NCBI GenBank assembly: GCA_048886185.1
Contig: JBHLKY010000014.1
Location: 60,001-92,000 of the forward strand
DNA from: Candidatus Hermodarchaeota archaeon
GTDB taxonomy: Archaea; Asgardarchaeota; Heimdallarchaeia; Hodarchaeales; Hodarchaeaceae
DNA length: 32,000 bases
Reading direction: 5' to 3'
Both the position numbers and the translations under genes were made by a program. The notes below the pieces were generated by a model. That model ran no database searches. It saw only the letters and a list, made by a program, of their open reading frames with translations, and was not told where the DNA came from. This document shows, one piece after another, positions 1-32,000 of the stretch. How positions within the stretch are numbered: the stretch's first letter is position 1; the number at the start of each line of letters is the position of its first letter.

Positions 1-1026
1 AAATTGACAGCAAGCTTTTTTATCTAATTCTTTCATTTTAATTTCTTGACCATAATATCCTAGTTGAAGAGGCCTTAATATTGCCAAATTAATATTTTTT
101 TCAAGGATTTTCAGAGCTTCTAACGACATAATTTCGTTGTTATAATTGAAACATGTTGGAGACACAATGGTTGAGACTTGATATTTGTTAGCAACTTTTT
201 TACAAACCTGTTCACAATATATCTGACAGTATAAACACAAAGAAGAATGGTGTTTGAACAACGCTAAAAGCTCTTCTATGCGTACAATAGTTATGTCTTG
301 ACTAAACAGCAATTGTATATGTTCTAGGAAATTTTCCTCAGATGTTTTTCCAGTTTTAAAAAAAATTGGGGTAATTTTAACTCCTCTTTTCTTCATTAAC
401 CAAGCTGCTAATATTGAATTGAAGTTAGGCTTTAGTAAAGCAATCGCTGTGCCTTGAGATCGAGATGGTAAGCCATCCATCCCTTTATAAATATGTGAAT
501 AGATAAAACATAATATCCCACTAATATCCAAGTGAATTTGAAATTTTGGCGCTTCAAGATCTACTTTGATTCCTTCCAACGGATAAGCTAAGATCTCAGC
601 GCCAAGTTTACTGGCAATTTCTATTGAGGAGAATGGGTGAGACCCCTCACGACGAGCCCTTATAGCAAAACTAGTATAAGGTTGAATTATATTAATTGCT
701 TCTGACTTTCCTGCAGAAAGTATGGAATTTTCTGTTGCTTCAACAACGAGCACGGGACTTACAGAAGACACTCCACTGATTGAGGTAACGATACTGAATG
801 CAAGTTTATCAAGATCAATGCTCGATTCTGAATAGATGATTAATCGATTTCGATAATTAAGAATATTAAAGGTAAATATATGCCGAAAACGAGCTTTTAT
901 ATTATGTTGAAGCTGGTCTATCATATATCGACGAGTCTGTCGGCTTTTTATCCCTAGTTCACCACCAATACGGATTAATAATACACGCTTGTTTATCAAG
1001 AAAGAGTATTTCGCGTTATATGCCAT
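1..1026 (-). CDS. ThiI-like protein (THUMP + PP-loop fold) with degenerate PP-loop; runs off the window edge, 3' end missing
   Basis: Not in the ORF track because there is no stop in the window. Hand translation from ATG at 1026 is open to position 1. It shows the N-terminal LLIRIGGELGIKSR, THUMP-like SFAIRARREG and KVDLEAP, then DGLPSRSQGTAIALLKPNFNSILAAWLMKKRG (canonical GGLP.G.QG..L.LLSGGIDS.VAA.LMMKRG), CLYC and LRPL. Confidence 0.8.
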   Translation of the reverse strand, partial: MAYNAKYSFLINKRVLLIRIGGELGIKSRQTRRYMIDQLQHNIKARFRHIFTFNILNYRNRLIIYSESSIDLDKLAFSIVTSISGVSSVSPVLVVEATENSILSAGKSEAINIIQPYTSFAIRARREGSHPFSSIEIASKLGAEILAYPLEGIKVDLEAPKFQIHLDISGILCFIYSHIYKGMDGLPSRSQGTAIALLKPNFNSILAAWLMKKRGVKITPIFFKTGKTSEENFLEHIQLLFSQDITIVRIEELLALFKHHSSLCLYCQIYCEQVCKKVANKYQVSTIVSPTCFNYNNEIMSLEALKILEKNINLAILRPLQLGYYGQEIKMKELDKKACCQF

Positions 1027-1119
1027 ATTGATGCCTTACTTGAAGACCAGTCTTATTATGATGCAAAGAGCTTAGATTCTCTACAAACCTATACTTCAAA
1101 GGATTCTTAACCTCAAGAC

Positions 1120-1192
1120 AGCTAGCGAATCAGAGTAACTATAAGATTTCATTGCTTAGCTCATCCTTGTCAGGTTTCATCATTTCGCAGCC
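1120..1192 (-). ncRNA. Candidate double-guide box C/D sRNA (LSU rRNA 2'-O-methylation guide)
   Basis: Minus strand reads GCGAA-AUGAUGA (C, 1183-1177)-AACCUGACAAGG-AUGA (D')-GCUAAGCA-AUGAAAU (degenerate C')-CUUAUAGUUACU-CUGA (D, 1133-1130)-UUCGC. The GCGAA/UUCGC terminal stem is present and both guides complement conserved LSU rRNA segments. Confidence 0.8.
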
Positions 1193-1212
1193 GTGGAATC
1201 AGAATATAGGAT

Positions 1213-1638
1213 TTAAAGCTCTTCATCTAGCTCCTCGTCTTCTTCTTCAGTGAGCTCTTGGGAGGCCCGTATTAATTCTGCAGCATTAAATTGTTGTTCA
1301 AATCTCCGCCAAACTGCTGGTTTTAATTTTTCATTAAGGCTTTTAATTTCCTTTTCTACTACCTTTTTAGCTTTTTCACGATCTTCAGGTAACTCTGTGA
1401 AACCCCATGTTGAAGCAGGGGGAGCTTTTGGATCTTTTTTTATTAAATATACAGAATTTTCTTGTTGTTGAAACGAAAAAAATTCAGGTTGAACAAGGGG
1501 GCAATCAATATATCTACATGTTCCTGTAACAGTAAAGAGATGATTGCAGCGCTTTTTCGGAGATGTGGCAGCCGATTTATAGGCACATTGCCCATTTGCG
1601 AGGTATCTCCAGGTGGGGATTAACTGAGATGATTCCAT
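1213..1638 (-). CDS. Mak16 (L28e/Mak16 family) homolog
   Basis: W-x7-C..RCNHLFTVTGTC-x4-CPL..VYLIKK..P..TW..KAK..RRF matches the eukaryotic Mak16 N-terminal domain (FCS..FCRNEY.VTGLC.R.SCPL..YLYMK..LWE..KAL..QRF). It has four Cys (18, 31, 41, 46) and an acidic tail. Confidence 0.8.
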   Translation of the reverse strand: MESSQLIPTWRYLANGQCAYKSAATSPKKRCNHLFTVTGTCRYIDCPLVQPEFFSFQQQENSVYLIKKDPKAPPASTWGFTELPEDREKAKKVVEKEIKSLNEKLKPAVWRRFEQQFNAAELIRASQELTEEEDEELDEEL

Positions 1639-1691
1639 TTCTTGTCACACAATTATAGGTCATATAGTAGCTTTTAATACTAGCTTGTAAC

Positions 1692-1795
1692 AGCCGCTGG
1701 TGGGATTTTCATACATGATTCATCAGGATCCTATATCTTGAACCCACGACCAACAGATTACAAGTCTGTCGCTCTACCAACTAAGCCACAGCGGC
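1692..1795 (-). tRNA. tRNA-Thr(UGU) with 31-nt intron in the T-loop (1706-1736, position 59/60)
   Basis: Acceptor stem GCCGCUG/CAGCGGC and anticodon arm ACAGA-CUUGUAA-UCUGU. The T-arm GUGGG-UUCAAG/U-CCCAC is interrupted by an insert that forms a clean BHB (central helix UUCA/UGAA, bulges AGA and AAU). CCA is not encoded. Confidence 0.92.
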
Positions 1796-1896
1796 ATGGA
1801 TTTTTCTTTCTACCATTTTTTGTATATGAGTTATTTGATAGACCTTTCCATACCTTATTTCTAATTCCTCCCTTTTTGGAAGAATTTAAATTTGTT

Positions 1897-2283
1897 TCAT
1901 TGTAATTCAAGAAATCGTTGATTGCGGATATAGAGGGATTTTATTCCTTTTTTACGGGCCATGCTTTTCAGTTTTCGATCATTTGTGGCAATTATCCCGC
2001 TTCTTTCTTTTCCATAATATAACAGTATAAAATCAATATTCCGATGGTGGTATTCTGAGGGCCATTGTTTACAATATTTATGCACAAATTCTATTGCAAC
2101 GCGAGAAATCTGCCGTTCTTTTGGAGTTCCCTCTAAATGTAACTTTTCAAGTTCAGAGAATATTGGGTCTAGCACGATCAATTCTTTTTTTCTAGGAATG
2201 ACTCGATCTAACTCATATGACAAGTTGAAACTGGGCATTTGTCCAAGTGCCATTAAAAAATTTGTATCTAAAAAAATCTGCAA
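1897..2283 (-). CDS. PIN-domain ribonuclease (Fcf1/Utp24-like)
   Basis: IFLDTNFL, ELEKL, IDFILL and IIATNDRKL motifs; sits downstream of aIF2-gamma as in the conserved archaeal cluster. TTG start. Confidence 0.85.
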   Translation of the reverse strand: MQIFLDTNFLMALGQMPSFNLSYELDRVIPRKKELIVLDPIFSELEKLHLEGTPKERQISRVAIEFVHKYCKQWPSEYHHRNIDFILLYYGKERSGIIATNDRKLKSMARKKGIKSLYIRNQRFLELQ

Positions 2284-2309
2284 ACATTCTTTATTTGATA
2301 ATGAGGTTT

Positions 2310-3602
2310 CTAATTTGTTCGTTGTTCTTTCCCACCTTCAATAACTCCCCACCCTATTAGTCTCCATCTACGATCTATTTGACGGCTAATTGCGACTCGG
2401 GTGCCTAATTCAGCACAAACAGGAAGACGAAGATCTACTTGAATACCCTTTTTACTGGTTTTTGTTACTTTACCAACGGTTTTGGCAGTAGCAACGCTCA
2501 ACATAAGGTTTTCATTTAATTCAATGTCATGAACTAAAGTCTGAACTTCACTCCCAACGACACGCTCTAAAAGATGTCTATCAAGTTCTAAAAGATTCCA
2601 AACTGGTGGAAGTTCTTCAGGATATCCAACTACATGCCCTACGAGAGAATCACTTTTCGTTAAAGAGGGATCAACTTCTGTTCCAATTCCGATAAGCCCT
2701 CCTGGTAATGCGGTCTCTAGTTCACCAAACCCACTTCTTAAGCTTACAATTTTTGTGCGGATAACTTGCCATTTACTACCTTTTCGATTTCCAGGCAGTA
2801 TTTCGATTTCATCGTTAACTGAGAACTTTCCTTGAACAATACTTCCTCCCACAACTCCGCCCTTCAAGTTTGTAGGAGATTGTCCTGGTCTATTCACATC
2901 AAAGGAGCGAGCTACTAGCATCCGAGGTGTAATACTTTCATCTCGTTTTGGTGTTGGGATCTGCTCCTCAATATTTTGAATTAACATATCAATATTAGTG
3001 TGGTGAATGGCGCTAATAGGGATTATGGGAGAATTTTTGGCACTAGTTTTTGAAATAAACTTTACAAGATCTTTATAATTTTGAATTGCCGCCTTTTCAG
3101 AAACTAATTCAATTTTATTTTGACATAAAATAACTTTCTCCATCCCTATGATCTCCATTGCTGCAAGATGTTCACGAGTTTGAGGCATAGGAACTCTTTC
3201 ATTAGCTGCAACGACTAAAAGGGCTCCGTCCATTATACTTGCTCCAGATAGCATGGTTGCCATTAGTACCTCATGGCCTGGAGCATCAACAAATGCAACT
3301 CGACGAAGGAGAGTTGTTTCTTTCCCACAGATGGGGCACTTTTCTTGAGTAGTATATTTTGCTGGACTCTCACAATCAGGACAAGCCCGGAATTCTGTTT
3401 CAGCATATCCTAATCGGATAGAGATTCCACGACGGATTTCCTCACTGTGTGTGTCGGGAAATTTTCCCGTTAGGGCTTCGGTTAAAGTTGACTTTCCATG
3501 GTCTACGTGCCCAATCATTCCTATTGAGATCTCTGCTTGTTTGGGCTTTTCTGGGGATTCAGTCTTTTTTTTGGCTGGAGATCTTCTTTTCTTTTTTGTC
3601 AT
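2310..3602 (-). CDS. eif2g: Translation initiation factor 2 subunit gamma
   Basis: GHVDHGKST, RGISIRLGY, CxxC/CxxC zinc ribbon, DAPGHE, NKIE and C-terminal RWRLIGWG. Confidence 0.97.
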   Translation of the reverse strand: MTKKKRRSPAKKKTESPEKPKQAEISIGMIGHVDHGKSTLTEALTGKFPDTHSEEIRRGISIRLGYAETEFRACPDCESPAKYTTQEKCPICGKETTLLRRVAFVDAPGHEVLMATMLSGASIMDGALLVVAANERVPMPQTREHLAAMEIIGMEKVILCQNKIELVSEKAAIQNYKDLVKFISKTSAKNSPIIPISAIHHTNIDMLIQNIEEQIPTPKRDESITPRMLVARSFDVNRPGQSPTNLKGGVVGGSIVQGKFSVNDEIEILPGNRKGSKWQVIRTKIVSLRSGFGELETALPGGLIGIGTEVDPSLTKSDSLVGHVVGYPEELPPVWNLLELDRHLLERVVGSEVQTLVHDIELNENLMLSVATAKTVGKVTKTSKKGIQVDLRLPVCAELGTRVAISRQIDRRWRLIGWGVIEGGKEQRTN

Positions 3603-3620
3603 AAGAATCCACGAAATGAT

Positions 3621-4001
3621 TCATAACAATTCTTCTATAGCTTTGCTGCTTTCGTCTCTTTCAAGGATTTTAAGATTTATCTGATAAATATCTTCGCTAA
3701 TCATTCTACCACGAACGCGTTTTCGTCTTCTTTTCCCTTTTCTATCTGGTTTATATCCAACTCCCCGATGGCCAATAAGTATTCGTTTTGGTGTTGCACC
3801 TTCGACTCCAGGAGCCATAGGAAACCCAGAATGATCAGACCCCCCTGTTATTTTAAATGAATAGCCATCAAAACCTATGAAACTTCCTTCTAACTCATCC
3901 CCAACTTTTTTTCCGATTAAATGACGAGTCAGTGCATCATCATCTATTTCTTTCTTGTAACTCTGCTTTCCATCAGCTAAATTAAGTTGAAATCTGACCA
4001 T
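3621..4001 (-). CDS. rps6e: Ribosomal protein S6e
   Basis: LIGKKVGDE, KITGGSDHSGFPM, RRRKRVRG and QINLKI. Confidence 0.96.
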   Translation of the reverse strand: MVRFQLNLADGKQSYKKEIDDDALTRHLIGKKVGDELEGSFIGFDGYSFKITGGSDHSGFPMAPGVEGATPKRILIGHRGVGYKPDRKGKRRRKRVRGRMISEDIYQINLKILERDESSKAIEELL

Positions 4002-4190
4002 TTTATCGTCTCATATCTTTTTATTGAATAACTTATTAGAATGACCGTGGTGATCTCTATCTAGATGTTCTTTAGGTTATACGTGTCATATCGTGTCAAA
4101 TCTCTTTCTATTCTTAATAGTTCTTATAATTCTCGAACAGCATTACATGTTATTTTCCACCCATTTTTAATCCATTAATATTCATATTAT

Positions 4191-4218
4191 TAGATTAATA
4201 GGGATAGATTAATAGGGA
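4191..4218. repeat. Perfect 14-bp tandem duplication (TAGATTAATAGGGA x2)
   Basis: Read directly at 4191-4204 and 4205-4218 in the aIF5B-rps6e spacer. Confidence 0.9.
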
Positions 4219-4322
4219 AATTACCTAAGAGATTTTTTATTTATAGTAATCAAAGTTTAAAGCAGATTTTATACTCTTAACGATCGTTTTTTAAGAAATA
4301 GTTGATGGATCAGTCCATCTAT

Positions 4323-6116
4323 TCATAAACCCCAATACTTATTCACTGTTCGCCGTTTAATCTCGATCAGCTCTGTAAGAGCGTCCATCTCTGATCCAGA
4401 AAGCATCTTTTGTTCTGTAATTTTCCGTGCATCAGATTCAGGGACGTCAACCCACAACTCATCTCCTTCTTTAATCTGACGTCCCGCGGTTGGGCCACGA
4501 ATAGCTACTGCTACTTGATCGCTCACTTTAGCTTGAGGAATATTTTTTCCACTATCTTGGATTTGTAACAAGAAACCGATTCTTTTATTCTCTCGATTAA
4601 TTAGATTGGTTTGAGGCGTTAACAGACCTGCTAGTACCTCAACTCCTAATATACATGGTTTACTTTGTCTAAATACATATGGAAGAACTTTAATTTTACT
4701 TGGACGAACAATACCTTTAAGCGCCTCCTCCTCAAGACGCTGTTGAATCTCAAAACGATGTGCCTCATATTCTTCTGCTAAACGATAAATTATGTCATTC
4801 TGAATGATTGGAATGTCTGACTTTCTTGCTTCCTCTTGTGCATCTAGAAGGGCATTTATTCGAAATCCTAAGATAACTCCATAATATTCATTTTTCTCTT
4901 TGGATAATGATGCCTGATATACGTCTTTTTTCGTAATGTCTCCTACTGCTGCAAAACGAATTTGGATATTTGAATCTCTAAGAAAATTTACAAGCGCTTC
5001 CAAGGAACCTAGGGTATCAGCTTTAACAATAACTCCTGCCTCATCAGTTTCAACAAGTATCCTTGCTAATTCGTCTTCAATTTTTGAAATTGCTTTTTCT
5101 ACATCTTTATCTTCGACCACATAGAGCGAAGAGCCTGCAATAGCCTCATCAATATTAGGAGCTGTCAATTTAACTCCAATTGCAGCTACTGCTTTATCAA
5201 CGCTATCAAATTTTTTCCGTGGATCACGAATTTCATCTAAATCCTTTGGAAGTAGGATTGCACGAACATAGGTAGAAATAGGCCCATTTTTTCCAGCTAG
5301 AACTATACGTGAATTTTGCTTGATGGTACCATCAAAAAGAATTACATCTAGAGTAGTTCCTAGTCCCACTTCCTTTTTCACTTCCAGGACAACCCCTTTT
5401 CCTTTGTCTAAATGCAATTCCAACTGTTTTTTCAAGTATTGCTCTGTAAGACTGGCAAGAACAAGGAATAATTCAGGGATACCCTCTCCTGTTATTGCAG
5501 ATGTAGGAATGATAGCGATTTTCTTAGCAAAGTTTTTTATTCTATCAAATCTATCTGGTTCAAGATTATAATGACTTAATTCAGTCATGATTTCATAAAT
5601 AATTGATTGAAGAGCTTCTAATGTGCCACTAGACTGTTTTGACAGGGATTTCACTAATGTGAGGTCAGGATAACTTTTCCAGCCTGGAAGACGATCGATT
5701 TTATTAGCTGCTATTAAAAATGGTACTTTCTGTTTAACTAAAATCCTTAATGATTCTACAGTTTGAGGTTGTATCCCTCGCCGAACATCAATTACCAATA
5801 TAGCAAAATTAGCAGAAGAAGCCCCTCGACTTCTAAGATTATAAAAAGATGAATGGCCTGGTGTATCAATGATGAGAATCCCAGGGATTTTCATTTTTCT
5901 TTTAGATTGTTCTAACAAGGTTCCACAAAGAGCAATAACAGTTTCGATAGGGAAAAAACTTGCGCCTATATGTTGTGTTATTCCCCCTGATTCGCGAGCT
6001 TGTACTGCTGTCCCCCGAACTTTATCTAATAAACTAGTCTTACCTGAATCCACATGACCAAGAATGACCGTGATGGGACTTCGCATTTGACCTATTTCTT
6101 CCTCTTTGTTTGTCAA
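4323..6116 (-). CDS. infB: Translation initiation factor aIF5B (IF2)
   Basis: RSPITVILGHVDSGKT, GGITQHIGAS, DTPGH, NKID and DTLGSLEAL. The start is either TTG at 6116 or a downstream ATG. Confidence 0.97.
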   Translation of the reverse strand: MTNKEEEIGQMRSPITVILGHVDSGKTSLLDKVRGTAVQARESGGITQHIGASFFPIETVIALCGTLLEQSKRKMKIPGILIIDTPGHSSFYNLRSRGASSANFAILVIDVRRGIQPQTVESLRILVKQKVPFLIAANKIDRLPGWKSYPDLTLVKSLSKQSSGTLEALQSIIYEIMTELSHYNLEPDRFDRIKNFAKKIAIIPTSAITGEGIPELFLVLASLTEQYLKKQLELHLDKGKGVVLEVKKEVGLGTTLDVILFDGTIKQNSRIVLAGKNGPISTYVRAILLPKDLDEIRDPRKKFDSVDKAVAAIGVKLTAPNIDEAIAGSSLYVVEDKDVEKAISKIEDELARILVETDEAGVIVKADTLGSLEALVNFLRDSNIQIRFAAVGDITKKDVYQASLSKEKNEYYGVILGFRINALLDAQEEARKSDIPIIQNDIIYRLAEEYEAHRFEIQQRLEEEALKGIVRPSKIKVLPYVFRQSKPCILGVEVLAGLLTPQTNLINRENKRIGFLLQIQDSGKNIPQAKVSDQVAVAIRGPTAGRQIKEGDELWVDVPESDARKITEQKMLSGSEMDALTELIEIKRRTVNKYWGL

Positions 6117-6427
6117 ATGTTTTCACGCCACCAAACTGACTTCTTGATTCAACAAAAGCTCCAATAATTAGTATACACCTTTGAACTGTGTCTGATCTAA
6201 TCATTATTTTAGAGATTAATACAGATTATATTAACAGAGAGATTATGGTTCAAGTGTGTTGTTCTAATTTACTAAACAACCATATTATTCTCAGATCTAT
6301 CAAATTACTATTCAATCTATATCTTTTTCTTTTACAAATAGTTGGCGTAAAAAATATAATTTCTTCTCAACGAAGGTGGATAGAATAAATATAGTGTTCC
6401 CTTGATAAAAAGGAGATTGAATTAACA

Positions 6428-6841
6428 TTGAGACGGGATACTACTCATTACTTTATTTTTCCTGAATATTTAAATCAATCACTTACTCGTAAAGAAGGGC
6501 GTCGAATATCTCTAGAAGAAGCTGTAGAGAATCCTACGATTACTGAAATTCGATTAGCAGCAGAAAAATTAGAACTTGACTATGAAATCAAGAAATATGC
6601 TGCGTATCCCCGACATTGGTGGGAAAGGAACGGTCTTATTTTAGTCGAGAAAAAACAATCTAAATTACAGACTCTGAAAGATTTATCTAGTGAAATCAAG
6701 ACATATATACGTCCTGCAATAGAGAAACAGAAAAAAGCATTAGTAAAAGAGGCAAAGAAAAGGAAAATAATTAAACATTCTCCAGAAAAAAGATCAGTAG
6801 TTAGAAAATCCCAAGAATTCCGTCCAAAACGACGAAAGTGA
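6428..6841 (+). CDS. srp19: Signal recognition particle protein SRP19
   Basis: IFPEY, TRKEGRRI, NPTITEI and YPRHWW motifs, plus a basic C-terminal extension. TTG start. Confidence 0.93.
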   Translation: MRRDTTHYFIFPEYLNQSLTRKEGRRISLEEAVENPTITEIRLAAEKLELDYEIKKYAAYPRHWWERNGLILVEKKQSKLQTLKDLSSEIKTYIRPAIEKQKKALVKEAKKRKIIKHSPEKRSVVRKSQEFRPKRRK

Positions 6842-6911
6842 TGATAAACATTAGTTTGACAAAAGATCATTTTTTTTAGTACTTTTTTCTTTAGCCTTTT
6901 AATAAGAAAAA

Positions 6912-7565
6912 ATGGTGTTTCTCCTGCCAAAAAAGCGCGATTTTTATTCTAAAAAAGCTAAATACGAGGGATACAGAAGCCGAGCTGCTTACAAACTTCT
7001 ACAAATTGATAATAAGTTTAAATTGTTTCACCCAAACCAGACAGTTATTGATCTATGTGGAGCACCAGGAGGATTCTCTCAAATAGCTCGAGATAAAACT
7101 AATGGAGAAGCACGTATTTTTTTAGTTGATATAGCTCGTACTAAACCAATTCCAAACATCACTGAAATTATCAAAGGAGACATCACGAAATTGCAAACAA
7201 TTCTTCAATTACAAAAAAGTCTAGAAAAACAGGGGGCAGATAACAACGAAATTGTTGTACTGGCTGATTGTTCTCCGAACGTTTCAGGTCACTGGACAAT
7301 GGATCATACTCGGCAAATTTGGTTAGCAGAAGTGGCTTTAGGAATATCGAATTATTTTTTAGCTGAAAAATTTGTAACCAAGGTATTTCAAGGTGAATTT
7401 TTTCAAGAATTACTAGATAAGATCAATGTGTCATATCAGAGTGTTAAAATTTTTAAACCACCTACCTCACGAAAAAAAAGTGCTGAAACTTATATCATTG
7501 CATTAGAGAATAAAAATAGGGGAACAGAACGATATAACCAGAAACATCTTGTTAAAAACATTTAA
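6912..7565 (+). CDS. rlmE: RlmE/FtsJ rRNA 2'-O-methyltransferase
   Basis: YRSRAAYKL, DLCGAPGGFSQ, LADCSPN, TKVFQG and SRKKSAETY (K-D-K-E tetrad). Confidence 0.93.
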   Translation: MVFLLPKKRDFYSKKAKYEGYRSRAAYKLLQIDNKFKLFHPNQTVIDLCGAPGGFSQIARDKTNGEARIFLVDIARTKPIPNITEIIKGDITKLQTILQLQKSLEKQGADNNEIVVLADCSPNVSGHWTMDHTRQIWLAEVALGISNYFLAEKFVTKVFQGEFFQELLDKINVSYQSVKIFKPPTSRKKSAETYIIALENKNRGTERYNQKHLVKNI

Positions 7566-7584
7566 ATCGTTAGTAGGGAATTTA

Positions 7585-8763
7585 ATGAAACTTAAAGAAA
7601 TAACAGAAGGCCAAGGTACTTTTTTTATTCCAAAGACAAAGACCCAGAACTATACACCAAGACGCTCAGATGGAGTATTTTTTAATCCTCATCAAGAAAT
7701 AAATCGTGATTTTTCAATTCTATCATTGCGTGCATATGGCAAAATAAATTCAAAAAGTGAATTGAGAGCATGTGAACCTTTATGCGGAATAGGGATACGC
7801 AGTGCCCGCTATGTAGTGGAGGCGCCGATTTCTAGCATTTATTGTAATGATATCAATACTAATGCAGTTAAGATAGCAAAAAAAAATATTAAACGTCTTT
7901 CGAACGATAAAACGAATAAGATAAAGTTTTTTAATTTAGACGCTAACTTTTTCCTTCAAACCCTTAGCAGAAAGCATGTAATTTTTGATTTTATAGATAT
8001 TGATCCATTTGGTACACCTATCCCTTTTATTCAGAACAGCATTCAACTGATTACTCTTCATGGACTACTTGCTTTTACAGCTACAGACTTAGCAACCCTT
8101 GCTGGAATATATCCACGAGCGCTTTATGCAAAATATAGTGTGAGTCACTTTGGTACTCGTGTTGGGAATATTCATGAAATTGCTTCACGAGTCCTTATAA
8201 CAGGTATCCAACATGTTGGATTGACTCAAGGGCAATCTCTTATCCCTATTGTTACGTTGTACCATAGGCATTTTGTGAGGTGTTTTTTGATTCGGAATAG
8301 AGGAGTTGATGGTGTTCTTGATCACACTGGATTTATTAATCTCTGTAAAAATTGCCAAACTAGGTATTATAGCCATTTAGGTGAAAAAAGTTTTAACTGT
8401 CCTAACTGTGGGGATTTTGATGTAATTAAAATTGGCCCCTTATACCTAGGGAGTATTCAACAGCCAAAATACTTATCGTCAATGCTTCAGGATGAACATC
8501 TAAAAAAATTAGGAAATGAGAAAAGACTGAGGAAACTTTTACATTTAATGATTGAGGAGTCGTCAATAGAAATACCTTGGACGTTTGATCTACCAAATTT
8601 AGCTAAAAAATGTGGGGTTCCAGTTCCACCAACAGTGGAGATAATTAGGATCCTACAAGAAATGGATTACAAATGCTATCGAACACACTTTTCGGGAACT
8701 AGTCTAAAGACTGATGCGAATGAAAACGAATTATGCTCAATTATTAGTTCTTTCAAACCCTGA
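7585..8763 (+). CDS. trm1: tRNA (guanine26-N2)-dimethyltransferase Trm1
   Basis: VFFNP..NRD, GIGIRSARY, NDIN, DIDPFGTP, FTATD, CKNC/CPNC and GPLYLG. ATG at 7585 is preferred over the ORF-track start at 7549. Confidence 0.93.
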   Translation: MKLKEITEGQGTFFIPKTKTQNYTPRRSDGVFFNPHQEINRDFSILSLRAYGKINSKSELRACEPLCGIGIRSARYVVEAPISSIYCNDINTNAVKIAKKNIKRLSNDKTNKIKFFNLDANFFLQTLSRKHVIFDFIDIDPFGTPIPFIQNSIQLITLHGLLAFTATDLATLAGIYPRALYAKYSVSHFGTRVGNIHEIASRVLITGIQHVGLTQGQSLIPIVTLYHRHFVRCFLIRNRGVDGVLDHTGFINLCKNCQTRYYSHLGEKSFNCPNCGDFDVIKIGPLYLGSIQQPKYLSSMLQDEHLKKLGNEKRLRKLLHLMIEESSIEIPWTFDLPNLAKKCGVPVPPTVEIIRILQEMDYKCYRTHFSGTSLKTDANENELCSIISSFKP

Positions 8764-8893
8764 CCACCTTAAAATCAATACAGAGTTTAGTATGCCTTCT
8801 TAATTTAGGTTGATTTACAATAAAACAAAAAAAAGAGTTATATTTTTGTATAAAACACATTTTTATGTTAAAATAAACATTAAAGATTACCCG

Positions 8894-9000
8894 AGGGGTG
8901 TAGTCTAGCATGGTTTTTCTCATATTTCTGGCAAATGTGAGAGCTAGATGATTCCTGATTTGGGATCAGGTGGTCGTGGGTTCAAATCCCACCACCCCTA
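8894..9000 (+). tRNA. tRNA-Pro(UGG) with an intron of about 32 nt in the D-loop (approx. 8917-8948)
   Basis: Acceptor stem AGGGGUG/CACCCCU, anticodon arm CCUGA-UUUGGGA-UCAGG and T-arm GUGGG-UUCAAAU-CCCAC. The D-arm GUCUAGCAUGG...UGAUU is interrupted by a hairpin (UCUCAUAUUU/AAAUGUGAGA). The exact junctions are uncertain by 1-2 nt. Confidence 0.88.
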
Positions 9001-9008
9001 CTTTATGG

Positions 9009-9015
9009 TTTTTTT
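9009..9015 (+). terminator. Oligo-T terminator after tRNA-Pro
   Basis: T7 tract 8 nt after the discriminator base. Confidence 0.5.
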
Positions 9016-9191
9016 CTTCTAAAAGAAATGATTTTTACTCCATTTTCTTCGAATTATGATTCGTATTTATCGAACTGACTTTGTTATTCCATATTCATGA
9101 GAATATTAAACATAATACATCAAAAAAAGAGATAAATGAGTATAAACTGACTTTTGATTAGTTGAGAAGGTAATTTTACTCAACTACTGTT

Positions 9192-11324
9192 TCATGACTC
9201 CTGAAGTTCACTAATTAGTTCTTCCACTAATACTTTTGGAGAGGGAAATCGGACACGATTAGCAAATAGTTCTTGACGCTGAATCGTTTCTCCTTGTACC
9301 TCTTGAGTTTGTAGTTGTACTCGTCCCTGAATCAGAATCGTTTTTCCTTCTGCTTCTTGTTGGACTATTGTGAAAATTTCATCATCACTCAGACCATTAT
9401 CTATTAATTTTTGAATATCATTACTCCCTAGACCTGTAAGAATTTCTCCTGAAAGACCAAAGAAAACTGTTCTTATTGTGCTTGTACCATCATCAACTGT
9501 CCCTGTGAGTCGAAATCGAATTTGTGATTGAACAATCTGATGTTCTTGACAAAGCCACCCTGCTTCTGTTTCTATTACTTTTTTTCGACATTGAGAACAA
9601 GCATGATAATACGGACTCTGTTGAAAGAGTCTGACAACTTTTCCAAGAACTTCTACCAAAGCTCCATCTTCCTCTTCTGATAACTCTGAAAGTTGAACTT
9701 TCTGATAGTTTGGTATTGATTGGGGGGTAATTGGTTCTTCTTCAGTGATTTCAATACTTCTTAAAGCAACTGGAACTCGTGATGATGGTCTGAGATGACT
9801 TTGGGGGGATAAGTGGATTTCCAATGAATCATTATCTTTTTGCCGAATCCTCCCAAAAAATATCTTAACATACTTCATCTCTTTCTCTCGAATCGAATTT
9901 AACTCATCAACTGTATCATCCCACGCAACCACTCGTATTGATCCTGAAGAATCTTGTATTGACATGTGAGCGACGCGGCCTGTACTTCCATCAGATCGAT
10001 TAAATTCTCTCTCCTCGGAAATATTCTTAATTACTCCTTGTACACATCCTAAACCTTGCGAAGCTTTAATTTCTGTGATGTTCTGAACAGGCGGATCCTC
10101 AGGAATTTCAGAAGCTTTAAGTGGGATAAAATTTGTGTTAAATAGTGAATGTAACTCAATTGTCTTATATCTTGACATATTAACACGTAAGTTCTCTACG
10201 CGAAAGGGTTCGTCTCCTAATTCGTCGAATAATGGAATGGCCTCATTCCAAAGTACTAATGTTGTCACACCCGTTTCATCAAATATGGTTGCTCTTTTTA
10301 CAGAACCTGTTGACCCATCATTTCGTGTGAAATTGCTTAATTTACTTACAGGGCCCTTTCGGGCAATCGTCGTGATGATGACATCACTCGGTTCTATTTC
10401 AATTAGTTTTTTTTCCATTACTTGCCGTTCAGTAAGTTCTGAAGCTTTGTCTTCATCAATATGTGGTAAAGTTTTATGACCAATCTTTGTGAGGTAAGTC
10501 AGACGGGTAGATTGTAACTCTGGGTTTCCTTCTCGATCTAATTTTACATTTGCAGCTTGGATCAAGATTTCGTCTCCTGGAGTGAAATTAAATGCTAATT
10601 CAGCGCGATCATCCCAGAGGACCATTCGTCGTGTTGTTCGTACACCCTTGAGAAGTAAATTAGAAACACGTCCTTCTGTCCCATCAGCTCGGTTAAAGGT
10701 CGTAAGATTACCTATTTTTAATACAGTAGCTTTAGTATCAATTTCTTTCATCTCCTCATCCAAGGAGTCTATATTGAGGATTTCATTCTCAGGGTCAGGA
10801 TAAGTGTCTGTTTCCGCCTCTGTGTCTACTTCTACTACTCCCCGATCGCCAACATGAAGTTCTAGCTCCTCATCTCTCCCTAATTTAGTATAACCTTGCT
10901 TAATTTTAATGATAGATCCTCTTTCTATCTTCTTTTCTGTAATAAAACGAGCCATTGTTCCCCAAAGAAGCGTTCTGATAGTATCGGTGCCGTCATTCAA
11001 CAGAATAGGAGCTAGAATCCCTTTGGTTCCCTCTTTTTGGAATTCAATTGGATGATAAATACGCGTTACAATTGCAGTAAGACTCACTCCTGATAAACCT
11101 GGTTCCATTTTCTTAAGACTTTCAATTGTAAGTTTAGGTCTTTTTTTAAATTCAGGACGTCCCAGTGGAACATCAAGATCTTTCGCAATAATATGAGCTG
11201 CTGCAATGTCATTTACAAAGAATCCTAATTCTTTTTGTTTTTCTTCAATTTTCTTTTTAATTTCAATTCTAGAAAGCCCTGTTTTTTGAGAGATTTTTTG
11301 TATAATTTCTTCTATATTACTCAA
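9192..11324 (-). CDS. rpa: Replication protein A (multi-OB-fold, Zn-finger)
   Basis: Repeated OB motifs (F.R.DG..G.V...D.TG..LW) and a C-terminal OB with YHACSQC...CQEH. TTG start preceded by GAGGAG. Confidence 0.9.
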   Translation of the reverse strand: MSNIEEIIQKISQKTGLSRIEIKKKIEEKQKELGFFVNDIAAAHIIAKDLDVPLGRPEFKKRPKLTIESLKKMEPGLSGVSLTAIVTRIYHPIEFQKEGTKGILAPILLNDGTDTIRTLLWGTMARFITEKKIERGSIIKIKQGYTKLGRDEELELHVGDRGVVEVDTEAETDTYPDPENEILNIDSLDEEMKEIDTKATVLKIGNLTTFNRADGTEGRVSNLLLKGVRTTRRMVLWDDRAELAFNFTPGDEILIQAANVKLDREGNPELQSTRLTYLTKIGHKTLPHIDEDKASELTERQVMEKKLIEIEPSDVIITTIARKGPVSKLSNFTRNDGSTGSVKRATIFDETGVTTLVLWNEAIPLFDELGDEPFRVENLRVNMSRYKTIELHSLFNTNFIPLKASEIPEDPPVQNITEIKASQGLGCVQGVIKNISEEREFNRSDGSTGRVAHMSIQDSSGSIRVVAWDDTVDELNSIREKEMKYVKIFFGRIRQKDNDSLEIHLSPQSHLRPSSRVPVALRSIEITEEEPITPQSIPNYQKVQLSELSEEEDGALVEVLGKVVRLFQQSPYYHACSQCRKKVIETEAGWLCQEHQIVQSQIRFRLTGTVDDGTSTIRTVFFGLSGEILTGLGSNDIQKLIDNGLSDDEIFTIVQQEAEGKTILIQGRVQLQTQEVQGETIQRQELFANRVRFPSPKVLVEELISELQES

Positions 11325-11453
11325 ATTTTACTCCTCATCACTGTTTTAATGAAAGGATGTTTAATAATAAATTAAGCTTCATCTCAACATTAATTCAATT
11401 CTGTTATTATCATTTAATGATAGAATTTGTTCTCTTAAATATTCACAAAAATA

Positions 11454-12044
11454 TTACCAATTTTGATAACTTGTCCCCAATTTTTGAACAGATAATTCTT
11501 TAACCCGATTTCGGAAAGGACGACATCCATTCTTCGTTTTCAATGATAGGAGAAACAGTTCAAACTCAGGAAGATTATAGGATTTTAATAATGCTATATT
11601 TTGTTCTACAATTTCTCTTTTCACTTTATCAATTTTATTCAGCACAACAATTGGAGGAAGATTAGTTCTATCAGATATGAATTGGATCATTTCAATATCT
11701 AAAGGGACAATCTGCTTTTTCTCTAAACTAGCCACCACTAAATGGAAGGTTGAAACATCAATAATATGTATTGCAAACAATAGTTGGTTTGATGGATCCT
11801 CTAAAAAGTGAACAATGTCATCCTTTATCTGACTTTCACATTTCTTTGAGCGTTTTGTTATCCGTCCAAACCCAGGAAGATCTACCAAGTGCAGATTTTT
11901 AATAAGAGGGATTGAGGTTATTGTTATAGTTGTTCCAGCTTGTTTTCCGACAGGTCTTTTTGAATGGCTTAGATAATTTACTAAAGAGGTTTTTCCTGCA
12001 TTTGGGCGGCCTGAAATGGGTATTAAATAGATTAAAGGCATCAT
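11454..12044 (-). CDS. engB: EngB/YihA-family GTPase
   Basis: G1 GRPNAGKT, G2 GTT, G3 DLPGFG and G4 NKID. Confidence 0.85.
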   Translation of the reverse strand: MMPLIYLIPISGRPNAGKTSLVNYLSHSKRPVGKQAGTTITITSIPLIKNLHLVDLPGFGRITKRSKKCESQIKDDIVHFLEDPSNQLLFAIHIIDVSTFHLVVASLEKKQIVPLDIEMIQFISDRTNLPPIVVLNKIDKVKREIVEQNIALLKSYNLPEFELFLLSLKTKNGCRPFRNRVKELSVQKLGTSYQNW

Positions 12045-12067
12045 TAGTACTTAAACTTTTATCGACA

Positions 12068-12325
12068 TTAAATATCAGTAGTTTCACTTTTTTCCATTAA
12101 CAATTCATCTAACCAATCACCAAACACATCAACACGTTCTTCAATGGGACGGATTGGCCGAGATTCTTGGACTTTACATTTTCCACATCTTATGATTGCT
12201 ATTCGGATTTTTCTATCAACTTCAATATGAATTGACTTCCCCGTCCCACATATTGGACAATCAAACACAGTTGGCAATGTAGGAATAGGTTTAGTACGAA
12301 CAATTCTTTTTCGTTTCCGGCCCAT
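12068..12325 (-). CDS. elf1: Transcription elongation factor Elf1
   Basis: MGRKRKR N-terminus, L.TVFDCPICG, RCGKC and DVFGDWLD. Confidence 0.88.
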   Translation of the reverse strand: MGRKRKRIVRTKPIPTLPTVFDCPICGTGKSIHIEVDRKIRIAIIRCGKCKVQESRPIRPIEERVDVFGDWLDELLMEKSETTDI

Positions 12326-12337
12326 AAGATTACTCTC

Positions 12338-13519
12338 CTACCTTCTCCTACCTCGCTGCCCCTTTTTTATTTGTCGAAGTCGTCTATCACGTCTTGATTC
12401 CTTAGATTGAGCGGGAAGAGGTTCCCCAGTCTGATCCGCGGCTGCTTGAGAGACAGGTTCATCCAAAATACTCTGTTCTGATTTAATAATCAATATCTTT
12501 CTTCCTGATCCAATTAGATAGGCAATACTTCCGCAAAGAAAGAAAATAATAGCAAATCCGCCCAAAAATATTAACATTTGAATTAAATCCTGTTCTGAAA
12601 TAGTATAAGGTGGAAGAGGCTCGGATTTTGTCGCTGCTAGCCACTCAATACTATTAAGCCATAATAGGGAGTTGTTTTCACTTTCATACCAAGAATAATT
12701 TTCGATGGGACCTTTTAAATCACTGAACATTAGGCTGGAACCACTAAGTAGGACACGTGCCCCAGTTTTAAGGTCATCACCAGAGCTACCAAACAATATG
12801 ATATCCGTCGTGAGTCCACCTGTTTCACTGAATTCTCCTGATATTGTTTTAGCAACAGCCTCAGGTGTAGCAACAAGAATATTTTGACTGGCATCTTCTA
12901 GTGAACAAGTATAAGTGATAATTGAAGTTACATTCTTATTTATATTTAGAATAGCATGATTGGAAGTATTAGGTTTGAGGTGTAAGTAATTAGAAGCCCC
13001 AATATTTGAAAACTCATTAAGAACTACATTAGAGGGTGTAATATCATCCACCACTTTATAATATGTCCAGAACTTGCCCATAAGAAATCCATTTTCAAGA
13101 TATCCTAAGAATTCGTTAAATATATCCCCACGACCAGTTAAAGTTTCATTATCTTCATTTAAGGGATTTGCGAGTAGAAATATTGCGTTACCTTGAGTAA
13201 TAAATCTGTTAACATAAATACTTTCATCTCTTGTATATCTTACTTGGGGATTTGTAGAAATAAATATATCTACACCCTCAAAACTAGTGTTATTGATTTT
13301 TCCTGTATTGAAAACTACTTCTATTTCCTTACTTATTAAATCTGATATTGCTTGACTATACAAAGAGCGATTAAAAAATTGGCCGTGGCCTTCATCAAAT
13401 AAAACAACAATTGGATCATCTATTGCTTGATCAGCAATTCCAAATGCCAAAACATTATTAAGACTGAATATAATACAAATGGCTACGTATAAAAAGATTT
13501 TTTGGGATTTAATAATCAC
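12338..13519 (-). CDS. Secreted single-pass membrane protein with DUF4350/GldG (GIFT)-like domain
   Basis: N-terminal hydrophobic signal, VLFDEGHGQ..DIFISTNP..FITQG pattern, a C-terminal TM helix and an Arg-rich tail. Confidence 0.6.
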   Translation of the reverse strand: MIIKSQKIFLYVAICIIFSLNNVLAFGIADQAIDDPIVVLFDEGHGQFFNRSLYSQAISDLISKEIEVVFNTGKINNTSFEGVDIFISTNPQVRYTRDESIYVNRFITQGNAIFLLANPLNEDNETLTGRGDIFNEFLGYLENGFLMGKFWTYYKVVDDITPSNVVLNEFSNIGASNYLHLKPNTSNHAILNINKNVTSIITYTCSLEDASQNILVATPEAVAKTISGEFSETGGLTTDIILFGSSGDDLKTGARVLLSGSSLMFSDLKGPIENYSWYESENNSLLWLNSIEWLAATKSEPLPPYTISEQDLIQMLIFLGGFAIIFFLCGSIAYLIGSGRKILIIKSEQSILDEPVSQAAADQTGEPLPAQSKESRRDRRLRQIKKGQRGRRR

Positions 13520-13698
13520 AATATCTTCCTCAGCTTTTGAATGGGTCTTATTGCCCGAGAAGCTCCAGCAAAAGATAAAATCTTCAAAAAAGAGGGAAAA
13601 AGAAAAACTCTTTTGTGTCTTTTCTTTAAAGTGATGGGGAATAGCTCACAATGATAACTACTAAAAATATCAACGAATTCCCCTATAGCCGATTATAG

Positions 13699-14139
13699 AT
13701 GGTAACAGCACAAATGGTTCCCAGTAAATTGCTAATAGAAGCTATTTCTGAGGAGTTAATGTCAAGTGACATTTTTAGACCACCTAAATGGGCTGAATTT
13801 GTTAAATCAGGGGTTTCTCAAGAAAACGCACCAGAGCAAAGAAAAGAATGGTGGTTTATTCGTGTTGCTTCGATCTTAAGGAAGATTTACCTATATGGGC
13901 CCGTTGGAGTGATGCATATTAGAAAAATGTTTGGTGGAAGAAAGAATCGAGGAAGTAAACCAGAAAAAACAGCTCGAGGCTCTGGTGCTATTGTCCGTCA
14001 CGCAATTCACCAACTAGAAAAAGGGGGTTACGTCACACTTGTTTCTAACGGAAGGATTGTTACTCCAGAAGGTCGAAGATTTGTAGATAGTATAGCCTAT
14101 AAAGTTAAACAACAACTTCCAGAACTCGCAGCATATTAA
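13699..14139 (+). CDS. rps19e: Ribosomal protein S19e
   Basis: PPKWAEFVKSG, WWFIRVASILRKIY, GSGAIVRHAIHQLE and GRIVTPEGR. Confidence 0.97.
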   Translation: MVTAQMVPSKLLIEAISEELMSSDIFRPPKWAEFVKSGVSQENAPEQRKEWWFIRVASILRKIYLYGPVGVMHIRKMFGGRKNRGSKPEKTARGSGAIVRHAIHQLEKGGYVTLVSNGRIVTPEGRRFVDSIAYKVKQQLPELAAY

Positions 14140-14266
14140 ACCTGAAAAATTTTAATAATTCTCATTTAGATCCAATAAAGTGTGTTTAAGAATAATTGAG
14201 TGAACGAAATATAAAGCAACTAGTTAAAGAACTTATTTACAAGACTTTAGAAGAGGGTTAACCGCA

Positions 14267-14608
14267 ATGGCTGAAGAAGATCCTGAATTGGAAGCAATCC
14301 GTAAAAGACGTCTTGCGCAATTACAAAATGAACAACTTGCTCAGCAACAAGCGGAAGAACAACAAAGAATAATTGAAAATCAGCGACAGGCAATTCTAAA
14401 AGGAATATTAACAAATGCAGCACGGGAAAGACTTGCTAATATCAAATTAGCGAAACCAGAATATGCAACCACTTTGGAGAACCAATTAATTCAACTTGCT
14501 CAAACCAGACGAGTATCTGGAAAAATAAATGACTCTCAATTACGACAGCTTTTACAACAATTGACAAAATCTCAGCGTGAAAGTAAGATCACTTTCAAAC
14601 GAAGATAA
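14267..14608 (+). CDS. PDCD5/DUF122 DNA-binding protein
   Basis: ELEAIRKRRLAQL, ILT..ARERLANIKL and ENQLIQLA; canonical neighbour of rps19e. Confidence 0.92.
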   Translation: MAEEDPELEAIRKRRLAQLQNEQLAQQQAEEQQRIIENQRQAILKGILTNAARERLANIKLAKPEYATTLENQLIQLAQTRRVSGKINDSQLRQLLQQLTKSQRESKITFKRR

Positions 14609-14623
14609 ACCCCAGGGGATATC

Positions 14624-15073
14624 ATGACCACAGCTGTACAGTTCTCATGGAGGAGATTAGAGGGATTGGGATTAATCATCGTTGCATTGGGATGGGGATT
14701 TTTAGCTCAATTTCCACCAGCTTTCTTTGCTTTAACTCTTCTTTACTTTGATCTCGAAACTTATTTTATTGCCTTCTTTGGAACTCTAATTGGAACGAGC
14801 ATCATCTTGGCAACGATCTCATGTTCACTAACTGAAGATTGGGATGATTCAACAATACCTACTTTGAAGAGTATAACAACATTCTCTATGATTTTAACAT
14901 TGATTTTCTTAGGAGGATTTTTCCTCTTTTTTATTCTTGAGCCATTTTTTCCACCTGAATTTACAAATTTGGTACCATCTCAACGATATTTTTCTGCAAT
15001 AACATTATCATTAGCAATAATTGGAATAACGACTTTTTTTATTTATAAAACTAAGAAATTTTTCATAGGGTAA
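14624..15073 (+). CDS. Hypothetical 4-TM membrane protein
   Basis: 149-aa ORF with about four hydrophobic segments, co-oriented with the cluster. Confidence 0.6.
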   Translation: MTTAVQFSWRRLEGLGLIIVALGWGFLAQFPPAFFALTLLYFDLETYFIAFFGTLIGTSIILATISCSLTEDWDDSTIPTLKSITTFSMILTLIFLGGFFLFFILEPFFPPEFTNLVPSQRYFSAITLSLAIIGITTFFIYKTKKFFIG

Positions 15074-15169
15074 CTTGGGAATGTAATAAAAAGCAGAACT
15101 ATCTAGGTTATTTCTGTCAATCCGATGACTTTAGGAATGTAAGGGATTTTAGATCTAGTTGATTATATT

Positions 15170-15937
15170 ATGATTACAGTGATAAATTCCAAGCTATGTC
15201 CAATAATATACAGCTATAAAGAAGTGAATTCTACAAACGAAGTAGCTAAGGAACTTATTGAAGAAAAGAATCAAATTGGATTTGTTATTTTCGCAGAAAC
15301 ACAACTTGCAGGTAAAGGTCAGGGAAAAAAGGTTTGGGAATCACCTTATGGAGGATTGTGGATTTCATTAGCCATTCGACCCCAAATAGATTTATCAATG
15401 CTTGGAATAATCCCTATTATTTCAGCTGTTGGAATTGCTAGAACATTAGAACACTTTAATATCAATGTAATGCTAAAATGGCCGAATGATATTTTGATCA
15501 AACATAATTTGAAAAAAATTGGGGGGATATTAGTTGAGACAAAAGTTACCCGACATTTTTTGAACTATTTAATCATTGGAATTGGTCTAAACATTAACAA
15601 TACACTGGACCAATACTCTATTGCATTGCAAGACCATATTACGACCGTTTATGAAGAATTTAATAAAGAAATTAACCTAACTACATTATTACACGAAATT
15701 ATTCATCAAATCGAAGAATCTTTTGAAACATTAAGATCAGATGGTGCACAACCTCTTCTCAAAGAATGGAAACAGGTGGATAATATCCTTGGAATGAATT
15801 TGACCATCCAAACTTTAGAGAAAGTGTATCAGGGCAAGGCTATTGATATTTCTCCATATGGTCAACTAATATTGGAAGTTAAAGACGTTGGTAAAGTCAC
15901 AATTTCTTCAGGAACGGTCATTCTTCCAACTAAATGA
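15170..15937 (+). CDS. birA: Biotin-protein ligase (no HTH domain)
   Basis: STN, AETQLAGKG, WESP.GGLW.S, KWPND, KIGGIL and IIGIGLN. Confidence 0.92.
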   Translation: MITVINSKLCPIIYSYKEVNSTNEVAKELIEEKNQIGFVIFAETQLAGKGQGKKVWESPYGGLWISLAIRPQIDLSMLGIIPIISAVGIARTLEHFNINVMLKWPNDILIKHNLKKIGGILVETKVTRHFLNYLIIGIGLNINNTLDQYSIALQDHITTVYEEFNKEINLTTLLHEIIHQIEESFETLRSDGAQPLLKEWKQVDNILGMNLTIQTLEKVYQGKAIDISPYGQLILEVKDVGKVTISSGTVILPTK

Positions 15938-15953
15938 AAACGAGGAATATTTA

Positions 15954-16514
15954 TTGATTTATAATATCTTGAAAGGAGAAAATACTGTATTAAGAGGATT
16001 AATTGCTGAAGAATTTGTTCGTTACATTCTTTCCCAGCGATTTCCTATCTTAATTGTTCGACCTTCAATCGCCTTAAGATATTTAGATAATGCGTCAATT
16101 AAGGGGAGATATGTTGACTTTTTAAGAAAAAATCAGCAAACAATGGATTTCTTAGGATTAACTCCCTTCTTTAGAGATAATCATATATTAACAACTCCAG
16201 AAGAAACTGTATGCCGTTTTTTTTACGAGAAAGAGGGATTGAGTCTCTACCTAAAGAAGGAATCTCTATTTCCTCAACTTCAGGGATTTATTGTAGAAGT
16301 AAAATCTCGAACATCAGAGAATTCTTGGGCACCATTTAACTACTCCTTTTCTACAAATCAAATTGAAATGTTTCAACAAAGCAAAGATTTTGATTTTACC
16401 ATCGTGTTGTGTGGTGTAACATTTACTTCAGATTGGAACCTTTCAGTAGTATTCTGTGACGAAAATCAAAAGGTTTTACCACAAGATTTCTTTGTTATAA
16501 ATCAATATGGATAG
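15954..16514 (+). CDS. Hypothetical protein, probable PD-(D/E)xK nuclease fold
   Basis: GLIAEEFV helix, MDFLG and IVEVKSR motifs. TTG at 15954 with GAGG upstream is preferred over the ORF-track start at 15888. Confidence 0.55.
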   Translation: MIYNILKGENTVLRGLIAEEFVRYILSQRFPILIVRPSIALRYLDNASIKGRYVDFLRKNQQTMDFLGLTPFFRDNHILTTPEETVCRFFYEKEGLSLYLKKESLFPQLQGFIVEVKSRTSENSWAPFNYSFSTNQIEMFQQSKDFDFTIVLCGVTFTSDWNLSVVFCDENQKVLPQDFFVINQYG

Positions 16515-17652
16515 GATGAGAGTTCGTAACTACTTGAGGACCTTTTGATGTGATAATTACATCATTCTCAAGCCTAAATCCGCCTACATCCTTTTCATAG
16601 ATACCTGGCTCTATTGTAATAACCATACCCTCTTCAATTGGTATATCAATCCACTCTTTTAACAATGTTTCATGAGTGGGCTTTTTTCTGAGATAAGGGG
16701 AATCATGAACAGTCAATCCGATGCCATGTCCTAAACCATGAGGCATTTTAAAATTGTTTGATTCAATAATCTCTATTGCGACTTCGGCAACTTCATGAAG
16801 AAAAGTTGCATTTTTTAGAGTATCTATTGCTTCATTATAAGCAGATTCTACTGTTTCCACAATTAACTTCATTTTACTATTTATTTTCCCCATGATGAAT
16901 GGTAGCGTTACATCAGAGGTAAAACCCTTTGCACTCACCCCAAAATCAATTAAAGCTAATCCAGGTCGAAACATTGGTAATTTATCAGCACGAGGATAGG
17001 TATGAATTTGCCATGATCTTGCACTACTAGCAACTAAAGTTTCGAAACCAACTCCAAATGCTCCTAGCTCCCGCATCCTATTTTCTACAAAGATAGCAAG
17101 ATCTACTTCAGTTTCAATGTTTAAATGATTCGTCATTAGCTCCTCCATCTCTTCAACGAGTTTATTACTTATTTCTACCGATTTTTTTAATAATGATAAT
17201 TCGTAAGGAGATTTAGTTGACCGTAACTGCTCAAGAATATTATCGATTTCCTGAGGATTAAATACAATTTCAGCATCAGGAATTTGATCAAGAATAGTTT
17301 TAACATTAAAGTATGGAATGGCTTTAGGAATACCAATCCTTGGATTAGATTTCACAATACTTTTAAGAGTTTCAGCAGTAGCAGGAATTAATCCACCTTC
17401 ATGTTCTGATATGTTTATTAATTGATCTACTTCTGAGTAATCCTTTGCTAGTTGATAATCCCATGGAACAAGAATTAATTGCCGATTTTGGACATCTATA
17501 AATAAACTGGCATCCTCAGGATGTCCTGAAAGGTATTTTAAATTCACATCTCTGTGATCTTCCGAATCCCTAATATAAAGAACATCTAATTCCAGGTTTT
17601 CCAACCTATCGTACAAATCATTTAGCTTTGCCTTTGTTATAAATCGTGACAT
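16495..17652 (-). CDS. M24 Xaa-Pro aminopeptidase/prolidase
   Basis: Metal-ligand motifs DFG, SDVT, HGLGHGIGL.VH, EPGIY and RLEND. Confidence 0.92.
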   Translation of the reverse strand: MSRFITKAKLNDLYDRLENLELDVLYIRDSEDHRDVNLKYLSGHPEDASLFIDVQNRQLILVPWDYQLAKDYSEVDQLINISEHEGGLIPATAETLKSIVKSNPRIGIPKAIPYFNVKTILDQIPDAEIVFNPQEIDNILEQLRSTKSPYELSLLKKSVEISNKLVEEMEELMTNHLNIETEVDLAIFVENRMRELGAFGVGFETLVASSARSWQIHTYPRADKLPMFRPGLALIDFGVSAKGFTSDVTLPFIMGKINSKMKLIVETVESAYNEAIDTLKNATFLHEVAEVAIEIIESNNFKMPHGLGHGIGLTVHDSPYLRKKPTHETLLKEWIDIPIEEGMVITIEPGIYEKDVGGFRLENDVIITSKGPQVVTNSHPIHIDL

Positions 17653-17814
17653 AATTGATTCACCACTCTATTTGATTCTAGGAACTATTGGATCTAATTC
17701 ATAAAAAATACTTAATTTAAGATTGATGAAATATCTCTCTAGAAATATTAGAATAATGTAAATATTCTCTTCATAGTTATTTTTCTTAAATAAGAAGTTT
17801 AATAACTGAAACTA

Positions 17815-18489
17815 CTAAATAGCTTCTAGAAGATCTGCTATTTTACTCATTATGAAATCACTGATCTTTTGAGACGTTTCTTTAGAACTAGGCAATTTAT
17901 AATATTGTCTTAAATCAAGAGGTGCCCCAAATTTTACTTTTAAGGTTATTTTTCGTGGGCCTCCTCCCAAAGTAATTGGTTTCCCGACTGGCATAGCAAT
18001 ATCAGTATTCTTAACAGCACAAGGTATCACTAGCGCGTTTGTAGAATGAGCTATTAACCCCGCACCTAATTTGCCAAGTTGTAATTTGCCATCTTTAGTT
18101 CGAGCACCCTCAGGAAAATAGCACACTGATCCTCCATTATTAACAACAGCAATATGATATTTGATTATATCCATTCTCTTAGAACCCTTAAAAACGGGAA
18201 AACAATTCATACCCCGCAAGATTGGGCGGAAAAGGGGGAGTTTCCATAACCTAGCGTCAGCAGGATAAAAAAATGGTTTATAAAAACGCGGAAATGCTGC
18301 CAAACCGATTATAAAGGGATCTAAATGAGACCTATGATTAGCCATGATAATAATTCCCTTGTTATCCCAACCTCTTGCAGGAATATACTTTTTCCCCCAA
18401 ACTTTGACCCGAAAGCATAAATGAAAGAAGGCAAGCAAAATAGGGATAGCATACAGATGAAGCATAATTTTTACTTTTATTTTAGCCAT
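17815..18489 (-). CDS. PlsC/AGPAT-like lysophospholipid acyltransferase
   Basis: NHRSHLDP (HX4D), FPEGART, IPCAV and an N-terminal hydrophobic helix. Confidence 0.88.
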   Translation of the reverse strand: MAKIKVKIMLHLYAIPILLAFFHLCFRVKVWGKKYIPARGWDNKGIIIMANHRSHLDPFIIGLAAFPRFYKPFFYPADARLWKLPLFRPILRGMNCFPVFKGSKRMDIIKYHIAVVNNGGSVCYFPEGARTKDGKLQLGKLGAGLIAHSTNALVIPCAVKNTDIAMPVGKPITLGGGPRKITLKVKFGAPLDLRQYYKLPSSKETSQKISDFIMSKIADLLEAI

Positions 18490-18599
18490 AAAACACAGCC
18501 AACCATTCAGTAAACAATATAGCCTAGTCTTTTTGTTGGGCTAAAAAAAATTATGTTTTCGAAAGAGATTACTTTCCTTGAAATCTATAAAAACACTGT

Positions 18600-18854
18600 T
18601 TAATCGATTTTTATCTTATAATACTTCCTTTTAGGTTTTTTAGGAGGAGTTTCATTCTCTTGTCGTGATTTATAGGGTTGAGGGTGACTGAATTGTTTTT
18701 CAATGTTTCTAGCAGTCATTTGAGAGATTTTAGAGTTGATTAATTGTAATTCAGAGGTATTAGGACGATATTTTTTTAAAATCTCTTGAAATTCTCGGAG
18801 AATCAAGTTGACCTTGTCTTTTTCGATTGACATGACACATATCTCACAAGTCAC
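18600..18854 (-). CDS. Small hypothetical protein (N-terminal CxxC, basic C-terminus)
   Basis: 84-aa ORF filling an otherwise empty gap; no recognisable family. Confidence 0.45.
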   Translation of the reverse strand: MTCEICVMSIEKDKVNLILREFQEILKKYRPNTSELQLINSKISQMTARNIEKQFSHPQPYKSRQENETPPKKPKRKYYKIKID

Positions 18855-19062
18855 AGTGATAAAAAAGGCTTTTGATATCTTTTTCGCCTTTTATGGAAAG
18901 GTTGATAGTAGCTTTCTTAAAAGCCCAGTCATGAGCATTTAAATCAATCTAGACCATTTCAATAAAGGATATTACACTATTTTGATTCATTAATTATACA
19001 ACATGAAAGTATCGATATAATTCGTCTTCATAATTCATAATAAGCATAGGTAATCTAATAAA

Positions 19063-21507
19063 GTGAAAAAAATGCCTAAATTTACTATTGAAGAAGCTGA
19101 AAAATTGCTTATCAACCGAAAATTTGTTCGTAATCTTGGTGTGATCGCCCATATAGACCACGGTAAATCTACACTAACTGATTCCCTCCTTGCAGCCTGT
19201 GGACTTCTAGCTGAAAAGATTGCTGGAGAAGCTCGAGCTACAGATACCCGAGAAGACGAACAAGAGCGCGGGATAACAATTAAAACGACAGGAATTTCAC
19301 TGGTTCATGAATTTGATCAAAAAACATATCTTATTAATCTTCAAGACACCCCTGGGCATGTTGATTTCTCAGGTGAAGTTACTTCTGCTTTACGAGTAGT
19401 CGATGGCGCTCTAGTTCTCGTCGACGCTGTAGAGGGAGTTATGGTTCAAACTGAAGTTGTTACTCAACAAGCTCTAGCTGAACGAGTTCGTCCCGTTTTG
19501 ATAATCAACAAAGTCGACCGTCTAATTACTGAAATGCGAATGTCACCCGAAGACGCCTATGAGAAGTTTAAAACAATTATAAATGAGTTTAATATTCTCA
19601 TAGAAACATATGCACCCCCAGAATATAAGAAAATTTGGCGAGTAGATCCTCGACAAGGTACAGTAGCTTTTGGTTCGGCAATCCATCGTTTTGGATTAAC
19701 AATTCCAGCTTTAGCGAAAATTTGGCATGAAAAAACAAGCCAGCCAACTGAAGTACTGATCAAAAACCTCTGGATGAAAAATAACTTTGTAAATGGGGTT
19801 CTAAAACCAACTTATGAAATATATCAAAAAGCGGAAGACAATGATCTAGATTCCCTTAAAAAAGTAGCAAAACAATTAGAACTGCGCATCGACGAAGAAG
19901 TATGGCTTGAACCTCCAAAAAGAATAGCTAAAGCGTTATTAGAAAAATGGCTTCCTGTAGAGAAAGCTGTTTTAGACATGGTTGTCCAATTTTGCCCCTC
20001 ACCTATTGAAGCCCAGAACTATCGATTTAAAAGTTTTTGGAAAGGAAAATTTGATACACCTGAAGGAAAATCGATGTTAGAATGCGATGAAAATGGACCA
20101 GTCATGATAGCAATTTCTAAAATGATCCCGGGAAAAGCAAAGAGAATAATTGCAATGGGAAGGATTTTTTCTGGTACAGTAAGAACTGGGCAGAAAATTA
20201 CAGCATTACTTCCAGGATATAAACCAGGTAAGAAAGAGAGACAATTTACAACGAACGTACAGCAGGTTTCAATGCTTATGGGAGCAAAAACAGAAAAAGT
20301 TGATTCAATTCCTGCTGGGAATATTGTAGCATTGCAAGGATTACGTGGAGCTACAGCAAGTAGCACTATAACTAACCTTGAAACGACAATGCCATTTCAT
20401 GCTCTTTCTTATGCAGTTGAACCTGTTGTTACTATTGCCATAGAAGCAAAGTCTCCAAGCGAATTACCAAAATTAGCAGAAGGAATGCAGCTTATGGAGT
20501 TAGTTGATCCTTCATTGAGGACAAAAATTAATGAAGAAACAGGAGAGTATCTACTTTCAGGAACAGGGGAACTACACCTAGAAATTGCTGTTAAAGATCT
20601 TCAAGATCTTCAACATATAGAGGTGATACAAAGTGAGCCAATAGTTGTTTTCAGGGAATCTGTTAAAGGTGTATCTTATCAACAATCCTTAGCAAAGTCC
20701 CCAAATAAACATAACAGATTGTGGGTTCGCGCTGCACCACTTGATCCTACTGCTATTAGACTCATTGAGGAAGGAGTAATACATCAGTATTCAGACCGAA
20801 AAGAGATGGCTAATATACTCAGAGACGAAGCTGGATGGGATTCTAAGGAAGGAAGAAGAGTTTGGGGAATGGGCCCAGAAGAAGATGACCCGAATTTCTA
20901 TATAAATGCGACCAAAGGGGTCCAATACTTACGAGAAGTCAAAGATTATATTATTCAAGGTTTTAGGTGGGCCGCTAAGGAAGGACCTCTTTGTGGGGAA
21001 CCATTTTATGGAGTTCAGTTCCTGCTTGAAGATGTGAAACTTCATGAAGACCCAGTTCACAGGGGGGCAGGACAAATCATGCCAGTTTCCCGGAGGGCAT
21101 GCTTTGGAGCTATGTTAATGGCAGAACCCATCCTTTTAGAACCCATTTACAAAGTACAAGTACAAGTCCCAGAGCAGTACCTTGGCAATGTTTACAAGGT
21201 TCTTACCAAGAGACGAGGGAAAGTAATTGACACTCAGAAGCGAGAAGGAACACCTTTAAACGTTATTATTGCTGAGGTTCCAGTTACAGAATCATTCGGG
21301 ATTACAACAGAGTTACGTTCTGAAACTTCTGGTTTTGCTTTCAGTCAAATGGTATTTAATCATTGGGAAAAAGTACCAGGAGATCCAACTAAACCTGAAG
21401 ACGAAGGGGGTAGCTTAGCTCGTCAATTCGTAATAGCAACTCGAAAACGTAAAGGTTTTCATAATCCTCTTCCGCCCAAACCAGAGGAATATTATGATAA
21501 GTTGTGA
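19063..21507 (+). CDS. fusA: Elongation factor EF-2, long eukaryote-like form with the diphthamide His
   Basis: AHIDHGKST, RGITIK, DTPGH, NKVDR and LHEDPVHRGAGQ. It is 814 aa long and ends in EEYYDKL. The start is GTG 19063 or ATG 19072. Confidence 0.97.
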   Translation: MKKMPKFTIEEAEKLLINRKFVRNLGVIAHIDHGKSTLTDSLLAACGLLAEKIAGEARATDTREDEQERGITIKTTGISLVHEFDQKTYLINLQDTPGHVDFSGEVTSALRVVDGALVLVDAVEGVMVQTEVVTQQALAERVRPVLIINKVDRLITEMRMSPEDAYEKFKTIINEFNILIETYAPPEYKKIWRVDPRQGTVAFGSAIHRFGLTIPALAKIWHEKTSQPTEVLIKNLWMKNNFVNGVLKPTYEIYQKAEDNDLDSLKKVAKQLELRIDEEVWLEPPKRIAKALLEKWLPVEKAVLDMVVQFCPSPIEAQNYRFKSFWKGKFDTPEGKSMLECDENGPVMIAISKMIPGKAKRIIAMGRIFSGTVRTGQKITALLPGYKPGKKERQFTTNVQQVSMLMGAKTEKVDSIPAGNIVALQGLRGATASSTITNLETTMPFHALSYAVEPVVTIAIEAKSPSELPKLAEGMQLMELVDPSLRTKINEETGEYLLSGTGELHLEIAVKDLQDLQHIEVIQSEPIVVFRESVKGVSYQQSLAKSPNKHNRLWVRAAPLDPTAIRLIEEGVIHQYSDRKEMANILRDEAGWDSKEGRRVWGMGPEEDDPNFYINATKGVQYLREVKDYIIQGFRWAAKEGPLCGEPFYGVQFLLEDVKLHEDPVHRGAGQIMPVSRRACFGAMLMAEPILLEPIYKVQVQVPEQYLGNVYKVLTKRRGKVIDTQKREGTPLNVIIAEVPVTESFGITTELRSETSGFAFSQMVFNHWEKVPGDPTKPEDEGGSLARQFVIATRKRKGFHNPLPPKPEEYYDKL

Positions 21508-21585
21508 AGAAAATAGGATATTTCTATGAGCTTGACTATTGTCTATTTTCCCCTTTCTTTTTCATTCCTTGAAGAAAGTAAAAAG

Positions 21586-21712
21586 CGGATCCGGAGGGAT
21601 TTGAACCCACGACATCCTGGTTACTTCAGGTACCACCTTATCTCAGAATTTTTCAGGATGTTGGTATTACCTTCCGAAGCCAGGCGCTCTATCCATGCTG
21701 AGCCACGGATCC
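21586..21712 (-). tRNA. tRNA-Arg(UCG) with canonical 52-nt intron at 37/38 (21622-21673)
   Basis: Acceptor stem GGAUCCG/CGGAUCC and anticodon arm CCUGG-CUUCGG/A-CCAGG. The BHB has central helix CUUC/GAAG and intron stem AGGUA/UACCU. The T-stem has one U-U mismatch. Confidence 0.93.
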
Positions 21713-21787
21713 AGGTTTTTTTAAATCGTTTTTTCCAGCTATCACCTTAATCAGAGTTAGCTTTACTTCTTAAAGGCTGGAAAACAA

Positions 21788-22066
21788 TTATTGACGATCC
21801 TTTCGCTCATCCTCGGCCCTAATTTTGACATGATGCCTGTGAATTGCACATGAGACACAATAATACCTCACATACGGAACACGAGCAATATGGGTGCCTT
21901 GTTGCCGCAATTCTTTACCTACTGCATAATCGACAAGAGTTTTATAGCTCGTTTTCCGTTTAGCTTTATCACGTGGTATCATACGATTACAAGAAGAACA
22001 TTGAACCTTTGCAAGAGTACCTTTTTTGCCCTTACTTCGTCCACCAGACTTACGTTTCTTACCCAA
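21788..22066 (-). CDS. rps26e: Ribosomal protein S26e
   Basis: KRKSGGRSK, VQCSSC..IPRDKA and YYCVSCAIH. TTG start with GAGG upstream. Confidence 0.95.
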   Translation of the reverse strand: MGKKRKSGGRSKGKKGTLAKVQCSSCNRMIPRDKAKRKTSYKTLVDYAVGKELRQQGTHIARVPYVRYYCVSCAIHRHHVKIRAEDERKDRQ

Positions 22067-22314
22067 TGAGCAAACCTCATATATTAACGAAAAAATTCCA
22101 TATTAACGCTTTCAGAATGCATTAATTAATTTTTTATGAGAATTCATTTTTAATTAAATACATTTGATTAATTTGATGATCTTCTTATCTTACACTTTTT
22201 TGCTCTCTTTGATTGTTCTTTTGAATTTTACTGAAATCTAGTAACATACCATCAAATTAAACAACTTTTTATTACACTAATTGATGGTTAGGGCATAAAT
22301 CACTAATAATTTTA

Positions 22315-22971
22315 CTAAAAATTATTTTCTAGAGAGGTCATCTTTTTGGTAAGAAAAATGGCTAAATTCTCTAGATTGAGCCTGAAAGCTTGGTTTTGCG
22401 AAAAAAAAGGAGATATAAGCTGAAATTCTTGTTGAATATAATGATAAAGATAATTTTGGACTTTTTTCAACTGTTTAATATAGTCATTTGAGTAACGTTC
22501 TGTCATCGTAAGGAGTTCTGAGGTTAATTCGATAAATTGAGGTGCCTCATCTTTTTGAAGCATCTCTTGATATATTAAATCATATAAACGTTCTTGATCC
22601 TCATTTTTCATATTAAAAATAAAAAAACTGGGAAAAGGTAACAACATAAAAACCATTATATAGCTAAGTGATCCAAAATTCAGTTCAAACTGGGTGAGAC
22701 TTGAATCAGGGATGATCAATGCCCCTAGCAAAATATTTACTATCGTTATTATTGTAGCATGAAATGTTCCTTGACTAATCCAATATAACTTACCTGCTAA
22801 TTGGTAAAGGGGATTTGTCGCAGAGAATCGCATACTTTTGAAACATAGAACCGTGTATATGAATAAAGTCCACGGTATAATGAGAATGAGTAATAAAAAA
22901 CCATTTACTGAGATTACAACTCCTATGAATATAAAGTTTAGTAAGAGAACCAAGAGAAAAAGGGATGGCAT
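22315..22971 (-). CDS. Hypothetical membrane protein (about 4 N-terminal TMs, soluble helical C-terminus)
   Basis: Hydrophobic first 120 aa; starts 32 bp after the roadblock gene on the same strand. Confidence 0.6.
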   Translation of the reverse strand: MPSLFLLVLLLNFIFIGVVISVNGFLLLILIIPWTLFIYTVLCFKSMRFSATNPLYQLAGKLYWISQGTFHATIITIVNILLGALIIPDSSLTQFELNFGSLSYIMVFMLLPFPSFFIFNMKNEDQERLYDLIYQEMLQKDEAPQFIELTSELLTMTERYSNDYIKQLKKVQNYLYHYIQQEFQLISPFFSQNQAFRLNLENLAIFLTKKMTSLENNF

Positions 22972-23003
22972 TGAAATAATTTCCGTGAGAAGGATTTTGA
23001 TAG

Positions 23004-23462
23004 CTAACTCAACAAATCCTTAAGTTCTGAGACGAGACTGGAGATATCTTTCTCTTCTTCCTTAAAGATTTCAGGTATTTTACGACTGTAACGACGTAAC
23101 ACTCTAATGGCTAATCCTAAGGAGTGTGCTTCATTGGAAGCACCAATTAAAATGAAATCTTCAGCTGAACTTAACACAGTGTAACCTTTTTCACCACGAA
23201 CTAAGACTTCCCATAAATGACCATGATCCATTCTATCTACAACCATCCCACCGGTAGAGAGTACGGCTGCAGATAATGCAGAGAAAAGATCGGGATCGGC
23301 ATCCTTCTCAGAGAAAAATGCAACACTCATTCCAGTTCGGGTAACTAACGCTAATGCTTCAAGATCCGCATACCGAACTATTTCTTGCAATAATTTGATT
23401 AATTTCTTCTTTTGTTCTACTGTAAGTGCAAAAGCCATTTTTCCACCTTCAAAGAAACCCAT
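23004..23462 (-). CDS. Roadblock/LC7 (MglB/LAMTOR2-like) protein
   Basis: ALALVTRTG, DLFSALSAAVL, EVLVRGEKGYTVL and LGL pattern, with a short C-terminal helical extension. Confidence 0.85.
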   Translation of the reverse strand: MGFFEGGKMAFALTVEQKKKLIKLLQEIVRYADLEALALVTRTGMSVAFFSEKDADPDLFSALSAAVLSTGGMVVDRMDHGHLWEVLVRGEKGYTVLSSAEDFILIGASNEAHSLGLAIRVLRRYSRKIPEIFKEEEKDISSLVSELKDLLS

Positions 23463-23610
23463 AAAGTACTAGGACACGTTATTGTTCCATGTGGAAGATA
23501 GAACTGGGTTTCTGGTTGTTACGACAGTTATTCTTTGGTAATAAAATTAACCTTTACCAAAAATTTAAACCTTACTGTATTTCCTCCTAGATTCATCTAG
23601 GCTGATTGCA

Positions 23611-24597
23611 GTGAGAAAGCAGCATATTACCATAGCTCTTGGCCAAATGGTATTAGATAACGTAATTCACGATTTTCAAGACTTTCCTCAAACCAAGGTA
23701 CAGAAAAGTCTCTTATTAGGAGGGCCACCCTCTTTTGCAGGAATTGTGGGTTTAATTCTTTCAAAAATATACACTTGGTTGCCTCCTCCACTAGTTTACG
23801 CTTATGCTTGCCCCAAAGCCATTACACTTATCAAAAATATTCCTGATTATAGTTTAATTTTGACTAATATAAAATTGCATTCAAATTGCCCTCATTTTCA
23901 ATTAGAATACTCAAATGAAAAACAGGGAAGAACTCTGTTTTTAGAAAATTCCCCAATTCAATTTAATCCATATAATTTCAATTGGAAGTTCGGGGAATCT
24001 CTTCCTACTACTATAATAGGCTCTGTTTATCATGAATTTACTAATCCAGAGATATTTACTTTTCTCCGAGATAAGTGTTCCTACATAGCTTTCGATGCCC
24101 AAGGTTGTTTCCGTCAGCGCACACAAGAAGGAAAAATAGTATTCCGTGACTGGTGGGACCTTAGAATTATCGAAAATATCGATTGTCTAAAAATTTCAGA
24201 AACAGAAGCGAAATTCATGAATTTAGGAGCTCATCCTTACGAAATCATTTCAAAAGTTTTGGAAACAAATGTTTCATCTGTTCTTTTCACCCGTGGTAAA
24301 CATGGTTCTATCCTAGGTACTAAAAACAGAAATCGAGGGGAGATTCAGCTATATGAAGTCCCTACATTTACAGAAGGTACAATTGTTGATGAAACGGGAG
24401 CAGGTGATGTTTTCCTTTATAGTTATGTCATCCATTTTCAATCTTTTAATGATGAACTAAACGCAGTTGCATTTGCTACAAGTGTAACTTCTCTTTTCAT
24501 CGAGCAAAATAGATTTCAGGCAGAATTCTCGGAAAAAAAGATTCAATTTCGGCAAAGAAAAATCAAAGCAAATATTACTGAATTTTTGAGGTTGTAA
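23611..24597 (+). CDS. PfkB/ribokinase-family kinase
   Basis: GGPP N-terminal motif, FDAQG, LKISETE, TRGKHG and the DETGAGDVF signature. Confidence 0.85.
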   Translation: MRKQHITIALGQMVLDNVIHDFQDFPQTKVQKSLLLGGPPSFAGIVGLILSKIYTWLPPPLVYAYACPKAITLIKNIPDYSLILTNIKLHSNCPHFQLEYSNEKQGRTLFLENSPIQFNPYNFNWKFGESLPTTIIGSVYHEFTNPEIFTFLRDKCSYIAFDAQGCFRQRTQEGKIVFRDWWDLRIIENIDCLKISETEAKFMNLGAHPYEIISKVLETNVSSVLFTRGKHGSILGTKNRNRGEIQLYEVPTFTEGTIVDETGAGDVFLYSYVIHFQSFNDELNAVAFATSVTSLFIEQNRFQAEFSEKKIQFRQRKIKANITEFLRL

Positions 24598-25300
24598 TTG
24601 GTCTAATTCCATGTTTATCAAATTCAATTGGAAATACCTTTGAATCAACACCTAGTAGTTTCTTTATGCCTAATACCCTTTCATATAACCTCGTTTCAGT
24701 ATTAAGAGTCATAGCAAATTCTAATACAACATCACTGTAGTGAGAAAAGATACTTTCAACATCATTACCATGAACTCCGCGAACCATAGTAAGAAAATGC
24801 CACCCATTTGATCCTTTAATTATGGCAGAGTATTCATTAAGAAACCGTAGAACTGATTTCATGCTTGATTGAATTAGCATGAATGTCACGCTATTGACCA
24901 CTGAATCGAAAGAAGAAATTATCTTATCACTTTTATATTCATTAATTTTACGAAAAAAATTGTGAGAAATAATATTTACTGCATCTCCCTCCCATAAAGT
25001 TGAGGGCGTTTTTGATTGGTTTTTTCTTGTTGAAGGACTTAGATCATTGAAAAACCAAGTGAGATGATCGAATTTCCATCCAAAAGTAGCTAAATCACGC
25101 CGAATCTCACTTTCAGGCCTATCAAGTGAATTATATATAGCAGGAACGCCACTCTTAGCGCGTGTAATTAAGAGTTGGTGCATAAAGGTGATGAAACCTG
25201 ACCCAGGATCCCCTATTATCAATATAAGGGAGTCCCGTGGGATTCCTGTAATGAACTCATCTATTACTGGTACACCAAGTGGAATTAGTTCCCTACTCAT
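24575..25300 (-). CDS. KaiC/RAD55-like RecA-fold protein with degenerate Walker motifs
   Basis: G...ID..ITGIPR.SLILIIGDPGSGFIT, SDVVLEF, R.L.IKKL and F.KHGI. The Walker A Lys is absent. Confidence 0.75.
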   Translation of the reverse strand: MSRELIPLGVPVIDEFITGIPRDSLILIIGDPGSGFITFMHQLLITRAKSGVPAIYNSLDRPESEIRRDLATFGWKFDHLTWFFNDLSPSTRKNQSKTPSTLWEGDAVNIISHNFFRKINEYKSDKIISSFDSVVNSVTFMLIQSSMKSVLRFLNEYSAIIKGSNGWHFLTMVRGVHGNDVESIFSHYSDVVLEFAMTLNTETRLYERVLGIKKLLGVDSKVFPIEFDKHGIRPITTSKIQ

Positions 25301-25395
25301 ACAATATTTCCCAACAATAAATTTCAGAGATAAAAATTATTAAAAATCTAATTTTTTCAGTTATTCATATATCATGTAAATGGGATCTCTTTTTG

Positions 25396-25614
25396 CTATT
25401 CGATTTTAATAAAAAGAATATTATTTCCACGGAGGAACGCTCGCCCATAACGTTTACTGATTTTTCCCTCTTCAACTTCAGAACAGTCCTCCAAAATCAG
25501 ATTCATATATTGATCCGTGATTCTAAGGCGTCCAGTGTAAAGTTGATTACTCTTGAGCTGAACAGTTATTATTTTCCCCACAGACTTTTCTAATGTTTGT
25601 AATGGCTGCGACAT
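25396..25614 (-). CDS. Sm/Lsm protein
   Basis: Sm1 motif G.L...DQYMNLILED and Sm2 motif YGRAFLRGNNILFI. Confidence 0.93.
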   Translation of the reverse strand: MSQPLQTLEKSVGKIITVQLKSNQLYTGRLRITDQYMNLILEDCSEVEEGKISKRYGRAFLRGNNILFIKIE

Positions 25615-25721
25615 CGTTCTGATACCTCATTGGCGATTTATTGAAGGAAATCCAGTTGGTTGAGTCTTTAAAAATATTAATTCTATAAATTTTTCTTCGG
25701 TGTAGCTAGATCTTTGGAGAG

Positions 25722-27926
25722 TCATTCTTCTTCAGAGGGATTTTCTATTTTTTCTTCATATTCAGGATAGTATTGTGCTATGTAATCTTCCTTGAAATCA
25801 TTTAGAAGTCTATCAATATCTAAATCAGTTTTCATTTTTGATACAGTTGAATTTTTTGCTTTTGAAATTAGTCTCATTCTTTTTTGACGAAGATTTTCAC
25901 GAAGTTTTAGTTCTTGTTTCCTGATCTCTTCTTTAATGCCTACATCTGTCAAGTAAAGACCATCATAGACCCATAATTCTAGCTTTGGATGGTTTATATC
26001 CTGACTCCGTAATGAAAAATCTCGGAGAGGTAATTGAAGACAGGGTACACAATTATTTTCAAACTGACCCAGAGCTTGATCAGAAAACTGAGCTGAATTT
26101 TCTGGAATGATTATCCCTCTAATTCCAATATCAATCATTTTCTGAGCGGTTTGAGCTCCACCACCGCTTGGATCAAGGACTAACACAATATCTCCATCAT
26201 TTAAACCATAAGCCTTTTCCGTTTCTCGTATTGCAGAGTCAGAGAAGGTTCTTATGACCTTCAATGGTATTTCTCTTCCTTGCACCCAGAAATTCTTTAT
26301 TTGTTTTAGCTTATCCATTTCTTGTTGGTTTTGGCGAAGAGTTCGTCTGAGTTCCTGATTCTCTTCTCTAATTCTCCCCACCTCACGATTTATAGCTGTT
26401 GAAATCCGTTTTTGTATCACATCAGATTGTTTCAACTGTTCTCTTTCGTATTTATCTTTCCATTGTTTCATTTTTGTCATCATTTCTCTTGATTGATTTC
26501 TCCAGAACAATACCTCTTTGTCCAACTTGTCCATTTCTTCGTAAATCGCTTCAATTTTAGCTTGTAACATTTCATTCTCGTGTTTTATAGAAACAGTTAG
26601 TTGATCTTGATCTTCTTCAGCCTCGATGCTTTTCTGGGTTCTTATTTTCCCATGTATCATCTGAATTGCATTAGAAATGCTATTTCCTGCAATGACAAGT
26701 CTTTGAATCTCAGATAATTTTGACAGTAATTCGGGATGTGAATCTTGAACGAGGTTATTAATCTTATCTAACTGCTCTTTCATTGAATTATAAGCTTTAA
26801 CTGCTCCGAAAAGGGCATCTCGCTCATGGGAATTCAAATGACTATAATTAACTGTAATATCTCTATAATCGTGTAAATATTCCCGCTTAGCGGCCGCAGA
26901 TACAAGAACAGTAGGAGAAATTAACTTCGCTCCGGTAATCTTTGCAATTTTCTCAACAGTTGCGGGGATCGGGATCACATCTGCAGCAACACAACATATC
27001 TTGCCATATTTAGATACAATTCTAATGATTTCAGAAATCCCACATTCTCGTTTAGACTTTAAATATAGAACATTTCCTTTCATCAAATCAATAACAGCAA
27101 TTCCAGTTGTTGTACCTGGATCCACTCCTAAAATTATGTTCTTGAGCGAACGACTAGTTGGTGCAATATTAATATCAAGTGGTTGAAAATCCAGATTTGA
27201 TTTAGTGATTCGTTCAAGGTTTACTCGCACAAGTTCTGTTGTTAGAGGTTTAATCAAAGCTTGAATTTCAGGAATCAATTCTTTTTCAAGCAATGCTATG
27301 TAAACGCGACGCTGAGGATATTCAAACACTTCCCATGTTATTTTCTTTTCACGAAGGATTCCCTCAACCTCGTCTGCTGCATGGGTAACGGCTGCACGAC
27401 TAATTCGTTCAAAACGTGGAGCTGACCAACCGCCCCGACCATGTTTCTTCTTTTTAGAAATTCGTATCCGTATTTCTTCTTCAAAAGCCAATATTTCATG
27501 TCCAACATGTTTTTGGCACAAACGTGCACAAATCTCTGCTGTTTCCAGTGAATTAAGCTTTTGAGAATTAAAAGGAAAACTAAGTTCTTTTTTTAACCGG
27601 TGTTTTCGGATTAAAGTTGTAATTTTTTCCATGCCAGTCCGTGGTGACCCAGTAACTTGGACAAGCATAACTTTTGGAGGAATTTTTTGAAGAAATCGTG
27701 TGATACCTTTGGCACTTGGAGATAGCTCAAAAATATTATCCATCGCAATATAATCAGGTTTTATGTCATAAATCTTCTTGAATAGTGTTTTTCGGCTCAA
27801 TTTTGAGTATTTATCTAGATGATCTTGTGTAAGCACGACAAGAGAGAAAATGGATCCCTTACCTGCTGTATTAGAACGAGCGAGGATATCTAGTCCAAAA
27901 ATAATAGATGAGTCTCTCATAATCAC
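25722..27926 (-). CDS. DUF460/COG2433 protein (RNase H-like domain plus long coiled coil)
   Basis: GLDIL N-terminus, RGGWSAPRF, ILGVDPGTTTGIA, HERDAL, coiled coil and DPSGGG. Its GTG start overlaps the RIO2 TGA stop. Confidence 0.8.
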   Translation of the reverse strand: MIMRDSSIIFGLDILARSNTAGKGSIFSLVVLTQDHLDKYSKLSRKTLFKKIYDIKPDYIAMDNIFELSPSAKGITRFLQKIPPKVMLVQVTGSPRTGMEKITTLIRKHRLKKELSFPFNSQKLNSLETAEICARLCQKHVGHEILAFEEEIRIRISKKKKHGRGGWSAPRFERISRAAVTHAADEVEGILREKKITWEVFEYPQRRVYIALLEKELIPEIQALIKPLTTELVRVNLERITKSNLDFQPLDINIAPTSRSLKNIILGVDPGTTTGIAVIDLMKGNVLYLKSKRECGISEIIRIVSKYGKICCVAADVIPIPATVEKIAKITGAKLISPTVLVSAAAKREYLHDYRDITVNYSHLNSHERDALFGAVKAYNSMKEQLDKINNLVQDSHPELLSKLSEIQRLVIAGNSISNAIQMIHGKIRTQKSIEAEEDQDQLTVSIKHENEMLQAKIEAIYEEMDKLDKEVLFWRNQSREMMTKMKQWKDKYEREQLKQSDVIQKRISTAINREVGRIREENQELRRTLRQNQQEMDKLKQIKNFWVQGREIPLKVIRTFSDSAIRETEKAYGLNDGDIVLVLDPSGGGAQTAQKMIDIGIRGIIIPENSAQFSDQALGQFENNCVPCLQLPLRDFSLRSQDINHPKLELWVYDGLYLTDVGIKEEIRKQELKLRENLRQKRMRLISKAKNSTVSKMKTDLDIDRLLNDFKEDYIAQYYPEYEEKIENPSEEE

Positions 27927-32000: not shown

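Follow-up and report, generated by a model that had tools for sequence, protein, structure and literature searches.

Described Guides to Helices 69 and 71

Helices 68, 69 and 71 of the 23S rRNA (the helix 68–71 region) are documented hotspots of archaeal methylation, and double guides that bridge helices 69 and 71 are a known pattern of this hotspot. Approximately half of the archaeal box C/D sRNAs are double guides, the definition being that both targets lie within 100 nt (Dennis et al. 2015). sR91 of Ignicoccus hospitalis was detected by RNA-seq and has the predicted 23S targets A2179 and G2211 (Dennis et al. 2015, BMC Genomics 16:632, Additional file 1). The alignment in that paper carries an E. 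coli ruler, on which A2179 corresponds to A1913 and G2211 to G1945. sR113 of Sulfolobus acidocaldarius was recorded with 32,156 reads and a predicted 23S target at A2179, printed as 'A21779' (Dennis et al. 2015).

The RNA described here is encoded in the window, by which we mean the whole stretch of 32,000 nucleotides that was analysed, from the genome of an Asgard archaeon. It shares with sR91 the order of the parts, which in sR91 are a C box, a guide ending in ...GGCAAG(C) for helix 71, a D' box, a hairpin linker, a C' box, a guide ...AGUUACG for helix 69 and a final CUGA. The predicted targets of sR91 are likewise the A1913 and G1945 equivalents. The I. hospitalis RNA differs in belonging to a hyperthermophilic crenarchaeon, in having guides adapted to the rRNA of that organism (GUAACUCUGA, CCUUGCCGGG), and in its D' box, which is CCGA after a 13-nt spacer. 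Layout and targets are the two grounds on which we infer that sR91 and the RNA in the window are homologous. The D guide of sR113, CUCAGAGUUACU followed by CUGA, stands in the same register as CUUAUAGUUACU followed by CUGA in the window; the sR113 RNA differs in that its other guide has no predicted rRNA target, and it thus acts as a single guide.

As the identical pair is predicted for sR91 and the A1913 site for sR113, the predicted site pair is not new for archaea. The novelty lies in the occurrence in Asgard archaea, in how widely the RNA is spread among them and in the evidence of covariation. In the library searched, no paper on Asgard C/D sRNAs was found.

Locus and Anatomy of the sRNA

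A box C/D sRNA with two 12-nt guides is encoded at window positions 1118–1194 on the minus strand and is read from the reverse complement. It lies within a 186-nt gap between two minus-strand genes. Upstream of it is the gene for an L28e/Mak16-family protein (1213–1638, minus strand; PF01778, 34.7 bits), a family of eukaryote-type proteins of the ribosome or of 60S assembly, and downstream is the gene for a ThiI/THUMP-like protein (1–1026, minus strand). The L28e/Mak16 stop codon is approximately 19 nt before the sRNA stem on the same strand. It is overlapped by the heptamer TTTAAAT (1211–1217, minus strand), approximately 20–30 nt before the sRNA, which is a possible archaeal TATA-like element, judging from its letters and position. 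The element is retained only in the nearest relatives. The sRNA may have a promoter of its own or may be processed out of the L28e/Mak16 transcript.

Read 5' to 3' on the minus strand, the sRNA begins with the outer 5' arm of an extended terminal stem, ACGGCU (1189–1194), which pairs with 1118–1123 when the flanks are co-folded. The inner 5' arm, GCGAA (1184–1188), was read directly and pairs with UUCGC (1129–1125). The C box, AUGAUGA (1177–1183), was also read directly and fits RUGAUGA. It is followed by the D' guide, AACCUGACAAGG (12 nt, 1165–1176), in which C1169 is the fifth base upstream of D', and by the D' box, AUGA (1161–1164), whose first base is not the C of the consensus CUGA. The D'–C' linker, GCUAAGCA (1153–1160), holds a 2-bp mini-hairpin (GC...GC). 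The C' box, AUGAAAU (1146–1152), is weak, with a retained AUGA core and a degenerate 3' half. The D guide, CUUAUAGUUACU (12 nt, 1134–1145), has U1138 as the fifth base upstream of D, and the D box, CUGA (1130–1133), is canonical and was read directly. The 3' arm of the terminal stem (1118–1129) consists of UUCGC, which was read directly, a bulged U1124, and AGCUGU, which was added by the flank co-fold.

The original prediction had placed a C box, a D' box, a weak C' box and a D box at 1120–1192, closed by a 5-bp terminal stem. All four boxes are present on the minus strand when read directly, and the coordinates are correct, with the parts read out over 1118–1194. The 5-bp helix GCGAA/UUCGC is present as described; the full helix is longer, growing in the co-fold to approximately 10 bp with one bulged U and reaching 1194 and 1118. 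Both guide spacers (C to D' and C' to D) are exactly 12 nt, the criterion for archaeal box C/D sRNAs being approximately 12 nt. The internal boxes, AUGA for D' and AUGAAAU for C', retain their UGA/GA cores and are both off consensus.

A strict box scan of the whole window found no second candidate with rRNA complementarity. The sole other RUGAUGA and CUGA at sRNA distance with a terminal stem (5–6 bp) is at 9332–9388 on the minus strand, and its guides form at most 7–8 pairs with partial 23S, the rRNA compared. This candidate is probably due to chance.

A gathering-threshold Rfam scan of the window returned no C/D family and only a tRNA. Comparison with the Rfam models SNORD46, snR63 and snR75, which the original prediction had proposed as a check, gave no match even at E values up to 10. 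The best sub-threshold score for the sRNA was 18 bits, against C/D thresholds of 41–50. This best match was to Drosophila snoR442 (RF01232; 18.1 bits, E 0.15, gathering threshold of 50 bits), with which the sRNA has the helix 69 guide and D box (AGUUACUCUGAU) in common. snoR442 is a fly snoRNA and the match covers the guide and D box only. An Asgard orthologue from another family scored 20.5 bits against snoR442, also below threshold.

The Rfam tRNA (21586–21712, minus strand) is spread over 127 nt, and ARAGORN reports no tRNA anywhere in the window. This tRNA probably contains an intron.

Predicted Targets in the 23S rRNA

The host metagenome-assembled genome (MAG; 96% complete, 75 contigs) gave no LSU rRNA match and has no assembled 23S gene; the targets were therefore taken from the 23S rRNA of congeners, namely three same-genus MAG sequences (G016, on a 72-kb contig; G005; G001:C38). 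The helix 69–71 sequence is identical in the three (...GGGAGUAACUAUAACUCUCUUAAGGUAGCCAUAUGCCUUGUCAGGUAAGUUCUGAC...). At the two target sites it reads AGUAACUAUAAC and CCUUGUCAGGUA, so the rRNA target sequences named in the original prediction are correct for the genus.

The D guide forms 11 contiguous Watson-Crick pairs with AGUAACUAUAA of the same-genus 23S, and the D' guide forms 11 with CCUUGUCAGGU, through guide positions 1–11 in both cases. At least nine contiguous pairs for each guide had been asked for when the RNA was first proposed. Both guides have a mismatch at position 12, and most orthologues also lack a pair at position 1 of the D' guide. In structural work on archaeal C/D RNPs, the outermost guide positions are spared from pairing. 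Eleven contiguous pairs with approximately 6 kb of same-genus 23S are reached by 0.14–0.28% of shuffled guides or random 12-mers of the window.

Counting five bases upstream of each box (N+5), U1138 of the D guide is paired to the second A in GUAAC, the equivalent of E. coli A1913 in the helix 69 loop, and the partner of C1169 in the D' guide is the G in CCUUG, the equivalent of E. coli G1945 in helix 71. Both are the nucleotides to which the guides had originally been assigned. The two predicted targets are 32 nt apart on the same rRNA, with G1945 downstream of A1913, well inside the 100 nt of the double-guide definition. The proposal of a double-guide box C/D sRNA in an Asgard genome thus held, with both guides fitting their sites.

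A further 23S sequence from a same-genus bin was rejected as a target reference. G001:C57:307-3242 (L001) is a complete 23S on a 4.7-kb contig, and with it the guides form 9+2 and 7+1 pairs only. It differs from the three other same-genus contigs, and its helix 69–71 region differs even from that of G001:C38 in the same bin. From these differences, G001:C57 is probably a mis-binned contig from another archaeon.

Conservation within the Genus

A blastn search with a 116-nt region as the query identified one orthologue in each of the other genus genomes (21/21), giving a genus alignment of 22 sequences. The gene order aIF2-gamma, PIN_9, L28e/Mak16, sRNA, ThiI-like is maintained across all of the genus genomes, and the check for synteny among relatives that had been suggested at the outset was therefore positive in all 21. 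The identity of the neighbouring proteins within the genus is 56–90% for L28e and 42–62% for the ThiI-like protein.

Across the 22 orthologues, positions 11–1 of the D guide are invariant (11/11 columns) and position 12 varies. Positions 12–2 of the D' guide are invariant in 10/11 columns, and position 1 varies freely. The D box is invariant (4/4 columns), and the C box is invariant in 6/7, the seventh column being only A or G and remaining within RUGAUGA; the conservation of these boxes in relatives was one of the points on which the original prediction was to be judged. None of the 31 flank columns is invariant, and the linker also varies. The D' box is AUGA or UUGA in 20 orthologues and degenerate in G016 and G001 (GAAA or GUGA), and the AUGA core of C' is invariant in all 22.

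RNAalifold on the 22-sequence alignment returned no terminal stem and only a spurious internal fold, because the register of the stem shifts in the alignment; per-sequence co-folding was therefore used. This showed a terminal helix of 5–12 bp in all 22 orthologues, in sequences that differ. The stem covaries, for example as CAGCUGCGA/UCGCUAGCUG, AUGAGCG/CGCUCAU and GGGCG/CGCCC. The aligned sequences indicate purifying selection on the guides and boxes of the sRNA, while the flanks and the neighbouring proteins diverge.

Spread and Covariation across Asgard Archaea

Beyond the genus, the blastn search with the 116-nt query gave no convincing match, and pattern searches tied to the rRNA sequence were therefore needed. 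An exact double-guide pattern run over 185,579 species matched within the genus alone; since it demanded both TGATGA and YGACAAG, this is no test of absence elsewhere. A pattern for the helix 69 guide and its boxes (TGA-N6-ATAGTTAC-NN-TGA) matched 147 of 400 Asgard genomes, against approximately 20 matches for the reversed control. By family, the matches were 21/21, 2/2, 6/6, 5/5, 5/5 and 87/135.

The flanks of 28 matches from many families have a common layout, which for f10, f11, f14, f15, f18, f25 and f28 was read from a single representative each. It consists of a C box, a guide ending in (C/U)(C/U)GRCAAG, a D' box, a hairpin linker, a C' box, (U/C)AUAGUUAC-N and a D box. The D'–C' linker is a 4–6 bp hairpin with covarying arms in other Asgard families, and the register of the D' guide relative to D' is retained in many of them. 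In family f20, the GACAAG form is present in 49/135 genomes, and the linker hairpins covary.

The helix 69–71 region of the rRNA was read for 95 of the pattern-matching genomes, and the guides change with it. An rRNA helix 71 of GUCAGG is accompanied by the D' guide CCUGAC, GUCGGA by UCCGAC, GCCGGA by UCCGGC, and GCCGGG by CCCGGC. In helix 69, rRNA UAUAAC goes with guide UUAUA, and rRNA UAUGAC with guide UCAUA. Family f3 has the rRNA CUAACUAUGAG, in which helix 69 starts with CUAAC; the ATAGTTAC form of the guide was found in 1/31 of its genomes and the ATAGTTAG form in 26/31. The ATAGTTAG form is also found in 8/61 genomes of family f31.

The D' guides reach different sites in some families. 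The pairing site of the D' guide is displaced upstream by 5 nt in f3, which puts N+5 at the G1940 equivalent, and in f31 the D' guide pairs with the GUAGCCAAA region (the 1930s region); some f20 and f19 genomes have other D' guides. Because the D guide stays fixed while the D' targets shift across families, the sequences identify the helix 69 guide beside the D box as the stable anchor. Its D' partner addresses G1945 in many Asgard families and is shifted in others. The sRNA in the window is a member of an old family.

These comparisons bear on two readings in which the locus would not be a guide RNA gene. Boxes of only 4–7 nt could in principle come together by chance in the AT-rich spacer between two genes, and no Rfam model scores above threshold; the shuffle statistics, the guides held invariant in 22 genomes and the phylum-wide covariation speak to the contrary, and we regard chance, already refuted by the comparative data, as next to impossible. 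The element could also be a conserved kink-turn that belongs to the L28e/Mak16-family mRNA as part of its 3' untranslated region, such as a regulatory site bound by L7Ae, and not a separate guide RNA. Its start shortly past the stop codon on the same strand would suit this, as would the presence of the neighbourhood in every genus genome, and L7Ae is reported to bind mRNA kink-turns in archaea (PMC5539422). The L28e/Mak16–sRNA pairing is seen in all of the genus genomes and not outside of the genus, where the same RNA stands in other gene contexts, and an mRNA kink-turn has no need for two 11-nt rRNA-complementary stretches that change with the rRNA across families. We consider this explanation very improbable.

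Protein Genes and Proposed Mechanism

The genes for fibrillarin and Nop5 are adjacent on contig 8 of the host genome (PF01269, 263 bits; PF01798, 224 bits), and the genome has two L7Ae-family loci (PF01248). The mechanism by which C/D guides direct methylation is textbook knowledge. By the established mechanism of the archaeal C/D RNP, the RNA transcribed from this locus would be bound by L7Ae at the kink-turn of the C and D boxes and at the weaker C'/D' motif. A Nop5 dimer and two copies of fibrillarin would assemble on the sRNA, each 12-nt guide would pair with the nascent 23S rRNA, and fibrillarin would 2'-O-methylate the rRNA nucleotide opposite the fifth guide base upstream of D or D'. 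The D guide is predicted in silico to select the A1913 equivalent in the helix 69 loop, and the D' guide the G1945 equivalent in helix 71. Binding both sites simultaneously could hold the intersubunit-bridge region together during folding; a chaperone role has been proposed for archaeal double guides. In sum, the C/D RNP would methylate A1913 and probably G1945 of the 23S rRNA, and may help to fold the helix 69–71 region. A search for RNA runs covering window positions 1000–1700 gave none. At an orthologous locus in another family (L087), the RNA-library runs hold long contigs only, which cannot show transcription.

The two guides may not be equal. The RNA could be a genuine C/D sRNA whose methylation activity is confined to the D guide (A1913), with the D' guide merely tethering or chaperoning helix 71 and the C'/D' motif too degenerate to position fibrillarin. 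Since both internal boxes are off consensus (AUGA and AUGAAAU) and D' is degenerate in the G016 and G001 orthologues, D'-guided methylation may be weak or absent. The drift of the D' target in f3 and f31 beside a fixed D guide points in the same direction, as does sR113 of S. acidocaldarius, for which only the A1913 guide is predicted, and conserved guide–target pairing without methylation has been described in published work. Against this, the GA cores of D' and C' are retained in nearly all of the orthologues, the spacer is exactly 12 nt and the C1169–G pair at N+5 is Watson-Crick. The invariance of 10 of the 11 D'-guide positions and the register to D' that many families retain also argue for a working D' guide. 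Given the degeneracy of D' and C', we keep methylation by the D guide alone as an unlikely but credible alternative.

We are highly confident in the wider reading, according to which window positions 1118–1194 on the minus strand are the gene for an archaeal box C/D guide sRNA of an old family, acting in an RNP by the established mechanism with A1913 and G1945 as its targets.

Eukaryotic Counterparts and Possible Ancestry

The E. coli and yeast numberings differ in this stretch by 343, an offset that we take to be constant and by which A1913 is Am2256 and G1945 is Gm2288. The offset agrees with every modified base in the published yeast table. In the published tables, Am2256 of yeast 25S is assigned to snR63 and Gm2288 to snR75; Am2256 is equated with human Am3739 (U46) and Dictyostelium Am2522, and Gm2288 with Arabidopsis Gm2278 (AtU15) and Dictyostelium Gm2554. 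The correspondence with snR63 (human U46) and snR75 that had been claimed in the original prediction is borne out by these tables. Yeast snR63, human SNORD46 (U46) and yeast snR75 direct the same rRNA nucleotides as the sRNA in the window; they differ in being two separate eukaryotic snoRNAs, with one guide each for these sites.

Because the guides must mirror near-universal rRNA over approximately 11 letters, similarity of sequence does not tell descent from convergence, and the idea in the original prediction that the RNA may be a relative of the ancestral state stays conjectural. Since the pair occurs with the same layout both in a crenarchaeon and in many Asgard families, the double guide is likely to predate the Asgard radiation, and an old origin of the pair is plausible from its presence in TACK archaea and across Asgard archaea. 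Both eukaryotic marks are old within eukaryotes. The old marks and the archaeal pair fit an inheritance of the marks; they do not demonstrate a descent of snR63/U46 or snR75 from the RNA in the window, since every guide for these sites needs almost the same 11 letters. In the fullest version of this history, the A1913 and G1945 double guide would be one vertical lineage that predates the TACK/Asgard split, was kept across Asgard archaea including the Hodarchaeales, and was split into or replaced by the snR63/U46 and snR75 lineages in the eukaryotic stem. We offer this scenario tentatively and think it improbable as a whole. If true, Am2256 and Gm2288 would be marks inherited from the archaeal ancestor along with the guide.

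As a rule, archaeal lineages share the hotspot regions of rRNA methylation but not the exact sites (Lui et al. 2018). The helix 69 A1913 guide is an exception, being present in Sulfolobus, Ignicoccus and many Asgard families and changing as the rRNA changes. Eukaryotes, too, are methylated at its target and at G1945, the target of its frequent partner. The A1913/G1945 guide could therefore serve as a marker in tracing the ribosome modifications, and perhaps the guide RNAs, that passed from the archaeal parent to the eukaryotic ancestor. For cultured Asgard archaea, it makes a concrete prediction of what ribosome structures or RiboMeth-seq would show.

Variant Loci in Other Asgard Genomes

A Heimdallarchaeia-class genome carries a 23S gene with an intron-like insertion of approximately 880 nt (L004, G028:C99, approximately 3535–4420). 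The insertion is placed directly after helix 69 (GUAACUAUGACUCU) and before CUUAAGGUAGC, that is, between the two target sites of the sRNA.

The loci of family f20 (e.g., L089, L090 and L098) have the C box AUGAAA(A/G) and not RUGAUGA, and the D box UUGA and not CUGA. The f20 sRNA also has a conserved tail, GGAUUAUA, after the D box. In dozens of f20 MAGs, the contig ends 3.2–3.8 kb away from the sRNA gene, suggesting that assemblies break repeatedly in this vicinity.

At one locus (L085, G182:C77:38400-38850), two helix 69 guide units are found 86 nt apart on the same strand, and in front of the upstream copy stands a D' guide unlike the G1945 type. The sequence of this locus suggests a tandem duplication of the sRNA gene.

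Follow-up and report, generated by a model that had tools for sequence, protein, structure and literature searches.

The EF-2 of Hodarchaeales (Heimdall LC3-type archaea) has been described previously (Narrowe 2018, PMC6143161; Eme 2023, PMC10307638), and multi-gene phylogenies have independently put eukaryotes with or next to this order (Eme 2023, PMC10307638). The EF-2 indels, together with the retained diphthamide pathway, are among the few single-gene characters that link eukaryotes to one Asgard order, and they have also served as a reply to the contamination charge made against the Heimdall LC3 bins. As a member of its family, EF-2 would act as a GTPase of five domains that joins the ribosome once the peptide bond has formed and advances tRNAs and mRNA by a single codon, with the tip of domain IV (SPNKHNR and HEDPVHRG in the protein described here) presumably entering the decoding centre. 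The pattern reported for Hodarchaeales EF-2 is real and already known, and the gene that we describe reproduces both earlier studies.

The window, which is the whole 32-kb stretch of DNA that was analysed, carries one open frame for EF-2. We conclude with high confidence that this gene is the sole EF-2 of a Hodarchaeales (Heimdall LC3-type) archaeon, that the insertions it shares with eukaryotes were most likely inherited vertically and that His666 is very probably modified. The gene and its conserved motifs are located as follows.

19063..21507, + strand: EF-2 open reading frame, 814 aa from a GTG start; TAA stop codon at 21505-21507
19126..19767, + strand: GTPase (G) domain, residues 22-235; Pfam GTP_EFTU, 1.8e-49
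19234..19272, + strand: switch-I segment RATDTREDEQERG, residues 58-70, identified by motif comparison
20692..20721, + strand: domain IV loop AKSPNKHNRL, residues 544-553, the decoding-centre loop, conserved as in canonical EF-2
21043..21066, + strand: diphthamide loop HEDPVHRG, residues 661-668; His666 codon at 21058-21060
21442..21504, + strand: C-terminal tail RKRKGFHNPLPPKPEEYYDKL, conserved in archaeal and eukaryotic EF-2 and not diagnostic

An alternative ATG at 19072 would yield a protein of 811 aa beginning MPKFTIEE, and from the alignment this is the likelier start, because nearly all close homologs are 811 aa long and the shorter product aligns with the eEF2 N-terminus. All five EF-2 domains scored above cut-off (Pfam GTP_EFTU, GTP_EFTU_D2/EF-G_D2, EFG_III, EFG_IV and EFG_C). 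The G1, G3 and G4 motifs are intact (P-loop AHIDHGKST, DTPGHVDF and NKVD), and switch-I has the TDTR form common to eukaryotic eEF2, whereas other archaea carry RALDYLEEEQKRG or similar. In domain IV the SPNKHNR loop, defined as the decoding-centre loop after Narrowe 2018 (PMC6143161), is canonical, and His666 is intact within H-x-D-x-x-H-R-G, as the earlier note had read it from DPVHRG. That note had also set the length of 814 aa against about 730 aa for typical archaeal EF-2, which agrees with the 720-750 aa of the ordinary archaeal EF-2 sampled here.

Three regions of the protein carry insertions with counterparts in eukaryotic eEF2.

19732..19944, + strand: G' insertion, residues 224-294, helical; from indel scan, HHalign, structural model and via alignment to yeast eEF2
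20206..20232, + strand: domain II insertion PGYKPGKKE, residues 382-390, 9 residues; eukaryotes have PNYxPGKKD
21385..21411, + strand: C-terminal insertion region GDPTKPEDE, residues 775-783, partly common to eukaryotes (GDPxx)

We compared indels across 14 Hodarchaeales-type, 7 eukaryotic and 42 other archaeal rows. The G' insertion, of about 58 residues and common to eEF2/Snu114, was present in all Hodarchaeales-type and eukaryotic rows and absent from the other archaeal rows (42/42). The G', domain II and small C-terminal indels were each common to Hodarchaeales-type EF-2 and eEF2 and occurred in no other archaeal EF-2 sampled. Two further elements of the eukaryotic protein are missing from Hodarchaeales EF-2, namely a sub-insert within G' that spans 23 columns of the profile alignment and a G-domain loop of 9-14 residues after residue 84. 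The segment at about 19750-19960, which the earlier note had equated with the eEF2 G' region, does lie inside the insertion at residues 224-294 and is homologous, but the eukaryotic G' is the longer of the two. The same note had seen yeast eEF2 mirrored in the C-terminus, and this reading survived in part: the window protein ends ...ATRKRKGFHNPLPPKPEEYYDKL and yeast eEF2 likewise ends EYYDKL, but the RKRKG...(E/D)Y(I/Y)D(K/T)L tail is present in ordinary archaeal EF-2 too (Bathyarchaeota, and the Asgard families f12 and f18). On this alignment we rejected the YYDKL tail as a eukaryotic signature, and within the C-terminus only the short GDPxK insertion (residues 775-783) is specifically common to eukaryotes.

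We considered whether the resemblance could be an artefact, with insertions acquired by convergence at a surface site that tolerates them and a long-branch or compositional attraction that drew both clades together in the tree. Pairwise identity between the G' insert and its eukaryotic counterparts is no more than 18-27%, and a single-sequence phmmer search of the PDB with the 73-residue insert alone gave no match at E <= 1, both of which are as convergence would have it. Homology of the insert was therefore established through profile-profile comparison and structure. Insert-only HHalign against the eEF2 insert gave 97% (P 1e-10, 28% identity), while the reversed control gave 0.2%. In an AlphaFold model of domain I (pLDDT 86 overall and 86-95 in the insert), 314-341 of 342 residues superposed on yeast eEF2 with a Z of 39.6 and an rmsd of 1.6-2.3, compared with a Z of about 32 over 257-280 aligned residues for archaeal EF-2; the model is not fully independent evidence, since the training data of AlphaFold included eEF2 structures and the input alignment included eukaryotic rows. 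The claimed homology of the insertion to eEF2 G' is borne out by both approaches. Convergence would also have to explain why no fewer than three separate insertions (G', domain II and the C-terminal region) coincide in position and why the switch-I motif is similar.

Overall similarity points less clearly in one direction. The best solved relatives in the PDB are eukaryotic eEF2 (725-700 bits), followed by archaeal EF-2 at 632 bits or less, whereas identity on shared columns is 52% to Bathyarchaeota aEF-2 and 46% to a eukaryotic eEF2. Raw identity is thus slightly higher to the archaeal protein, and the affinity to eukaryotes rests on the indels and the model-based phylogeny rather than on overall similarity. 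The closest named homologs are proteins from Hodarchaeales MAGs (84-90% identical) and the EF-2 of Heimdall LC_3 (P0051, 828 aa; 63-65%), and the gene is a firm anchor for the taxonomy of the window, the use for which the earlier note had singled it out. Against the aEF-2 equivalog model TIGR00490 the window protein scored 705.7 bits, below the cut-off of 738.45, with the match split in two stretches.

The tree was built from 735 columns after removal of the insert columns, under a mixture model with a 'quick' search and with support from SH-aLRT only. Five of its rows are certain as eukaryotes, by source name or by a eukaryote-only collection, and bacterial EF-G and a few named archaea from a contig scan entered as outgroup and reference rows only. 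The Hodarchaeales, including LC_3, formed a clade with an SH-aLRT of 98, and this clade grouped with the eukaryote-like (eEF2/Snu114-like) sequences with an SH-aLRT of 100. The window protein lies outside the eukaryote-like clade, whose own SH-aLRT is 100. The phylogeny therefore places the protein next to eukaryotic eEF2 and away from ordinary archaeal EF-2, and placing Hodarchaeales with the latter was rejected by an AU test (dlnL 83.9, p-AU 0.002) in which the group tested was chosen after the tree was seen. Attraction between the two clades could be fostered by the long eukaryotic stem (0.47) and by several rows of deviant composition, but the Hodarchaeales branch is short (0.12), and both the omission of the insert columns and the mixture model were meant to curb such effects. 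Together with the profile comparison and its clean reversed control, these points make an artefactual grouping very unlikely.

An initial AU test, in which all archaea were kept together against eukaryotes and bacteria, did not reject that arrangement (dlnL 1.3, p 0.48), and the position of the root is therefore not fixed by EF-2 alone. Because the arrangement can be satisfied by putting the bacterial root on the eukaryotic stem, this test was uninformative, and we replaced it with the one above, which alters the ingroup topology. The result also bears on ancient transfer, in which a eukaryote-like EF-2 would have passed from a stem eukaryote to the ancestor of Hodarchaeales, or from a Hodarchaeales relative to the eukaryotic stem. 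A single-gene tree cannot separate such an event from vertical descent, and the EF-2 of other Asgard archaea with dph genes (the Jordarchaeia-like f23, f12 and f18) is Bathyarchaeota-like, so that the history of EF-2 in Asgard is not simply vertical. If transfer had occurred, the sister relation in EF-2 would be uninformative on organismal ancestry. We regard it as quite unlikely: the eukaryote-only sub-inserts are missing from Hodarchaeales EF-2, as expected of an earlier-branching form, the multi-gene phylogenies cited above arrive at the same relationship independently, and the gene is single-copy in all sampled members of the order.

The higher PDB scores against eEF2 than against archaeal EF-2 could also be taken to mean that the gene is eukaryotic contamination or sits on a mis-binned contig in the MAG, and a contamination objection to Heimdall LC3 has been published (Da Cunha 2017, as cited in Narrowe 2018, PMC6143161). 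Gene order, composition and distribution all argue otherwise. The EF-2 gene is intron-free and lies in the middle of the window among archaeal and Asgard-type genes (S19e, S26e, RIO2, RPA and Roadblock), and with a G+C of 0.36-0.40 it differs little from the window (0.33-0.39). About 20 congeneric genomes, some of them single-contig assemblies, carry orthologs at 83-92% identity flanked by the same genes, while eukaryotic proteins are at most about 46% identical. We rejected contamination and mis-binning on these grounds and consider the idea effectively refuted.

In its own genome, which is 96% complete, EF-2 is single copy: one EF-2 match was found, the second hit being an unrelated GTPase (E 6.6e-6), and no aEF-2p paralog was present. 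The genome also encodes dph2, dph5 and dph6 in open frames, with 197.6, 203.6 and 185.7 bits, respectively, all above the curated cut-off. A search of this genome for the Dph3 CSL zinc ribbon found none, as expected for the archaeal pathway. The earlier note had held that the Hodarchaeales lineage kept diphthamide, and the three genes together with His666 agree with that view, as in Narrowe 2018. Judged from sequence, His666 is very probably converted to diphthamide, and the three-enzyme archaeal pathway would proceed by radical-SAM ACP transfer by Dph2, methylation by Dph5 and amidation by Dph6. Each sampled genome of the same order has one full-length EF-2 ortholog, and in other families of the same class an insert-free EF-2 of about 745 aa is accompanied by a paralog of 650-714 aa. 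As a separate observation, tRNA-type mini-introns are found in the G3 motif of EF-2 in two other Asgard lineages (f22 and f12).

Returning to vertical descent, we suggest that the insertions and the TDTR motif date from an ancestor common to Hodarchaeales and the archaeal lineage that gave rise to eukaryotes, and that eukaryotes would afterwards have gained the 23-column G' sub-insert and the G-domain loop of 9-14 residues. A stronger version, which we think improbable, is that Hodarchaeales EF-2 is a surviving intermediate in a stepwise assembly of eEF2, with the G' extension and TDTR already serving eukaryote-like interactions. Such a form might, for example, contact the P-stalk or the GTPase-associated centre, or be regulated by phosphorylation at Thr60/Thr62, and parts of eukaryotic elongation control would then be older than eukaryotes. 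A search of the window's own genome for an alpha-kinase domain of the eEF2K type gave no match, but neither did the control genomes, which leaves this negative result with little weight. With an intact single-copy gene and conserved gene order in a further Hodarchaeales genus, the locus confirms the published pattern without adding biology of a new kind. Experiments on the role of the G' extension and on the modification of His666 are where this well-behaved archaeal protein is of practical use.

By its sequence features, the window gene is neither an ordinary aEF-2 equivalog, nor an aEF-2p paralog, nor a eukaryotic eEF2 proper. It belongs to the same superfamily, and its host to the same phylum, as the aEF-2/aEF-2p pair of Asgard lineages that lack dph genes (Narrowe 2018). 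The dph-lacking Asgard genomes sampled have two copies and no dph2, and both copies are 33-41% identical to the window protein; the first keeps the histidine with HTG in place of HRG, and the second, a paralog, lacks the diphthamide loop. Both domain IV loops are degenerate in aEF-2p paralogs, whereas both are canonical in the window protein. With ordinary aEF-2 (TIGR00490; Pyrococcus 5H7J, Methanoperedens 6U45 and Bathyarchaeota) it shares function, motifs, the diphthamide histidine and the RKRKG tail, but those proteins have about 730 aa and none of the insertions, and they are separate from it in the tree. Yeast eEF2 (PDB 1N0U/1N0V) resembles it in the five domains, the G' helical extension, the domain II PGKK loop, the TDTR switch-I, the diphthamide loop and the terminal DKL. 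Eukaryotic eEF2 differs in being about 45% identical and in having the G' sub-insert and G-domain loop that the window protein lacks, and the diphthamide pathway of the window genome is archaeal, with one Dph2 and no Dph3 CSL protein found. The closest match is the EF-2 of the LC3 clade and other Hodarchaeales (PMC6143161, PMC10307638), which has the same features: one canonical EF-2 whose domain IV loops are conserved, indels as in eukaryotes, a full archaeal dph1/2-dph5-dph6 set and a basal placement relative to eEF2/Ria1/Snu114. The window gene does not differ from it in kind and represents another genus of the same order.

The EF-2 gene occupies 19063-21507 on the forward strand as one uninterrupted frame of 814 codons from a GTG, and residue numbers below refer to that frame. 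An ATG three codons past the GTG, at 19072, is the likely start, because its predicted 811-aa product (MPKFTIEE...) has the size of nearly all close homologs and matches the eEF2 N-terminus residue for residue. Pfam detects all five EF-2/EF-G domains, and the NCBIfam equivalog for aEF-2, the ordinary archaeal EF-2, scores 705.7 bits against a cut-off of 738.45, with its match split in two. When solved structures were ranked by sequence, eukaryotic eEF2 came top (725-700 bits), followed by archaeal EF-2 (632 bits or less). The P-loop AHIDHGKST, G3 DTPGHVDF, G4 NKVD and decoding loop SPNKHNR are canonical, as is the diphthamide loop HEDPVHRG, in which His666 is intact as the earlier note had claimed. 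One further motif was located by alignment:

19234-19272, forward strand: switch-I segment RATDTREDEQERG

With its TDTR, this segment follows eukaryotic eEF2 (R-F/Y-TDTR-x-DEQER), whereas other archaea carry RALDYLEEEQKRG or similar (RALDYL...). In animal eEF2 the TDTR site contains the eEF2-kinase target threonine. A search of the genome for an alpha-kinase domain gave no match, and neither did the search's control.

Every column of an alignment of 14 Hodarchaeales-type, 7 eukaryotic, 42 other archaeal and 6 bacterial rows was scanned for indels, with the following result:

About 58 residues inside 224-294, G' subdomain: Hodarchaeales and eukaryotes, absent in all other archaea sampled
Residues 382-390, domain II, PGYKPGKKE (eukaryotes PNYxPGKKD): Hodarchaeales and eukaryotes, other archaea without
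Residues 540, 605-606 and 722-723, indels of one or two residues: Hodarchaeales and eukaryotes, other archaea without
Residues 775-783, short GDPxK insertion: Hodarchaeales and eukaryotes, other archaea without
After residue 238, about 23 extra columns mid-G': eukaryotes only
Following residue 84, 9-14 residues: eukaryotes only

Since the shared insertions are present and the eukaryote-only ones absent, Hodarchaeales EF-2 lies between aEF-2 and eEF2 in length. The C-terminal tail RKRKG...EEYYDKL, which had also been read as a eukaryotic sign, is ruled out as a signature by the alignment, as ordinary archaeal EF-2 has it too (...PEEYIDTL, ...EEYYEKE).

We then asked whether the G' insertion is homologous to its eEF2 counterpart. 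Searched by itself with phmmer, the 73-residue insert found no match in the PDB. When 11 Hodarchaeales and 9 eukaryotic inserts were aligned separately and compared as profiles with HHalign, they matched with a probability of 97% (P 1e-10) over 72 columns at 28% identity, with a single 23-column gap corresponding to the eukaryotic sub-insert; the reversed control gave 0.2%. An AlphaFold model of residues 4-345 (pLDDT 86; 91-95 in the insert region) superposed on domain I of yeast eEF2 with Z 39.6 and rmsd 1.6-2.3 Å over 314-341 of 342 residues, against Z ~32 and just 257-280 residues for archaeal EF-2, and eEF2 was the first structural match of the whole-protein model. The eukaryotic rows of the input alignment and the eEF2 structures of the AlphaFold training data mean that neither model is independent of eEF2. 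The profile comparison and the structural match bear out the proposed homology.

An EF-2 tree was built from 71 rows and 735 columns, a 60% occupancy filter having taken out all insertion columns, using IQ-TREE under LG+C20+F+G4 (PMSF) with a quick search and SH-aLRT support. The Hodarchaeales-type clade (support 98), which includes Heimdall LC_3 and the window EF-2, pairs with a eukaryote-like clade with support 100 and a stem of 0.38. The latter (support 100) holds all named eukaryotic eEF2, Snu114-length proteins and long metagenomic relatives. Constraining Hodarchaeales to the nearest ordinary archaeal cluster (Bathyarchaeota, the Asgard families f12 and f23 of our phylum sample, and paralogs) cost 83.9 log-likelihood units and was rejected (p-AU 0.002), the group held in this test having been chosen after the tree was seen. 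The phylogeny places the protein beside the eukaryote-like clade and not with ordinary archaeal EF-2, the placement that would have refuted the earlier note. Constraining all archaea against eukaryotes and bacteria cost 1.3 units (p 0.48); this constraint can be satisfied if the bacterial root moves to the eukaryotic stem, so EF-2 by itself gives adjacency and not the root. On shared columns the window EF-2 has 52% identity with a Bathyarchaeota EF-2 and 46% with a jakobid eEF2. What ties it to eukaryotes is shared derived characters together with model-based inference, rather than overall similarity.

Beside named eukaryotic eEF2 lies a clade of metagenomic eEF2-like proteins of 805-850 aa (P0124, P0125, P0127, P0128, P0130, P0134, P0136 and P0144), several of which have an unusual P-loop, (A/C)(Q/H)VDAGKST; in P0127, G' is as long as in Hodarchaeales and the eukaryotic sub-insert is missing. 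The contig CAVIXW010000014.1 (L037), assigned to a bacterial MAG (Acutalibacteraceae bacterium), encodes an EF-2 of archaeal type (38% identity across residues 10-810) and is probably a mis-binned archaeal contig.

EF-2 is not part of a str-type operon. Genes nearby encode ribosomal proteins S26e and S19e, a PDCD5-like dsDNA-binding protein, a Roadblock/LC7 protein and a small GTPase:

18600-18854, reverse strand: 84-aa ORF between the acyltransferase gene and EF-2, no Pfam match
21788-22066, reverse strand: neighbour gene
13699-14139, forward strand: neighbour gene
14267-14608, forward strand: neighbour gene
23004-23462, reverse strand: neighbour gene
11454-12044, reverse strand: neighbour gene
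12338-13519, reverse strand: neighbour gene

The 84-aa ORF is probably a real small gene, because at least 15 congeneric genomes conserve it in the equivalent position (54-94% identity). Contamination can practically be excluded: the EF-2 flanks (this ORF, the acyltransferase and ribosomal protein S26e) recur next to the ortholog in congeneric genomes, single-contig assemblies among them, the remaining window genes are typically Asgard, and G+C is uniform. A 393-aa neighbour protein matches the IFT52 GIFT domain weakly, below threshold (E 0.0017).

The assembly that holds the window, on contig 14, measures 4.84 Mb, is 96% complete and encodes one EF-2. The search for diphthamide genes suggested earlier found dph2, dph5 and dph6, one each, as open frames over curated cut-offs; judged by these matches, the set is the archaeal three-gene pathway. 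A Dph3-type CSL protein was not found in this genome. Among 61 genomes of the class, those belonging to the window's order each carry one full-length ortholog (67-92% identity). In every other family there is an EF-2 of ~745 aa, in which the match is interrupted at residues 220-290 and the histidine is kept but in HTG, together with a 650-714-aa paralog that has lost the diphthamide loop. Among named proteins, the nearest come from MAGs and carry the label Hodarchaeales (84-90% identity); LC_3 EF-2 is 63% identical, and the next homologs 48% or less.

In two other Asgard lineages, families f22 and f12, the G3 motif DTPG-HVDF of EF-2 is split by short hairpin inserts; the window EF-2 has no insert there.

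L115:1766-1798 (f22 genome G083): 33-nt insert with in-frame TAA, between DTPG and HVDF
L116 ~3405-3433, reverse strand, and L117 and L118 ~1058-1086 (f12): 29-nt frame-shifting insert, same motif

The G083 EF-2 is of the eukaryote-like type (64% identical), and dph2 is present in that genome. Its insert folds into a 9-10-bp hairpin with 3-nt bulges and a short flanking helix (BHB-like); taking out the 33 nt restores GHVDF, and a sister protein, P0058, is without the insert. This insert is probably an mRNA mini-intron of the tRNA type. The f12 carriers are three genomes of one genus (G065, G132 and G075), and in another genus of the family (L119) the gene is uninterrupted. Their hairpin, CGAG(C/T)C...GGCT(C/T)G, tolerates substitutions via G-U pairs, a 4-bp helix (ACGT/GCGT) stands ahead of both junctions, and a cut placed 2 nt inside each bulge yields GTA G|AC(T) TTC, that is HVDF with the invariant Asp back. 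From sequence and predicted fold, the f22 and f12 inserts both look like tRNA-type (bulge-helix-bulge) mini-introns.

Among Asgard archaea, the Heimdall LC3 clade alone was reported to retain dph1/2, dph5 and dph6 with a single canonical EF-2, to be sister to eEF2, Ria1 and Snu114 (100/100), and to have indels in common with them (Narrowe 2018, PMC6143161), a pattern since widened to all sampled Hodarchaeales (Eme 2023, PMC10307638). The single EF-2 and dph2, dph5 and dph6 found here agree with both studies, as the earlier note proposed, and the pairs in other families agree with the pairs of aEF-2 and its Asgard paralog aEF-2p (Narrowe 2018, PMC6143161). The EF-2 finding is thus already known in every element (PMC6143161, PMC10307638); the window EF-2 adds a very clean example and marks the taxonomy of the contig reliably. 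In the 121-genome phylum sample, dph2 beyond the window's order occurs in f22, f12 (4/5), f18 (3/3), f23 (6/6; Jordarchaeia/Freyarchaeum-like, judged by homolog names) and f17 (1/17). Families f12, f18 and f23 have one EF-2 each, of ordinary length and without the G' insert, and those of f12 and f23 are 64-66% identical to Bathyarchaeota EF-2. The spread of dph2 in this sample is wider than the published statement that, among Asgard, only Hodarchaeales keep dph.
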